Below the pieces are notes generated by a model. That model was not told where the DNA came from. It searched no databases and worked only from the letters and a program-made list of their open reading frames with translations. From the NCBI GenBank assembly GCA_027310365.1, contig DAIDAY010000001.1, positions 4,142-68,141 of the forward strand: DNA of 64,000 bases. The letters run 5' to 3'. Positions 1 to 64,000 of this stretch are shown one piece after another (position 1 is the stretch's first letter; each line of letters begins with the position of its first letter). This DNA comes from a bacterium. Its GTDB lineage: Bacteria > Patescibacteriota > Minisyncoccia > UBA6257 > GWB1-50-10. Position numbers and translations under genes: made by a program.

Positions 1-362
1 CCCCGGCCAGACAGAAATTCAACGAAGGAAAAATTTTCATACAATCGACGTACAACAACACCATCATGACGGTCACCGACAAATCGGGTAATGTAATCGC
101 TTGGATGTCCGCAGGATCTCTCGGGTTTTCCGGTCCTAAGAAAGCGACGCCGTTCGCTGCTTCGAAGGTCGCGGAAGCGATAGTTCAGAAAATAGAAAAG
201 ACGGGACCCTCGACGGTCGAGATTTGCGTCCGTGGTGTCGGCTCCGGCAGGGATTCGGCGGTGCGGTCGTTTGCTTCCAGAGGATTGAACATCACGGCCA
301 TCAAAGATGTGACGCCGATTCCGCACAACGGCCCTAAACCGCCGAAAACGAGGAGGATTTAA
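1..362 (+). CDS. rpsK: 30S ribosomal protein S11, 5'-partial at window edge
   Basis: Reading the same frame back to base 3 gives ...GKIFIQSTYNNTIMTVTDKSGNVIAWMSAGSLGF..., the conserved S11 core. The ATG at 66 is internal, so the true start lies upstream of the window. Confidence 0.9.
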   Translation, partial: PARQKFNEGKIFIQSTYNNTIMTVTDKSGNVIAWMSAGSLGFSGPKKATPFAASKVAEAIVQKIEKTGPSTVEICVRGVGSGRDSAVRSFASRGLNITAIKDVTPIPHNGPKPPKTRRI

Positions 363-379
363 AAATATTTAAATTCATT

Positions 380-982
380 ATGAAACCCATCAAGGAAAAA
401 AAAGAACGGGCGCTCGGCATGAAGCTTTTCGTCAAAGCGGAACGCTGTAGTTCACCGAAATGCGCGACGATCAGAAAACCGTACCGGCCGGGCATGCACG
501 GACAGAAAAGGAGGAGGGCGATGTCCGACTATGGCCGCCAGCTCCAGGAAAAGCAGAAAGTACAACTTCTCTACGGTTTGAAAAACAATCAGGTGCGGTT
601 GATGTTCAAGAAACATTCATCCTCGGAAATATTCTCGATTTTGGAACGGCGCTTGGACCGGGTGGTGTACTACTTGGGCTTCGCCGGATCGCCCCGCGTC
701 GCGCGCCAGATGATTTCTCATGGGCACATTCTCGTGAACGGCCGGAAGGTGACAATTCCTTCCTACGGTGTTACCATAGGCGATACGATTGCGATACGGC
801 AGGAATCTCGGCAGAGAAAGCTTTTTGAAGGGATCGCGGAGCGGCTGAAGCAAAAAGAAACACCACCGTGGCTCAAGCTGAATCACGAAAAGTTGGAAGG
901 CGAGTGCTTGGCCATCCCCGACGCTACCGGAATCCAATTGCCTTTCGACATCAGCTTAGTCGGGGAATTTTATTCCCGCTAA
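380..982 (+). CDS. rpsD: 30S ribosomal protein S4
   Basis: The N-terminal Cys-rich zinc-ribbon-like region (CSSPKC) and the S4 domain (YGLKNNQVR...RRLDRVVYYLGFA) are both present. Length is 200 aa. Confidence 0.95.
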   Translation: MKPIKEKKERALGMKLFVKAERCSSPKCATIRKPYRPGMHGQKRRRAMSDYGRQLQEKQKVQLLYGLKNNQVRLMFKKHSSSEIFSILERRLDRVVYYLGFAGSPRVARQMISHGHILVNGRKVTIPSYGVTIGDTIAIRQESRQRKLFEGIAERLKQKETPPWLKLNHEKLEGECLAIPDATGIQLPFDISLVGEFYSR

Positions 983-1069
983 AGGAGCTGATGAATCTCG
1001 CGAGAAATCGCGTACGCAAATCAAAGCAAAATACTATGAATAAAGAATCAGTCGAAATGATCGAAAATA

Positions 1070-1864
1070 ATGGACGCAACGCACCGAGTGCGTATGCGTA
1101 CTATTTCTAAGGGGATGAAATATTCTCATCTCAGTGAGACGGTATCGGTGAAGACCGTCTCGGAAAAAGGAAACGTCGGCATGTTCCACATTGAGGGGCT
1201 TTACACCGGTTACGGTACGACGCTCGGGAACGCGTTGCGGAGAGTGCTCCTCTCGTCTTTGCCGGGAGCAGCTATCACGCAAGTGAAGATTAAAAATGTC
1301 GACCACGAATTTTCAACGCTCCCCGGCATGGCCGAGGACATCGTTGAGTTTACGTTGAATCTCAAAAGAGTCAGGTTTTATTTCACGGCCGACGACCCGC
1401 AGACTCTCGCTTTGAAATTCAAAGGCGAGGGTGAAGTGACGGCGGGCGACATCGACGAGAACACGTTCGTGAGGGTTTTGAATAAGGATTTGCGCTTGGC
1501 GACCATGACGAAAAAGGGAGCCGACATGGAGGTGGAATTGGTGGTTGAAAAAGGCTTGGGATACGTCGTCGCCGAATCGAGAAAAATGGAACGGCTGTCG
1601 GTCGGAACAATCGTCCTGGATTCCATCTTTTCGCCGATTGTGCGGGTTTCTTTCGAAGTTGAAAACATGCGTGTGGGCGACCGGACCGACTACAACCGCC
1701 TGAAGCTTGAGATAGAGACGGACGGATCCATCAGCCCGTCGGAAGCGCTGCACAAAGCCGGGAACGTTTTGAAAGATCATTTCGAAAAAGTTTCAGGGGT
1801 TGAAGTGATAGTTGCCGAAGTTCCGGAAGAAAAGGAAACGAAAGCGGCGAAGAAGAAAAAGTAA
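1070..1864 (+). CDS. rpoA: DNA-directed RNA polymerase alpha subunit, N-terminal domain only; alternative start at 1115
   Basis: Alpha-NTD motifs are present (GYGTTLGNALRRVLLSSLPGAAITQVKI...HEFS...ED, and TDYNRLKLEIETDGSISPSEA near the end). The protein stops after a Lys-rich tail with no alpha-CTD. Confidence 0.85.
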   Translation: MDATHRVRMRTISKGMKYSHLSETVSVKTVSEKGNVGMFHIEGLYTGYGTTLGNALRRVLLSSLPGAAITQVKIKNVDHEFSTLPGMAEDIVEFTLNLKRVRFYFTADDPQTLALKFKGEGEVTAGDIDENTFVRVLNKDLRLATMTKKGADMEVELVVEKGLGYVVAESRKMERLSVGTIVLDSIFSPIVRVSFEVENMRVGDRTDYNRLKLEIETDGSISPSEALHKAGNVLKDHFEKVSGVEVIVAEVPEEKETKAAKKKK

Positions 1865-2088
1865 GGGTTCGATACGCAATCTCAAGCCGAAGGCGTAGAA
1901 ATTGCATCTATCAAACCTTACTCCCGCGCTTCATCTTCGCTATACGGGCAATTAATCCCAATGAATATCAATCAGTCGAATACAAAACCAAACACATTAA
2001 ATTCAGCCACTGTAAGTGTGGGGGTGCTCGCTATTGCAGCTAAAACTCCTGCGTTGCGGATGAGCTGGCCATTTTAGGCAATAACGGC

Positions 2089-2439
2089 ATGCGGCATTTG
2101 CACAAAGGAAGAAAATTTGGCTTAAAAACCGGGAGGCGAAAGGCGTTCTTGCGCATTCTGGCGAATAATTTGGTGAGCCACGAACACATCACAACAACCG
2201 AAGCGCGAGCCAAAGAAATCAAATCTCTGGTTGAGCGCTATGTAACTTACGGCAAGCAGCAAAATTTGGCCGGGATGAAGCTTCTCCTCAAGTACTTACC
2301 GAAGAAATCAGCGTACAAGATGTATCATGAAATCGCCCCGCGCTATGCGAAGCGGAACGGCGGGTACCTCCGCGTTTTGAAGGCCATTGCCGCAAGGAAG
2401 AGCGACGGATCGAAAATGGCGAGGATCGAATTTGTATAA
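2089..2439 (+). CDS. rplQ: 50S ribosomal protein L17
   Basis: MRHLHKGRKFGLKTGRRKAFLRILANNLVSHEHITTTEARAKE matches L17. Confidence 0.95.
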   Translation: MRHLHKGRKFGLKTGRRKAFLRILANNLVSHEHITTTEARAKEIKSLVERYVTYGKQQNLAGMKLLLKYLPKKSAYKMYHEIAPRYAKRNGGYLRVLKAIAARKSDGSKMARIEFV

Positions 2440-2443
2440 GGTG

Positions 2444-2785
2444 ATGGAACGTACGATAGACGCAAAAAACAAAAGATTGGGCCGCCTGGCTTCCGAAATC
2501 GCTTTGTTGCTCCAGGGCAAAGACAGCCCGAAGTATAACCCGCGCCTTCAAAGCGACAACAAGGTCATTGTCAAAAACGCTTCCGGCATCATCATGACCG
2601 GCACGAAAGAAAAGACGAAAATTTACTACAAACACACCGGCCCGTTGGGACACTTGAAGGAAAACAAGTATGCTGACGTTTTCAAGAAAAATCCGGGGTG
2701 GGTTTTAAAACATGCCGTACGGCTTATGCTTCCCAAGAACAAACTTGCCGCCAAAAGGTTGAGGAATTTGATTGTTGAAAATTAA
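2444..2785 (+). CDS. rplM: 50S ribosomal protein L13 (start at the internal ATG 2444, after the rplQ stop)
   Basis: MERTIDAKNKRLGRLASEIALLLQGK...HTGPLGHLKE matches L13. The ORF-track start at 2387 overlaps rplQ, so the start at 2444 is preferred. Confidence 0.9.
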   Translation: MERTIDAKNKRLGRLASEIALLLQGKDSPKYNPRLQSDNKVIVKNASGIIMTGTKEKTKIYYKHTGPLGHLKENKYADVFKKNPGWVLKHAVRLMLPKNKLAAKRLRNLIVEN

Positions 2786-3207
2786 TGCCTCCGAAAAAAA
2801 CAACCAGCAAGGAAAAATACACAGAAGCCATCGGCAGGAGAAAAACCGCGACTGCCCGCGTACGCCTGACGCCGAAGAAATCAGCAAAAGAAATTGAAGT
2901 TATCGTAAACGGCAAGGAAATCACGAAATATTTCCCCGTCAAAAAGAACCAAGATACCGTCCACGCGCCCTTCAAAGCGCTCGCGCTCACGGAATATGTC
3001 GGGCATGTCATCGTTTCCGGCGGGGGAATGAATGCGCAGGCGGAAGCGATCCGTTTGGGATTCGCCCGGGCCTTGGTTGCTATCGATCCTTCATGGAGAT
3101 CGGCTTTGAAAACGCTCGGATTTCTCAAGCGGGATCCCCGCATGGTGGAACGCAAGAAATTCGGCTCCCGCAAAGCAAGACGGCCTCAACAGTGGAGGAA
3201 GCGTTAG
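2785..3207 (+). CDS. rpsI: 30S ribosomal protein S9
   Basis: GRRKTATARVRL...VSGGGMNAQAEAIRLGFARAL...RDPRMVERKKFGSRKARR matches S9. Confidence 0.95.
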   Translation: MPPKKTTSKEKYTEAIGRRKTATARVRLTPKKSAKEIEVIVNGKEITKYFPVKKNQDTVHAPFKALALTEYVGHVIVSGGGMNAQAEAIRLGFARALVAIDPSWRSALKTLGFLKRDPRMVERKKFGSRKARRPQQWRKR

Positions 3208-3331
3208 CTTCCGGAACTGCTGTATGATATTGACAGCAATTCCTTCCAGGGTGTATTTATTTTTTGCTTACTTCAAAAGCTTTTTTGTTGCATAATTACT
3301 TCATGCTTCAATTAAGCTATAATAAATTTTC

Positions 3332-3751
3332 ATGAAAGAAAGTACGAGTGCAGGCGGAGTTGTATTGAACAAGAAGGAGCGGGTGCTCATTGTCAATCAG
3401 CGTGGAAGTTTGTGGTCTCTGCCGAAAGGGCATATTGAAAAAGGGGAAGATGCCCTTGCGGCCGCCAAGAGAGAAATCGCGGAAGAGGCCGGTATTACCC
3501 AACTTGAATTCATTAAAGAGTTGGGAAGTTGTCAGCGTTATAAAATCGGATTAGATGGAGACGATGATCGATCAGAACTGAAAAATATCACAATGTTTCT
3601 CTTTACAACATCACAGAGCGCTTTAAAACCCATTGATCTGGAAAATCCGGAGGCTCGATGGGTTGAGAAAAGTGAAGTTGCTGAATTACTTACTCACCCG
3701 AAGGATAAAGAGTTTTTCTTAAGAGTAGTAGACAGGTTCGAATCGGGATAA
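3332..3751 (+). CDS. NUDIX hydrolase
   Basis: Nudix box GHIEKGEDALAAAKREIAEEAGI. Confidence 0.8.
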   Translation: MKESTSAGGVVLNKKERVLIVNQRGSLWSLPKGHIEKGEDALAAAKREIAEEAGITQLEFIKELGSCQRYKIGLDGDDDRSELKNITMFLFTTSQSALKPIDLENPEARWVEKSEVAELLTHPKDKEFFLRVVDRFESG

Positions 3752-3781
3752 CCAAGCGGTCATTTTTGTCATAATAGTCTC

Positions 3782-4300
3782 ATGCCCATCAAAGACGGTT
3801 TCATTCTTAGCGTAGTCGATAAAGACGATAACATTATCAGCCAAGCAACTCGCAAGGAAATCCACGAAAAAGGATTACTTCATTGTGAAATCCATGTTTG
3901 GTTTGTCACTCCTGATGGAAAAATAATTTTCCAGCATAGAGTCAAGGACAAGGATACTTTCCCCGATCTGCTAGATGCGACCGTCGGCGGCCATGTCGAG
4001 ATAGATGATTCTTACAAAAATACCGCTTTGAAGGAGATGAAAGAAGAAGCAGGCATTCGGGGCAACCCCAAAGATTTGCACTTCATCATTAAGTTCGCCA
4101 AACGCTCCGAAGACCCGGTGACAAAAACGATCAACAATACCATCCGGGCGCAATATGCCTATGTATATCGAGGCACGATAAGCGATCTCAAGATCGAAGA
4201 GGGGAAAGGTCTTGGTTTCGAGGCTTGGCTGAAAGCGATAGGAAGAAATTTATCCCTCTTATCTTGGGACCAGATATGCTTGCGCTGTTCCAGAGCATGA
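3782..4300 (+). CDS. NUDIX hydrolase (second copy)
   Basis: Nudix box GGHVEIDDSYKNTALKEMKEEAGI. Confidence 0.75.
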   Translation: MPIKDGFILSVVDKDDNIISQATRKEIHEKGLLHCEIHVWFVTPDGKIIFQHRVKDKDTFPDLLDATVGGHVEIDDSYKNTALKEMKEEAGIRGNPKDLHFIIKFAKRSEDPVTKTINNTIRAQYAYVYRGTISDLKIEEGKGLGFEAWLKAIGRNLSLLSWDQICLRCSRA

Positions 4301-4313
4301 AGAAATTAATAGC

Positions 4314-4874
4314 ATGAAAAAAGTGTTTATTGCCCATGGATTTGAAAGCCGCCCCAACGGCGGATGGCGGCCGTGGCTTATGGGAGAGCTTGAAAAAATT
4401 GATGTCTATGCATGTGCGCTTCCCATGCCAACTCCAGAGAATCCGGTTTGTTCCGAATGGGTGGAAGAAATCTCGAGACAAGTTAAGAGAAACGAAAGTG
4501 ATGAGATTCATTTGGTGGGACATAGCTTAGGTGTCCCAGCCATTCTCCGCTATCTAGAATCTACCCAAACAAGAATAGCGGGGGCAGTTCTCGTCTCTGG
4601 CCCCTGCGAAAAGAACGACAATAGAAAGATAGACAGCTTTCTAGGCAAGCCATTTGATTACGGAAGTATCAAATCAAAAGCCGGTAGATTTGTGATTATT
4701 CAAGGCGATAACGATCCTAACATACCGATGAGTAATGCGGAAACGTTGTCTAAAGAGTTGGATGGAAAACTCATCGTTATTCCAAATGGTGGTCACCTGA
4801 ATGGAGCGAGCGGGTGGTATCAGTTACCGCAATGCCTGAATGCCCTGAAAGAAATGGTGAATTTATACTCATGA
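4314..4874 (+). CDS. alpha/beta serine hydrolase, YdeN/RBBP9-like
   Basis: An HGF motif near the N-terminus, the GHSLG nucleophile elbow and a late GGH motif are present. Length is 186 aa. Confidence 0.6.
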   Translation: MKKVFIAHGFESRPNGGWRPWLMGELEKIDVYACALPMPTPENPVCSEWVEEISRQVKRNESDEIHLVGHSLGVPAILRYLESTQTRIAGAVLVSGPCEKNDNRKIDSFLGKPFDYGSIKSKAGRFVIIQGDNDPNIPMSNAETLSKELDGKLIVIPNGGHLNGASGWYQLPQCLNALKEMVNLYS

Positions 4875-4993
4875 ATTTTTGACGACGCTCGGACAAAACA
4901 ATAGCAAAAGCTTTTGTTTTGCTCCTCGCTTGTCAAAATAAGACTTGTCGGCATCGTCCGGAGACAGCCTGAGTGATGGCGACTGGCGAGCCC

Positions 4994-6388
4994 CTACTTC
5001 TGCGCCAAGCTAACCCCGAAGAGGGAATTGTTCTTGATATAGTAGAGATTTGTGCCGGAAAGAAGCATTTTCGTCACGCCGCGGTCGATGAGGTACTGGT
5101 TTTGTGGCGCTCGCCCGTCCATTTCACTCACGACAAGCGAGCCATTTTCCAAAAGGACGCCGTAGTTTAAAGCGGAAGGAAGCCACAGAAAATCGGAAAC
5201 GGGCTTCGCCGTTTGTATTTTCCACGCAGTTCCTCTTTCCACTTGGTAGTCTCTTTTATAGTCATTGACGGCGAGGACGGACAGCGTACCGTTCTCATCA
5301 GTCAAAGCAAGACGGTCGTTATCGAAAGAAGGATATATTTTACTCACGATTCCGGAAATGGTTTTAATCGGGGTGGACGTGCCACTTGACCGGTCGTATT
5401 CATAAAATTGTCCAGCCAGATCGGTGAGGTAAAGGATGTTTCCGGAATCTCCGGCGATTGCGCTTATGCCGTCATTGAGGCCGGTCTTCATCGTTGCCGT
5501 GGTTCTGAGGATGAGATTGGCTGCGAAGAGAGTGCCATCGTTTTGAGCAACGATAATTTCGTTGCCGTTCTTGTAGGAATATCGGTTGCCGTTCACGGCA
5601 TAGAGTCTTTGGCTTATGCCGGTCGTTTCACTCACGGAATAAAGATATTTTGTGCCGGCTGCGACGAGGGCGTTTTGGTCGAAAGGATGATAAAACCATT
5701 TCTTGATCACGGCGCCCGGAGGAAGCGAAAGCGGCACACTGCTCGTCGGATTTCTCAAATCGATGAAGTAAAAATCAATTCCGTCGGAAATCACGACGCT
5801 GCTTTTATTTTCGTCGTTCAGAGCGACAGAACTTCCTCCTATTTTCTGGTCCCCAAAGAAAAGATTTCCCTTTGTGTCCTTTATCATGAGTCCGTTTCCG
5901 GTAAGCCAGAAATTGGAAACGGAAAGATCTGATATCTTTTTGGCATTCCAGTCGGTCGGCCAGAGACCGATCGCGGAGGCAGCGGTAACGATGCCTGGTC
6001 GCACTTCGAGATTCTTTTCCCACGGCGAAAATCCGGGGTAACTCACCTTGATGTTGTACGAACCGGGGGTGAGATTGCTTATAAACATTCCGCTCGTAAA
6101 GAGGTTGGTAATAATGTTTGCATATTCGTGCGCTTGCCCGTTGATATCAACCTCCGCATCCTTCGGCGAGTAATTGAGGTAAATACCGCCCGTTTTCAGG
6201 AATTGGAATGTACGAAAATCGAAGACAAGTCCTTGAGCAGAGATAATAAGATAAGCGCCCCCGATTACAAAAACCCCGGCAAGCACCCAGAGAAAAAATT
6301 TTCTCGCTTTTACATTCATCCCATGAGAGACCGGAAACATTTCAATCTGTTCTTGGGGTAGCATTTGCCCATGACTGATTTCAATCAA
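4994..6388 (-). CDS. membrane-anchored PEGA-domain protein with C-terminal repeat region (hypothetical). The true start is likely internal at MNVKARKFFLW, about 6319.
   Basis: An N-terminal TM helix is followed by a PEGA-like segment (YLNYSPKDAEVDINGQ...GSYNIKVSYPGFSPWEKNLEVRPG). The rest has beta-rich repeats. Confidence 0.55.
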   Translation of the reverse strand: MIEISHGQMLPQEQIEMFPVSHGMNVKARKFFLWVLAGVFVIGGAYLIISAQGLVFDFRTFQFLKTGGIYLNYSPKDAEVDINGQAHEYANIITNLFTSGMFISNLTPGSYNIKVSYPGFSPWEKNLEVRPGIVTAASAIGLWPTDWNAKKISDLSVSNFWLTGNGLMIKDTKGNLFFGDQKIGGSSVALNDENKSSVVISDGIDFYFIDLRNPTSSVPLSLPPGAVIKKWFYHPFDQNALVAAGTKYLYSVSETTGISQRLYAVNGNRYSYKNGNEIIVAQNDGTLFAANLILRTTATMKTGLNDGISAIAGDSGNILYLTDLAGQFYEYDRSSGTSTPIKTISGIVSKIYPSFDNDRLALTDENGTLSVLAVNDYKRDYQVERGTAWKIQTAKPVSDFLWLPSALNYGVLLENGSLVVSEMDGRAPQNQYLIDRGVTKMLLSGTNLYYIKNNSLFGVSLAQK

Positions 6389-6691
6389 ATACGTCTCTCT
6401 CGACCTTGCGCTTTCTTCATTGAGACGAGCTTCGCGGTAGACCAGTTTCCCGGGAGCATATCCTTCTTAGTCCAGGCTGATTTTCCTTCATCCATTATGC
6501 CGATTAAAACGTTTTCGTAAATCATAGATGCTCTCGATATATCATTTCCCGTTCTTCTGCTCTCGATGGCATGCGCATAAAACATCGCACTGTGTCTCCA
6601 ACAGGATCCGTTCGGGGTAATTATCCACTAAATTCTCCTTTAGAGCAATTGCTTATCCCCTAAGGGTGAGAGATAATATCGACAGAAACAA

Positions 6692-8071
6692 ATGCAAAAT
6701 CCAGCTGGCGAAAAATTCATAGTTCAAGGAGGGAAATCGCTTGAGGGGAAAATACGGCTTTCGGGCGCCAAGAATGCGGCGACAAAGATACTGATCGCTT
6801 CGCTCCTCACGGATAAAGAATGTGTTCTGGAGAATTTCCCGGAGATCGGCGACACGAAGATTGTTTTGGAACTGTGCGGGATGCTGGGAAGCGCGATAGA
6901 GACAGGGGATCATACCGTGAAGATTCGGACGAGGGAAATCACCAATACGAAAATTTCCGGACTCTCAAGGCGGAACCGGATACCGATCCTCGCGTTGGGC
7001 CCGCTCTTATCGAGGGTCGGCACGGGCGAAGTGCCGGTTGTGGGGGGGGATAAAATCGGTCCTCGGCCAGTTGATATGCACATTGAGGGCCTGAAAACGC
7101 TGAGCGCCGAAGTGGAAACCGATGGAAATTCGTATAAAGCCGGAGCTCCTCATGGCCTCAAAGGCGCTGAAATAACGCTGAAATATCCTTCCGTCGGGGC
7201 TACGGAGCAGATTGTCATGGCCGCCGTCCTTGCGCGGGGGAAAACGATCCTTCGCAACGCCGCCGTCGAGCCGGAAATCATGGACCTTATCAAGGTTCTT
7301 CAGAAAATGGGGGCTATCATCGAACTGGGAACGAACCGCGTCGTCTCCGTGTACGGCGTCAAAAAGTTGAGAGGCTTTAGGCACAAGATTCTGTCGGATC
7401 GGAACGAAGCGGTTTCCTTCGCATGCCTTGCCGTTGCAACATCGGGAAAAATTTTTGTCGAAGGGGCTTTGCAGGAACATCTGATAACGTTTCTGAACAA
7501 CCTCCGGAGAATCGGCGGTGAATACGATGTTGCCGAAAACGGCATATCGTTTTGGCGGACGAGGAATCTGAACGGTATTAAGATTGAAACCGATACCCAT
7601 CCGGGGTTCATGACCGACTGGCAGCAGCCTTTCACCGTTCTTCTCACGCAAGCGGATGGATCTTCCGTAGTTCATGAGACGGTTTACGAAGACCGCTTCG
7701 AGTACGCGAAAGACTTGAATTTAATGGGTGCGGATATTACAGTAGTGAATGAATGCCTGGGTGATTTACCCTGCCGCTTCAAAGATTCCCCCTGTCCGCA
7801 TAGCGCGATCATCAAAGGGCCGACGAAGCTGAGGGGGAGAGAAATAATGGTTCCGGACATCCGGGCAGGGATTGCTCATCTTCTTGCAGCCATGGTTGCG
7901 GAAGGGGAATCGACCATCAAGGGTATCGACGAGATTGATCGGGGATACGAAAGGATCGATGAAAGATTGAGAAGTTTGGGAGCAGACATAGAGAGGAAAT
8001 TCTCAGCGCCAGATTCTAAGCCCTCAATAAATGCCAATGTTCAAAATCATGAATTCAGAAATACCTTTTAG
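6692..8071 (+). CDS. murA: UDP-N-acetylglucosamine 1-carboxyvinyltransferase
   Basis: KFIVQGGKSLEGKIRLSGAKNAATKILIASLLT and the EPT fold are present throughout. Confidence 0.9.
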   Translation: MQNPAGEKFIVQGGKSLEGKIRLSGAKNAATKILIASLLTDKECVLENFPEIGDTKIVLELCGMLGSAIETGDHTVKIRTREITNTKISGLSRRNRIPILALGPLLSRVGTGEVPVVGGDKIGPRPVDMHIEGLKTLSAEVETDGNSYKAGAPHGLKGAEITLKYPSVGATEQIVMAAVLARGKTILRNAAVEPEIMDLIKVLQKMGAIIELGTNRVVSVYGVKKLRGFRHKILSDRNEAVSFACLAVATSGKIFVEGALQEHLITFLNNLRRIGGEYDVAENGISFWRTRNLNGIKIETDTHPGFMTDWQQPFTVLLTQADGSSVVHETVYEDRFEYAKDLNLMGADITVVNECLGDLPCRFKDSPCPHSAIIKGPTKLRGREIMVPDIRAGIAHLLAAMVAEGESTIKGIDEIDRGYERIDERLRSLGADIERKFSAPDSKPSINANVQNHEFRNTF

Positions 8072-8138
8072 TCGTTGTGATTTTTTATTTTGATATTATT
8101 GAGGATTTGGATATTGAGATGTAAGGTTTTAACGAAAT

Positions 8139-9146
8139 ATGTTCACGAAAAAAATAGGCATCGATTTGGGAACCACGAATACGCTGGTTTTTTTGCCCAA
8201 GAAAGGAATTGTCATTAATGAACCGACGGTCGTCGCATTGAGCAAACCAAGCAACGCCGTTCTTGCCGTGGGGGCCGAAGCGAAGGAAATGGTCGGCCGC
8301 ACGCCGGACGACATCGTGACGTACCGCCCGCTGAAAGACGGCGTCATCGCCGAATACTACATAACGGAATCCATGCTCAAATACTTCATCACGAAGAGTG
8401 TTGGAGCATTCAATTTTTGGCGGCCGGACGTGGTGGTTTCGGTCCCGGCGGGCATAACTTCGACTGAATACCGGGCTGTCATCAATGCGGCAAAAGAAGC
8501 CGGCGCAAAGGAAACCTACCCCGTGAAAGAGCCCATTCTCGCGGCTTTGGGCGCGGGCATTCCCATCCACTCGGCGGAAGGCAACATGATCGTGAATATC
8601 GGCGGCGGGACGACCGAGGTCGCCGTGATATCCTTGGGCGGTATCGTGACGTGGCACAGTTTGCGGGTCGCGGGCAACAAGTTCGACCAGTCGATCAGCG
8701 ATTACATCAAGAAAAAGTACAATCTTGCGATCGGCGAGACGAGTTCCGAAAACATCAAAATCAATGTCGGAACGGCACTCCCGACGAGAAATAAAATGGA
8801 GATGAAAATCCGGGGAAGAGATCTCGGTTCCGGACTTCCAAAAGATTTGGTCATCAATTCCAACGAAATCGCCGAGGCAATCAATCAACATCTCCTCGAA
8901 ATCATGAGCGTCGTGCAATCCGTCTTCAACGTGACCCCACCGGAGCTTACGGCCGACATCATGGAAAAGGGCATCATTCTTTCGGGGGGAAGCTCCCAAC
9001 TCCGTGATTTGGAAGAGTTCTTCAAGCGTTCCCTCGGCGTTTCGGCATATACCGCCGAAGACCCAATTCTCTGCGTTGCCAAAGGTACGGCGATGGTTTT
9101 GAGTCACTTGGATGTGTACAAGAGAACATTGTTGAACAAACGATGA
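8139..9146 (+). CDS. mreB: rod shape-determining protein MreB (actin homolog)
   Basis: [36 protein letters not shown] and ILSGGSSQL motifs. Confidence 0.9.
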   Translation: MFTKKIGIDLGTTNTLVFLPKKGIVINEPTVVALSKPSNAVLAVGAEAKEMVGRTPDDIVTYRPLKDGVIAEYYITESMLKYFITKSVGAFNFWRPDVVVSVPAGITSTEYRAVINAAKEAGAKETYPVKEPILAALGAGIPIHSAEGNMIVNIGGGTTEVAVISLGGIVTWHSLRVAGNKFDQSISDYIKKKYNLAIGETSSENIKINVGTALPTRNKMEMKIRGRDLGSGLPKDLVINSNEIAEAINQHLLEIMSVVQSVFNVTPPELTADIMEKGIILSGGSSQLRDLEEFFKRSLGVSAYTAEDPILCVAKGTAMVLSHLDVYKRTLLNKR

Positions 9147-9204
9147 GCAATGGCGAGTGAATAAACAGCGCCTCGTTACTGAGACTGATCACTGATTATT
9201 TTTT

Positions 9205-9984
9205 ATGGGTACACTTTTGGGTTACGACGACAAATGCGAACTCTTTGAAAAACTCATCAAGGAAGACAACTTAGCCCACGCCTATCTCTTTTATGGCGAG
9301 CCGGAAACCGGGAAGCATTCTTTTGCGAAATCGATTGCGTATCTCCTCGAAGATCGGAAAAAAGCGGAAGGAGCACCTCTGATCGATGCGGTGTTTGTCG
9401 CCGCCGAAGAAGGTAAAACGCTCGGTATCGAGGATGTCGCGAGAATCCAGAAATTTCTCTCTGAGCGCCCGATGGCCTCGAAGAAACGGATGGTTGTCGT
9501 CGACAATGCCGAGTCGCTGACCCGCGAAGCGCAGGGAGCGCTCCTCAAGATCGTGGAAGAACCGCCGAAAACCTCGCTTATTATATTCGTTTCTTCGGAT
9601 TCAAGGAATATCTTTGAAGCGCTTTTATCGCGCATCGAGAAGATATACTTTCCGACGTTTTCCGAGAAAGAAATCGCGAGCGGCTTGGTGAAACAATTAA
9701 AAATCGAAGAAACGAAAGCGGCGAAAATAGCGAAGATGTCTTTCGGACGTTTCGGCCGGGCCGTCAAAATCGCGCGCGGAAAGAAAGAAAGTGGCGAGGA
9801 AGACGACGTTTTGAAAACGATCAATGATGCGATCCTCGCGCGCTACGAAGCTGGCATCGCGAAGAACACCAGGGTGCTGCGATGGCTTCTCGAGCGGCAG
9901 ATGTTCATCAAGAGATATAAACGGTATAATTTAAACATGAAATTACAAAAGAAAGTCGTCGATGCGGTATTAAAAAGCAAATAA
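9205..9984 (+). CDS. holB: DNA polymerase III delta-prime subunit-like AAA+ protein
   Basis: HAYLFYGEPETGKHSFAKSIAYLL (a degenerate Walker A) and VVDNAESLTREAQGALLKIVEEPP are typical of delta prime. Confidence 0.65.
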   Translation: MGTLLGYDDKCELFEKLIKEDNLAHAYLFYGEPETGKHSFAKSIAYLLEDRKKAEGAPLIDAVFVAAEEGKTLGIEDVARIQKFLSERPMASKKRMVVVDNAESLTREAQGALLKIVEEPPKTSLIIFVSSDSRNIFEALLSRIEKIYFPTFSEKEIASGLVKQLKIEETKAAKIAKMSFGRFGRAVKIARGKKESGEEDDVLKTINDAILARYEAGIAKNTRVLRWLLERQMFIKRYKRYNLNMKLQKKVVDAVLKSK

Positions 9985-9990
9985 AGAAAA

Positions 9991-10539
9991 ATGGTACAAA
10001 CTGAAGATATAAAACGGGAAGGAGAAGCGGTTCTCCAGAACCTCAAAAAAGCTTTGTCGGGAGTCAGGACATCGCGTCCCCAAACGGCGCTCGTTGAAGA
10101 CATCAGGGTGGAATACTACGGCCAAACGATGCCGATAAAACAACTCGGCACCGTGGGCGTGCGGCCCCCTCGGGAAATTGACATACAAGTATGGGACCAA
10201 AACGCCGTTCCCGTGATAGCAAAAGCCATAGAATCTTCTTCACTGAAGCTCTCGGCGAATATTTCCGGCAACTCGATTAAGATCAACCTTCCGGAATTGA
10301 GCCAGGAACGGCGGGAAGAGCTCGTGAAGTATGTCAAAAAAATAACCGAAGAACACAAGATCGAAATCAGGCACTTGCGGGACGAGATCAACAAGAAAGT
10401 GCAAACCTCTTTTGATGAGGGGGAGGTCAGCGAAGACCAGAAGTTCAAACTGAAGGAGGGCATTCAAAAGGAGATCGACAAGATCAACGGGGAGGTGGAG
10501 AATCTTCTCGGAGCGAAGATTAAGGAAATAGAAGAATAG
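9991..10539 (+). CDS. frr: ribosome recycling factor
   Basis: LSGVRTSRPQTALVEDIRVEYYGQTMPIKQLGTV...VWDQN matches RRF. Confidence 0.9.
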   Translation: MVQTEDIKREGEAVLQNLKKALSGVRTSRPQTALVEDIRVEYYGQTMPIKQLGTVGVRPPREIDIQVWDQNAVPVIAKAIESSSLKLSANISGNSIKINLPELSQERREELVKYVKKITEEHKIEIRHLRDEINKKVQTSFDEGEVSEDQKFKLKEGIQKEIDKINGEVENLLGAKIKEIEE

Positions 10540-10852
10540 GAAGAGCCCCCAATACTCCCTCTCTCGTAGGCTTCCATTCGCTAAAATCACCCTCGCTCAT
10601 CGTCATCCGCAACGGAAAATGCGGAACTTAACCTCGGTTTCATGAATGAAATCATCGGGATTCAAACAGTCCTAGTTTTCCTGCTCCTTCCTCTACCACA
10701 ACAGACTCGCTGTTTCGCAAGATTCGGCGAGTTTTCCTTTATGAAGAGAACCTCTTTCGTGATTCTCTACGCACAGCTGATTTTCAATTTTCTCCAGTAC
10801 GGTGAGTTTGGTTTATTTTTCTAATCTCATGAGAGGGGTTATAATTTATTAG

Positions 10853-11902
10853 ATGGATATTGTGCTGGTGATTTTGGGATTGGCGATTTTGATCCTGAGC
10901 CATGAGTTCGGGCATTTTTCGGTCGCCAAAATGCTCAAGATAAAAGTGGAAGAATTCGGCATCGGGTTCCCGCCCCGGCTTTTCGGCAAGAAAGCGAAAA
11001 GCGAAACGATATACAGTGTAAACGCCTTGCCTTTCGGAGGGTTTGTAAAGCTCTACGGCGAAGGCGAAGAAAAAGCGAGCGATTCCGAGGCATTCCTCAA
11101 CAAGAAATTTTGGCAGAAATCCGTCGTCGTTTTGGCCGGCATCGTAATAAACCTTCTCCTTGGGTGGATCTTCTTGAGCATTGTTTTCACCCTCGGAACT
11201 CCCGAGCATCTTATGATTTCGAGCGTTTCTCCCGGATCGCCGGCAGCTCAAGCAGGGGTGAAGGAAGGGGATATCGTCCAAAAACTTACCATCGACAATG
11301 TGACACTCTCCGATCCAATCGTCGATTCCGATTTCGTTTCGGCCATCAAGAATTCAGCAGATCGATCTCTTCAAGTGACGCTTTTGCGGGGAAACAAGAG
11401 CATCGCCGTGAATTTGGAAAAGCGTTTGAATCCGCCGTCCGGCCAGGGGACGATCGGCGTCGGTCTGACTAATATCGGCGCGGCGCCCAAGTCCATCCCG
11501 AAAAGTCTGAGCGATGCGGCCGTCGCGACGGCTGAGTTTTCCTGGCTTATTCTGGGCGGCTTGTGGTCGCTCATAACGGGGATTTTCGCGAATCCGAACA
11601 TCATCAAAAATGTGGCGGGGCCCGTGGGAATCATCTCCCTGGCTTCGCAGGCGACATCCCTTGGACTGGCTTATCTTCTCCAGCTTCTCGCCTTGATATC
11701 CGTGAATCTCGCCGTCTTAAACCTGATACCGTTTCCGGCGCTTGACGGCGGCCGGTTCCTGGTTTTTTTGATCGAAAAGATCAAGGGCAGAAAAATTTCC
11801 ACCCGCATCCAACTCATCATAAACGGTACCGGTTTCGCTCTCTTGATACTCCTCATGATTTTTGTCACCGTTAATGATGTAAGGAATTTATTTGTCAACT
11901 GA
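10853..11902 (+). CDS. rseP: RIP zinc metalloprotease RseP (site-2 protease)
   Basis: HEFGHF zinc motif, one PDZ domain, and a C-terminal NLIPFPALDGG motif. Confidence 0.85.
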   Translation: MDIVLVILGLAILILSHEFGHFSVAKMLKIKVEEFGIGFPPRLFGKKAKSETIYSVNALPFGGFVKLYGEGEEKASDSEAFLNKKFWQKSVVVLAGIVINLLLGWIFLSIVFTLGTPEHLMISSVSPGSPAAQAGVKEGDIVQKLTIDNVTLSDPIVDSDFVSAIKNSADRSLQVTLLRGNKSIAVNLEKRLNPPSGQGTIGVGLTNIGAAPKSIPKSLSDAAVATAEFSWLILGGLWSLITGIFANPNIIKNVAGPVGIISLASQATSLGLAYLLQLLALISVNLAVLNLIPFPALDGGRFLVFLIEKIKGRKISTRIQLIINGTGFALLILLMIFVTVNDVRNLFVN

Positions 11903-12905
11903 GACGATTATGGCAAAGAAAAAGATAGCGATTTTAGTCGGAGGGCCGTCTCACGAGCATGATGTTTCTTTGAAGACGGGGAAAAACGTTTTCAAACATT
12001 TGCCACGGGAAAAATACGACGCGGTAGAGGTTTTGATCAGCAAGGAAGGCAAGTGGCCGATTTCAATAGAAGAGTTGAAGGATTCCTATGACGCCGCTTT
12101 CATAGCGATGCACGGCGCATACGGTGAAGACGGCACTATCCAAGCGATCCTTGAAGAGCTCGGGATGCCCTATACCGGTTCCAGCGCGAGCGTGAGCGCG
12201 CTCGGCATGAATAAATTCCTCTCGGTTAAAATGTTCAAAGCGGCCGGCCTCGATGTTCCGCCATCATTGTATTTTAGCAAATCCCATTGGATGAAAGATA
12301 AAAACGGCGTTTTGGATGCCATTATGAAGCATCTGGAAAAGCCGTGGATTTTGAAACCGAATGCTTCCGGATCAAGCGTCGGGATAAAAATCGTGGATAC
12401 CAAAACGGAGCTTTTGACGTCTCTTGACTTCCTCTTCCAGGAATTTAAAGATGTCGTCGTCCAGAAATTCATTGCGGGGAAGGAAGTAACCTGCGGTGTT
12501 CTGGATTACGGCGATGCCTCGACCGCGTTCGCACTTTTGCCGACGGAAATCATCCCGGTCAAGAGGAAATTCTTCGATTACACGGCAAAGTACGACGCTG
12601 AATCGCATATCGAAATAACTCCGGCGAAAATTCCCGCACCATTCACAAAAGAAGTGAGACGGATCGCTCTCGTAGTCCACAAGCTCATGGGATGCCGACA
12701 CTTTTCGCGGACGGATATGATCATCGGCAAGGACAAGAAAATTTATGTTTTGGAAGTTAACACGATTCCGGGCCTCACGGAAACGAGCCTGGTTCCCCAG
12801 GAGGCGGAAGCCTACGGCATTCCGTTCTCGAAATTCCTCGATATGATCATAGAATCAACGTTGAAGCAGGAAGGAAGGAAAAAATCTTCCAAAAGGAATC
12901 TCTAG
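11892..12905 (+). CDS. ddl: D-alanine--D-alanine ligase
   Basis: KIAILVGGPSHEHDVSL N-terminus and an ATP-grasp fold. The C-terminus carries LEVNTIPG. Confidence 0.9.
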   Translation: MSTETIMAKKKIAILVGGPSHEHDVSLKTGKNVFKHLPREKYDAVEVLISKEGKWPISIEELKDSYDAAFIAMHGAYGEDGTIQAILEELGMPYTGSSASVSALGMNKFLSVKMFKAAGLDVPPSLYFSKSHWMKDKNGVLDAIMKHLEKPWILKPNASGSSVGIKIVDTKTELLTSLDFLFQEFKDVVVQKFIAGKEVTCGVLDYGDASTAFALLPTEIIPVKRKFFDYTAKYDAESHIEITPAKIPAPFTKEVRRIALVVHKLMGCRHFSRTDMIIGKDKKIYVLEVNTIPGLTETSLVPQEAEAYGIPFSKFLDMIIESTLKQEGRKKSSKRNL

Positions 12906-12945
12906 ATCTTCGCTCTCCACGCACATTGTCCATCCGTAAAAGGCG

Positions 12946-12991
12946 AAAGCAGTTCGATCAATTCGAACCGCTTTTCACGGTCACTTTTTTT
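12946..12991 (+). terminator. weak hairpin plus T-run downstream of ddl
   Basis: A 12 bp stem with one mismatch (AAAGCAGTTCGA / TCGAACCGCTTT). The T7 run begins about 10 nt after the stem, so this is not a canonical terminator. Confidence 0.3.
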
Positions 12992-13207
12992 CACCGCCAC
13001 ACTTCGCGATATACAACACCTTTACCCCCTCCAGATATTTTTTAAATGAATTCCAAAAACGAAAAGGCAAAGAAGGAAAAGAATAAGCGGAGTGGTAACG
13101 ATGTATCTCCTCCACCCCGTTCTTTCAATACCTGAAAACGATAAGAAATCCCTCCCCCTTCGTCGTGTAGACGACGATGTTTGCTTCCGCCGAAACGAAA
13201 GGGGGAT

Positions 13208-13278
13208 GAACGGATGACATTTCGAATCTCGTGTTCCGCTCCGGGAAACTCCCATGCTTGAGGGCGGAGAGCTTCACG
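13208..13278. repeat. intergenic ~70 nt repeat, copy 1 (ddl-proS gap)
   Basis: Near-identical to 16815..16886. The shared core is GAACGGATGRCATYYCGAATCTCGTRTTCCGCTYCCGGGAARCTCCCRTGYTTGAGGGCGGAGAGCTTCACG. Confidence 0.8.
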
Positions 13279-13309
13279 CTCTCTGGCATTTTGCTAAAGG
13301 ATAACTTCT

Positions 13310-14581
13310 TTGCTAATATCAATGGCAATGAAGCAGTCGGAAATTCTCTTTAAAACACAGAAAACGCCCCCGAAAGATGAGGTTGCGGTGAACGCCCAGC
13401 TCCTGATTAAGGCGAATTTCGTGGATAAACTCATGGCGGGCGTTTATTCATATCTGCCTCTGGGTTTCCGTGTGCGGGAGAAGATAGAAAAAATCATCAG
13501 GAAAGAAATGAACGCACTCGGTGCGGCGGAGATTTTAATGCCGTCGCTCCAACCTAAAGCGATTTGGGATGCGACGGGACGGTGGGAAGGATTAAAGAAA
13601 ATCATGTACCAGTTCGAGGACCATGCAGGCCACGACGTGGGTCTTGCGGTCACGCACGAAGAAGTCGTGGCGAACCTCGCTCAGGGGCTTATCGATTCGT
13701 ACGTTGATTTGCCGAAATCCGTCTACCAAATCCAGGCGAAATTCAGGGATGAACCGCGGGCGAAATCGGGTGTCATCCGAGGGCGGGAATTTACGATGAA
13801 AGATATGTATAGCTTCCACACGGACGAGAAATCGCTCGATGAATTCTACGAAGAGAGCAAAAAAGCATATATCAAGGTTTTTGAACGGTGCGAACTGAAG
13901 GCATACGTGACGGAAGCTTCGGGGGGAGATTTCTCCAAAAGCTTTTCCCACGAGTTCATGGTAGAGACGTCCGCCGGCGAGGATGAAACGTATCTCTGCC
14001 GGCTCTGCGGTTTCGCGCGGAATAAGGAAATCGCCGATTTCAAGAAGGGCGAACGGTGCCCCGGATGCGGAGCAGGTGTTTTGGAAAAAGTAAAAACGGT
14101 GGAGGTGGGGAACATTTTCAAGCTCGGAACCAAGTATTCCGAAGGCGCGAATTTGAATTTCAAAGACGAGAAGGGAAATCTGAGGCCGGTTGTGATGGGC
14201 TCTTACGGCATCGGCATTGATCGCCTGATGGGGACGGCGGTGGAGGTGCACCACGATGACAAAGGAATTGTTTGGCCCCCTGAGATAGCGCCGTTCCAGG
14301 TCCATCTTTTGACGATCGGCGCGGCGAACGAGGAGCTTCAAAAATTCGCCGAGAGCGTATATCATAAGCTTTGCGAACAGGGGGTGGAAGTGCTCCATGA
14401 CGACCGGGTAAAGATTTCCGCGGGAGAAAAATTCTACGATGCCGATTTGATCGGCATCCCGTGGCGGGTCGTTGTGAGCGATCGGATGATGGTGCAAGAA
14501 AAAGTGGAAGCGAAAAAAAGGAACGAAAAGAACTCGAAAGACATGAAACCCAGCGAATTCTTAAAAGTGCTGAAAAAATGA
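13310..14581 (+). CDS. proS: prolyl-tRNA synthetase (short form without the INS editing domain; CxxC...CxxC insertion)
   Basis: Class II motifs are present, and the C-terminus is an anticodon-binding domain. CRLCGFARNKEIADFKKGERCPGCG sits where the bacterial editing insertion would be. Confidence 0.9.
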   Translation: MLISMAMKQSEILFKTQKTPPKDEVAVNAQLLIKANFVDKLMAGVYSYLPLGFRVREKIEKIIRKEMNALGAAEILMPSLQPKAIWDATGRWEGLKKIMYQFEDHAGHDVGLAVTHEEVVANLAQGLIDSYVDLPKSVYQIQAKFRDEPRAKSGVIRGREFTMKDMYSFHTDEKSLDEFYEESKKAYIKVFERCELKAYVTEASGGDFSKSFSHEFMVETSAGEDETYLCRLCGFARNKEIADFKKGERCPGCGAGVLEKVKTVEVGNIFKLGTKYSEGANLNFKDEKGNLRPVVMGSYGIGIDRLMGTAVEVHHDDKGIVWPPEIAPFQVHLLTIGAANEELQKFAESVYHKLCEQGVEVLHDDRVKISAGEKFYDADLIGIPWRVVVSDRMMVQEKVEAKKRNEKNSKDMKPSEFLKVLKK

Positions 14582-15606
14582 TGCTGAAAAAAATATTAGG
14601 CGTTGATTTAGGAACGGATACGACGCAAGTGTATTTAAAAGGCGTCGGTATCGTTTTAAACGAACCGTCGATTGTCGCATTCAACAACCGGACGCAGCGG
14701 GTGGTTGCCGTCGGCAGGGAAGCGAAGAAAATGCTTTCCCGGACACCCTCTCACGTGACAGCCTTGCGGCCAATCATGAACGGCGTCATCGCCGATTTCG
14801 ACATGGCGAAGGAAATGGTACAGCGGTTTTTGAAGAACAAGACGCTCCCGTGGTCGTGGCTCACTGAGGTTGTCGTAAGCATTTCGACCAATTTGACGGA
14901 AGTTGAACGGAAGTCCGTGGAAGATCTCTTTAGGGAGGTCGGGGTCGGCAAAGTATACATGATTGAGGAGCCCATTGCGGCGGCTTTGGGAAGCGGTCTC
15001 GACATCGGCGCGCCTACCGCGCATCTCGTTGTTGATATTGGCGCCGGGACGACCGATATGGCCATTATTTCCATAAACGGCCTCGTTGTTTCCAAGCGTC
15101 TCAAGATTGCGGGAGATCATTTCAATCAGGAAATCATTCATGGCGTGAAAGACGAAATGAAGCTCTTTATCGGCGAACCGACGGCTGAGGAAATAAAAAT
15201 AGCCGTTGGCGCGGCGGTGCCCCAGACGGAAAAACTTGATATCAGCGTGAGGGGAAGGGATGCCGTTTCCGGCTTGCCGAAGGAAGTCAATGTGCGGGAT
15301 ACGCAGGTGAGGTATTGGCTCTTGAAATCATTGAAAACCATGACGGAAGCTCTGAAGGAACTGATTGACGTCACGCCCCCGGAACTTGTCGGAGACATCT
15401 ACCGGAACGGTGTGTACCTTTCAGGCGGAGGAAGCATGCTCCGTGGCATGCAGCAATTGTTTGAAAAAGAAATCGGCGTTAATGTCCATGGGGTTGATGA
15501 GCCTTTGATATGCGTCGTGCGAGGCATTGGCCTCATCGCCGAAAATACGAGTTTCTACACGAACATCCTGCACAGTTTCTCTTCTTCCTCAATCATCCGC
15601 TTATGA
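14578..15606 (+). CDS. second MreB/Mbl-like actin homolog
   Basis: ILGVDLGTDTTQVY, IVLNEPSIVAF, DIGAGTTDMAIIS and YLSGGGSMLRG motifs. The start ATG at 14578 overlaps the proS stop (ATGA). Confidence 0.8.
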   Translation: MMLKKILGVDLGTDTTQVYLKGVGIVLNEPSIVAFNNRTQRVVAVGREAKKMLSRTPSHVTALRPIMNGVIADFDMAKEMVQRFLKNKTLPWSWLTEVVVSISTNLTEVERKSVEDLFREVGVGKVYMIEEPIAAALGSGLDIGAPTAHLVVDIGAGTTDMAIISINGLVVSKRLKIAGDHFNQEIIHGVKDEMKLFIGEPTAEEIKIAVGAAVPQTEKLDISVRGRDAVSGLPKEVNVRDTQVRYWLLKSLKTMTEALKELIDVTPPELVGDIYRNGVYLSGGGSMLRGMQQLFEKEIGVNVHGVDEPLICVVRGIGLIAENTSFYTNILHSFSSSSIIRL

Positions 15607-16292
15607 ATCCGTTAAAAGCTTCGGTGATCGGAATGATTATTCTGGCAGCGACTGCGGTTGTCTTCTTTTTCGGCAAGGATATCTTTTCTTTTTTTGAGAA
15701 TTTCCGAGCCGCGCTTCTCTCGGGAGGAGGGGGGGAACTGAGCTACCGTCGTTTATTGGATTTCAGGCTGGCGGCAGAGAGCGCTTCTTCAGAACAGAAG
15801 TCTTCGGCGTCGCCGGTTGCTTCCGGCTTCACGACCGTGGAGGCGGAAGTTTTTTCTGATTATCCGTTCAATAATTTTTCGCGGCTTACGATCGCGGCAG
15901 GAAGCGATAAAGGCTTGAAAGCGGGGATGCCGGTTTTCGAAGGAGGAAACATCCTGCTCGGCAAAATCGTTTCCGTTGGATCGCGTACATCGGAGGTTGA
16001 AACCTTTTTCGATCCGTCGTGGAAAAGTTCCGTTTTCATCGGGGGCGAAAAAATCAAGGGTCTGCTCTCCGGCGGATCTTCCCCCTCCGTTGATTTCATA
16101 CCAAAGGGATCGGATGTTTCTTCCGGCATGCAGATAACGAATTCCGACAGCGCTTATCCCATCGACGCGTTTATCGGATCCGTCAATGCCGTGGAAAACG
16201 CGGGAAATAGCCTGTGGTTGCAAGCGACCGTCAAGATACCATTCGATCTCTCGAACGTCAACGACGTATTTGTCGTGACTAATTTCGACTAA
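15603..16292 (+). CDS. mreC: rod shape-determining protein MreC
   Basis: An N-terminal TM helix is followed by the MreC beta-domain (GMPVFEGGNILLGKIVSVGSRTSEVETFFDPS...). The start overlaps the mreB2 stop (ATGA). Confidence 0.75.
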   Translation: MNPLKASVIGMIILAATAVVFFFGKDIFSFFENFRAALLSGGGGELSYRRLLDFRLAAESASSEQKSSASPVASGFTTVEAEVFSDYPFNNFSRLTIAAGSDKGLKAGMPVFEGGNILLGKIVSVGSRTSEVETFFDPSWKSSVFIGGEKIKGLLSGGSSPSVDFIPKGSDVSSGMQITNSDSAYPIDAFIGSVNAVENAGNSLWLQATVKIPFDLSNVNDVFVVTNFD

Positions 16293-16297
16293 CAGCA

Positions 16298-16750
16298 ATG
16301 CATCGGGCGCTTACGCTCATCCTTCTCCTGGCCGTACTGGTGCTGGTATTTACCTCGCGCCTTCTTGCCTTAGGCGGTGTGAACCCAGATCTGCCGCTTA
16401 TATTTTTTGCATGGCTCTTGAGCGCTCCTTCCCTCCGAAGAATGAGGTTCGGAAGTTTCTCCCTGCTTATCCTTTTGTTTCTGGGTTTTATGGCGCTGGT
16501 TTCCACCTTTTGGCTTCCGGAAGCGGCTCTCCTCGGCGCCCTTGTGCTTGCGGCTTTTTATCCCAGTACACTCCTCTCCGGCCATCGGTTGTTCGACTTT
16601 CTGATTATCCAAGTTGTCGTTTCTTTCGTTTTTTATGTCTTGGGAGTCTTCATTTTTCACGGCGCTTTTCCCTGGGTCGACATTTTGTTCGAAGCGGCAT
16701 ACGGCATCCTTCTATCGCTTGCCGCCTATCTTTTCCTTCATGCCCGGTAG
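16298..16750 (+). CDS. mreD: polytopic membrane protein, probable MreD
   Basis: A 150 aa highly hydrophobic protein sits immediately after mreC and before the PBP2 gene. The call rests on position and hydropathy. Confidence 0.5.
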   Translation: MHRALTLILLLAVLVLVFTSRLLALGGVNPDLPLIFFAWLLSAPSLRRMRFGSFSLLILLFLGFMALVSTFWLPEAALLGALVLAAFYPSTLLSGHRLFDFLIIQVVVSFVFYVLGVFIFHGAFPWVDILFEAAYGILLSLAAYLFLHAR

Positions 16751-16814
16751 AATAAACTTCGGATGCGTTTGTGCCACCCCCGCCTGTTCATCCCCGCCGC
16801 CGTGCGGCAGGAAT

Positions 16815-16886
16815 GAACGGATGGCATCCCGAATCTCGTATTCCGCTTCCGGGAAGCTCCCGTGTTTGAGGGCGGAGAGCTTCACG
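16815..16886. repeat. intergenic ~70 nt repeat, copy 2 (mreD-pbp2 gap)
   Basis: See the copy at 13208..13278. Both copies are in the same orientation in non-coding gaps. Confidence 0.8.
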
Positions 16887-16987
16887 AGATGACTTTGATA
16901 CGCGGATAAAAAGAGTTTTAATAAATTCAATGAAGAAACAAAAGGTCAACTTGAAGCGATTCCTCATCCGAGGTCGTACTCCGGGGC

Positions 16988-18838
16988 ATGAAAGATGATT
17001 TGCACTTGAGCGATGTCTTGACCGATAAGTACGTTGAAGAGGATTTCATGGAAGTCCCTTTGGCCGACCAGGCATTCAGGTATTTTCTTCTCGTTGTCGG
17101 CGTCGTTTTTTTGGTTATTGCGGTGCGTTTATTTTACCTCGGCGTTATTCAACACAATTTTTATTCGAATAAAGCTTTGGCGAACGTGAGCGATTTGAAC
17201 GTCGAAGCGGCTCCGCGAGGGATTATCAATGACCGATTCGGAAGCCCCTTGACGGAAAACGTCCCCTTATTCAATGTCTTTGCGACGCCGATTGATCTTC
17301 CGAAGGATGCCGGCAATCGGGAGAATGTTTTGAAAACAGCGAGCGGGATTTTGGGCATTTCCTCTCCCGGCACGACCGGCACGAACCCCAACGACAAGAT
17401 ACTCCTCAAGAGCGGCATCAGTCAGGAAGAGCTGATCAGCATCGCTTCCCAGAATCTTCCGGGGATTGCCATCCTCCCATCGTTCAAGATGATCGATACG
17501 ACGCCCTTGAAATTTTCCCATGTGATCGGTTATTCCTCGCTTGCAACGGCGGATGACATCAAAGCCGACCCGGCATTGACGCCAAATGACACCAAGGGAC
17601 GGACGGGGCTGGAAAGCTTCTACGACAAGTACTTGAGGGGGATTGACGGAGAAAAAAGATATCTCACGAATGCTGCGGGACAGGTGCTGGGGGAAAACGT
17701 CGTCCGGCGGGCCGAGCAGGGGGATACAATCAATACGTTTCTCGATGCGGAATTCCAAAATTATTTTTACGACAGGCTACAGAATACCTTGAATGGCCTC
17801 GGCAGGAATATCGGCGCCGCGATCGCCATGAATCCCCAGAACGGAGAAATTTTAGCACTCTTCAGCATACCTTCATTCGATCCAGGGAATATCGCCGCGG
17901 CTTTGAATGCCCCGTATGAGCCACTTTTCAACCGGGCGGTTTCCGGCCTCTATAGCCCCGGTTCAACCATCAAGCCGCTCGTCGCGGCGGCGGCGCTTAC
18001 CGAAAGCATTTTGGATCCCAGCCGCCAGATTTTTTCCCCGGGATACATCTATGTCCCGAATCCCTACGATCCGACTCGCCCCTCGAAATTTTTGGATTGG
18101 CAGTATCAGGGATGGGTCGACATGTATTCGGCACTCGCAAAATCGAGCGACGTTTACTTCTACGCGGTCGGGGGCGGCTACGGCAATCAAAAGGGTTTGG
18201 GGATCGCGAAGCTCAAAGAATGGTGGCAAAAATTCCTGCTCGACAAAGAAACTGGCATCGACGTCGCGGGCGAGCAAAGCGGTTTCCTCCCCGATCCTGC
18301 GTGGAAAGAAAGGATAAAGCGTTCCATTTGGCGGATCGGCGACACGTACAATGTTTCCATCGGTCAGGGCGATTTGGTGATAACGCCGATCGAACTTTTG
18401 AATTATATCAGCGCCGTTGCGAACGGCGGCAAGCTCTATAAACCGCGCATTGTCGACCGTATCGTTGATTCCGAAGGCCAAACGGTCTTGAAAACAAGTC
18501 CGGAAGTCTTGAGCGATTTAAGCGGTGAAATAGGAAAGTACCTTCCACTCGTGCAAAAGGGAATGGAGGATGCCGTCTCCCAAAGTTACGGGACGGCCTA
18601 CACGCTCCGCGATTTGCCGGTCCAAGTCGCCGCGAAAACCGGTTCTGCGCAGGTATCGAACAACCAAAAAACGAACGCGTTCTTCGTCGGCTACGCGCCG
18701 GCGAAAAATCCTCAGATCGCCGTCGCTATCCTCGTGGAAAACGCCAAGGAAGGAAGTTTGAACGTCGTGCCGGTGGCGCGGGACATATTTCTATGGTACT
18801 ATGAACATCGTCTCAGAAGTCAAAATAATCAAAAATGA
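16988..18838 (+). CDS. mrdA: penicillin-binding protein 2 (class B transpeptidase)
   Basis: An N-terminal TM helix, then the STIKP (SxxK), SSDVYF (SxN-like) and KTGSAQ (KTG) motifs. Confidence 0.85.
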   Translation: MKDDLHLSDVLTDKYVEEDFMEVPLADQAFRYFLLVVGVVFLVIAVRLFYLGVIQHNFYSNKALANVSDLNVEAAPRGIINDRFGSPLTENVPLFNVFATPIDLPKDAGNRENVLKTASGILGISSPGTTGTNPNDKILLKSGISQEELISIASQNLPGIAILPSFKMIDTTPLKFSHVIGYSSLATADDIKADPALTPNDTKGRTGLESFYDKYLRGIDGEKRYLTNAAGQVLGENVVRRAEQGDTINTFLDAEFQNYFYDRLQNTLNGLGRNIGAAIAMNPQNGEILALFSIPSFDPGNIAAALNAPYEPLFNRAVSGLYSPGSTIKPLVAAAALTESILDPSRQIFSPGYIYVPNPYDPTRPSKFLDWQYQGWVDMYSALAKSSDVYFYAVGGGYGNQKGLGIAKLKEWWQKFLLDKETGIDVAGEQSGFLPDPAWKERIKRSIWRIGDTYNVSIGQGDLVITPIELLNYISAVANGGKLYKPRIVDRIVDSEGQTVLKTSPEVLSDLSGEIGKYLPLVQKGMEDAVSQSYGTAYTLRDLPVQVAAKTGSAQVSNNQKTNAFFVGYAPAKNPQIAVAILVENAKEGSLNVVPVARDIFLWYYEHRLRSQNNQK

Positions 18839-19296
18839 GCGATAATTACTTAACTCAGGAGCGGTACGACGAGTTGAAGGTCGAACTAAACAGCTTGAAA
18901 ACCGCTGGCCGGCAGTCGGTTGGCGAGCGCTTGCGCCACGCCAAAGAACTGGGCGACTTGTCGGAAAACGCCGAGTATCAGGCAGTCAGAGAGGAACAAA
19001 ATCTTTTAGAAAAGAAAATAGCTGATTTAGAAGATTTATTGGAGAATTCGTCGATCATCAACAAGGAAAGCGGCGGGGCGACCGTGAAAATTGGTTCCAA
19101 CGTTACGATCAAAAAAAGCGGCGGCGAAGCCGTGACCTACACGGTCGTGGGATCGAGCGAAACCGATCCGGCGAAGGGCTTGATTTCCAACGCCTCGCCT
19201 CTTGGCAAGCAGCTCCTCGGTAAAAAAATGGGAGACGTGATCGTCATAGAGGCGCCGAAGGGAAAAAACGAGTACGCTATCCTGAAGATAAACTAA
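18835..19296 (+). CDS. greA: transcription elongation factor GreA
   Basis: A coiled-coil N-terminus (ELGDLSENAEYQAVREEQ) is followed by the FKBP-like C-terminus. Confidence 0.9.
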   Translation: MSDNYLTQERYDELKVELNSLKTAGRQSVGERLRHAKELGDLSENAEYQAVREEQNLLEKKIADLEDLLENSSIINKESGGATVKIGSNVTIKKSGGEAVTYTVVGSSETDPAKGLISNASPLGKQLLGKKMGDVIVIEAPKGKNEYAILKIN

Positions 19297-19332
19297 GGGC
19301 TTGGTACGAACGTCAAGCCTTATCCCACCCCT

Positions 19333-19446
19333 ATGATGCCAACAAATTGATGAATGACATCAAACCAGTCGCTATGAACGCCCTCTTTGGATTAAGTGGA
19401 GGCAGTGGTCGTATAAGTGCGGAATGCTCGTTGTTGTAGCTCACTA
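19333..19446 (+). promoter_or_regulatory. conserved ~115 nt 5' leader element upstream of lysS (copy 1)
   Basis: About 75% identical to 20955..21072 upstream of serS. Shared blocks are ATGATGCCAACAAA, CATCAAA, AAGTGGAGG and GTCGTAT. An imperfect hairpin follows at 19426..19470. Confidence 0.6.
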
Positions 19447-19487
19447 TTCTACGCTACAAACGAGCTTGAATATCGAAACAAAACGGC

Positions 19488-20933
19488 ATGCTCGAGGACA
19501 TCAAAGGAGAAAGGAAACGAAAACTCGACAAATGGGAAGAATTCGCGGAAGGGTATCCGGCCCGCGTGAAGCGGTCCATCACGCTCGGCGAAGCACAGAA
19601 GCGCTTTACGGCGCTCGCGAAATCCAAGAAGAACATGAGCGTCGTGGGGCGCGTTTTTGGTTTGCGCGATCAGGGAGGAATCATCTTTGCCGACGTGCGA
19701 GATATTTCCGGCGCGCTCCAGATCGTTCTCGTGAAAAAGGAAATGGCCGATTTCGGGCGGCTGAAAACCTCGCTCGACATGGGCGATTTCCTTTCGGCGA
19801 CTGGCCATTTCTTCATAACGAAGAAGGGCGAGCGGAGTTTTTTGGCAAAAAAGGCATTGATTATTTCAAAGAGCCTGCGGCCCATTCCGCAGGAATGGTA
19901 CGGCCTCGGCGACATTGAAACAAGATTGAGAAAACGGTATTTGGATTCTCTGGTGAATTCCGCCGTGAGGGATATTTTCGTGAAAAAAAGTCGCTTCTGG
20001 AGGACGGTGAGAGATTTTTTGATCGACGAAGGGTTTTTGGAAGTTGAGAATCCGGTTTTGGAGGCGGTTCCGGGAGGCGCCGAAGCTGAACCATTCACGA
20101 CTCACCACAATGCGCTCAACGAAGATTTCTATTTGAGAATTTCTTTGGAGTTGCCCCTGAAAAAGATGCTCGTCGGTGGATTCGAAAAAATTTTCGAAAT
20201 CGGCCGCATCTTCAGGAACGAAGGAATCGACCGCGAGCACTTGCAGGATTACACGCAGATGGAGTGCTACTGGGCATACGCCGATTACCACGACATGATG
20301 AAGCTCGTGGAGAAGCTTTATAAAAAGCTGGCGAAAGCCGTTATCGGTTCTTTGAAATCGAAAAAGGGAAAGGAAACCATCGATTGGGGCGGAAAATGGA
20401 AGAAAGTCGGATATTTCGACCTCTTCAAGAAATACGCCGGCGTGAATCTTTCGAACGTTTCCACCGAGGATTTGAGGCGAAAGGCGAAAGAATTGAAACT
20501 CGATCTTGATCCAGGCGACAGCAAAGGGAGACTGATTGATCTTATTTACAAGAAAACCGTACGCCCTCATTTGATTCAGCCCTGCTTCCTCGTGAACCCA
20601 CCGGTTGAAATAGAACCGCTCGCGAAGCGCGTTCCCGGTCGTCCGGAGATGGTCGAACGGTTCCAAATCATGGCAGGGGGGACGGAACTGGGAAAGGGAT
20701 TTTCCGAATTGAATGACCCCGTCGATCAAAGGAAAAGATTTGAGGAACAAGTGGCGCTCCGGGAGGGCGGCGACAAAGAAGCGCAAATGATGAATGAAGA
20801 TTTCGTCGAGGCGCTCGAATACGGCATGCCTCCGGCGGCGGGGTTCGGGATGTCCGAGCGGGTTTTCGCAATCATGGTGGATATGGCTATAAGAGAAACC
20901 GTCTACTTTCCGCTCATGAGGAAGGAAAAATAA
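19488..20933 (+). CDS. lysS: lysyl-tRNA synthetase, class II
   Basis: An OB-fold N-terminus plus class II motifs (FLEVENPVLEAVPGGAEAEPFTTHHNAL, FRNEGID...QMECYWAY, GGTELGKGFSE). Confidence 0.9.
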   Translation: MLEDIKGERKRKLDKWEEFAEGYPARVKRSITLGEAQKRFTALAKSKKNMSVVGRVFGLRDQGGIIFADVRDISGALQIVLVKKEMADFGRLKTSLDMGDFLSATGHFFITKKGERSFLAKKALIISKSLRPIPQEWYGLGDIETRLRKRYLDSLVNSAVRDIFVKKSRFWRTVRDFLIDEGFLEVENPVLEAVPGGAEAEPFTTHHNALNEDFYLRISLELPLKKMLVGGFEKIFEIGRIFRNEGIDREHLQDYTQMECYWAYADYHDMMKLVEKLYKKLAKAVIGSLKSKKGKETIDWGGKWKKVGYFDLFKKYAGVNLSNVSTEDLRRKAKELKLDLDPGDSKGRLIDLIYKKTVRPHLIQPCFLVNPPVEIEPLAKRVPGRPEMVERFQIMAGGTELGKGFSELNDPVDQRKRFEEQVALREGGDKEAQMMNEDFVEALEYGMPPAAGFGMSERVFAIMVDMAIRETVYFPLMRKEK

Positions 20934-20954
20934 GAGGTTGATGCGAAATCTCAA

Positions 20955-21072
20955 ATGATGCCAACAAACTTATGAGCAACATCAAAGAAGTCACCATGAG
21001 CACCATACTTGTATGAAGTGGAGGTATGTAGTCGTATGATAAGTACGGGATGCTCAATGTTACGGCTAAATT
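20955..21072 (+). promoter_or_regulatory. conserved ~115 nt 5' leader element upstream of serS (copy 2)
   Basis: See copy 1. A T7 run at 21070..21076 follows this element. Confidence 0.6.
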
Positions 21073-21115
21073 TTTTTCGCCATGACATGAGCTCAAGAAT
21101 TTAGACACCATTGAC

Positions 21116-22387
21116 ATGCTTGATATCAATCTCATCAGGACGAATTCCGATAAAGTCAAAGAAGGCGTCCAGAGAAAGAAAATTGATCCGAAGCTCGTCG
21201 ACAAGTTTCTGCGGTTGGACGATGAGTGGAGGATAAAAACCAAAGCGATCGACGAGCTTCTGGCCGAGCAGAACGCGGTGAGTCGCGAGATGAGCAAGAA
21301 CCAAAGCCAGGATCTCTTGAGTAAGGCACAGCTTCTGAAACAACGCATCGGCGACATCGAAGCTGAACGGGATTCCCTTTCTGTTAAACGGGACGATCTT
21401 TTGAATAAGCTGCCCAACCTGCCTTTCGACAACGTACCGGTCGGCAAGGACGAGACGGAAAATAAAGTCCTGAAGAAAGTCGGCGAGAAGAACAATTTCA
21501 AGTTCAAGCCGCAGGATTACCTGACGCTCGGTGAAAAACTGAAAATCATCAACGTGAAAAAAGCGACGGAAATCGCCGGTTCGCGGTTCGGGTACATCAT
21601 GGGAGATGCAGCCCTTTTGGAATTCGCCTTGGTGCAATTGGCCTTCGACATACTCGGCAAAGAAGGATTCCTGCCGGTTGTACCGCCGGTCATGATCACG
21701 CCCGAGGTATACAAAGAAATGGGGCGGTTAGCCGCCGAACAGAAGGAAGACAAATACTTCCTGCCGAAAGACGAGTTGTACCTCGTAGGAAGCGCCGAAC
21801 ATACCGTGGGACCCTTGGGCCGTGGCGAAGTTTTTGAAGAATCATCGCTCCCGCGGCGGTACGCTGGCTTCTCGACGTGTTTTCGAAGAGAAGCGGGTTC
21901 CTACGGGAAAGACACCAAAGGAATTCTGAGGGTCCACCAGTTCGATAAAGTGGAAATGTATTCCTTCGCGAAGCCAGAAGATTCCGAGAAAGAGCATCGG
22001 TTCCTTCTCGGCATGCAGGAGAAGCTCGTCAGCGCTTTGAAATTGCCGTACCGCATCGTGGAAATATGCACCGGCGACATGGGATGGACCGATGCGCGGC
22101 AATTCGACGTCGAGACGTGGCTGCCGGGCCAAGGCGAAAACGGGGAATACCGCGAAACGCACTCCTGTTCCAACACGACTGATTTCCAGACGAGAGGAAT
22201 CAACGCAAAGTACGAGACCAAAGAAGGAAAGAAAGAGTTCTTGCACGCTTTGAATGCCACGGCCTTCGCGATCGGAAGAATGCTCATCGCCATTATCGAA
22301 AACTACCAGACGGAGAAGGGTGAAATCGAGGTTCCGGAAGCCCTGCGGGATTACCTCGGTAAAAACGTCATCAAGAAGCGTTTATAA
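21116..22387 (+). CDS. serS: seryl-tRNA synthetase
   Basis: The N-terminal coiled-coil arm and class II core ([13 protein letters not shown]..., [26 protein letters not shown]) are present. Confidence 0.9.
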   Translation: [423 protein letters not shown]

Positions 22388-23007
22388 TGAAAAAGGCGCT
22401 GAAGCTGCTTTTCTGGCTCGTCGTTTCCGTGGCAGTCGTTTACTTCGGTTATGAGGCGTACCAGCAATGGCTCGCGCCGGAAAATTTTTCGGTGACGGCC
22501 CAGGATGCGCAAAAGAAAGGAACCGAGATGCTGAATAATGCCAAAAATTCCGTCGTTTCCGGAGCCCAGTCCGTGATAACGAAAAACATTTCCGACCTCG
22601 CAAAGTGGGCTGGTCAGAATTTGTATTTGCTGGCCCAAACCATTTCCGGCACCTCGTCTTCCTCGTCCGTCCCCGGAACGCCGGCGGCTATTCCCATTCA
22701 GCGGTTTTTCGATAACCAAGTGATCGTGGCGCCCGCAGCGACCTCAGGCAATTTCAGCGTTCCGCCTCCGACGGTTTCGATCATAACCGGCATAAATCAG
22801 CAGATATCTTTTTCTTTGGTTTCCGACGGCACATACGAGATACAGTGGGGCGACGGCGTCGTCGAAGACGGTGCCGGCAAAGGATCGGGGAACGTCACGG
22901 TCATTGCTCATAGCTGGACGAAACCGGGCGATTACTCCGTCCAGGTCAAAACGACGAGTTCCAACGGCAATGCTTCTTACTCGTTTCCCATAAGAGTGTT
23001 AAAATGA
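22387..23007 (+). CDS. membrane-anchored protein with C-terminal PKD-like domain (hypothetical)
   Basis: An N-terminal TM helix. The C-terminus reads YEIQWGDG...GDYSVQVKTTSSNGNASYSFPIRV, which resembles a PKD fold. Confidence 0.5.
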   Translation: MKKALKLLFWLVVSVAVVYFGYEAYQQWLAPENFSVTAQDAQKKGTEMLNNAKNSVVSGAQSVITKNISDLAKWAGQNLYLLAQTISGTSSSSSVPGTPAAIPIQRFFDNQVIVAPAATSGNFSVPPPTVSIITGINQQISFSLVSDGTYEIQWGDGVVEDGAGKGSGNVTVIAHSWTKPGDYSVQVKTTSSNGNASYSFPIRVLK

Positions 23008-23023
23008 CAATATCTTATTCCTT

Positions 23024-23833
23024 ATGCGCGATGTTCTCAAGAACTATCAATTTGCGAGTCCGAAGAAGAGCAAAAAGAAGAAATGGAAACTGTGGCTTTC
23101 GATTTCTTCCCTTGCCGTTTGTTTTCTTCTTTTAATCCTTCTCGTGAAGGTCGTGCTTTCGTGGCCGGGATTGAATGTACAGAAATTTGCCGTTACCAAC
23201 GGCTCTCAAATCGAAAACAAGTATATTCTTTCGGCGGTCACCAATCAAATGCTCCAAAGTCGGCTCCGGGCTCTCCTCGGACCGAGGAATATCCTCTTTT
23301 GGGGTCTGGGAGGAAAACCCTCCGAGCCTCAGAATCTGCCCGAGATAGCAAACGTAAGCATTTCAGCCAACCTCTTTGGCAGAAATGTTTCGATTGATGC
23401 CACACCCCGTGTTCCCTTCGGCGTTATTTGCGAATCGACGAGCACGAATTGCTTCGTCTTTGATCAGAAAGGCGTCGTTTTTTCATCCTCTCCCGACGTC
23501 AAGGGGCCGTTGATACTCAAGGTGAACGACATGACGGGCAGGAATATCGTCTTGGGTCAAAATATCCTCCCGGAGAGCGTCTGGCGCGATAATTTCTTCG
23601 GTATCCTCCAATCGCTGAAAAACGCGAGTTTCACCGCAGCGAACATCAGCTTCGACGACTTTTCATCGCGGGAGTGGTCGGTAAATCTCCTGAACGGTCC
23701 CGTGTTTTACTTCAGCTTCGATTCGACGCCCGATAATCTGAGCTACATCCTGGCGAACCTTTCGGCGCGGCTGGATTTTAAGAAAGCAACCTACATCGAC
23801 TTTAGAGTCCCCGGCAGGATCTATTATAAGTAA
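23024..23833 (+). CDS. FtsQ/DivIB-like cell division protein (POTRA plus beta domain)
   Basis: A basic N-terminus, one TM helix, then a POTRA-like region (NVSISANLFGRNVSIDATPRVPFGVICE...VFDQKGVVF). Confidence 0.45.
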   Translation: MRDVLKNYQFASPKKSKKKKWKLWLSISSLAVCFLLLILLVKVVLSWPGLNVQKFAVTNGSQIENKYILSAVTNQMLQSRLRALLGPRNILFWGLGGKPSEPQNLPEIANVSISANLFGRNVSIDATPRVPFGVICESTSTNCFVFDQKGVVFSSSPDVKGPLILKVNDMTGRNIVLGQNILPESVWRDNFFGILQSLKNASFTAANISFDDFSSREWSVNLLNGPVFYFSFDSTPDNLSYILANLSARLDFKKATYIDFRVPGRIYYK

Positions 23834-23955
23834 TTCTCCATTTTACCATTTCCAATCGATTTACCAACATTCGGAAATTTCCAAATGGTAAATTTAATGG
23901 AAATCAAGAATGGCAAATCGGAAATGAGGTTTATGCTATCATTACTTATAAGTCC

Positions 23956-24756
23956 ATGAATCACAAAGAAGGTTTTTCGTTGGTAGAGTTGCTTATCTAC
24001 ATTGCTCTCTTTGCGGTCATCTCTCTTTTCCTCGTGGGGATTTTAACGACATTCACGAGAATTCAAGTGAGACAAAGCGCAGCGAATGAAATCAATAACC
24101 AAATCAGTTTCGTTTCGAGCGTCGTGAAGGAAATGGTCCAGAATTCCAGTTTAGTTTATTTGCAAGACGGCGTGACAACTTCAACTTTGGATTTGCGGAT
24201 GGCGTCATCTTCAGTTGATCCAACGCTCATCTATGCAAGTGGCACCGCGATCTACTTGCAGCAGGGGAATGCCGCACCGGTCGCGTTGACGAACTCAAAT
24301 GTTACCGTCAACAATTTCTCGGTCACACCGTATAAAAACCCCGGTGGCTCGACCGTAGTCCAAACAAATTTGTCTTTGACCTATAACAATCCGAATCCCG
24401 CGAGCCAGTTCAGTCAATCGTTGCAATTGGCCGTTGCGAGAATCTCTGCCGCCACATTCGATTCGGCATTGTATCCCGCAAGCTCAACCAGTTTGGATGT
24501 CGGGTCAGCAGCGAGTCCGTGGGGGAACGGATGGTTCAATGGCAGTCTCCATGTGTTCAATGCCGACACTGCGAGCAACCAGGGAGAAATTTATGCGGGA
24601 ACGGGGGTTTCGGGTTCGGTCGCCTTGAAAGCGAACGGTAACGTCGGCTTCTATAGCGCGAGTCAAGGTTTGATCCTGAATTCGGGCAGTAACTGCTATC
24701 TTCTGGGGGTGAACGCCTCGGGAACTTTGAGTACGACGCTTGTCAGCTGCCCGTAG
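23956..24756 (+). CDS. type IV pilin / pseudopilin-like protein
   Basis: The class III signal peptide and N-terminal helix (KEGFSLVELLIYIALFAVISLF) are characteristic of prepilins. Confidence 0.7.
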   Translation: MNHKEGFSLVELLIYIALFAVISLFLVGILTTFTRIQVRQSAANEINNQISFVSSVVKEMVQNSSLVYLQDGVTTSTLDLRMASSSVDPTLIYASGTAIYLQQGNAAPVALTNSNVTVNNFSVTPYKNPGGSTVVQTNLSLTYNNPNPASQFSQSLQLAVARISAATFDSALYPASSTSLDVGSAASPWGNGWFNGSLHVFNADTASNQGEIYAGTGVSGSVALKANGNVGFYSASQGLILNSGSNCYLLGVNASGTLSTTLVSCP

Positions 24757-24878
24757 GGGCAACAAAATCAATCCTTGCATTCGTAAAGTTTACGAATGCT
24801 AAAACCTATTCGCGCGCACGCTCCTCGCCACCCAACTCGCCATTCGGCGGGGGACTTGGCTCGGCACGCGGCTCGCTC

Positions 24879-25112
24879 ATGGATTTTGACGCATACTCCA
24901 ACATACTCATTCAAGGACACGCCGAAAAAAGTGGTCTTCTTGATTATTGCCAGAAGAATGACGTCTTCCTCGAGAATGTCATCACACTTTCCAAGACAAC
25001 AAGCATCGAGCATCTAAAAATATTCTTCAGAGAACTTCAGGAGAGGGGTGTATGCAAAGGCATGAACAAGTATGAAATCCATGCAATGAATCAGAAAATC
25101 ATTATAGTCTAG
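24879..25112 (+). CDS. small hypothetical protein (77 aa)
   Basis: The ORF is followed immediately by its own strong intrinsic terminator at 25113..25152. There is no recognisable homology. Confidence 0.4.
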   Translation: MDFDAYSNILIQGHAEKSGLLDYCQKNDVFLENVITLSKTTSIEHLKIFFRELQERGVCKGMNKYEIHAMNQKIIIV

Positions 25113-25152
25113 AGCCGTCATTGTGAAATATCAGTGACGGCTTTTTGCTTTT
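25113..25152 (+). terminator. rho-independent terminator
   Basis: A perfect 8 bp stem (AGCCGTCA / TGACGGCT) with a 14 nt loop, followed by TTTTTGCTTTT. Confidence 0.6.
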
Positions 25153-25207
25153 CGTTAGCCTTTTAGGAGGATCACTTTTCCCTGAAGAGGGACATCTGAG
25201 TGAATTG

Positions 25208-25394
25208 ATGAATCCCCGAGCGATGAGGAAGGAATAAACAATGTCGCCTGTCTGAATCCCGAGTCTGCCTCAAAATTCAGTAGGTACTGAATTTTGAGGC
25301 AACGAGGTTGAGTTCGATATTTCGTGGCTTTATTCCAACGAAGAGGGAGGGGGATTCATATGAATGAAAATTCTCCTGATGAAGGGGAAGGTGG
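25208..25394. repeat. ~190 nt intergenic repeat element, copy 1 (contains hairpin 25267..25300)
   Basis: About 85% identical to the reverse complement of 42897..43053. It includes a near-perfect 16 bp inverted repeat (GCCTCAAAATTCAGTA gg TACTGAATTTTGAGGC). Confidence 0.8.
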
Positions 25395-25410
25395 TTCCCG
25401 AAGTCCTCCT

Positions 25411-25437
25411 TTAGCACTTGACAGGTGTGAGTGCTAA
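25411..25437 (+). promoter_or_regulatory. CIRCE operator (HrcA binding site)
   Basis: TTAGCACTT-N9-GAGTGCTAA matches the CIRCE consensus TTAGCACTC-N9-GAGTGCTAA with one mismatch. It lies about 130 nt upstream of hrcA. Confidence 0.85.
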
Positions 25438-25568
25438 TATATAATTATTCTTAACGCTGAATCCCATGAGAAACCGCAAGCCTACAAAAAAAATGACCAC
25501 CTCCCACGTCGCATTAACCGAACATGACGGGCAATCGCTGATGCAAAAGGCGTTGTGCTTCTAAAGAG

Positions 25569-26261
25569 ATGAAAGATCGCAGCAAGGAAATTCTCAAAAC
25601 CGCCGTTGAAGACTATATAAAGACCGGCAAACCCATAACCTCCGAAGGCCTCTACGAAGATCACAATTTCGGCATCAAACCCGCCATGATTCGCTGGGAG
25701 CTGAATGATTTGTCCGAAGAGGGCTATTTCTACCAAACCCATCCTTCCGGCGGCAGGTTTCCCTCAGACAAAGCCTATCGACTCTTCGTGGAAGACTTGG
25801 TCAAAGACGGTTTGAAGGCCCGATGTGCCGATTCCGAATACCGGAGTTCGGTTTTGAAGTTTTTGAAAGGGGAGGTGAATTCTTTTGTGGAAGATGTTTC
25901 GGACGAACTCCGAATGCTTTCCGTAGGATATGAGACACGGAGGAACGAAATGTGGACGAGCGGCCTCTATGAACTTTTGGAGAATTTGGACCTTTTGGAC
26001 AGAGAAGAATTGGTTGACGTGGTGAAAGACGTGGAAATGCTTCCAACGAAGATCAAATCAGGGTTCTGGAGGGACGAAGAAGGTTGGCCGAAGGTTTTCA
26101 TCGGCAAGAATCCCTTCGTGCGGAGCAAGGACGTTGCAGTCATCGCAAATTGCCTCCGGGTCGGAAATGAAAATTTTCTCCTCTTGGCCATCGGGCCGAA
26201 ACGGATGGATTATGCGAAACCACTGGAACTTTTCGAGGTATTAAACAAAGCAGTCGAATGA
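25569..26261 (+). CDS. hrcA: heat-inducible transcription repressor HrcA (short form)
   Basis: The N-terminal winged-helix region (ILKTAVEDYIKTGKPITSEGL...IRWELNDLSEEGYFYQTHPSGGRFPSDKAYRLFV) is HrcA-like. A CIRCE element lies upstream and grpE-dnaK-dnaJ downstream. Confidence 0.7.
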   Translation: MKDRSKEILKTAVEDYIKTGKPITSEGLYEDHNFGIKPAMIRWELNDLSEEGYFYQTHPSGGRFPSDKAYRLFVEDLVKDGLKARCADSEYRSSVLKFLKGEVNSFVEDVSDELRMLSVGYETRRNEMWTSGLYELLENLDLLDREELVDVVKDVEMLPTKIKSGFWRDEEGWPKVFIGKNPFVRSKDVAVIANCLRVGNENFLLLAIGPKRMDYAKPLELFEVLNKAVE

Positions 26262-26326
26262 TTTATTTTTTGAATTTCGAGTAAATGACTGAGTTCATAA
26301 ATTCTTAAATTCAATCAAAATTCGAA

Positions 26327-26830
26327 ATGCTGTCATTCAAAATTATGGAGGAAAACATAAAAAAAGGAGAACAAACGCAGGAGGTGAGCAACGTCGAGGA
26401 AATAAAAAAGGAGCGGGACGAGTATTTAGATGGTTGGAAACGTGCGAAGGCGGATCTCATCAACTACAAGAAGGAAGAGATGCACCGCCTGGAATCATTC
26501 ACCAAGTTCTCGAACGAAGCCATAATGCTCGAAATGCTCCAAGTCCTCGACAGTTTTGATCTGGGACTCTCGATCATCAAGGAAGACGATCCGGCAAGGA
26601 AAGGAGTCATTCTCATCCAGAGCCAGATGAAAGACATCATGAAACGGCACGGACTGGAACGGATCGAGGTGAAGAAAGGTGATCAATTGGACACAAATCT
26701 CCATGAAGCGATAGAAGAAGTCAATTCCGATGCCCCTCCGGGGACGGTAAGCGAGGAAGTGACGGCCGGCTATAAGCTTCACGGAAAAACAATACGGCCG
26801 GCAAGAGTAAAAGTGTCGAAGAAACAATGA
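26327..26830 (+). CDS. grpE: nucleotide exchange factor GrpE
   Basis: DGWKRAKADLINYKKEEMH...MLEMLQVLDSFD matches GrpE. Confidence 0.9.
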   Translation: MLSFKIMEENIKKGEQTQEVSNVEEIKKERDEYLDGWKRAKADLINYKKEEMHRLESFTKFSNEAIMLEMLQVLDSFDLGLSIIKEDDPARKGVILIQSQMKDIMKRHGLERIEVKKGDQLDTNLHEAIEEVNSDAPPGTVSEEVTAGYKLHGKTIRPARVKVSKKQ

Positions 26831-26848
26831 CAAACAATAAACAAAACC

Positions 26849-28708
26849 ATGAGTAAGATATTAGGCATAGATTTGGGGACGACGAACTCGGCGATGGCCG
26901 TCGTGGAAGGCGGCGAGCCGAAAGTCCTCGAGAATGTGGAAGGTTTGCGGACAACGCCCTCTATCGTCGCGATTTCGAAATCGAACGAGCGCCTGACGGG
27001 CCTTTTGGCCAAACGCCAGGGCGTCGTGAACCCGAAGAACACCATTTTTTCGGTGAAGCGGCTCATCGGTCGGAAATTCACCGATCCGGAGGTCCAGAGG
27101 GACAAGGAATGGCTTTCGTACGACATCAAGGCGTCCGAGACCGGGGGCGTCGACATCAAAATGGGCGATCGATGGTACACGCCGGAAGAAATATCGGCGA
27201 TGGTCTTGCAAAAACTGAAGGCTGATGCCGAAGCGAAACTCGGCGAATCGATCACCGAAGTGGTTATCACCGTTCCGGCGTACTTCGACGACTCTCAGAG
27301 GCAGGCAACCAAGAACGCAGGCGAAATCGCCGGGTTCAAGGTGCGGAGGATTTTGAACGAGCCGACGGCTGCTGCTTTGGCCTATGGCATGAACAAGCAG
27401 AAAAACGAAAGGATCGTCGTTTACGATTTCGGCGGCGGAACCTTCGATATTTCCATCCTCGAAGTCGGCGATGACACCGTCGAGGTAAAAGCGACGGGCG
27501 GCGACACTCATTTGGGTGGAGACGATTTTGACAAGAGGATTATGGAATATCTCGTTTCCGAATACAAGAAACAGGAAGGCATCGACCTTTCGAAAGACAC
27601 CTTGGCGCTCCAGAGATTGAAGGAAGCCGCGGAACGGGCGAAGCACGAACTTTCGACCGTCACGGAAACGGAAATCAATCTACCGTACATCACGTCCGAT
27701 GCCAGTGGGCCGAAGCACTTCCTGATCAAGATGACGCGGGCGAAGCTCGAAGATTTGGTGAAGGATATGATCGATCGCTCGATCCAGCTCGTAAAAGAAG
27801 CGGTTGAATCACCCGCTCCCCGGGGAGCGGGGATGAAACTTTCCGACATCAACGAAATCATCTTGGTCGGCGGCCAAACAAGAATGCCCGCCATGCAGGA
27901 AGCGGTGAAGAAACTCTTCAGCAAAGAACCCAATAAAAACATCAACCCGGATGAAGTCGTGGCGGTAGGCGCCGCGGTTCAGGCCGGCATACTCCAGGGA
28001 GACGTAAAGGATATTTTACTCTTGGATGTAACGCCACTGACCTTGAGCATCGAAACGTACGGCGGTGTTGCAACACCCATGATCCAGAAGAACACGACGG
28101 TGCCGACCGCAAAAACGCAAATCTTCTCGACGGCAGCCGACACCCAAACCTCGGTGGAAATCCATGTCGGTCAGGGAGAACGCCCAATGATGGCGGACAA
28201 CAAGACGCTTGCCCGGTTCATCTTGGATGGCATACCGCCCGCGCCGCGCGGAGTTCCGCAAATCGAAGTAACTTTTGACATCGACGCAAACGGCATTTTA
28301 ACCGCGAAGGCCGTCGACAAAGCGACGAACAAGGAACAATCCGTGAAAATTGAGGCCTCGACAAGCTTAAGCAAAGATGAAATCGAGCGTTTGAAGAAAG
28401 AAGCCGCCGAACACGCGAGCGAAGACCAGAAAAAGAAAGAAATGGCGGAAACGCGGAACCAGGCGGAGATGACGATCTATGCTGCGGAGAAATCCGTGAA
28501 AGATGCCGGCGATAAGATAGGCGAAGACGTCAAGAAAGACATCGCCGAGAAACTCGAAAAGGTGAAAGGATTGAAAGACGGCGCCGACATCGACGGCTTG
28601 AAATCGGCCATGAGCGATCTTTCGACGTCACTCCAGAAAATAGGGGAAACAATGTACAATAGGACAGAAGAACCAAACAATGGAACAGGGACTGCAAATA
28701 GTCAGTGA
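26849..28708 (+). CDS. dnaK: chaperone DnaK (Hsp70)
   Basis: [25 protein letters not shown] and [11 protein letters not shown] are all present. Length is 619 aa. Confidence 0.95.
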
Positions 28709-29738
28709 ATCCAAAGAAATCGAAGAAGACAAGAATTGGTGGAAGATCGTTCTCATCGGACTCTTTGATGTCGGAGTGAGCGTTCTCTCGTTTTGGTATC
28801 TAAACCAGTTTCTCAGCGTTGCGGGATTTTCCAACTTTTGGCTCCTCGTTCTGTTTTTCTTCCTTGCTCTCGTCTTCAACATTTTGACCGTCTTTTTGGT
28901 CAAAAGATTGTGGAAAGCGGTTCTCATCGGCTTTCTCGAAATCGCCGTTTCCATCGTATGGTACGCGAAGAACTTCAGCGCAGAGGATCCCAATCTTTCG
29001 CGAATCCTCGTCTTGGGACTTGCGGCGGGATTTTACTTCCTCTTCCTCGGTTTGCGGCGCGGGAACAAGATGATCGAGAATAGTTTGAAAACGAAATTTT
29101 TCGGCACATCAAGACGGATGATACCTATGCTCTCCGCCGGATTTCTTGTCCCATTCATGGTGGTTTTCGGCTTGTACTTCTTCGGCTGGCATGCAGGTTC
29201 TCCCGCGATGGGAAGAGGAATCACCGATGGATTGATCGACGCGATCGTTCCGTTTTCGAGCATCATAACGCCGGGCAATACCGTGAGTCGCGGCGAAAGC
29301 ATGAAAGAACTTTTGAGGAATTTCGCGCTTCAGAAATTGCAGTCGACCAAGATCAGCACAATCGACAAAAGCCAGACGATCAATGTTTCCTACAACAGCC
29401 TCCCTCCCGATTACCAAAAGCAGCTCCTTGACCAGATGACGGGCGAGCTGGAAGCAGGGCTGAAGAGCAAATTCAGCTATTTCGATTCCCGAAAAAGCGT
29501 TGCCGATTTCGCGTACGAAGCGGCATCCGACTATTTTAACAAACTTACCATTGTTTTCGGTTCCTCCGCGCCGGTGCTCCTCGTCGCAGTGCTCTTTTTC
29601 ATCATCAAAGGAACTTTGGTTTTATTCTATTGGCTCATAGAATTCATAGCGTTTGTCGTTTTGAAGATTCTCGTTGTTTTCAATTTCGCGTATCCCAACT
29701 TGGAAACCCGGACAAGGGAATTCTTGCTTCTTTCGTAG
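28680..29738 (+). CDS. polytopic membrane protein of unknown function, embedded between dnaK and dnaJ
   Basis: A 352 aa protein with multiple predicted TM helices. Its start overlaps the dnaK 3' end by 29 nt. No homology recognised. Confidence 0.5.
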
Positions 29739-29834
29739 AAAGGGCAAAATGCAAAGCGCAAGATTGAAACGTAAAACTTTTTAGCTTTAAACTTCAATTG
29801 TGAGTTTTAAATTTCGTATCTTCGGTAAAAATTA

Positions 29835-30926
29835 ATGAAAGACTATTACAAAGTACTCGGTGTTCCAAAGGATGAAAGCGAGGAGAATATTAAAAAGGCG
29901 TACCGGAGACTGGCGCATGAGTACCACCCGGACAAGCCGGGGGGCAACGAAGCAAAGTTCAAGGAAATCAACGAGGCGTACCAAGTGCTCTCCAACAAAG
30001 AAAAGCGGGCGCAGTACGACCGGTTTGGCCAAGTCTTTGAGAACGGAGCTCAGCCGGGAGCCGGTGGGGGCACATGGAATCCTTTCGGCGAGGGGTTTTC
30101 GTCGTGGGGTTTCGGCGGCAACGCGGAGGATATCGGGGATATCTTCGGCGACATTTTTGAACAATTCGGAGGAGGAAAGCGCAAAACTCATATACGCGGT
30201 TCCGATATCGAAATCGCGATCCAAATAACGCTCGAAGAGGCGTTCCGCGGACTTCAAAGGGATATCCAGTTCAAAACGAACGTTGCTTGTCCGTTTTGCG
30301 GCGGTGTGGGATACGACAGAAGCAAGGGGACGAAAAAATGCGCCACATGCGGCGGAAAAGGGGAAGTACACGTTAGCCGGCGGACGATCTTCGGAAATAT
30401 TTCGCAGGCGAAGACCTGCGACGAATGCGGCGGCTTGGGTGAAATTCCGAATGCCAAATGCAAACACTGCGGAGGCGACGGCCGCGTGTTTTCCTCGAAA
30501 ACGGTTTCGATCTACATCGCCCCGGGAATCGAAGACGGCCAAGTGATCAAAATTGCGGGCGGGGGCGAGGCCGGATTGAAGAACGGCGGAAACGGCGATC
30601 TTTACGTAATGGTAGGGGTGACGCCGAGCGCAATTTACACGAGGAAGAAAGATGGTCTCTATGCGACGAAAAACGTGACGCTTTCGGAAGCTCTTTTGGG
30701 AAAAGAGATACCGATAACGGACGTCGGCGGCGAAAAGTTCACGGTCAAGATACCCGCGGGATTTTCGTTGAGCGAAAAGATAACGGTTCCGAAGCGGGGT
30801 ATGCCGCGATTCGGTGGCGGAGGCCGGGGTGATCTCTATCTCACATTCAACCTGAAACTCCCGAAGCACGTATCTTCCAAAGCGAAGAAATTAATCGAGG
30901 ACTTGGGAAACGAACTCAATGATTGA
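29835..30926 (+). CDS. dnaJ: chaperone DnaJ
   Basis: A J-domain ([31 protein letters not shown]), a G-rich linker and four CxxCxGxG zinc-finger repeats. Confidence 0.9.
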
Positions 30927-32046
30927 TGAGGAAAAAACGTGGAGCGTCGGCGGCTTCCTGGATCACCTGAACAACATTCTGAAGAGTGAAGAGGTTTTCG
31001 TCGTCGGGGAAGTGACCGAACTCAAGAAGCACCCCACGGGGTTCTATTTCGCCCTGAAGGATCAGGAGGGCGAAGGTATCCTTTTCTGTTATTTGAGTCC
31101 AAGGAAAGCAAAGATGTTCGGCATCGATTTCGAGGACGGGTTTTTGGTCAAGGTCGGAGGCTCTCCCGGCATTTACAAGCCGCGCGGCAGTTTCAGTTTC
31201 GTCGTGGAAAGTCTGGAGCTCGTGGGCGAAGGATCACTCAAGAAAACATACGAACTTTTGAAGAAAAAACTTGAGACCGAAGGCCTCTTTATGAGAAAAA
31301 GAGAATTGCCGAAATTCATAAATAGTGTTGGTATTATAACTTCAAAGACCGGAGCGGTCATAGATGACTTCAGGAAAAACCTGAAGCAATTAGGCCTTCA
31401 TCTTTGTCTCTATGATGCGAGAGTTGAGGGTCGGGAAGCGGTCGCCAACATCATGGCGGGCATCGATTATTTCAACGGCTTTCCTGAGGGAACGTTCGAC
31501 GTTTTAGTCGTTATGCGGGGCGGCGGAAGCCTGGAAGATTTGCAGGCATTCAACAACGAGGCCGTCGCGCGGAAAGTATTTTCGTCCCGCATCCCGGTTC
31601 TCTGCGGCATCGGCCACGACAAAGACGTCCCGATTGCGAGCTTAGTTTGCGATAAAGCGGTGTCTACCCCTTCGATCGCCGCACAGACGGTGAACGCTTC
31701 GTGGGACGATTTGTTTTCGGGAGTTCCGCTGCTTTCCAAAAAACTCTCGTTCGCTTTCGAATCAGCCCTCGGCGAAGCGGCGGGTACGCTCGAAAACCTT
31801 TCTCAGCCACTTCTCGGTTTTTTGTTTTCGGAAATAGAGCGCGTGAAAGCGCGGCTTGAGTATTTCCTGAAATATTTGAATGCCGCAAACCCGATGAGGA
31901 ATTTGAAACTCGGCTATAGCGTCGTTTTCGGAAACGGGGAAAAGATCATCAAAGATGCCCGGTTATTGAAGAAACACGATAAAATAACCATTAAGCTCTT
32001 TAAGGGTTTGATCGGCGGCAAAGTAACGGATATCATAGATGAATAG
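30919..32046 (+). CDS. xseA: exodeoxyribonuclease VII large subunit
   Basis: An OB-fold N-terminus ([34 protein letters not shown]) is followed by the catalytic core. Confidence 0.85.
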
Positions 32047-32263
32047 CATGCCCACCAAAGACAAAAAAGAAAAAAAGGAAATGAGCGAAGAGTTGAACAA
32101 ACTCCAGAAAATCGTGGAGTGGTTTGAAGAGCGCGAAGAAGTGGATGTTGAAGAAGGCCTTGCGAAAGTCAAGGAAGGCGCCGCTATCATCAAGGATTTG
32201 AAATCGCGGATGAAGGACGTCGAAAATGAATTTGAGATTGTCAAAAAGAATTTAAAAGATTAG
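32039..32263 (+). CDS. xseB: exodeoxyribonuclease VII small subunit
   Basis: A short helical protein (LNKLQKIVEWFEE...EEGLAKVKEGAAI). Its start overlaps the xseA stop. Confidence 0.75.
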   Translation: MNSMPTKDKKEKKEMSEELNKLQKIVEWFEEREEVDVEEGLAKVKEGAAIIKDLKSRMKDVENEFEIVKKNLKD

Positions 32264-32265
32264 CG

Positions 32266-32616
32266 ATGGAAAGCATTTCGATAGACAAGTTCAAGGAAAT
32301 CGATTTGAGGGTCGCGAAAGTTCTTTCAGCTGAAAAAGTCGAGAACGCCGACAAGCTTTTGCGCTTAGAGATTGATCTCGGCTCTTCAACGAATCCAGGG
32401 CAGGCAACAGAGAAAAGACAGATCGTTTCCGGTATCGCGGAATATTATGCGCCGGAGTCGCTCGTCGGCAGAGAAATCATCGTGGTGTACAATCTCGAGC
32501 CGAGAACGCTGAAGGGTTTGGAAAGCAAGGGGATGCTTTTGGCGGCATCGGGCGACGGCTTCGTTTCGCTTCTGGAACCAGATAAGAAAGTGCCGCCCGG
32601 AAGTAAAATTTTTTAA
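32266..32616 (+). CDS. tRNA-binding domain protein (CsaA/Trbp111-like OB fold)
   Basis: IDLRVAKVLSAEKVENADKLLRLEIDLG...QIVSGIAEYY...VVYNLEPRTLKG matches the CsaA/Trbp111 fold. Confidence 0.75.
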   Translation: MESISIDKFKEIDLRVAKVLSAEKVENADKLLRLEIDLGSSTNPGQATEKRQIVSGIAEYYAPESLVGREIIVVYNLEPRTLKGLESKGMLLAASGDGFVSLLEPDKKVPPGSKIF

Positions 32617-32692
32617 TCCCTAAAAAACAGGAAGCGGAAAGTTGGCAGCAAAAAGGTTCCCCGCTTCAAATATATCGGTGATTAAACACCGA

Positions 32693-32716
32693 GGTGGTAT
32701 ACTATAATATACCACC
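32693..32716. promoter_or_regulatory. perfect 9 bp inverted repeat (GGTGGTATA ctataa TATACCACC), candidate operator
   Basis: It lies just 3' of the yerC-like gene. The half-site GGTGGTATA recurs at 33105 (with mismatch) and at 33644 in reverse orientation. Confidence 0.4.
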
Positions 32717-32722
32717 TTGAGC

Positions 32723-33097
32723 TTACGACATCCGCCGGGTCGCAGACGGCCAAACTTTCCTTATTTTTTGATTTTTCCAAATACCGTCCGGATAGTGTTT
32801 CTGCAATTTTTTGCCTTTTCCATTGCTTCTTTGCTTAAAACCAGATCGCAAAAAAGTTATCGTCCTCCTGGTAACGTCTGCACGCCGACTAATTTCTCGT
32901 ATTGGTACGCCCTTCTCCAAGAAAGCAACGATCATTAACCGTTTTTCAAACATCGCCATTTCATCTTGAGGGAGAAGGCGACTGAGTATTTTCTCAATAT
33001 CACCGGCGCTTTTAACTTGCTTCAATGCTCCAAAAAAGCTCTCCCAAACTTTTTCTTTTATATCTTCCTCGAAAAGTTTTTTGCTGGTTCGCGGCAT
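32723..33097 (-). CDS. YerC/YecD (TrpR-like) family DNA-binding protein
   Basis: LPQDEMAMFEKRLMIVAFLEKGVPIREISRRADVTRRTITFLRSG resembles the Trp-repressor-like YerC fold. Confidence 0.55.
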   Translation of the reverse strand: MPRTSKKLFEEDIKEKVWESFFGALKQVKSAGDIEKILSRLLPQDEMAMFEKRLMIVAFLEKGVPIREISRRADVTRRTITFLRSGFKQRSNGKGKKLQKHYPDGIWKNQKIRKVWPSATRRMS

Positions 33098-33124
33098 AGT
33101 TTTGGATGGTATACTATAGTGAAT

Positions 33125-33600
33125 TTAATTCCGCGGGCTGAAGCCCGCGGCTTCCCGTATCATCATGGCATACTTTCGGTATTCTCGCGAATGGAGCTTT
33201 TGACAGCGTTGTAGTTCCTGACCCCCACCGTCTCAGCAAAGCAGCCGTCCGCCCAGAAGTTGTCTCCCCAGAGGAATTCTTCAAGATCAGGAAACTCTTT
33301 TCGGATCACCCGACCGTGCCACCCTTCAGATACTGGACGGCTTTGGCGAGGGCAAGATGTGGTTGAATCTAAGTCATGAGATGGACGTGATTGGGAAGGA
33401 TCTTCGGTTCATCAAGCCACCAGCGGTTCACGGTGGCAGCTTCGTAGAGGAGGTTGTGAAGACGGCCGGCCACTTTGTCTGTTAGTATCCGCTTCTGGTG
33501 CTTAAGAAGCAGAACGAGGCAATGCCGGAGACAGTGTCTCGTGCGGGCACCGCTCCAATGCTTGGGGTGCCATACCGAAAGTATGCCAGACTACGCTTCA
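33125..33600 (-). mobile_element. degenerate IS200/IS605-family insertion sequence remnant
   Basis: A minus-strand tnpA pseudogene carrying both HUH-region motifs. A perfect hairpin (CCGCGGGCTGAAGCCCGCGG) sits at 33131..33150, and 17 nt inverted repeats lie at 33168..33184 and 33571..33587. Confidence 0.6.
33163..33575 (-). pseudogene. tnpA: IS200/IS605 tnpA (Y1 HUH transposase) pseudogene: no start codon, in-frame TAG, and a frameshift
   Basis: Minus-strand translation gives ...HCLVLLLKHQKRILTDKVAGRLHNLLYEAATVNRWWLDEPKILPNHVHLMT*IQPHLALAKAVQYLKGGTVG. After a frameshift it continues RVIRKEFPDLEEFLWGDNFWADGCFAETVGVRNYNAVKSYIREN. This matches TnpA along its whole length. Confidence 0.6.
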
Positions 33601-33695
33601 CCCTACCAGACTAAAGCCTGGGGCTATAGGCAGGGAGAGAGTATACCACTTTCCTATTTTATCCGTGGGCTTATAATCAGTATTGTATTTTCCAT

Positions 33696-34661
33696 ATGAA
33701 GAAGGTGCTGGTTATCGCAATCACAATCGCTGTCTTACTCGGCGGATTTTATTATTTTTTTCTTGGGGCGGCGGGAAGTGATCAAGCGCCTGAACGGTTT
33801 GTCATATCCCTTGGTGAAGACAAATCGCAGGCCACGCAAGATTTAGCGCGTCAAGGTTTCATAAAGAACAGCTTGGGATTTGCAATAGCGGCACTCCTTG
33901 AGGGGAATCGCACTCTCGTGCCCGGTGGGTACAAGATTTCCAAGTCTATGAACGCTTTCCAAGTGGCATTGGTTTTGGCGAAGCCGTCGTATATGAAATG
34001 GGTCGTCGTGCCAGAAGGTCTTCGGAAAGAAGAAATCGCTGACATGCTCCAAAAAATCTTGGGTTGGTTGGATGACACGAAGAGCCAATTCCTGAACGCC
34101 TATCAGCGTTTGGGTGGGAATGAGTACCGGGAAGGCGTCTACTTCCCCGACACGTATCTCCTTCCAGTTGACGAAACAGGCACCCAGATAGCCCAGAGAT
34201 TCATAACCCAATTCAATGAAAGTTTCACGCCGTACGCCAAAGAAGCTGCGGCTCAAAACATAAAGTGGACTACGGCGCTAAAAATCGCTTCGCTCATAGA
34301 ACGGGAGGCCAGCGGCACGAGCGACATGGCTCTGATATCGGGAATCATTTGGAATCGGCTTCTGAAAAACATGCCGCTCGACATCGACGCGACCATCCAA
34401 TATGTCATCGGAGACGCGGGGAGCGGTTATTGGGCGCCGCTCACAAAGGGAGCGACCAGTTTCAAGTCGCCCTACAATACCTACCTCCACGCCGGTCTTC
34501 CACCGACACCGATCTCCAATCCGGGGATCGATGCCATCAATGCGGCGCTCAATCCGGCAACGACGACATGCCTGTATTACCTCCACGACGCGAATGGGGT
34601 CATCCACTGCACCGATACGTATGCCGGACAACAAGCAAATATACAAAAATATTTGAAATAA
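33696..34661 (+). CDS. mltG: endolytic murein transglycosylase MltG (YceG family)
   Basis: An N-terminal TM helix and the YceG domain (YFPDTYLL..., GLPPTPISNPG). Confidence 0.85.
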   Translation: MKKVLVIAITIAVLLGGFYYFFLGAAGSDQAPERFVISLGEDKSQATQDLARQGFIKNSLGFAIAALLEGNRTLVPGGYKISKSMNAFQVALVLAKPSYMKWVVVPEGLRKEEIADMLQKILGWLDDTKSQFLNAYQRLGGNEYREGVYFPDTYLLPVDETGTQIAQRFITQFNESFTPYAKEAAAQNIKWTTALKIASLIEREASGTSDMALISGIIWNRLLKNMPLDIDATIQYVIGDAGSGYWAPLTKGATSFKSPYNTYLHAGLPPTPISNPGIDAINAALNPATTTCLYYLHDANGVIHCTDTYAGQQANIQKYLK

Positions 34662-34840
34662 AGGAGTTGATGCACAAACGCATCGCTGGATGGTCACGCG
34701 ATGAAAAAGTGAAAAAGCTTTTTGGGATAAAATGAAAAATCGTGCTAAACTTGGGAACAAGCCGGGCAATCCGGCGTACCGGACAGCAGCCACATTCAGG
34801 TACCGGCAATATTTGAAGGTTAAAAAGACAAAATCGAAAA

Positions 34841-35515
34841 ATGAACGGTAAACTTTACATCGTGGGAACGCCCATCGGAAATTTGAAGGACATAACGGAG
34901 AGGGGAATCGCGACGCTCAAAAGCGTCGATTTGATACTCGCGGAAGATACCCGGGTGACCAGCAAACTCCTGAACCACCTCGGCGCGAGAAAGCCCATGT
35001 GGCGATATGACGAATACGCGAAGGATGATCTTTACGAACGCATCCTTGAATTCCTGGGAGCGGGGAAAAATATAGCCATGGTGACGGATGCCGGCATGCC
35101 GAACATCGCCGATCCGGGGTCAAAACTGATTTCCTTCGTACGGGAACGGACGCCGGAAGCGGAAATCGTGTCGATACCGGGGCCTTCCGCCATCGTGACC
35201 GCTCTTTCGGTTTCCGGAATGAATGCCGATACATTTACGTTTGCCGGCTACCCACCGCACAAGAAGGGGAGGCAAACCTTTTTCAAAAAGCTGAAAGAAA
35301 TCGAAATGAGGCCCGTTGTCATGTATGAGTCGCCCCATCGGCTCCAGAAAACGTTCGGCGACATGGAGAAAATCTGCTCGTCGCAGCACCCGATAACCGT
35401 GGCGAAAGAACTTACGAAAATTCACGAAGAGGTATGGAGCGGAACGATCGATGAAGCGAAAAAGCATTTTGAAAAGGATCGGGGAAAAGGGGAATTTGTG
35501 ATCATCATACCCTGA
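34841..35515 (+). CDS. rsmI: 16S rRNA (cytidine1402-2'-O)-methyltransferase
   Basis: The tetrapyrrole-methylase fold is present (LYIVGTPIGNLKDIT...ILAEDTRVT...MVTDAGMPNIADPG). Confidence 0.85.
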   Translation: MNGKLYIVGTPIGNLKDITERGIATLKSVDLILAEDTRVTSKLLNHLGARKPMWRYDEYAKDDLYERILEFLGAGKNIAMVTDAGMPNIADPGSKLISFVRERTPEAEIVSIPGPSAIVTALSVSGMNADTFTFAGYPPHKKGRQTFFKKLKEIEMRPVVMYESPHRLQKTFGDMEKICSSQHPITVAKELTKIHEEVWSGTIDEAKKHFEKDRGKGEFVIIIP

Positions 35516-36114
35516 TGGCGTACCGGGGAAAGAGAATGCTGGATTTGATCGTCGCCGTACCGGCTTCCCTGATTACCGCGGTTTTAACACCCTTCGTGGG
35601 TGTCTTCATTGTTTTGGAAAGTGGTTTCCCGATATTCGCGAGGCTCGATCGCGTGAGCGGCAGCAGAACGATCCGGGTTTGGAAATTCCGCTCGATGGTG
35701 AGAGGGGCGCACGCCATAAAGAAGGAGTTGGAAAATTTGAACGAGCGGAAAGACGGACCGCTTTTCAAGATAAAGAATGATCCACGGCTGACAAAAATCG
35801 GGAAAATGCTACGGAAATTCAGATTGGATGAACTCCCTCAGGTTTGGAATGTTTTGACGGGCGATATATCGCTCGTGGGACCCCGGCCGCACGAACCGGA
35901 AGAAATTCTGCAGTATCCGCCGGAATTTAAAAGACTCTTTCTTGCTAAATCAGGTCTCACAGGACTCTCTCAAGTAAGCGGTGCATCGAAACTGCCATTC
36001 AAGGAGGAGGTGGCGCTCGACCTCTTCTACGTCGACAACGAATCGTTTCTCGTGGATTTGAAGATTCTCTGGAAAACGCTCATCATTTTTTTCTCCGACC
36101 CCACGGGAGTGTAG
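35515..36114 (+). CDS. undecaprenyl-phosphate sugar phosphotransferase (bacterial sugar transferase family)
   Basis: KRMLDLIVA...PIFARLDRVSGSRTIRVWKFRSM...DELPQVWNVLTGDISLVGPRP matches the family. Confidence 0.8.
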   Translation: MAYRGKRMLDLIVAVPASLITAVLTPFVGVFIVLESGFPIFARLDRVSGSRTIRVWKFRSMVRGAHAIKKELENLNERKDGPLFKIKNDPRLTKIGKMLRKFRLDELPQVWNVLTGDISLVGPRPHEPEEILQYPPEFKRLFLAKSGLTGLSQVSGASKLPFKEEVALDLFYVDNESFLVDLKILWKTLIIFFSDPTGV

Positions 36115-36413
36115 AGAGAAGAATTATGTTTGACATAGGCCACCGTTGTGAGAGAAGTTTTTAATTTCTCTCTATTTTTTTCTCAACATCTCTATTTTCC
36201 ATTCTTCCCGAAGAAACATTCCATGCAGGCTGCGCGTCTCTGCCTGACGGCAACTCTCGGAGCGCCGATAGCTCGATTCCGCAAAGCGGATATCGGCGCG
36301 AGAGCATAGCGGTGCGGCGAGCCGCTGGAGCGAGCCGACACCCGGTGACAGAGAATATGGACACGCAGCCGAAAGCATGGAAAATCACGTAGAATCGGGG
36401 TAGAATTGAGCTA

Positions 36414-37511
36414 ATGAAAGTTGCCATTCTCCATGATTATCTGAACCAGTTCGGCGGAGCGGAACGGGTGGTGAAAGTCCTTCTCGAAATTTTCCCGAAT
36501 GCCGACATTTACACCCTCCTGCACGACGTGGAGAAAACAAACGGCCTCTTCGCGAAGAACGTCAAAAAGACCAGCTTCCTCGATCATGCACTCGTAACGA
36601 GCCACCACCGCGCCCTGATTCCCTTGATGCCCCTTGCGGCCCGCCTGCTGACCGCGGACGAAGAATATGATTTGGTTCTTTCTTCTTCTGCGGGATACGG
36701 GAAGGGAATTAACGTGAAGGGGCAATATCATGTGTGCTATTGCCATACGCCCCTTCGCTACGCGTGGGAAATCGATTACCTGAAAAACTTGTCGATTACG
36801 CCCAAGGGATTTTCGCAGGTGTTCACATATCCGATCGCGCGGTGGCTCAAGACATGGGACAAGAATGCAGCGCAAAAAGTGAATCTTTTCATCGCCAATT
36901 CAACCTTCATCGCGGATAAGATAAAATCCTATTACGGCCGGGATGCGGTTGTTGTGAATCCGCCAGTCAATTTGAGCGTGTTTTTTCCGGAGAGCGGAAG
37001 CGGAAAAAAAGACTATTACCTCATGGTCGGACGGATGCTGTATTTCAAGGGCTTCGACATCGGCATTCATGCCTTCAATCATCTCCAGAAGCCGTTGAAA
37101 ATCGCGGGGAACGGCCCCGAACTCAAGAAACTCCAAAGGACAGCGAAGTCACCGTACATCGAATTCATCACGAACGCGAGCGACCAAGACCTTCGCCTCT
37201 TGTACTCGAATGCCAAGGCGCTCATTTTCCCGCAAATAGAAGATTTCGGCCTCGTCGCAGCCGAAGCCCAGGCCTGCGGGACGCCCGTCATCGCTTACGA
37301 AAAAGGCGGCATCAAAGATATCGTTATCAATAAAAAAACGGGGCTTTTCTTCGGGGAACAAACCCCTGAAGCCGTCATCGCCGCGGTGAAAGATTTCGAG
37401 AACATGCCGTTCAATCGCTCCCTGATCACCAAGACTGCAGAACGGTTTTCGAAAGAACGTTTCAAGAAAAACATCCTGGATGTTGTGAAGAGTTACGGCA
37501 TACGACTCTGA
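36414..37511 (+). CDS. glycosyltransferase, GT4 family
   Basis: A GT-B fold with the EDFGLVAAEAQACGTPVIAYEKGG motif. Confidence 0.8.
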   Translation: MKVAILHDYLNQFGGAERVVKVLLEIFPNADIYTLLHDVEKTNGLFAKNVKKTSFLDHALVTSHHRALIPLMPLAARLLTADEEYDLVLSSSAGYGKGINVKGQYHVCYCHTPLRYAWEIDYLKNLSITPKGFSQVFTYPIARWLKTWDKNAAQKVNLFIANSTFIADKIKSYYGRDAVVVNPPVNLSVFFPESGSGKKDYYLMVGRMLYFKGFDIGIHAFNHLQKPLKIAGNGPELKKLQRTAKSPYIEFITNASDQDLRLLYSNAKALIFPQIEDFGLVAAEAQACGTPVIAYEKGGIKDIVINKKTGLFFGEQTPEAVIAAVKDFENMPFNRSLITKTAERFSKERFKKNILDVVKSYGIRL

Positions 37512-37614
37512 ATCCCGTGAGCAACGAACGTCCCATCAATGATTTACAAAAATGAGCCAGTGAAATACAAAACTTTTCACAACGAGTCGGGTTTTTTAAT
37601 TTGTTTCTAACGGG

Positions 37615-38775
37615 ATGAAGATTTTCATCGATACGAGATCACTTGACGCAAAAATCATTTCCGGCATCCCAGAATATACGCGCTTCCTGGTCAAAAATCT
37701 CACGGAAATGTACCCGGAGGAAAAATACCTCTTCTTCTCAAACGGCTTTCACAGGAAGAGAAATCCCTCTTCTGCCGAAAACCTCCCGGGGAAGACAATC
37801 AACTACGGTATACCGAACAAAATCTGGGATACGACAAATCGTTTCTCTCATCTACCGAACATAGACAAGCTCGTGAAAGCCGATGTTTACCTGAGCCCGC
37901 ATATCGATATTCTTTCCTTTAAGGAGCCGCGGAAACACATCCTCACCATCCACGATCTTTCGTTCATCTTCCATAAAGAATTTTTCACATGGAGAAAGAA
38001 CTTCTGGCACTGGCGTCAGAACTACCAAAAGCAAATCAAGGAAGCGGGGTGCGTCATTGCGGTATCAGATTTCACGCGCCAAAACATTCTGGATCATTTC
38101 CGCATCGCCGAAGGGAAGGTTGTCCGCATCTATCCGGGGATAAACCCATACTATAAGCAACTCGGCGCGAAGGACGATGGGCTCACGACTTTTCGAAAGC
38201 AAAAAAAAATCAGTTATCCTTTCATCCTTCATGTCGGGACGCTCGAACCGCGCAAAAATGCGATCGGCGCCATAAGGAGCTTCAATATCCTCAAGGAGAA
38301 GAAGGAATTCCGGGACTTACGGTTCATTCTCGTCGGCACACGAGGATGGCTCTATGAAAAAATAGTTGCCGAGATCGCGGCATCACCCTTCGAGAAAGAT
38401 ATTCTTCTTTGGGGGAGGGCAACGGAAGAAGAATTGCGTTATCTCTACAATCTTGCGGCGGCTTTCGTGTATCCCTCTTTCTTTGAAGGGTTCGCTTTTC
38501 CATGCCTCGAAGCCCAGGCCTGCGGGACGCCCGTCATCGCTTCTGACCGGGGACCTCTTCCCGAAACTCTCGGGGAAAGCGCCTTTTTCGTGAATCCTTG
38601 GAAGGTCTACGAAATCGGAATGGCAATGGAGAGCATTTTATCACACAATAATAAAAGGGATGAACTCGTGAAGGCCGGTTTCGAAAACGTAAAGAAGTTC
38701 AACTGGACCGTTGCGGCCCGGGAAGTTATGGAAACCTTGAAAAAAAATCACCATGCCCCAAAAGACTGTTCCTAA
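37615..38775 (+). CDS. glycosyltransferase, GT4 family
   Basis: The EGFAFPCLEAQACGTPVIASDRGPLPE motif is present. The coding sequence contains an A9 homopolymer at 38201..38209. Confidence 0.8.
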   Translation: MKIFIDTRSLDAKIISGIPEYTRFLVKNLTEMYPEEKYLFFSNGFHRKRNPSSAENLPGKTINYGIPNKIWDTTNRFSHLPNIDKLVKADVYLSPHIDILSFKEPRKHILTIHDLSFIFHKEFFTWRKNFWHWRQNYQKQIKEAGCVIAVSDFTRQNILDHFRIAEGKVVRIYPGINPYYKQLGAKDDGLTTFRKQKKISYPFILHVGTLEPRKNAIGAIRSFNILKEKKEFRDLRFILVGTRGWLYEKIVAEIAASPFEKDILLWGRATEEELRYLYNLAAAFVYPSFFEGFAFPCLEAQACGTPVIASDRGPLPETLGESAFFVNPWKVYEIGMAMESILSHNNKRDELVKAGFENVKKFNWTVAAREVMETLKKNHHAPKDCS

Positions 38776-40864
38776 AAAGAATATCGAGCCCGTTTTGGTT
38801 GATATCAGAAAACCCAATTTCAACTACGAGCACCTCGAAAAATTCGAGACGGTCAATCTCACAAAAATCCCGCAAAAAAGGAAGGGGCGTTTTGCCGTTT
38901 TCAAAAGGACAGTCCTCGCGGTTCTTGTCGCTTTCATCATCGGCGTGGTATCGTTCATCGGCATAACATTCGCGAACATCAAACAGATAAAATCGGTCGT
39001 CACGGAAACGGGATCCCAGATTATGCAGAATTTCAATTCATCGGTCGGCGCCCTGAAGAATTTCGAACCCAGCAATGCAACATCGTACCTGGAAAACAAC
39101 ACAAAATCCCTCGCCACCATCAACGACCTTGTCCAAAAGAGCTTCGGGCAGACGATTCTCGACACTCTCGGCAACATCGTGCCGATATTTAAGGAATCGG
39201 TCGGCTTGATAGGCCAAGTGTCGGACTTGAACTACAGCCTTCTCGAACTCACGAATACGCTCGGCGATCTGGAACAAAACGGGTTTAAGTATTTTCAGAA
39301 CAACGGGTCTGCCTTGATAGCCGATCTCCAGAAAATACACACCTTCATCCAGAATCTCAACGCGGAAACGAAGAGCATCAAGAATGCGACCTCATACCTC
39401 CAGAGCATGTCGGGATTTTTCGGCAATTTGAATCAGTCGATCGGCGATCAATATCTGAAATACAGCTCCGATCTCTATGGCTGGGACAATATGCTCATCG
39501 CGCTCATGAACTTCTTGAACTCTTCGACCACGGAACATGTCGCTATTTTGTTCCAGAACCCTTCCGAGATACGGCCGGGCGGCGGATTCATCGGAAGCTA
39601 CGCGGACCTTGCGATCCGGAACGGACAAATCCAAAACCTCGATGTGCGTGACATCTATGACCCCGACGGACAGCTCACCGTAAAAGTCATCCCGCCGGAA
39701 GAATTGCAGGCAACGACGCCGAACTGGGGGGCGAGGGATTCTAATTGGTTCTTTGATTTCCCGACATCCGCAAAAACGGCCGTCAACTTCCTGAATATCT
39801 CCAAGATGTATTCGGAAAAGGGAATACGGTTTGACGCCGTCATTGCGATCAACATTAACGTCGTAGAATCTTTCCTCGACGTAACCGGCCCCATCGCCGT
39901 GCCCGGCTACGGTACCATCAATTCCTCGAATCTTCTTCCCGAGGTGCAGAAAGAAACGGAGGTCGGCGCAGACAAATCCGCCGGCCAGCCGAAGAAAATT
40001 CTCACGGTCATCGCACCCATTCTCATGGAAAAATTGAACGGGCTAAACGTCCAGGGCAACCGGGCGCTTGTGAACGCCCTAAAAACCCATCTCGACAAGA
40101 AAGACATTATGCTCTATTCGACCGACCCAGTCATGCAGAGCTTTCTTGGCGCGAACAATTTGGATGGCTCGGTCTACGAACTGCCGGATAGTTTCTGGGG
40201 CAATTATCTTGCCGTCGTGAATGCGAATGTGGCGGGCGGGAAAAGCGACGCCTTCATCGACGAAAGCGTGACCGCGAAGATCGACATGGACACGAGCGGC
40301 AACACTTTCACGAACGTTTCCATTGCGCGGCAGCACAACGGTAATACAGCCCAAGACCCTTGGTGGAAGGCAAAAAATAACGACTTCATTCAAATTTTTA
40401 CCGAACCGCAATCGAGTCTGGTCGACATCAAGGGGAATGACTTCCGCCCGAAGTATTCCCCGCTCGCAAACTATGCCCAGTCGACATACGCCGTGAACCC
40501 GGATCTCAATGCCATCCAATCGGGAGAAGTATTCCTTTCCAATTTCAACGCCTGGCAGCGCAATGAATTCGGCAAAAATGTCTTCGGCGCCTGGCTTGTC
40601 ACTCAGGCAGGCGGAACCAAGAATCTCACGATCCGGTACCAGTCGAGCTATACGAACGTAAAAGCGCTCCTGCCGGGCCAACAGTACACTTTTATCTTTG
40701 AACGGCAGTCGGGCGTCAAAAATTCCCTTGATTTGACCATCAATGCCCCCTTCAAATATTATTGGGTGGAATCGAATTCACCCGTCTTCACGTATCGCTC
40801 GGATGATCCAGACAAGAGAATAATCATAACCTTGACTTTGGGTTACCAAAGTCTCAACGAATGA
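38753..40864 (+). CDS. large membrane-anchored extracytoplasmic protein, possibly DUF4012-like (hypothetical)
   Basis: A 703 aa protein with one N-terminal TM helix and an ...EIRPGGGFIGSYADL... motif. The gene overlaps the upstream GT4 gene by 23 nt. Confidence 0.5.
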   Translation: MPQKTVPKKNIEPVLVDIRKPNFNYEHLEKFETVNLTKIPQKRKGRFAVFKRTVLAVLVAFIIGVVSFIGITFANIKQIKSVVTETGSQIMQNFNSSVGALKNFEPSNATSYLENNTKSLATINDLVQKSFGQTILDTLGNIVPIFKESVGLIGQVSDLNYSLLELTNTLGDLEQNGFKYFQNNGSALIADLQKIHTFIQNLNAETKSIKNATSYLQSMSGFFGNLNQSIGDQYLKYSSDLYGWDNMLIALMNFLNSSTTEHVAILFQNPSEIRPGGGFIGSYADLAIRNGQIQNLDVRDIYDPDGQLTVKVIPPEELQATTPNWGARDSNWFFDFPTSAKTAVNFLNISKMYSEKGIRFDAVIAININVVESFLDVTGPIAVPGYGTINSSNLLPEVQKETEVGADKSAGQPKKILTVIAPILMEKLNGLNVQGNRALVNALKTHLDKKDIMLYSTDPVMQSFLGANNLDGSVYELPDSFWGNYLAVVNANVAGGKSDAFIDESVTAKIDMDTSGNTFTNVSIARQHNGNTAQDPWWKAKNNDFIQIFTEPQSSLVDIKGNDFRPKYSPLANYAQSTYAVNPDLNAIQSGEVFLSNFNAWQRNEFGKNVFGAWLVTQAGGTKNLTIRYQSSYTNVKALLPGQQYTFIFERQSGVKNSLDLTINAPFKYYWVESNSPVFTYRSDDPDKRIIITLTLGYQSLNE

Positions 40865-41037
40865 AACAAAAGAATATTCGAAATTTTTGCATCATCGCAT
40901 AAATCGATGGCACGGCTCGCTCTCCAAGTCGCTCTCACGAATCCCGCAATTCGTGAGCTCCGCGATGGGAGAACTTCTGTTTTCCCGACCCTCTTCCCGT
41001 CAATGTGCGCTTATGCAAGAATATAGTTACATATCAC

Positions 41038-42852
41038 ATGGAAACCAAAAATATAAGAAACTTCTGCATCATCGCGCACATTGACCACGGCAAATCGACC
41101 CTGGCGGACCGATTTCTTGAAATAACGGGGACGGTTGATTCACGGCACATGCACGCCCAATACCTCGACCAACTCGAGCTGGAGCGCGAGCGAGGAATAA
41201 CCATCAAGATGGCTCCCGTCCGGATGAGCTACGGCGACTATATTCTGAATTTGATTGATACTCCCGGCCATTCAGATTTTTCCTATGAGGTTTCGCGCGC
41301 CCTCCAGGCAGTCGAAGGGGGGGTCCTTCTCGTCGATGCGACACAGGGTATCCAAGCCCAGACGCTTTCGAATTTCCGCTCGGCAAAGAACGCTGGACTC
41401 ACAGTGATAGGTGCAATCAATAAAATCGACAGATTCAAAGACCGGAACGATCCCATACTCCTCGAATTAAAGAAAGAAGTCGCCGACCTGATCGGCGTCG
41501 AAGAGAAAAAGATCTTCATGGTTTCCGGCAAAACCGGAGAAGGAGCAAGGCAGCTGCTGGACGTTGTCATAGAAAAAGTACCGCCGCCAAAAGCCGCAAT
41601 TCCAAATGACAAATTACAAATTCCAAATTTAGGCCGAGCGCTGCTCTTTGATTCTTTTTATGACGATCACAAAGGCATCGTCGCTTCGGTTCGGGTTTTC
41701 GACGGCAAATTTCAGAGAGACGATACCGCCGTCTTTGCGATCAACAATGTGAATTTGAAAATCAAGGAAGTCGGTTACTTCGCGCCACAGATCAAGGCGG
41801 GAACAAGCATCGGAACGGGGGAAGTGGGATACATCGCGACGGGCATCAAGGACACGAGCAAGGTGAAAATAGGAGACACCGTATTGAATTCAAAAGTTCA
41901 AATCTCAAATGCCACATCACTTGCCTTGCCTGGCTACCGGGAACCCAGCCCTGTGGTTTTCGTCTCATTTTACTCGGAAGACGCGAATGACCACGACGTT
42001 TTGCAAAGGGGGCTGGAAAAGCTTCACTTGAACGACTCATCTTTAAAAATAGAGCAAGATCAAAATGAGATTCTGGGGAGAGGGTTCAAGGTGGGATTCC
42101 TTGGGAAACTCCATTTCGAGATAACGGCCGAGCGCCTCGAGCGTGAATTCAACGTGACGGTGGTAAGCACCTTCCCATCAGTCGTCTATAAAATCAAACA
42201 CCAGGGGCACATCAGCTTCATAACGAAACCCGAAGACTTGCCCGAAGGAGTGGAAGAAATTTGGGAACCGATCGTGGCAATCAACATCCTCACGCCCTCG
42301 AACTATTTGAGCAACGTCATCTCGCTCCAGCGGACGTTCCGAATGCGAGATCTCACGACCACGACCATCGGGACGGCGATAGAAATCGACGGGCGGATGC
42401 CTTTGGCCGAACTCATCAGCGATTTCGACGACCAGTTGAAATCGGCAACATCCGGATATGCTTCGTTTAGTTATGAATTCGAGAACTATGAAAAAGCAGA
42501 TATCGTGAGGGTTGACAGCTATGTCGCAAGCGAGATAGTGCCGGGACTCTCAAGGTTCTTCCCCAAGGAAACCGTTGAGCATGAAGCGCGGAAGATGGTT
42601 GAGAAACTCAAAGAAACGCTTCCGCGGCAGCAATTTTCACAGGCAATCCAGGCGAAGATCTCCGGGAAAGTGATAGCGCGGGAAGACATCCCGGCCATGC
42701 GGAAAGAACTCGGGAATTTCGGCAAAAATGGGGGAGACCGAACAAGGAAGATGAAGCTTTGGCAGAAACAGAAGAAAGGGAAGGAGAAACTAAAAGCGAT
42801 GGGGAAGGTCACAATCGCCCCAGAGGTGTTCAAGGAGTTGATCAAAAAATAG
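41038..42852 (+). CDS. lepA: elongation factor 4 (LepA)
   Basis: IRNFCIIAHIDHGKSTLADR, DTPGH and the LepA-specific C-terminus are present. Confidence 0.9.
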   Translation: METKNIRNFCIIAHIDHGKSTLADRFLEITGTVDSRHMHAQYLDQLELERERGITIKMAPVRMSYGDYILNLIDTPGHSDFSYEVSRALQAVEGGVLLVDATQGIQAQTLSNFRSAKNAGLTVIGAINKIDRFKDRNDPILLELKKEVADLIGVEEKKIFMVSGKTGEGARQLLDVVIEKVPPPKAAIPNDKLQIPNLGRALLFDSFYDDHKGIVASVRVFDGKFQRDDTAVFAINNVNLKIKEVGYFAPQIKAGTSIGTGEVGYIATGIKDTSKVKIGDTVLNSKVQISNATSLALPGYREPSPVVFVSFYSEDANDHDVLQRGLEKLHLNDSSLKIEQDQNEILGRGFKVGFLGKLHFEITAERLEREFNVTVVSTFPSVVYKIKHQGHISFITKPEDLPEGVEEIWEPIVAINILTPSNYLSNVISLQRTFRMRDLTTTTIGTAIEIDGRMPLAELISDFDDQLKSATSGYASFSYEFENYEKADIVRVDSYVASEIVPGLSRFFPKETVEHEARKMVEKLKETLPRQQFSQAIQAKISGKVIAREDIPAMRKELGNFGKNGGDRTRKMKLWQKQKKGKEKLKAMGKVTIAPEVFKELIKK

Positions 42853-42896
42853 AGAGCGGAGGTTTTCCCTCGCTTAGTCTCTCATTCGTCAAAATC

Positions 42897-43053
42897 CACC
42901 TTACCCCTCATCGAAATGAAAGGAATAAAGCCGTGCAATATCGAACTCAGCATCGCTGCCTCAAAATTCAGTACCTGCTGATTTTTGAGGCAAGATCGGG
43001 ATTCCGACGGGTGATCGTTTACCCATTCCTTCCTTATCGCTCGGGGATTTTAA
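42897..43053. repeat. ~160-190 nt intergenic repeat element, copy 2 (inverted relative to copy 1; hairpin 42958..42991)
   Basis: The reverse complement aligns with 25208..25394 at about 85% identity. Matching blocks include the 16 bp hairpin arms, GAGTTCGATATT, GGCTTTATTCC and CCCCGAGCGAT. Confidence 0.8.
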
Positions 43054-43231
43054 AACGCTTTCGGGGAAACTGTTCGAAACGACTTTTGTTCTCTCTTGAG
43101 GAGAGATAGAATAGAAAGCAATGAATCCTGTTGGAAACCGCAAACTTATGCAAATCATAATCATCAACCGAGTCGAGTTAATCGCACATCATAGGCAGTT
43201 GCTTTAAGTAAGGCGTTCTGTTCCCAATAAG

Positions 43232-43528
43232 ATGAGGTACTGGAAAGCCATGGTGTTCGTATTGTTCTTCGCTCTTGTGGCGTGGGGATTGGTAAACCTC
43301 TACGTGGCACGAAGGCAGGCAAGCGAACGGGCGGGGATCCTCCAGAGTGAATTAAACGAGGAAAAAACGAAAAACCAGAACCTCGCCTCTCAGCTTCAGT
43401 ACTATTCAAGCGACAATAATTTGGTGAAGGAATTGAAGGAACAGACGTCTTACAAAAATCCGGGCGAAAAGGTTATAATACTCGTGCCCGGAGCGACATC
43501 AACGACCAGTACGACAAGTACACAATAG
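43232..43528 (+). CDS. FtsB/DivIC-like septum formation initiator (TM helix plus coiled coil)
   Basis: A 98 aa protein with an N-terminal TM helix followed by a coiled coil (LQSELNEEKTKNQNLASQLQ). Confidence 0.55.
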   Translation: MRYWKAMVFVLFFALVAWGLVNLYVARRQASERAGILQSELNEEKTKNQNLASQLQYYSSDNNLVKELKEQTSYKNPGEKVIILVPGATSTTSTTSTQ

Positions 43529-43533
43529 AAAAT

Positions 43534-43607
43534 GCGGGTATGGTTTAGTGGCAGAATGCGACCTTCCCAAGGTTGAGACAGGAGTTCGATTCTCCTTACC
43601 CGCACCA
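43534..43607 (+). tRNA. tRNA-Gly (anticodon CCC), with encoded CCA
   Basis: Cloverleaf by hand: a 7 bp acceptor stem (GCGGGTA/TACCCGC), an anticodon stem CGACC/GGTTG with loop TTCCCAA, a T-arm AGGAG-TTCGATT-CTCCT, and discriminator A followed by CCA. Confidence 0.85.
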
Positions 43608-45062
43608 CAAAGGAAAAGTCAATGCCTCGCGGCGCGAGACGCGCCGCTCGGCGACCAAATCGTATGGAGTTTTCGGGGCAAAAAGAAATTCCCGATTCCT
43701 CAAAATATGGTTCGAGCCGATGTTTTTCAGAAATGTTGGCAATTCAGAAAGATTATCTGATTCAAGCAGTTTTTCGGCTTGATTTAAGGATTTTACAAAC
43801 TCACGAGCCGGTTCGAGCCAAGATAATCCTTTTTGCTCAAGGTCGGTGATTTTCTCAGCAAGCGACACTTTTTCGGACAACAATCTCTGCTTTTTGGCGG
43901 CGTATTCTTCTGTGGATAAAGCGTCTGCTAAATAGATGTCCAGTAGCTTTTGAAGTTTTACTTCAATTTGCGATAACTGATCTTTTAAAATACTAACCTT
44001 GGCTTGTGCGTCTTGCTTTGCTTTATCTTGCTCGCTATCTAACGCCGCCAAAACTTTTTCAGTGTCTTGGCTCGACAAAGAAACTTTTTGAAGAAAAGAT
44101 TTGATTTGCTCGGTTAGTGCTTCCTCGCGGAGATAATGCTTTTCTTGGCACGGCCCTTTCTTTTTCGTGCATCGGTAGTAGTTATGTTCCTTTTGTTTCT
44201 CGGCAGTAATTGAACAACCGCAGGAAGCGCATTTTAATAAGCCAAGAAAAGCAAAATTGTGTTTACGAACTTCTTGTACCTTGCCACGCTTTGCCATAAC
44301 TTCTTGGCATTTGTCAAAAAGTTTCTTTGAAATTAACGGCTCGTGCGTTCCTTCAAAAATTTCCCCCTTCCATTTCATCAATCCTAAGTAGAAAATATTT
44401 TGTAGATTTTTCTGAATATTGCCCACTCGTATTTCTTTATTGAGATTGCCGCGCAAGCCGTTATCCTTGCACCAATTTGCGAGAGAATGAAGGGTGTATT
44501 TTCCGGTGGCGTATAGCTCAAACATTTTTCTAACTTTTGGAGATTTATCGGGGTCAATATCAACCATTCTCGTTTTCGGATTGTTGAGATACCCCACCGG
44601 AGCCCAGCCAGGCCACACTCCGTTTCGGATTTTTTGGCGTAGTCCACGCTTCACATTCTCTCGTAAATTATCTACAAAATATTTTGATTGCCCGAAAGCT
44701 ATATTGAGCATGAATAATCCCTGCGGTGTCGGTTCAAACCAAAAAGTGGGAAATTTGAGGGACTTAATCAAGCCGCGATCTACGAAATGAATAATCTTTC
44801 CGCCATCAACGGAATTTCTTGCGAGACGATCGGGGTGCCATGAGATAATCCCGTCTGCCTTTCCTGATTCGAGAATTGCCAACATTTCTGCGAATTTCAT
44901 TCGCCCAGGTTCTTTGGCAGTTTTTGCCTCGCACAGCGAGGCGACAATTTCAAGTTTTTCTTTGGCGGCAAATTCTTTTAGCTCAACAAGTTGAGCTTCA
45001 ATCGAAAGCACTTGTCGGTCGTCCTCCTCGGTAGATTTTCTCGCGTAGATTATGTATCGCAT
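43596..45062 (-). CDS. large serine recombinase (integrase), resolvase/invertase N-terminal domain
   Basis: The N-terminus (YIIYARKSTEEDDRQVLSIEAQ) carries the catalytic Ser. A recombinase domain, a Cys-rich zinc ribbon (CASCGC...YYRC) and a coiled-coil C-terminus follow. The 3' end overlaps the tRNA-Gly 3' end by 12 nt. Confidence 0.85.
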   Translation of the reverse strand: MRYIIYARKSTEEDDRQVLSIEAQLVELKEFAAKEKLEIVASLCEAKTAKEPGRMKFAEMLAILESGKADGIISWHPDRLARNSVDGGKIIHFVDRGLIKSLKFPTFWFEPTPQGLFMLNIAFGQSKYFVDNLRENVKRGLRQKIRNGVWPGWAPVGYLNNPKTRMVDIDPDKSPKVRKMFELYATGKYTLHSLANWCKDNGLRGNLNKEIRVGNIQKNLQNIFYLGLMKWKGEIFEGTHEPLISKKLFDKCQEVMAKRGKVQEVRKHNFAFLGLLKCASCGCSITAEKQKEHNYYRCTKKKGPCQEKHYLREEALTEQIKSFLQKVSLSSQDTEKVLAALDSEQDKAKQDAQAKVSILKDQLSQIEVKLQKLLDIYLADALSTEEYAAKKQRLLSEKVSLAEKITDLEQKGLSWLEPAREFVKSLNQAEKLLESDNLSELPTFLKNIGSNHILRNREFLFAPKTPYDLVAERRVSRREALTFPLWCG

Positions 45063-45145
45063 ATGATTTGGATTTTGTTGTCAATTATGGCAATATGTAT
45101 TCCACTCTGGTAATTCCAGACACAAACAACAGAAAGGAGGTCGTT

Positions 45146-45430
45146 ATGGTCAAACAGCACCTTGCAAAGGGGATGAAAGTCAAAATCCTCGAGAGGGGAG
45201 AAATGATTGACGAAGCGATCATTCGACGCATCGGGACTGGTGGATATCCGCCTACCGACGAGATCGAGATCGAGAGCCTCAAGCTTCATCCCGGGGAGAA
45301 GACCGAGTTCGCGTTCATTCGACACAACAATCCCGACCGAGAAGGGTGGCGCATGCTCTTCGAAGATCCGATGGCTGGCGGTCGCTGTTTCAGTCAGCGG
45401 GCGCCGACCTACACCTTCGAGCCAGCGTAA
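45146..45430 (+). CDS. hypothetical protein (94 aa) with strong RBS, divergent from the recombinase
   Basis: An AGGAGG sequence lies 8 nt upstream of the ATG at 45146. No homology recognised. Confidence 0.4.
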   Translation: MVKQHLAKGMKVKILERGEMIDEAIIRRIGTGGYPPTDEIEIESLKLHPGEKTEFAFIRHNNPDREGWRMLFEDPMAGGRCFSQRAPTYTFEPA

Positions 45431-45544
45431 GATGTCTTGTCCTCCCCAATCATCAACGGGCGCACGACCTTCGGGTACGGCGCCTTTCTTTTTTCTTAAT
45501 TTTTTTTGGATTTGAATTTTCATAAAAGAATTTGCCGCCAAAGC

Positions 45545-45607
45545 AGTAAATTTTTCAATCATTTTTCATTGAAAAATTTACTGGAATGATTTATATTTAA
45601 ATCATTC
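45545..45607. repeat. two adjacent near-perfect palindromes in an AT-rich stretch inside the element
   Basis: One is a 17 bp inverted repeat with one mismatch (AGTAAATTTTTCAATCA tttt TCATTGAAAAATTTACT). The other is a 10 bp inverted repeat (GAATGATTTA tatt TAAATCATTC). A GC-rich hairpin (TCGCCGCC gcag GCGGCGA) follows at about 45655..45673. Confidence 0.5.
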
Positions 45608-45925
45608 AAAAACTTGAAATTGTCCGGTTCGCGGCGAAGCCGCTCAATTTTGGTGGGGGCTTCCTCGCCGCCGCAGGCGGCGAAATGCGTTCGAACTATT
45701 TTAAGAATGGAGCACCAGACGAGACACCAAGATCGACGCGTCTGATACCATGAACATGTGGGGGCGGGGCTACTTGGAGAAACAAGAAAGTCAAGTACGG
45801 GATGCTTGGACTTGCGATTCTCGAATCGCTCGTCATGATCGCGGCGCGGGGACACCATACGACCGATGTCGTCGCAAACTTCTGCGGGGTATTCTTTATC
45901 TATACCGTTGGTAGCCGCTGGTGGG

Positions 45926-46198
45926 TTAAAGCAACCGCGGCGGAACAAGTTCCTTCCGCGCTGTGACTTTGCGGTCGATCATCTTTCGGAGATCGACGAC
46001 TCTCACGTTCCATTTTTTGCCGATCTTGAAAGCCGGCAGTTTCCCTTTTTTGCACCACGTGAGAATCGTGCGATTCGTCACGCCGAAAAATTTAGCGAGA
46101 TGCTCCGTATCGTAGATTTTGCTTTCGTTGCTCGTATTGACATTATACCACTTCGATGGCCTTCTTTTGAAAATCCGAAAAACGTGATAAAAAGGCAT
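45926..46198 (-). CDS. excisionase/Xis-family helix-turn-helix DNA-binding protein
   Basis: [38 protein letters not shown] resembles the excisionase/MerR-like HTH fold. Confidence 0.6.
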
Positions 46199-46202
46199 CC
46201 TT

Positions 46203-46796
46203 ATGCAATCTGATAGCAGAAGAACAATAAAACCGGCAGGTATTCCGCGCCTATCACAAGGGAGTGCGCCGCCATCCGTGGCTGATAGCTTCGGTTATTT
46301 TGGGTTCCGTGGGCATTCAGGCGGCAGATTTGTCTTCTCCACTCTTCATGCGGCAGCTTTTCAGTACATGGAGAACATCCGCTATGGAAGGCGCGGCGCG
46401 ACCGATGGGGAAGTTATCCTCGCGGCGAAGAAAGCGCACTGCCACGCATTCATCGAGATACTGCCTGAAAAGTACCAAACGTATGTCGGCGAGCGCCAGT
46501 GGGTCGCGATCGCGCGGGCGATTTTGAAAGACGCGCCCATTTTGGTTCTCGACGAAGCAACTTCGAGCTTGGATTCCGAATCGGAAGCGCTCATCCAGGA
46601 TGCGCTCCGTACGCTCATGGAAGGGAAGACGGTTATTGTGATCGCTCACCGGCTTTCGACGATCATGAAAATGGACCGGATTATGGTGATAAAAAACGGT
46701 GCGATCGTCGCCGAAGGGAACCACAACGATCTCTTGAAACAGAACGGTTTATACCAGAAGTTGTGGAACATCCAAGCGGGAGGATTCCGTTCGTAG
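46203..46796 (+). pseudogene. 3' fragment of an ABC exporter ATPase gene (MsbA-like). It lacks the TM domain and Walker A and has an in-frame loss of the LSGGQ signature.
   Basis: ...ENIRYGR..ATDGEV...[42 protein letters not shown]...[11 protein letters not shown]... has the Q-loop-adjacent, Walker B, D-loop and H-loop regions. Where ERG..LSGGQRQR would be, the sequence reads ERQW. Confidence 0.6.
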
Positions 46797-46809
46797 TACA
46801 ATAAGAAGC

Positions 46810-47391
46810 ATGGAAATGAAACGACTATCCTCGAAACAGCCGATACCGCCGGATGCGAAGCGGGTTTTTCACGGCGTCATTTTCGACGTCTATCAGTGGC
46901 AGCAGAAACTTTTTGACGGGTCGTACCAGACATTCGAGAAACTGAAACGTCCGGACACGGTTCTCATCATAGCCGTCAATCGGGAGGGAAAGATTTTCTT
47001 CGGCCGGCAAGAACAGCCGGATAAAGCGCCGTTCGCCGGCCTCCTCGGCGGGCGCGTAGAAGAGGGAGAAACGCCTCTTGAAGCAGCCAAGAGGGAACTT
47101 TTGGAAGAGTCGGGATACGCCTCCGACGAGTGGGATTCTTTCGATGTTGTAGAACCGGTGAGCAAGATCGACTGGAGCATTTACACTTTTATTGCGAGGA
47201 AATGCCGTAAGGTCGGCAATCAAAAACTTGAAGCGGGGGAAAGAATAATTCTGGCATTCGCGACATTTGAGGAATTCGTCGATCTCACACTCTCGAAAGA
47301 ATTCGGCGACTCGGAGATAAGGGTAAGATTTTTGGAAGCGAAACTCGATCCGGCAAAGATGGCTGGATTGAAACGTCTTATTATCGGCTGA
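46810..47391 (+). CDS. NUDIX hydrolase (third copy; ADP-ribose pyrophosphatase-like)
   Basis: Nudix box GGRVEEGETPLEAAKRELLEESGY. Confidence 0.75.
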   Translation: MEMKRLSSKQPIPPDAKRVFHGVIFDVYQWQQKLFDGSYQTFEKLKRPDTVLIIAVNREGKIFFGRQEQPDKAPFAGLLGGRVEEGETPLEAAKRELLEESGYASDEWDSFDVVEPVSKIDWSIYTFIARKCRKVGNQKLEAGERIILAFATFEEFVDLTLSKEFGDSEIRVRFLEAKLDPAKMAGLKRLIIG

Positions 47392-48244
47392 TGCGGTAGT
47401 GGTTGTTTTCCTCCTCGAGAAACCCTTCGCGAGAAAGGGAAGCGAGAAGAGGCCGGAGAATGGTTTGCGGCTGGTTGGTTTTTCGCGAAAGCTGATGGAG
47501 CGTTAAGGGGAATTTCAAGAGGAGTTTCAGTACCTGTCCGCGGGTTTGGCGAGTTGATCCCTCGAAACGCAATTGTCTCGCGTAGTGTTTGCTCTTCCGA
47601 TTGGGATTTTCTTTTTTTAAGGAACCCAGCATAGTACCGTAATCCATGAGAGCCCAGTACCACTCGCGGGGATTCCTCCGGTCGATCGTTTGTTCGACGA
47701 AAGGCAAAATGTCGCGGTCGTCGACCTCTTTTTTCTTCCTAAAAAACCAATGAATGAACGTCCGCCGGACATTCGTCTCGATGTAGGGAAGGGGGATATT
47801 GTAGGCATAGGCAAGAATTGCTCCGGCTGTCGCTTTTCCGATGCCGGGGAGCTTGGCAAGCTCATCGGGATTTTTCGGTATCTTTCCGTCGTATTTTTTG
47901 ATTACTTCCCCTGCGGTTTTTTGAAGATGGAGCGCACGGCGGTTATATCCCAGTCCCTGCCAAATCCCGAGGATTTTCCCGGGAGAGGCGCCGGCGAGCG
48001 TTTGCCAGTCGGGGAACGTTTTTAAGAACTTCGGGTAGTATTGCTTCACCCGCTCCACCTGCGTTTGTTGGAGCATGATCTCGGAAACGAGAATACGATA
48101 TGGCGTCAAATGTTTCCGCCACGGAAGATCGCGGCCGCAGTGCCGGTAGTAACCCCAGATTTCGCGTTGGAACTTTCCCCTTTGCTGTTTGCTCAAATTT
48201 TTTGCCATCGTGTGGATTGTACCCCCGTACCTGTCGAGGGGCAA
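47381..48244 (-). CDS. HhH-GPD DNA glycosylase, MutY/A-G-specific adenine glycosylase-like
   Basis: WGYYRHCGRDLPWR, ILVSEIMLQQTQVERV and LPGIGKATAGAILAYAY match the family. The typical C-terminal 4-Cys cluster is not evident. Confidence 0.65.
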   Translation of the reverse strand: MPLDRYGGTIHTMAKNLSKQQRGKFQREIWGYYRHCGRDLPWRKHLTPYRILVSEIMLQQTQVERVKQYYPKFLKTFPDWQTLAGASPGKILGIWQGLGYNRRALHLQKTAGEVIKKYDGKIPKNPDELAKLPGIGKATAGAILAYAYNIPLPYIETNVRRTFIHWFFRKKKEVDDRDILPFVEQTIDRRNPREWYWALMDYGTMLGSLKKENPNRKSKHYARQLRFEGSTRQTRGQVLKLLLKFPLTLHQLSRKTNQPQTILRPLLASLSREGFLEEENNHYRISR

Positions 48245-48352
48245 CGTCTATTATTTAACGCTCCTCGGCAGGTACAGGGTGTCGCGCAACGCTCTTGGAT
48301 TGCCTTTCGTATATAAGGATACGAAAGGTCGTAAATTGAACGATTACAAGAG

Positions 48353-49099
48353 ATGAAGAATACATCTACGCTCATGCTCGCCGGAGTTATTGTTTCCGGG
48401 ATGCTTCTTGCGGGAATGGCGCTCGCAGCCGAGGGAAAAGGGAACGGTTGGGGGGCGAGAGACGGCAAAGCGCTGGGCATTGTCGGGACCGTCGCATCGG
48501 TCAGCGGCACATCGCTCTCCATGACGAGCAAAAGTTTCGGGCCGAACGCGGCGACAACGACGTACGCCGTTGATGCTTCGAATGCCGCCGTCGTTAAAGA
48601 CGGCGCGACCGCGACGCTTGCGAGCATTGCGGTCGGCGACCGGGTGATAGTGCGGGGTACCGTGAGCGGCGCGTCAATTGCCGCGACCGTCATTCGTGAT
48701 GATGTGCCGATGAGAGGGAACGGGGAATTCGGCAAACGGCCCCAAGGGCAGGTGCCACCCATCCAGGGGAATGGTGAACCGGTTGTCGGGGGAAACGTAA
48801 CAGCAATCAATGGCACAACACTTACCGTGACGAACCGGAGCAGCGTTATTTATACCGTCGATGCTTCGAATGCGAAAGTGGTGAAAGAGAACGCCGCTTC
48901 GTCGATCGGTAGCGTCGCAGTCGGCGACAGCATCCTCGTCCAGGGGGTGGTAAACGGAAGGACCGTTACCGCGAACACGGTTATCGACCAAGGCGCGCCG
49001 AAAACACCGTCCACGAACGTAAGCACCGGCAATGAAGGTTTTGTAGGAAAAATCTTCGGAGGGATCGGAGGATTTTTCAAAAAACTCTTCGGATTTTAA
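48353..49099 (+). CDS. secreted protein with two internal ~70 aa repeats (DUF5666-like)
   Basis: A signal peptide. The two repeats are (GTVASVSGTSLSMTSKS...YAVDASNAAVVKDGATATLASIAVGDRVIVRGTVSG) and (GNVTAINGTTLTVTNRS...YTVDASNAKVVKENAASSIGSVAVGDSILVQGVVNG). Confidence 0.5.
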   Translation: MKNTSTLMLAGVIVSGMLLAGMALAAEGKGNGWGARDGKALGIVGTVASVSGTSLSMTSKSFGPNAATTTYAVDASNAAVVKDGATATLASIAVGDRVIVRGTVSGASIAATVIRDDVPMRGNGEFGKRPQGQVPPIQGNGEPVVGGNVTAINGTTLTVTNRSSVIYTVDASNAKVVKENAASSIGSVAVGDSILVQGVVNGRTVTANTVIDQGAPKTPSTNVSTGNEGFVGKIFGGIGGFFKKLFGF

Positions 49100-49276
49100 A
49101 CGGAGAGCCTCGACAAACGAACAGAGGGGAGGGGGTGTTTTGCGCTGATCCAAGTTCGGTTCTTCGGGTTTGACGAGAAACCCGCATTATGGGGGCTTCT
49201 CGTGCTATAATAAAAAGAAAGAGAAATCTTGCCGGCGGTCGCGAGCAAGAAGAAATTATTGTGCGTGTGACAATAA

Positions 49277-51128
49277 GATGAAACAAGCATACCTAAAAGG
49301 TCTTGTAGCCGGAAGCGCTCTCGTTGGAGGATTTTTTCTCAATATTCTTCCTGCGGCCGCTTCCACGCCGTCGCTGTCGGCGTTTTATACCGGCAACGGC
49401 GACTACGTGCAGATCAATATATCGAACGCCGATCCCAACGTCCCTGTCCTTTTGAACTACGCCTCCTCATTAACGTCGCTCGGCGCCACCAATGCGAATG
49501 GTTCTCTTTCTTTGACAATCAGCACCGCTCAGTACGGCATTCCGGCGGGGAGCGTCGTTTCCGCATCAGTCAATGGCCAAACATCCAACACCATCCAGTG
49601 GCCGTATACAAACCTCTCCGGTTCATTCAGCCTGAGCCAGACGAGCATTTCGCTCATCGCCGGGCAGTCAACGGTCGTTACGGTAAACCCTTCCGGCTCG
49701 TACTACCTTTCGAGTAATTCCAATCCGAGCGTCGCGAACATCGCGATCAACGGCAACCAGATCACGGTGACCGGAAATACCGCCGGAACGACGAATGGAA
49801 GCATCTGTTCTCTCGTAAATCCGTCGACGTGCGCATCGGCGACGATAAGCGTATCTGGTTCGGGAACGCAAACTATTTATTTCAGCCAGAATAACTTGAG
49901 CATGTCGTCGGGCCAAATCGCGACCGTCGTCGTGACGGGCGGGAGCGGTGCGTACTCTATTGTCGGCAATTCGAACTCTGCGAGCGTCCAAACGAACTTG
50001 AGTGGTTCCGTTATAACCTTGACCGCGGGTGCGACGATGGGGTCATCGGCGATTACCGTTTGTTCGGCCAATACGAGCTTTTGCAGCGTTTTGAACGTAA
50101 CGGTCGGCACCAATGCCAATTATTCCGTCCTCGTTTTCACGCCCGCGAATCCATCGCTCGCTTTCGGTCAGGCGACGTCGGTCAGCATCATAGGCGGCAT
50201 CGCGCCGTACTACGTAAGCTCGAACTCGAACAGCGGCATTGTCCAGGCGACGCTTTCCAACAACATCCTGACGCTCTCGGCGCAACAGACTGCCGGTTCC
50301 GCGACGGTTACGGTTTGTTCGGCGACGAACGCGTGCGGCTCCGTCGTGGCGAACGTCAATTCCACGAACGGCGCGATATCCTTTGGCCAGAGCAACATCT
50401 CCATCCCCGTGGGGCAAAGCTCCAATATCCCGATTTACGGCTCAAGCAACTATTACCTATCGAGCAACAGCAGCGCCTCCGTCGCCTCCGCCGTCATCAG
50501 CGGAACGAATGTTTTCATCTCGGGACTCGTGGCGGGAACCGACAGCATCGGCATCTGCTCGAGCGCCGGCCAGTGCGGCACGATCTTCGTGACCGTCGGA
50601 GGAACAGGAACGGTGAGTTCCTCGAACGCTACGGTCTCTCTGTATCAGTCGCTCGCCGTTGGGAGCCAACAAAATCTTCTTATATCGGGAGGAACGGCGC
50701 CGTATTACGTCTCGCCGGCCTCGAACTCCGCATTCAGCGCAACGATAAACAACGGGAGCACATTGACCCTTACGGGGCTTTCGGTCGGCATATCGTCGGT
50801 CAGCGTTTGTTCCTATAATGGTTCTTGCGCCACCCTGAACGTCACTGTGACGAACACATCCGCATCGAGCGGAGCGAGCAATGCCGGGAACGCGCCAAGC
50901 GGCATTTCCGACGGGTATGTTTTCAATAATCTCATCACCTACGGCATGAAGAATACCGACGTCCTGGAACTCCAGAAACGTTTGGCATCCCTCGGTTTCT
51001 ACGGAGGACCCCTTTCGGGCTACTACGGCGATTTGACTACGAAAGCGGTCCGAGCGTTCCAAACGGCGCGCGGCATCGCGGCGGCCGGTTACGTTGGGCC
51101 CTCAACGCGCGCAGCTTTGAACCGGTAG
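49277..51128 (+). CDS. cell-surface protein with ~7 tandem ~80 aa Ser/Thr/Asn-rich repeats and a C-terminal peptidoglycan-binding domain
   Basis: A signal peptide starts at M 49277 (the ORF-track start is 49170). Repeated units read ...SxSQxNxSxxxGQxxxVxxxGGxxxYYxSSNSNxxxVxxxIxGxxxTxTG.... The C-terminus (DVLELQKRLASLGFYGGPLSGYYGDLTTKAVRAFQ) matches PG_binding_1. Confidence 0.6.
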
Positions 51129-51137
51129 CCTTCATCC

Positions 51138-51680
51138 ATGCTTGAAAGGAAAACCATTGTTTGTGGAGGAGTGTTTGCGGCCGTATCGTTGATTTTTCTG
51201 ACGATGTACGTCGCGGTCCAGGAGAGTGAACGGCAGGCAGCAAACGATCCGCAGATTCAAATGGCGGAGGATGCCGCATCAGCCCTGAACGCCGGCGAAA
51301 CTTTGGGGGCCGTGGTGCCGGGCGAGCGGATAGACGTCCTGAAGAGCCTTGCGCCATTCATCGAGGTTTTCGACAATGCGGGGAAACCAGTCATCTCTTC
51401 GGGGTACCTGAATAACGTGATGCCTACGCTTTCAAGCGGTGTTTTTGATTATGTCCGGAACCGCGGAGAAAACCGTTTCACCTGGCAGCCGGAATCCGGC
51501 GTGCGGGACGCCGCAGTTATGACGCGTTTCAATTCGGGTTTCGTTCTTGTCGCCCGGTCGCTGCGGGAGGTTGAGAAGCGCGAAAGCCGGCTTTTGTTGG
51601 AAGTATTCGCCGGGTGGGTTATTCTTTGGGGGACTTGGGGAATTGGCGCTCATCTCCTTAAAAAGAAGGCGGAGAAATAG
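51138..51680 (+). CDS. hypothetical protein with N- and C-terminal TM helices
   Basis: Hydrophobic segments at both ends. No homology recognised. Confidence 0.4.
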   Translation: MLERKTIVCGGVFAAVSLIFLTMYVAVQESERQAANDPQIQMAEDAASALNAGETLGAVVPGERIDVLKSLAPFIEVFDNAGKPVISSGYLNNVMPTLSSGVFDYVRNRGENRFTWQPESGVRDAAVMTRFNSGFVLVARSLREVEKRESRLLLEVFAGWVILWGTWGIGAHLLKKKAEK

Positions 51681-51769
51681 AACGTTTTCCACAGAAACGA
51701 CTTTCACCCGCCTTCCGGCGGGTTTAAAATAGTATGAGAAATTTTTATTAATAAACCCCGGAGGTAATC

Positions 51770-52066
51770 GTGGATGTCGATTCCATACGCATCACGGAAC
51801 ACGTGAAGCAAAGATTTTCGGAGAGGTTTCTCAGGGTCAATAGAAGCAAACCGAAGAATTCAGAAGCGACGCTGAGAAAATTGCTGGCTGATGCTGAAGA
51901 AGTGGAAAGGCCTCATGCCTTTTACTACGTGATAAAGCATCATGCAAGAGCAAGATATTTTGCCGCCGGCAACTGGTATTTTGTTTTCGACATGCCCGTT
52001 ATCACGTTGATAACGGCTTTCCATCGGGACTCAAGCCGTCCGCCCTGGCCCAAGAAAGAAATATAA
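51770..52066 (+). CDS. hypothetical protein, DUF4258-like (possible solitary toxin-family member)
   Basis: An N-terminal IRITEHVKQRFSER segment and a C-terminal beta segment WYFVFDMPVITLITAFH. The similarity is weak. Confidence 0.35.
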   Translation: MDVDSIRITEHVKQRFSERFLRVNRSKPKNSEATLRKLLADAEEVERPHAFYYVIKHHARARYFAAGNWYFVFDMPVITLITAFHRDSSRPPWPKKEI

Positions 52067-52084
52067 AATTGAGAGCGTGCATTC

Positions 52085-52116
52085 AAGCGGCTGCTTGGAA
52101 AATCAAACAGCCGCTT
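52085..52116. terminator. hairpin between convergent genes (perfect 9 bp stem AAGCGGCTG / CAGCCGCTT)
   Basis: On the + strand the hairpin is followed by TCCTTTTAT. It lies between the 51770..52066 (+) and dedA (-) 3' ends. Confidence 0.5.
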
Positions 52117-52121
52117 TCCTT

Positions 52122-52745
52122 TTATGAAGGAGCACCGTTCCGGCGCTTCTTGATGTAACGTTTAAGCTTCAACCCGAAGACAGCGAGAAGGAGGAGGGTA
52201 AGGAGCGAATAGAAGGCGAACGAAGCCCCGCCGAAATCTTGGGCGATTTTCTCCCAATAAGAACCCATAAAGTGTCCCGCGATGGCATATCCGCCGCTCC
52301 ACGTGACAGCCGAGAGGATGACGGTAAGGAGGAAAGTGCGCGGTTGCACCTGGAGAAGCCCCGCGGCGACCGACGTATATCCTCTCACATAGGGAATAAG
52401 CCGGCCGAGGTAAATCCCCCACCAGTTTTTTTCGAGAATCCTTTCGCTGAAGTGTTCAATGTGTTCGATCTTGATGGGTATCCAGCGCGGCTTTTTATTC
52501 AAGATGGTTTTTCCAAAGAAATAGAAAACGAAGAACAGAATCGATGTCCCGATGAAGTCTGCGGCGACCACTGAAAGGAATACCAAGGGAAGGCTTAAAA
52601 CGCGGATGGATGTAAGATAGCCGGCGAAAAGGAGAACAAACTCGTTCGGGATGGGATTCGGCACTCCGATTTCCTGGAGAAAAACGAGCGAAAAAATCGC
52701 GAGATACCCGTACTGGGTGATATAATCCGCGAGTGCGGTAGGCAT
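52122..52745 (-). CDS. DedA/SNARE-associated (VTT domain) membrane protein
   Basis: YGYLAIFSLVFLQEIGVPNPIPNEFVLLFAGYL...GRLIPYVRGYTSVAAG matches the DedA family. Confidence 0.8.
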   Translation of the reverse strand: MPTALADYITQYGYLAIFSLVFLQEIGVPNPIPNEFVLLFAGYLTSIRVLSLPLVFLSVVAADFIGTSILFFVFYFFGKTILNKKPRWIPIKIEHIEHFSERILEKNWWGIYLGRLIPYVRGYTSVAAGLLQVQPRTFLLTVILSAVTWSGGYAIAGHFMGSYWEKIAQDFGGASFAFYSLLTLLLLAVFGLKLKRYIKKRRNGAPS

Positions 52746-52804
52746 TGCTTAATTATAGGGGAGGAGGTATAACTTTTAAAGCTCATTAAGGAGACAATAA
52801 GAAA

Positions 52805-53557
52805 ATGAAAAAAACGAGGTTTTTTATTTGTGTTCCCGTTCGCAATGAAGCGGGGACGATAGGTGACCTCCTCACATCGATTTTCTCTTTTGAATTGGAT
52901 GAAGGGGACAGTCTTTTCATCATCATCGCGGATAACGGATCAGTAGACAACACCGCTGAAATAGCCAGGAAGGCTTTGGGTCAGAGAGGTAAAGTGATTT
53001 CCGCAACTAAAATGCAAGATCACCACAACTATCCGCGGGAAGAGGCTTTTCGGGCGTCATTTTTCTATTCAGAATCCCCGGATGACATCATGTGTTTTTT
53101 TGATGCGGACGATTCTGATATTCCTTCCGACTGGTTGAGGTGCGTGAAAAGAAAAATCCGGAAAGGCTATGTCGCGGCGAGCGGACCCTATAGATACGAC
53201 TTCAAGGAGTGGTACTGGAAAACGGCGAACTGGCTTGCCAATTGGTTTATCATGCCCCTTCTGCCGTATGTTCTGCATGCGGTTTACGGGAAAAAAGCTG
53301 CCATAATCATTGGGGGTAACTTTGCGGCAACGCGGGAAGCCCTGAATGACATCGGCGGAATTCCACAAGTTGAGCCCCTCGACGACGACCCGGCGATAGC
53401 GATGCGGTTGGTGCGGCTCGCGGGTCCGGTTGCTTTTACGAACAGGATGGCGGTTAAAAGCTCCGCGAGGCGCTATTACAAATATGGCGTCGGGAAAACT
53501 CAAAAAAAATACTTCGAGAGATTCATGAAAATCTACAAGGAGGAGGAAAAAAAATGA
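52805..53557 (+). CDS. glycosyltransferase family 2
   Basis: FICVPVRNEAGTIGDLL...IIIADNGSVDNT and a DAD-like FFDADDSD motif. Confidence 0.7.
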   Translation: MKKTRFFICVPVRNEAGTIGDLLTSIFSFELDEGDSLFIIIADNGSVDNTAEIARKALGQRGKVISATKMQDHHNYPREEAFRASFFYSESPDDIMCFFDADDSDIPSDWLRCVKRKIRKGYVAASGPYRYDFKEWYWKTANWLANWFIMPLLPYVLHAVYGKKAAIIIGGNFAATREALNDIGGIPQVEPLDDDPAIAMRLVRLAGPVAFTNRMAVKSSARRYYKYGVGKTQKKYFERFMKIYKEEEKK

Positions 53558-53622
53558 GTTTTCCTTTGCAAATCGGATGGAGATTTTTGTGCTCCATCCG
53601 ATTTTTGTTATAATGGAGATGC

Positions 53623-54300
53623 ATGGAAATACAATGGAACAGGGTAACGTGGTATTCGCGTATTTTCTCGATCATCATTTTCACGGCACTACCGTTCTGG
53701 GGATTCTATCTCGGTTATAACTACGGCCAAACGCAGATATCAGGGCCGATCATCGTGACTATCGGCCCGGTAAGGAACGCTGCGGCAAAGCAAAGCGGAA
53801 TACCGGCTTCCGGCTGGTTTCCCTATCGAAACGATCAGTACGGTTTTACGCTCAAATACCCGCTGGGAGTCGAACAGCAAATGCCGACTGAGGGACAGCT
53901 CGTGAAGTTGAGCATTCCCGGCATTTTCGAAATAGGCACGAACTTCGCCGAAGCCTCGTTTGTTGTAAGCGCCAGGAGAGATCCGTCGGCCATTTCGCGT
54001 TGCGAAACGTTCAGCGGTTCGAATCTTGGCCCCGGAGGCGAAACTTCAACGGTCGTCGTGGAAGGCATCACGTTCTACGATACCAAGAGCGCCGATGCGG
54101 GTGCCGGAAATTTCTACCAGACGGATGATTTAAGAACGCTCCGCAACGGCGCCTGCTACGATATAATCATGACCATTCATTCCACCAACATCGATAATTA
54201 CCCGCAGGAATTCGGCGTCCAGCCATTTAACTATAACAAGATTCGCGATCTCCTCTTCGCAATCCTCCAAACATTTTCCTTCGCCCCCACACCTCAGTAA
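53623..54300 (+). CDS. hypothetical secreted protein
   Basis: An N-terminal TM or signal segment. No homology recognised. Confidence 0.4.
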   Translation: MEIQWNRVTWYSRIFSIIIFTALPFWGFYLGYNYGQTQISGPIIVTIGPVRNAAAKQSGIPASGWFPYRNDQYGFTLKYPLGVEQQMPTEGQLVKLSIPGIFEIGTNFAEASFVVSARRDPSAISRCETFSGSNLGPGGETSTVVVEGITFYDTKSADAGAGNFYQTDDLRTLRNGACYDIIMTIHSTNIDNYPQEFGVQPFNYNKIRDLLFAILQTFSFAPTPQ

Positions 54301-54351
54301 GATTACGCAATGCGGAAGGGATACCCTTCCTGAGATGGAGAGGGTCGCCCA

Positions 54352-55137
54352 ATGACTATGAAAAATAAAACAAAAGACATTGCGGGTTTAGCGATCGGCA
54401 TACTCGCCGTCACTTTGATTGTTTATTTCGGCTTCATCGAAAACGGCGGCCCGGCGCCGGTTCCGGCAGGGGACAGTGGATACGCCATTTCGGCGCGGAC
54501 CCTCGACGAAGCAGGAAGAGGTTATTCAATCACCGGTTTGTATCCCGTGTTAAAAGGCGCCGGCGCAGTCGCATTCAACGCGTATGTTTCTTCGGTGATC
54601 CAGGGGCGCATTGACGCCTTTACCCGATCGCTAGCCGCGATGGATACTTCCCGTCTGCCGCCCCAAATGCAGAATGCGACGAGTACACTTGTCATTGACT
54701 ACGAAACCGTTGCGACATCTTCGGATTTCGTTGATTTCCTCTTTTCGTCCGAAAGTTATCTCATCGGCATGGCGCATCCGACGCACGCCCTGGATTCGGT
54801 GAACTTTGACCTCGCGGCCGGAAAAGAAATCAGCCTGCCGGATTTATTCCAGCCGGGCGCGGATTATCTCGCGGCGATCGCCGACTACTCGCGGAATGAC
54901 ATCTTAAACCAGATCAAGAACGGCGTTTATTCTTCGACTGAAGATTACGTCAACCAGAACGGAGGATTGATACCCGATCCGGTGAACTTTAGTGTTTTCA
55001 ACGTCACGAAAAACGCGCTCATCATCCGCTTCCAGGAATACCAAGTCGGGCCGTACGTGTCGGGGCCCGCATCAACTTCCATTCCGTGGAGCAGCCTTTC
55101 CGGTATCCTGAACCCTTTCGTCTCCCGATATTTCTAA
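54352..55137 (+). CDS. secreted protein, DUF4163/DUF3298-like (RsiV/PdaC extracellular domain-like)
   Basis: An N-terminal TM helix. The composition and spacing resemble DUF3298 (...EISLPDLFQPGADYLAAIADYSRNDILNQI...). The similarity is weak. Confidence 0.4.
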   Translation: MTMKNKTKDIAGLAIGILAVTLIVYFGFIENGGPAPVPAGDSGYAISARTLDEAGRGYSITGLYPVLKGAGAVAFNAYVSSVIQGRIDAFTRSLAAMDTSRLPPQMQNATSTLVIDYETVATSSDFVDFLFSSESYLIGMAHPTHALDSVNFDLAAGKEISLPDLFQPGADYLAAIADYSRNDILNQIKNGVYSSTEDYVNQNGGLIPDPVNFSVFNVTKNALIIRFQEYQVGPYVSGPASTSIPWSSLSGILNPFVSRYF

Positions 55138-55150
55138 ATTTCCCAAACGA

Positions 55151-55186
55151 GACCCCCCATCAGTCATAAACTGGCGGGGGGTCTTT
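55151..55186. terminator. hairpin between convergent genes (GACCCCCC ... GGGGGGTC) followed by TTT
   Basis: An 8 bp GC-rich stem with a 17 nt loop, located between the 54352..55137 (+) and 55201..55416 (-) 3' ends. Confidence 0.5.
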
Positions 55187-55200
55187 GTCTCCCTTCGATC

Positions 55201-55416
55201 TTATATATTCCCCGACGGTATTTGGGATTTCTTTCCCAAAAGTTTCGTGATCGCCCAGAGTCCGGAGAGACCGACCAAGATGTAAATGATGGTCGACAAG
55301 GTCGATCCCGCGCCGAAAAGGGCATCAACCAAGTTAAAATTGAATGCTCCGACAAGGCCCCAGTTGATGGCACCGATGACGACAAGGAGCGTTGCAATCC
55401 ATTTAACAGCTTTCAT
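55201..55416 (-). CDS. DUF378-family small membrane protein
   Basis: LLVVIGAINWGLVGAFNFNLVDALFG...IIYILVGLSGLW matches DUF378. A TAGTATAAT -10-like sequence lies upstream on the minus strand. Confidence 0.6.
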   Translation of the reverse strand: MKAVKWIATLLVVIGAINWGLVGAFNFNLVDALFGAGSTLSTIIYILVGLSGLWAITKLLGKKSQIPSGNI

Positions 55417-55521
55417 TTTTGTGATGTAAAAGCTCGCGACCTTTTTTCTTTTTATTATACTAAAAATCGTCCTATCCCCGCAGGGCAGGCGTCTTCCGCA
55501 AGGATTCGATGGTAGCCATAC

Positions 55522-55719
55522 TCATATAAGCGAAGTGCGCGGATGGAGCGCATCCCTCCCGTCCGGTGACGGCGCCACGTGGACGAGAAAAACCGGCATG
55601 CCGTTTTTCCGGGAAGCATCCGCGATCGCCGCGGCATTCTTCACGACGTCGGAAGCGAAGTATGGGTATCGTTCTCCCGTCGCGATGCCTTTCTGGAGGT
55701 CGATCACGAGTTTACTCAT
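55522..55719 (-). pseudogene. isochorismatase-family (cysteine hydrolase) N-terminal fragment, 66 aa, truncated
   Basis: MSKLVIDLQKGIATGERYPYFASDVVKNAAAIADASRKNGMPVFLVHVAPSPDG resembles the first ~60 aa of isochorismatase-like hydrolases, then hits a stop. The start ATG overlaps the upstream ORF stop (ATGA). Confidence 0.35.
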
Positions 55720-55916
55720 AACTTGATGGCGAGAACCGTCAAAATTTTCCATATGGCTATCTTCCGCATGATTTTTTGCTTCAGGCTGTCGGTTTTTTCC
55801 AGGGTAACTTTTTTTACCGCTTCGCGTTCAAGATCGTTGACATACCGCTCAAGCATTTCTCTTGTCGCTTCCCGTTCCGGCGCCCGCTCCGGCATAGGAG
55901 GAAGTTCATGATTCAT
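55716..55916 (-). CDS. small hypothetical protein (66 aa)
   Basis: Minus-strand ORF translationally coupled to the downstream fragment. It has a charged N-terminus and a hydrophobic C-terminus. No homology recognised. Confidence 0.3.
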   Translation of the reverse strand: MNHELPPMPERAPEREATREMLERYVNDLEREAVKKVTLEKTDSLKQKIMRKIAIWKILTVLAIKL

Positions 55917-56164
55917 ATCGGTTTTGATACCAATTCGTCGAGTTCCTTCTCAATCATTCTCTGGAACTCCTTAGGGTCGCTTCCACTCAAGTGTTTTTTC
56001 GTTTTGAAACTCTCGGTGTAGTTTTCGAGAGCGTAGAACGACGAATTCAATTCCTCGAAGAAGAGTGATTTCTGGTCCCGGGAAAGGTGGGGAATGATGA
56101 ATTCGAGCCAAACGCCCTTGTCTTCGTGGGAGAGCCGCGAGCTCGTGATAAGTTCCTCAAGCAT
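55913..56164 (-). CDS. small hypothetical protein (84 aa)
   Basis: This is the C-terminal part of the 286 aa ORF-track entry at 55913..56773. The N-terminal 2/3 of that ORF is antisense to the lipoprotein gene at 56195..56725 and is judged spurious. Confidence 0.3.
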   Translation of the reverse strand: MLEELITSSRLSHEDKGVWLEFIIPHLSRDQKSLFFEELNSSFYALENYTESFKTKKHLSGSDPKEFQRMIEKELDELVSKPI

Positions 56165-56194
56165 GATGAGATATGATATTATTATACCAAGCCC

Positions 56195-56725
56195 ATGAAA
56201 AAATTTGTTTATCTCGTGATCGGGGCAATCATTATCGTTGTCCTTTGGATTGCTCTCGGCTCCCAGAAAAAAGCGGTGGCGCCCGTGGTCACGGCGCCCG
56301 TGGTCACGGCGACGCCATCGGTGGAAACGAACGGCTCCATTACGGTAACGACGCCGCCTGCGCCGGAGAAGATTGTTGTTCAATCCGGTTATTTCAGCCA
56401 GGAAAGCGCTTCTTCCCTCGGGACGTACCTGACCGACGCAAAGGGCATGACGCTCTACACTTTTGGGAACGATGCGCCGGGTGTCAGTAACTGCTATGAC
56501 ACTTGCATCGACAAATGGCCGGCATACGGCCCGAGCGTCAAAGCGGGTACGGCGCCGGCGAATCTCCCGATGCTTCCCGCGGACGTGGCTACCACAAAGA
56601 GATCCGATGGGACGTTGCAATTCACCTGGAAGGGGATGCCTTTGTATTATTATTTCAGCGACAAGAATCCCGGCGACACGCTTGGCGAGGGAATCGGCGG
56701 CGTTTGGTACGTCGTGAAATTGTAA
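56195..56725 (+). CDS. secreted lipoprotein with Yx(FWY)xxD-type repeats (COG4315-like)
   Basis: A signal peptide. Two motif-bearing repeats: GMTLYTFGNDAPGVSNCYDTCIDKWPAY and TLQFTWKGMPLYYYFSDKNPGDTLGEG. Confidence 0.65.
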   Translation: MKKFVYLVIGAIIIVVLWIALGSQKKAVAPVVTAPVVTATPSVETNGSITVTTPPAPEKIVVQSGYFSQESASSLGTYLTDAKGMTLYTFGNDAPGVSNCYDTCIDKWPAYGPSVKAGTAPANLPMLPADVATTKRSDGTLQFTWKGMPLYYYFSDKNPGDTLGEGIGGVWYVVKL

Positions 56726-56800
56726 TTTTCTATCGAGAACGGGGGGCCTAATATTTTGAGGATAATTTTGCAAGCGCCGATGTCTTCGGCGCTTTTATAA

Positions 56801-57472
56801 TTGAGAGTGATGAAAATGAAGGATATGCCGCGGGTGGAGCGGCCGCGGGAGAAACTCGCGAAGTACGGCGCCGAGCGGCTTCAAGATGCGGAACTTCTGG
56901 CGATTCTCCTCGGGTCGGGTGTGCGAGGCATGAACGTCGTCGAGCTTTCCAAGAAGATTCTCCGGAATTTCAGCGGAGCGAAACTGCAGAATGCTTCCGC
57001 CGGTGATTTCGCAAAGATACACGGCTTGGGTTCCGTGAAGGCCTCGCAAATCGTGGCATCCTTGGAATTGAGTCGTCGCCTCTTAAAAGGGAAAAAAGCC
57101 GCACTGATTTTGTCGCCGGGGGACGTGTGGAACGAACTCAAGGACATCCGCAACTGCAAGAAAGAGTATTTTATCGTTTTCTATCTCGACGCCCGAAACC
57201 AGGAAATCAAGCGGGAAATCGTATCCGTGGGAACGTTGAACGCGAGCTTAGTCCACCCGCGCGAGGTTTTCGAGCCGGCGGTGAGGAATCTTGCGGCGCA
57301 AATTATTATCGCCCATAATCATCCCTCCGATAACACTGATCCTTCAGAAGAAGACATTATCCTCACGAATCGTCTTGCGGAAGCGGGGAGGATCCTCGAT
57401 ATCGAGATTCTCGATCATGTCATTGTTTCACAATCGGTCTTCTTGAGTTTCAAAGAGAAGAAACTGCTGTAG
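56801..57472 (+). CDS. radC: RadC-like JAB/MPN domain protein (UPF0758)
   Basis: An N-terminal HhH region (LLAILLGSGVRGMNVVEL) and the JAMM motif HNHPSDNTDPSEEDIILTNRL. Confidence 0.85.
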   Translation: MRVMKMKDMPRVERPREKLAKYGAERLQDAELLAILLGSGVRGMNVVELSKKILRNFSGAKLQNASAGDFAKIHGLGSVKASQIVASLELSRRLLKGKKAALILSPGDVWNELKDIRNCKKEYFIVFYLDARNQEIKREIVSVGTLNASLVHPREVFEPAVRNLAAQIIIAHNHPSDNTDPSEEDIILTNRLAEAGRILDIEILDHVIVSQSVFLSFKEKKLL

Positions 57473-57525
57473 GTCTTCATATCTGTACAATCTCCGCACG
57501 TCAGGTCTTCGCGAACTCGCCCGCG

Positions 57526-57840
57526 GTGAATCCCGTTACCCCGCTCCGTCTATTATTGCCTAAAAGAAATCTCCAGATCGAAAGACGGCTTGAGAAGAAG
57601 ATCGCTCAACGGGGACATCGCTTGAAGCGGTACGAGAAGCGGAAGATCGGGAACATTTCCAATGGAAGAACGGCGACGAGGTCAAGAAATACATCAAAAC
57701 GCACAAGGAGCACATCGGCGAGGAGTTGATGGACGTTTTGTACTGGTTGCTCCTCTTGAGCCACGATCTCGACATCGATATCAAAAAGGCATTCGGGGAT
57801 AAGGGGGAGAAGAATGAAAAGAAATATCCCGTCGAGAAAT
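57526..57840 (+). pseudogene. MazG-like nucleotide pyrophosphohydrolase, frameshifted (3' end approximate; the in-frame stop is at 58058)
   Basis: From ~57594 one frame reads ...LEAVREAEDREHFQWKNGDEV...KEHIGEELMDVLYWLLLLSHDLDIDIKKAFGDKGEKNEKKYP, the MazG-like two-EExxE core and C-terminus, but a TGA sits 11 codons upstream. The N-terminus (MNPVTPLRLLLPKRNLQIERRLEKKIAQRG) is in a different frame starting at 57526. Confidence 0.5.
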
Positions 57841-57900
57841 CGCGCGGAAGCCGCCGGAAATACACGGAGTCCTCAATCGGCAAACAAAACGGTCGCGACC

Positions 57901-58338
57901 TTACGGTTCGCGACCCTTTATTTTTCTTTCCCAGAACTTTTTTCGGTTCCGGCGTTTCCGCCAGTAACCATATTCTCGAATTTCGCAGAGCTTCACTTCG
58001 TAGCCGATTTCCCGAAGCTGCGAGAAAAAAGCGTGAAGCTCATCGCAATCGCAAATGATGCTTTTTTCTGCCGAGAGAAATTCCCGGCAGCCGTCGAAGG
58101 TTTCGACGAATTTCGCGAACTCGTCGAGCTTGTGCCGCACCTTCCGCGAGAAGTGCATCGTGCCCGAGAGAATGAATGCTGCTGTTTGCTTCTCGCTTTT
58201 TTCTCCGTCTCTCGCTGCAGCAAGGAAACGGGTTGCTTCCGCGAGAACGTCCGGCCTCAACTCACCCTCCCCGTCAAGAATGCGTTTCATGCAGAGAGCC
58301 ATATTCCGATAGTGGCTCGGGGACAATCCCTTTCCCAT
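57901..58338 (-). CDS. hypothetical protein (146 aa)
   Basis: A strong RBS (AAGGAG, 5 nt spacer) lies before the ATG at 58338. The protein (MGKGLSPSHYRNMALCMKRILDGEGELRPDVLAEATRFLAAARDGEKSEKQTAAFILSGTMHFSRKV...) has no homology I can name. The overlapping + strand ORF at 57814..58449 looks spurious. Confidence 0.5.
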   Translation of the reverse strand: MGKGLSPSHYRNMALCMKRILDGEGELRPDVLAEATRFLAAARDGEKSEKQTAAFILSGTMHFSRKVRHKLDEFAKFVETFDGCREFLSAEKSIICDCDELHAFFSQLREIGYEVKLCEIREYGYWRKRRNRKKFWERKIKGREP

Positions 58339-58786
58339 ACTTTCTCCTTGTTTGTGTGCTGTAGTGTTAGTTGTATCATCCGCTCCGCCCGCCTGTCCAG
58401 CCCGCCCTCTGCCTATCCCCAGAATCGACCGGGGAAAACGGGAGGCTAAATATTTATCGTTGGTAACCCGATCCAAAAGCGTTACAATCAGTTTGGGGAA
58501 TGTGAAAATTCACGCTATAAATTTTGCTTATATCGATGGCGCAAACCTTCGTGTTTAATATATGGGGTCCGGGTCACAATTTATCCATCAAAGCTACTAT
58601 TTTACCGGTAGGACCAAATCCGAAAGGATTTGATATAAATAAAACGGTATTAATCGCCTTGTCTGTCATGCATACTTATTGTACGTCAATCACAGTTTAC
58701 GAGCGACAGTGTTGTTTTTAACGTAATGAATTCAATGGGGGTTAGTTCTGTTTGACGACGCCTCTCTTGCCTGTTATTGTTCGAGC

Positions 58787-59998
58787 ATGACTCCTGGCGG
58801 CAATGATTTTTCCGATCTCGGCATCGCTCCGGGGATTCTGGAGGTTTTGAAGAAACTCAATTTCACGGAGCCCACGCCGATCCAGCGCCAGGCGATCCTG
58901 CCGGGCATCGAGAAGAAAGACATCGTCGGCATCGCCCAAACCGGGACCGGAAAGACGCTTGCTTTCGGCATTCCGCTCATCCAGCACGCCCTCCAAGGGA
59001 TGAAGACGGCTCTCGTCGTCGTGCCGACCCGTGAGCTCGCCATCCAGGTGTGCGAATCCATAAACTCGGTCGGCACGAAACTCGGCGTGAAGACCACGAT
59101 GGTTATCGGCGGAGAAGACATGTACCGGCAGGTCAAATCGCTCCACGCTCATCCCCAGATTATCGTCGGGACGCCCGGCCGCCTCGTCGACCACCTCGAA
59201 CGAAAGAACGTCTCGTTCGCCGACCTCGCGACCGTCGTTCTCGACGAAGCGGATCACATGCTCGACATGGGATTCGCTCCGCAGATCCAGAAGATTTTCG
59301 CCGCTCTGCCGCGCGAACGGCAAACCATGCTTTTCTCGGCAACCATGCCCGAGCGCATCGTGGAAATTACCAAGCGGTACATGAAACTCCCGATACGGGT
59401 GGAAATCGCCCCGCCGGGCACTGCGGCGGAAACCGTCTCGCAAGAACTCTTCTTTGTTGAGAAAAGCGACAAGATGCGTCTTTTGGAAAAGATACTCGAC
59501 GACTACCGCGGGTCCGTTCTTATTTTCTCGAGAACGAAATTCGGCGCGAAGAGAATCGCGCGAGGCGTCCGCAACCTCGACATCTCCGCGACTGAACTCC
59601 ACTCGAACCGGTCGTTGAGCCAGCGGAAGCATTCGCTTGAAGGATTCAAGAATGGCATGTACCGCGTTTTGATCGCGACCGATATCGCGGCGCGGGGAAT
59701 CGATGTGAAAGGGATCGAACTTGTTTTGAACTACGATTTACCCCAGAGCCCCGAGGACTACGTTCACCGGATCGGCCGGACCGGCCGCATGGGAGGCATC
59801 GGACACGCAATCTCTTTCGCGACACCGGCTGAGCGGCGCGACGTCCGGGACATCGAACGACTCGTCCGCTCCGCTATCCCGCTTTCCAAACTTCCAGAGC
59901 TCCCGCCAGCCCGGATGGCACCGCGCCCTGAACGCCCTCCGCATGCTTTTCACTCCCGAAACCGGCAGCCCTACCGCCCGCATCGGAACAGGTTTTGA
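58787..59998 (+). CDS. DEAD-box ATP-dependent RNA helicase
   Basis: Q-motif region, AQTGTGKT, DEAD (VLDEADHMLDMGF), SAT, ARGID and HRIGRTGR motifs. The C-terminal tail is Arg-rich. Confidence 0.9.
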   Translation: MTPGGNDFSDLGIAPGILEVLKKLNFTEPTPIQRQAILPGIEKKDIVGIAQTGTGKTLAFGIPLIQHALQGMKTALVVVPTRELAIQVCESINSVGTKLGVKTTMVIGGEDMYRQVKSLHAHPQIIVGTPGRLVDHLERKNVSFADLATVVLDEADHMLDMGFAPQIQKIFAALPRERQTMLFSATMPERIVEITKRYMKLPIRVEIAPPGTAAETVSQELFFVEKSDKMRLLEKILDDYRGSVLIFSRTKFGAKRIARGVRNLDISATELHSNRSLSQRKHSLEGFKNGMYRVLIATDIAARGIDVKGIELVLNYDLPQSPEDYVHRIGRTGRMGGIGHAISFATPAERRDVRDIERLVRSAIPLSKLPELPPARMAPRPERPPHAFHSRNRQPYRPHRNRF

Positions 59999-60031
59999 GA
60001 TGGGTTCTGATCTTGGTATAACTAATTCAAT

Positions 60032-60433
60032 TTGGCCATCCTCATATTCTTCGGACCGATGGCAAGCGCCGAATTCGACAGGGCGACGTGGCTCGAATTC
60101 GCAGTTGCGCTGCCGTTTGTCTATTCCGCAATTTTCTTCCATGCGCAGCATTCGCGGGCGCGGGAATACGCAGAGGAATATTCGTTCAAATCGCTCGTTG
60201 CTCGATCGCTCGGCGGGTATGCCGATCTCGTGAAGAAAGAGGTGAATCACGCGAAGGTTGAAGAACAAAAGAAATATCTGGATTTCGTGATCGATACGAT
60301 CGGCATCCTGTTCTCGTCGCCCCGCGAGGCGATTTCAAAGCATCCGATCAAGGATGAAGAAGACGTGAAGGTGGGCGTGGTGGAAAAGCTCGGCGATGTT
60401 TTTAAGAAGTTCATATCGGGGAATCTGGGATAG
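60032..60433 (+). CDS. hypothetical protein
   Basis: ORF only. No homology recognised. Confidence 0.35.
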   Translation: MAILIFFGPMASAEFDRATWLEFAVALPFVYSAIFFHAQHSRAREYAEEYSFKSLVARSLGGYADLVKKEVNHAKVEEQKKYLDFVIDTIGILFSSPREAISKHPIKDEEDVKVGVVEKLGDVFKKFISGNLG

Positions 60434-60518
60434 GAGAAAGAAGAATGCCTCCATGCGGCAACGCCTTTGCAAAGAAAAAGAGCTGGATGTTCATCCGGAA
60501 ATATGGTAAAATTGAAGC

Positions 60519-60854
60519 ATGAAAAGCCGCAGCGAGAATTTTATGCCCGATCTTTTCACCACCGAAAATCCCAAGCCGGGAGAAAAGGGTTACCTCGAAA
60601 AGGGCTTTCACTTCAATAAGAAAGGAGAGGTGGAAGATGAAAAGGGGAATATTTACAACGAGTATTACCAGCTGATGAAGGAAGCGCCGAGCGAGGCGTA
60701 TCTGGCGGCAAAGAGATTGCATCCGGGATTTGACGATGATCAGTTGAGGCCTTATGTCAAGATGTTCGAGAAACAAATCGAGACCGCGAAGAAAAACGAG
60801 AAACATGAAAATACTCGTACAAGTGAAGCCGGGCGCGAAAGGAAAAAAGATTGA
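60519..60854 (+). CDS. hypothetical protein (111 aa); overlaps the next gene by 50 nt
   Basis: A charged, low-complexity C-terminus. The real 3' end is uncertain. Confidence 0.3.
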   Translation: MKSRSENFMPDLFTTENPKPGEKGYLEKGFHFNKKGEVEDEKGNIYNEYYQLMKEAPSEAYLAAKRLHPGFDDDQLRPYVKMFEKQIETAKKNEKHENTRTSEAGRERKKD

Positions 60855-61023
60855 AAGGGTTGATAAAACGCATTTTAAGATTTCAGTGAAAGAGCCTGCG
60901 AAAGAGGGGAGGGCGAACTCTGCCGTCGTGAAAGCGGTGGCGGACTATTTCGGCGTGAGTATCTCGCGCGTCACTGTGGTCTCCGGATTAACGTCACGGG
61001 AGAAGGCGCTGGAGCTCAATTGA
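60805..61023 (+). CDS. DUF167 (YggU/UPF0235) family protein
   Basis: MKILVQVKPGAKGKKIERVDKTHFKISVKEPAKEGRANSAVVKAVADYFGVSISRVTVVSGLTSREKALEL matches DUF167 along its length. The ORF-track start at 60754 is probably too early. Confidence 0.6.
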   Translation: MKILVQVKPGAKGKKIERVDKTHFKISVKEPAKEGRANSAVVKAVADYFGVSISRVTVVSGLTSREKALELN

Positions 61024-61105
61024 CGGCTTCCCGGGAACGTTGTACTGTTGTCGAAGCTCTCTTGAGAGCAAGTGCGCTTATTTTTAACTAAAAAGGAGGT
61101 GTTGT

Positions 61106-61546
61106 GTGTTATACTCATGGTACCTGGAGTTCCTCAGATTCTGCGCGTTCATCGATGGCCCTGAGGGTAAACCGGATGGAATGACCTTGGTTTTTCTTTC
61201 CTTTACGGTGGGAATGTTCGTACTCTTTGCATTTAACCGAGGGAAGGGGAGAATAAGGAAGGCATTGAGGAACGATAAGGGTGAAATCGGAATTGATTTA
61301 AAAGAAGGAACTCAGTGGTATTTCTGGGGGCAGAAGACCGTCAACAAACGTGGTTGGCCGATTCACATTGTCCTCTTGTCGCCTCTCGTGGAATTGAGAA
61401 GAGATTCCTTGATGGTTGCCGAGTACGTTTTCATTGACGAGGAAAAATTCCCGCCGGGAACCATCTTTGAAGTTCGCGACAAACAATTGGCGGTCAAGGA
61501 GCGACTCGACGACCGCAGATCTCTCCTGAGAAAAGCGGGTTTTTGA
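61106..61546 (+). CDS. hypothetical protein with N-terminal TM segment
   Basis: An ORF followed by a strong intrinsic terminator. No homology recognised. Confidence 0.4.
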   Translation: MLYSWYLEFLRFCAFIDGPEGKPDGMTLVFLSFTVGMFVLFAFNRGKGRIRKALRNDKGEIGIDLKEGTQWYFWGQKTVNKRGWPIHIVLLSPLVELRRDSLMVAEYVFIDEEKFPPGTIFEVRDKQLAVKERLDDRRSLLRKAGF

Positions 61547-61566
61547 CCTCTCGCGGACCCGTATAC

Positions 61567-61609
61567 GAAGCCTATCTTCGGAGAATCGAAGATAGGCTTC
61601 TCTTTTTTC
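61567..61609 (+). terminator. rho-independent terminator
   Basis: A perfect 14 bp stem (GAAGCCTATCTTCG gagaa TCGAAGATAGGCTTC) followed by TCTTTTTTCG. Confidence 0.8.
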
Positions 61610-61657
61610 GTCTTCGCGGACATGGACGCTGCGCAATGCCGCCAATGCCAAAAACGT

Positions 61658-62839
61658 TCAAGCGGTTTTGAAGTGGATTCTGGCAAGAATAATGAGCGCG
61701 GCGAAACTCGAAATGATCGAAAATACGAAAGGCGCCCGGAATCCCGCGGCTTGCCACAGAAAACCCGCGATGACGGAAGCGGGGAGCGCAATGAGACCCG
61801 TCACCATGGCGAAGCTGCCGAGAAAACTGGCGCGAAGTTCCGGCGGCGACATGTCGGCGACGATCGTTTTCAAATTTCCTTCATACGCGCCGTAGTGGAG
61901 ACCGTAGACCAAGAACCCAACGAGAAAGAGCGCGAGGGAGTTCGTCATCGCGAAGAAAAAGTTCGCGACGATGAAGAGAAGATAGGCGACGGAGAGGACG
62001 ATTTTCCTGCCGATCCGGTCGGCGAGTTTCCCGAACGGCATTGCCGTGAGCGCCGAGACGAAAATGAAAACGCCGTAGAGAAGCGTCACTTCTTCCAACG
62101 AAGAGCCGACGGTTTTTGCGGCTAAGATATAGAATGAATCGGTGAACGCGCCGAGCGTGAAGACGGCCGAAGCGACGGTAAAGAGTTTCAAATCCCGGTC
62201 AGCGAGTTTGAACGAGAAGGAAAGTTTTTTCTCCAGATTCGTTTGCGGGCGATGTTCGCGGACGAGAAAGAAAATCAAAAACGCTCCGATCAAGGAGGGG
62301 ACGGCGGCGACCACGAAGAGCTGCCGTTGGGTCAGGGCGGCGATGAGGAAGAGGGAGGCGAGAAGGCCGACCAACGCTCCTGTCCGGTCGGCGGCCCGGA
62401 GCGCACCGAAAGCGGTTGCCCGGACATTGTATTTTTTGATGTCGGCGACAATCGCATCGCGCGGTGCATCGCGGAGTTTACCTCCACGGTCGAGGATTTT
62501 TCCCGGTATCACGTGCCAGGGAAGACGCGACAGGGCATAGACAATCCTGCTCAGGAAAGCGCTTGCGTATCCGATCCAAATAAAAATCTTTCTTTTTTTT
62601 AATTTGTCCGACAGGAATCCGGAGAAAGCCTGGGAGATCGAAGTCAAGGCATCCCCGAAACCGTCGACAAAACCGAGAAACGTCGTCGAGGCGCCCAGGG
62701 TTACGGTCACGAAAACCGGCCAGATAACGGTCACGAGATAATAGCCGACATCATTCAAGAATGACGCGGCGGCGAAAATCCAGATTGTCAGCCGATGCTG
62801 TTTTTCAGGTTCCATTGTTTTAATGATATCATGGGGCAT
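61658..62839 (-). CDS. major facilitator superfamily transporter
   Basis: A 393 aa protein with ~12 predicted TM helices. MFS-like loop motifs are present (GKLADRIGRKIVL, DRTGAL). Confidence 0.85.
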   Translation of the reverse strand: MPHDIIKTMEPEKQHRLTIWIFAAASFLNDVGYYLVTVIWPVFVTVTLGASTTFLGFVDGFGDALTSISQAFSGFLSDKLKKRKIFIWIGYASAFLSRIVYALSRLPWHVIPGKILDRGGKLRDAPRDAIVADIKKYNVRATAFGALRAADRTGALVGLLASLFLIAALTQRQLFVVAAVPSLIGAFLIFFLVREHRPQTNLEKKLSFSFKLADRDLKLFTVASAVFTLGAFTDSFYILAAKTVGSSLEEVTLLYGVFIFVSALTAMPFGKLADRIGRKIVLSVAYLLFIVANFFFAMTNSLALFLVGFLVYGLHYGAYEGNLKTIVADMSPPELRASFLGSFAMVTGLIALPASVIAGFLWQAAGFRAPFVFSIISSFAALIILARIHFKTA

Positions 62840-62918
62840 GCGTTAAACTCCCCCGCCTCAGCGAAAGCGCACCGCAACAGAGTTGCTCTCATTGAGGTGC
62901 GGGGGTAAACTGCTATTG

Positions 62919-64000
62919 ATGGACGAGGCTGAATGGTTAAAGAAAAATCCGGCGCTTCAGCGCTTCGAGAAAAAACATCCGAAGATTTCCGCATTTTTCG
63001 GCAGGAGGTTCTCGCGGCGCGGCCGCTACGGCCTGAAGTTCACGTGGGGGATGGTTTTGTGCGCTTCATTTCTCGTGATCTTCATCGAAATGGCGATTGA
63101 TGTCCTCTCTCGGGAAAGCGTCCCGTTCGACTTGAGCGTGATGAATTTCATCTATACCTTCCGGAACCTGGATTTTGCCAGGGTCTTTTTATTTTTCACC
63201 GACTTGGGTGATTGGCAAATCATGACGGCACTGATTGTCATTCTCATAATCTTCTTCCTGATGCTCGGCAAGAAACAGGAGGCGCTTTTTTCCGTCGCAA
63301 CGCTCGCCGTGGGCGAGGCGCTCTATTCTTTCGTCAAGATTCTCATGGCTGTGCCTCGGCCGAGCGTTTTCTATTCCCTGGTTCCTCGAAGCGGCTTTTC
63401 GTTCCCGAGCGGCCACGCGGTAGGGTCGGTGGTTTTCTATGGAATGGCGGGATATCTCATCGCGAAGATGTTCAGAAGACATACGCCGCGCATGATCGTT
63501 TGGGCGACGACCGCCCTCATTGTTTTGGGGATCGGCCTCTCGAGGATTTATTTGGGGGTTCACTGGATTTCCGACGTTTTGGCCGGCTGGTCGCTCGGCC
63601 TCGCGATAGTCTTTTTTTCCATCACTCTTTTTAAAGAATTCAACCGCGATAAACCGGCCGGCGAGAAACCGGTTTTCAAGAAAAGATCAATCTATCAGAT
63701 AACGGCGGCGTTTCTGGCCGGCGGCGCGCTTTTCATTTATTACTTCTACCTTTACCACCCTCTCGAATATAAAGTTCAACCGAACCCGCCCGCGCCGATA
63801 TTTTTGAGCGCAACGACGACCATAACCGATCTCATCTCCCGTTCCGATTTTCCGAAATTTTCCGAAGCGATCACCGGCGACAAGATGGAACCGATGAGTT
63901 TCGTTGTCGTCGGATCCAGAGACGCCCTCGTTTCCGCTTTTAAAAAGGAAGGGTGGCTCATCGCCGATGCGCCGACGACGGCGAATTTCGTGAAACTCGG
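62919..64000 (+). CDS. PAP2-family phosphatase fused to an LssY-like C-terminal domain, 3'-partial at window edge (absent from the ORF track)
   Basis: Hand translation from the ATG at 62919 gives a continuous frame with the PAP2 motifs KILMAVPRP, FPSGHA and SRIYLGVHWISDVLAG. It then reads ...MEPMSFVVVGSRDALVSAFKKEGWLIAD (LssY_C-like) and runs off the window end without a stop. Confidence 0.75.
   Translation, partial: MDEAEWLKKNPALQRFEKKHPKISAFFGRRFSRRGRYGLKFTWGMVLCASFLVIFIEMAIDVLSRESVPFDLSVMNFIYTFRNLDFARVFLFFTDLGDWQIMTALIVILIIFFLMLGKKQEALFSVATLAVGEALYSFVKILMAVPRPSVFYSLVPRSGFSFPSGHAVGSVVFYGMAGYLIAKMFRRHTPRMIVWATTALIVLGIGLSRIYLGVHWISDVLAGWSLGLAIVFFSITLFKEFNRDKPAGEKPVFKKRSIYQITAAFLAGGALFIYYFYLYHPLEYKVQPNPPAPIFLSATTTITDLISRSDFPKFSEAITGDKMEPMSFVVVGSRDALVSAFKKEGWLIADAPTTANFVKL

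Follow-up and report, generated by a model that had tools for sequence, protein, structure and literature searches.

A probable 2.1-kb integrative element, composed of a large serine recombinase gene and one passenger gene, at a tRNA-Gly(CCC) gene of a patescibacterium

A 64,000-nt stretch of DNA from a patescibacterium (contig DAIDAY010000001.1; hereafter the window) very probably contains, at about 43606-45717, one copy of a 2.1-kb integrative element that consists of a large serine recombinase (LSR) gene and one passenger gene, lies at the 3' end of a tRNA-Gly(CCC) gene and belongs to a family from Patescibacteria (CPR) whose members insert at tRNA ends. Besides the LSR gene and the passenger gene, which encodes 94 aa, the element contains a terminator-like hairpin, a double hairpin of 64 nt and, at its right end, a conserved 93-nt segment (A'), and GCACCA is present on either flank. 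It has two genes and a length of 2.1 kb, compared with 2.3-3.5 kb in its relatives, more than 35 of which share a common compact layout with defined ends. All data are metagenome assemblies, and activity of the window copy today can at most be inferred.

The target gene, tRNA-Gly(CCC), is located at 43534-43607 on the plus strand and was identified by ARAGORN and by Rfam (RF00005, 64.5 bits); it was the sole match in an Rfam scan of the window. The recombinase gene (43596-45062, minus strand, 488 aa) overlaps the tRNA gene on the opposite strand by 12 nt including the CCA, as the first-pass annotation of this DNA had stated. The last three codons and the stop codon of the recombinase gene (TGG TGC GGG TAA) read as the reverse complement of CCA and the 3' strand of the tRNA acceptor.

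By its domain architecture and catalytic motifs, the encoded protein is a large serine recombinase, which settles the recombinase class that had been left to be checked. It contains the Pfam domains Resolvase (PF00239, 1.3e-20, residues 4-150), Recombinase (PF07508, 5.8e-16) and Zn_ribbon_recom (PF13408, 1.9e-8). The N-terminal resolvase-type catalytic domain has the serine nucleophile, and the motifs YARKS10T and D77-R78-LA-R81 (DRLAR) are present in the translation; the C-terminal Recombinase domain is followed by a zinc ribbon with four Cys in a CxxC...C...C pattern. The closest solved structure, matched by residues 210-357, is the C-terminal domain of the A118/LI integrase (4KIS/6DNW, E = 6e-7), and many heptad-like charged and Leu repeats are seen by eye at residues ~330-430. 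More than 7900 homologs of the recombinase were found, ranging from 488 to 827 aa, with C-terminal tails that are variable past '(F/I)P x W'. The top homologs are 80-88% identical, and related recombinases at this level of identity occur in different CPR classes.

This architecture is that of phage serine integrases, and the A118 integrase is the best solved relative; together with the decayed flanking genes, it could point to the stump of a prophage or larger island from which the other genes were deleted and a phage-type integrase was kept. Such an origin is extremely unlikely. Phage LSRs are at most 28% identical to the window recombinase, a search of 2.9 million viral contigs gave two partial matches, whereas genome contigs contain at least 494 relatives, and the compact layout with defined ends is common to the related elements. 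The earlier suggestion of either a minimal element or a prophage stump is retained in its first part and abandoned in its second, since the family is nearly absent from viral contigs.

The extent of the element was read from a comparison with 80 related elements. Window DNA is conserved at 43600-45080 and 45450-45725 only, the conservation ends at about 45720, and A' meets host DNA at the right end of the conserved block (~45717). Two Logan contigs (L081 and L082), which are independent assemblies of the same strain, begin within A'. The core of the left junction (attL), placed by sequence and by attP/attL/attR triples, is GCACCA at 43602-43607, which corresponds to tRNA positions 71-76 and recurs at the right junction. 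Adjacent to it, the conserved P' arm (43608-43700, conserved end ...TTGACTTTTCCTnnn|TGG) is formed by the 3' ~100 nt of the recombinase gene. At the other end, A' (45625-45717, plus strand) represents the P arm of attP and forms the attR junction with host DNA; its terminal GCACCA lies at 45712-45717, and GTTCGAAC is located at 45689-45696, 29 nt from the GCACCA end.

The divergent intergenic region (45063-45145) contains, for the recombinase gene, a promoter-like site (45113-45084, minus strand) and, for the passenger gene, its Shine-Dalgarno sequence. The passenger, or cargo, gene (45146-45430, plus strand) is preceded by AGGAGG 6 nt before its start, in agreement with the earlier report of a divergent 94-aa ORF with a strong Shine-Dalgarno sequence. 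The 94-aa protein has no Pfam match and its gene is conserved in 0 of 80 related elements; 19 homologs in all were found, some of them in plain chromosomal contexts, and passenger genes are diverse among family elements. A GC hairpin followed by a T-run at 45459-45510 (plus strand), detected by folding, is probably the passenger terminator.

Segment b (45523-45624) consists of two halves, 45523-45543 and 45608-45624, which are separated by the 64-nt double hairpin (45544-45607). A perfect 16-bp hairpin (45544-45559/45568-45583) and a second 10-bp hairpin up to 45607 are followed by GC hairpins, and the fold of 45431-45725 has a z-score of -5.7. When joined, segment b (38 nt) is 100% complementary to nt 83-120 of the recombinase gene (44943-44980, codons 28-40). 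The repeat is unsplit in about 40 loci, and the split variant is also found in L006, L011, L027, L036, L065, L068, L080 and L163. The palindromes (45545-45607) and GC hairpin of the first-pass annotation are real; the sequence comparison identifies the palindromes as a lineage-specific insertion of 64 nt into a conserved segment of 38 nt, and not as an att core.

Three further genes lie to the right of the element and are host genes beyond attR. These are a PAP2_C remnant (45772-45966, plus strand, aa 145-197), an HTH_17 gene with an excisionase-family fold (45926-46198, minus strand, Pfam 1.2e-11) and an ABC-exporter pseudogene with a ~1.1-kb internal deletion (46203-46796, plus strand), in which only residues 12-61 and 441-483 of a relative's exporter remain. 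The small ORF at 45802-45966, in which a PAP2-like motif had been recognized, matches PAP2_C (E = 0.0048) and is 66% identical to the C-terminus of a relative's intact 203-aa PAP2_C protein. The truncated PAP2_C remnant lies about 50 nt beyond attR, the DNA in between being unassigned; the right flank has therefore been rearranged and is not a pristine target.

The HTH gene and the small PAP2-like ORF had been counted as part of an element of ~2.7 kb (43534-46330) that ended against the ABC fragment and in which the HTH protein served as excisionase, the palindromes as core and a duplicate as the source of the rebuilt tRNA end. The HTH_17 fold is an excisionase fold, the gene is less than 500 nt from the recombinase element, and decayed neighbour genes are often seen at island ends, but none of the 80 related loci contains the HTH_17 gene, the PAP2-like ORF or the ABC fragment. 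In L169, intact PAP2_C and ABC exporter genes (the latter extends to the contig end) flank an HTH_17 gene that is 88% identical, and there is no recombinase gene; L170 likewise has the HTH_17 gene and no recombinase gene. Neither the conservation nor the attP-type right end extends past 45717, and a tRNA segment duplication is missing. The larger element is thus largely refuted and very unlikely. The assignment of the HTH gene to the excisionase family and the decay of the ABC-ATPase fragment were correctly recognized, whereas the former is no element gene and the latter does not mark the element end, which is at 45717 and not at 46330. HTH_17 as the excisionase or directionality factor of the element was rejected on account of its absence from the 80 related elements and its presence without recombinase in L169 and L170.

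The 2.1-kb element shares its position at a tRNA gene with its family. Among 72 related loci with at least 90 nt downstream, a convergent tRNA 3' end is abutted by the recombinase end in 58, and a tRNA gene is located at most 160 nt away in 6 more; the tRNA partners of the family comprise 26 anticodon species in total. The element end is conserved as ...TTTCCTnnn|TGG and is followed by variable tRNA sequence, and in L007 the gap between tRNA-Leu and tRNA-Pro is filled exactly by the element. Empty sites, whose search in relatives had been recommended, were found in about 60 related genomes, which keep LepA-DivIC-tRNA-Gly(CCC) without a recombinase. Most of the tRNA-Gly(CCC) genes of these relatives end in ...GCAC, and the CCA is not encoded. 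The element family of Patescibacteria is very large, inserts behind almost any tRNA gene and is apparently undescribed; literature searches returned no description of it, which is not proof of absence.

Several features would be accounted for by a recombinase that is resident and domesticated, serves as a DNA invertase or regulator, is inherited vertically beside tRNA genes and has the small gene as its regulated target. Several homologs are annotated as 'DNA invertase Pin-like' (JGI), long inverted repeats surround the recombinase and the neighbour gene in canonical relatives, one inversion isomer exists among these, and copies within one genome are old. The DNA of such copies is only 65-89% identical, so recent intragenomic transposition is not supported. 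A resident recombinase is nevertheless very improbable: the conserved LepA-DivIC-tRNA-Gly site is occupied in some genomes and empty in others, proteins 80-88% identical are found in different CPR classes beside 26 tRNA species, junction triples behave as attP, attL and attR, and contigs frequently break at family elements. The same cargo and end also occur at a different host site, as L163 has an 85%-identical passenger homolog in a like element and shares the A' end; at positions 1-185 of L163, the homologous A' adjoins the recombinase-end arm in an attP junction. An integrated element driven by an LSR at the tRNA 3' end, as first proposed, is borne out by the domains and the junction triples.

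For the integrative element of the window, the circle junction is predicted to read ...TTTTAAGAATGGAGCAC|CACAAAGGAAAAGTCAATGCC and the empty site ...CTCCTTACCCGCAC|CAGACGAGACACC. For the source strain, neither an excised circle nor the exact empty site was found. A NUDIX look-up returned two same-strain contigs, in both of which the tRNA-Gly site is occupied; the predicted empty-site 23-mer had no match in JGI metagenomes, and exact-protein look-ups with the recombinase and with DivIC gave no matches.

The attP, attL and attR sites were compared in 28 related loci, which place the crossover at tRNA positions 72-74. The attR sites leave attP after GCAC (~10 loci) or GCACCA (~9 loci), and attL joins at (G)CAC in the 28 triples. 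The shared att core comprises 2-8 nt in these triples, with 2-6 bp at tRNA positions 72-76, and is GCACCA in the window; as is typical of LSRs, the att sites are short and long flanking direct repeats are missing. The triples do not agree on one crossover dinucleotide: L022 contradicts CA (72-73), L039 contradicts AC (73-74) and L049 fits neither, and any choice of one dinucleotide would be provisional. No second copy of the 24-nt tRNA end was present in the window at up to 3 mismatches, so an attR of the tyrosine-integrase style is rejected. The tRNA 3' end had been thought to be rebuilt from a duplicated tRNA segment, and a distal partial duplicate was to be sought; the distal junction is marked only by the 6-nt GCACCA at 45712-45717.

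The T-loop DNA GTTCGA of the target gene (43584-43589) lies at a distance of 24 nt from the CCA end. The distance of GTTCGA from that end is 24 nt in the tRNA and 29 nt in attP in nearly all of 30 loci, which is a constant 5-bp offset. In attB, the zinc-ribbon motif of LSRs lies 5 bp nearer the crossover than it does in attP (PMC3783163). The GTTCGA offset matches this shift toward the centre, which is seen here in the tRNA-side half-site only, and the motif is tentatively assigned to the zinc-ribbon domain. The host-side attB half, downstream of the tRNA, shows no conservation, which is unusual compared with classical serine integrases.

In the proposed mechanism, the recombinase would join the attP of the element to the tRNA gene 3' end. 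The attP would be composed of the right end A' (...GTTCGAAC-N15-GCAC) and the left end (CA-nnn-AGGAAAAGTCAA...), the latter doubling as the 3' end of the recombinase gene. A 2-bp crossover is postulated within tRNA positions 72-74, where the discriminator base is followed by the first C of CCA, so that the tRNA would stay intact. The element would supply the remaining CA of CCA where the gene encoded the first C (C74) only, and the recombinase ORF would read across the junction to a stop codon within tRNA DNA. The broad tRNA range could be due to the zinc-ribbon domain reading the universally conserved T-loop DNA GTTCGA; the innermost 4-8 bp of attP agree in each subfamily with the acceptor ends of the tRNAs that it uses. 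The element encodes no directionality factor.

Several known systems resemble the present family in part. Phage LSRs (A118/LI, Bxb1 and phiC31) have the same Resolvase, Recombinase and zinc-ribbon domains, short att cores without long direct repeats, and an outer motif that is 5 bp nearer the crossover in attB than in attP. They differ in sequence, as given above, and in carrier, which here is a 2-3.5 kb one-passenger element and not a phage; the present family targets many tRNA 3' ends and not one site, has one conserved attB half-site and encodes no directionality factor. In Tn4451 (TnpX), Tn5397 (TndX) and SCCmec (CcrAB), an LSR alone moves a cargo-bearing element via circular intermediates, with several target sites and a 2-bp crossover, and excision has been demonstrated. 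These elements are larger than those of the present family and are not known to target tRNA genes.

Members of the IS607 family are also IS-sized, are moved by a serine recombinase and produce no target-site duplication, but their TnpA is small, has an N-terminal MerR-like HTH and is usually accompanied by TnpB, whereas the window element has a 488-aa LSR and no tnpB. Classical tRNA islands and prophages have a tyrosine integrase and a ~15-50 bp tRNA 3' duplicate, neither of which is present in the window element. Tycheposons of Prochlorococcus are likewise cargo-carrying integrative elements at tRNA genes of streamlined genomes. A tyrosine recombinase is encoded by 910 of 937 tycheposons and related cryptic elements, and a minority have an LSR; tycheposons are similar in size to 10-20 kb PICIs, often contain replication modules, have a one-tRNA-specific integrase and leave partial tRNA copies (10.1101/2020.12.28.424599). 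In contrast, the present family has a size of 2-3.5 kb, a single cargo gene, 26 tRNA species as partners and no tRNA duplication, and falls outside the tycheposons.

Patescibacteria have tiny genomes, and their gene exchange is little known. A recombinase family with thousands of members that moves one ordinary gene to almost any tRNA end would be a major route of CPR gene flow. If the T-loop hypothesis is true, which is directly testable, these enzymes would be natural LSRs with a broad yet precise target range, and such an LSR could serve genome engineering by providing a predictable landing site in any bacterium.

The window copy is a simplified family member that has lost the ~290-nt leader with the internal inverted attP and repeats, which in canonical relatives lies between the recombinase and cargo genes. 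Most relatives have this inverted attP inside the element, together with mosaic inverted repeats whose copies stay identical within any one element. Canonical members are composed of two modules, the recombinase and a single cargo gene, each bracketed by ~100-bp inverted repeats. At their outer ends, these repeats constitute the two attP arms, and an integrated canonical copy therefore always keeps a second intact inverted attP. The repeat arms are 97-99.5% identical within an element compared with 67-86% between elements, and segments of the recombinase gene recur in the cargo module as short inverted copies, whose cyclic order is that expected of a gutted inverted recombinase module.

As a tentative possibility, canonical members could form a programmed multi-site system. 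Its internal attP might recombine with additional tRNA genes and need no excision factor to do so; it might also serve the cargo as a sigma70-like junction promoter, with TTGACT and TATTCT separated by 17 nt, and, with the short repeats, might permit inversions that split and silence the recombinase gene. Together with T-loop read-out, such a system, if true, would be a new way of spreading single genes over all CPR tRNA loci. The conserved, co-evolving inverted-repeat architecture of canonical members merits experiments. An RNA or single-strand fold of the leader repeats a, b, c, d, x and e was rejected, because the repeats cross one another and give no coherent fold. Within the recombinase gene, nested repeats f, g, h and i show 68-96% Watson-Crick pairing over 61 genes, compared with 18-56% upon sliding one arm; the arms are both coding sequence, vary little and show few compensatory changes.

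The tRNA-Gly(CCC) gene (43534..43607; Rfam, 64.5 bits) is the sole tRNA gene detected by ARAGORN in the 64-kb window. A 488-aa recombinase ORF (43596..45062) is located on the opposite strand and ends with TGG TGC GGG TAA, the reverse complement of the tRNA acceptor 3' strand plus CCA; the 12-nt overlap of the two genes is therefore real. The encoded protein contains the Pfam domains Resolvase, Recombinase and Zn_ribbon_recom, which is the architecture of a large serine recombinase (LSR), and its closest solved structure is the C-terminal domain of the A118/LI integrase. The overlap reported in the first-pass annotation is thus confirmed by ARAGORN, Rfam, the ORF end sequence and Pfam, and the other features listed there (a 94-aa ORF with AGGAGG, two hairpins at 45544..45607, GC hairpins, an HTH_17 ORF and an ABC fragment) were all found as described.

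More than 7900 homologs of the recombinase were identified at E ≤ 1e-20. The top 120 show 80-88% identity and are spread over many lineages of Patescibacteria, with Wolfe-, Jorgensen-, Moran-, Kuenen- and Yanofskybacteria among them. With one genome scanned per species, at least 494 relatives were obtained, of which 80 loci (L001-L080) were retained. In 72 of these loci the downstream DNA was long enough to look for a neighbouring tRNA gene. In 58 of the 72 a convergent tRNA gene meets the recombinase gene 3' end to 3' end, the two touching or overlapping, and in a further six a tRNA is located within 160 nt, beyond a tRNA-like fragment. The target tRNAs represent 26 anticodon species and 16 amino acids. 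The earlier interpretation is right in that the mini-element is driven by an LSR and integrated at the end of a tRNA gene. The terminal element DNA reads ...TTGACTTTTCCT-nnn; next come TGG (the CCA) and variable tRNA sequence, so that the protein tails past '(F/I)P x W' vary, with predicted lengths of 488-827 aa.

Identity as a phage integrase was rejected, since only two partial matches to the recombinase were found among 2.9 million viral contigs and phage LSRs are at most 28% identical to it. Literature searches did not find a description of this recombinase-element family. The nearest concept is the tycheposon, which differs in enzyme type and size and is set further apart by replication genes and one-tRNA specificity. 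The window element belongs to a very large family, which looks like a new variant among LSR integrative elements.

DNA conservation between the window and the 80 loci is confined to 43600-45080 (recombinase) and 45450-45725. The region of the 94-aa ORF is conserved at the DNA level in none of the 80 loci, and no conservation with them was found to the right of ~45725. The right conserved block, A' (45625-45717), ends with ...GTTCGAACTATTTTAAGAATGGAGCACCA, and the left junction reads ...CCCGCACCA|CAAAGG; GCACCA thus flanks the element on both sides. The ~2.7-kb extent proposed earlier has to be shortened accordingly, with A' terminating at 45717. Two Logan assemblies of the same strain begin within A', at window positions 45679 and 45683, which is an assembly break as would be expected where an element end is repeated. 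The recombinase 3' end, as its reverse complement, directly adjoins a copy of A' in most relatives, as a circle junction (attP) should appear in sequence. The attP, attL (tRNA junction) and attR (far junction) sequences were compared in 28 loci. The attL sequences match attP from (G)CAC onward, and the attR sequences part from attP behind GCAC (about ten loci) or GCACCA (about nine); the comparison places the crossover at tRNA positions 72-74. The choice between CA and AC as the crossover dinucleotide is blocked by the loci L022, L039 and L049. The element of L007 occupies exactly the space from tRNA-Leu to the 5' end of tRNA-Pro.

In nearly all of 30 loci, GTTCGA or a version of it with one base changed begins 29 nt before the CCA end in attP and, as the T-loop, 24 nt before the CCA end in the tRNA. 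In LI integrase the motif of the zinc-ribbon domain is located 5 bp nearer the centre in attB (the target) than in attP, and the same shift is valid for several LSRs (Rutherford et al. 2013, PMC3783163). From these offsets we infer that the zinc-ribbon domain of the recombinase family reads T-loop DNA, which would make almost any tRNA gene usable as a target. The innermost attP bases (GCACCA, GACCACCA, CGGAGCCA, CACCGCCA and others) agree in each subfamily with the acceptor ends of the tRNAs that it uses. No conservation of the host-side attB half was found in the 28-locus comparison, a departure from classical serine integrases. The element encodes no directionality factor, and its excision is putative.

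Of 80 metagenome loci whose LepA is 50-78% identical, about 60 keep the conserved gene order LepA-DivIC-tRNA-Gly(CCC), and no recombinase, HTH_17 or NUDIX homologs were found downstream in these ~60 loci. Recombinase-free versions of the locus, which the first-pass annotation had asked for, are thus present; the exact empty site of the window strain was searched for and not found. Most tRNA-Gly(CCC) genes of these loci end with GCAC followed by A-rich DNA and do not encode CCA. In the set L083-L162, encoding of just the first C behind the discriminator (GCAC or GCTC) prevails, and genes with an encoded CCA are a minority. The GCAC-ending empty sites fit the loci in which attR is GCAC|host. The earlier view that the element rebuilds the tRNA 3' end is wrong; in the loci with GCAC|host the missing CA of CCA now comes from the element. 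In five of the surveyed loci (L113:7001-9277 and L157-L160) the LepA match is interrupted after about residue 61-66 by ~480-530 nt, possibly an intein, an intron or some other inserted sequence.

The genes to the right of the element have a counterpart in L169, where no recombinase gene was found. There, an HTH_17 gene 88% identical to that of the window has an intact PAP2_C gene (203 aa) on one side and an ABC exporter gene on the other, the latter called at 488 aa and running to the contig end. The window retains residues 145-197 of PAP2_C (45772-45930), with the first ~144 codons gone and ~50 nt of unassigned DNA separating the remnant from attR. The ABC remnant corresponds to residues 12-61 and 441-483 of the L169 protein, reflecting a ~1.1-kb internal deletion, and the LSGGQ signature region is also missing. 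The PAP2_C, HTH_17 and ABC genes are absent from the 80 related elements, which, together with the L169 context, identifies the genes at 45718-46796 as decayed host genes. The HTH_17 gene, previously taken for a Xis-like gene of the element, was rejected as such on the same two grounds.

The 94-aa passenger protein has only 19 homologs, some of which (L165-L168) are encoded in ordinary chromosomal surroundings. An 85%-identical copy, accompanied as in the window by segment b, A' and the double hairpin, is present in L163 and L164, next to host neighbours (SIMPL, TruB) that differ from those of the window. The equivalent cargo position in other elements, which are 2.3-3.5 kb long, is occupied by methyltransferases, a radical-SAM enzyme, SDR, NAD(P)HX dehydratase, a bPH_2 protein, FAD oxidoreductase and membrane-anchored small proteins. 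This diversity indicates that the family shuttles single, ordinary genes.

Canonical relatives (among L001-L080, e.g., L007:6923-9461) have six pairs of inverted repeats, named a, b, c, d, x and e, at fixed positions. Counted from the recombinase start, the upstream segments are A (-1087..-1002, its outer end joining host DNA), b1 (-1001..-967), c1 (-303..-277), d1 (-275..-249), x1 (about -238..-219), A' (-226..-141), e1 (-144..-44) and c2 (-44..-18, followed by the start codon), with the cargo gene on the opposite strand between b1 and c1. The segments b2 (85..119), x2 (137..156) and d2 (1334..1360) are within the recombinase gene, and e2 (1360..1460) joins the tRNA. Pairs a, b, c, d and e are each 94-100% complementary in most of the 80 loci, and the x pair was observed directly in L005, L007 and L013. 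The arms show 97-99.5% identity within a locus and 67-86% between loci, and thus evolve in concert. The repeats cross one another, so no single RNA fold can accommodate them.

In canonical elements the junction A'|e1 forms a complete attP whose orientation is opposite to that of attL and attR. When the modules are drawn as circles, the cyclic arrangement of b, c, d and x in the cargo module is that expected of an inverted recombinase module; the cargo module looks like such a module with most of the recombinase gene deleted and a cargo gene inserted. L163:1-1130 and L164, contigs of two separate ENA assembly records, show exactly the isomer that results when the DNA between x1 and x2, which are 20-nt repeats, is inverted; the recombinase gene is interrupted after nt 157 and joined to d2s-c2s-cargo. 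L051:7799-9600 is a lone recombinase module with inverted tRNA-Ala-type 3' ends on both sides: on the left tRNA-Ala(CGC), which is intact, and on the right a 36-nt tRNA fragment and then tRNA-Ala(TGC). Recombination of the internal attP with a second tRNA gene would give such a structure. Toward the cargo, the attP junction carries TTGACT or TTGCAA, a 17-nt spacer and a second hexamer (TATTCT, TATACT, GATAAT or CATAAT, in diverged subfamilies), a possible junction promoter facing the cargo gene. The window copy keeps pair b only, split by a 64-nt double hairpin, and presumably lost the c1..c2 leader. The split-b variant is common to eight other loci, and the palindromic core described earlier is this hairpin and not an att core.

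Four nested inverted repeats of 16-18 nt (43728-45/44873-90, 44076-91/44314-29, 44392-407/44670-85 and 44474-89/44654-69), three perfect and one 94% complementary, are present inside the recombinase coding sequence; only three others of ≥16 nt were found in the 64-kb window outside the element. Across 61 genes these pairs are 68-96% Watson-Crick, compared with 18-56% when one arm is slid. The repeats (43728-44890) are kept across the recombinase family; their columns are mostly invariant coding positions, and compensatory changes are few.

Other arrangements of element ends were also observed. In L014 and L029 no tRNA follows the recombinase 3' end; its place is taken by an A'-type arm from another subfamily, carrying GTTCGAGC/GTTCGGAT ~28 nt from CCA, and the attR flank of L011 carries another left-end-like arm, which suggests tandem or nested elements. 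L004:2731-2845 is a 115-nt miniature consisting of only a left-end arm and an A' end, flanked by GCACCA with no adjoining tRNA; possible readings are a MITE-like derivative and a remnant of a deletion. Elsewhere in the window, a perfect 17-bp hairpin (TGCCTCAAAATTCAGTA..TACTGAATTTTGAGGCA) at 25266-25301 (region 25265-25301) has a 20-nt copy at 42956-42976, ~100 nt downstream of lepA, and the two may represent a repeated element resembling a terminator. A perfect direct repeat of 35 nt (37262-37296 and 38508-38542, 1246 nt apart) may mark paralogous genes.
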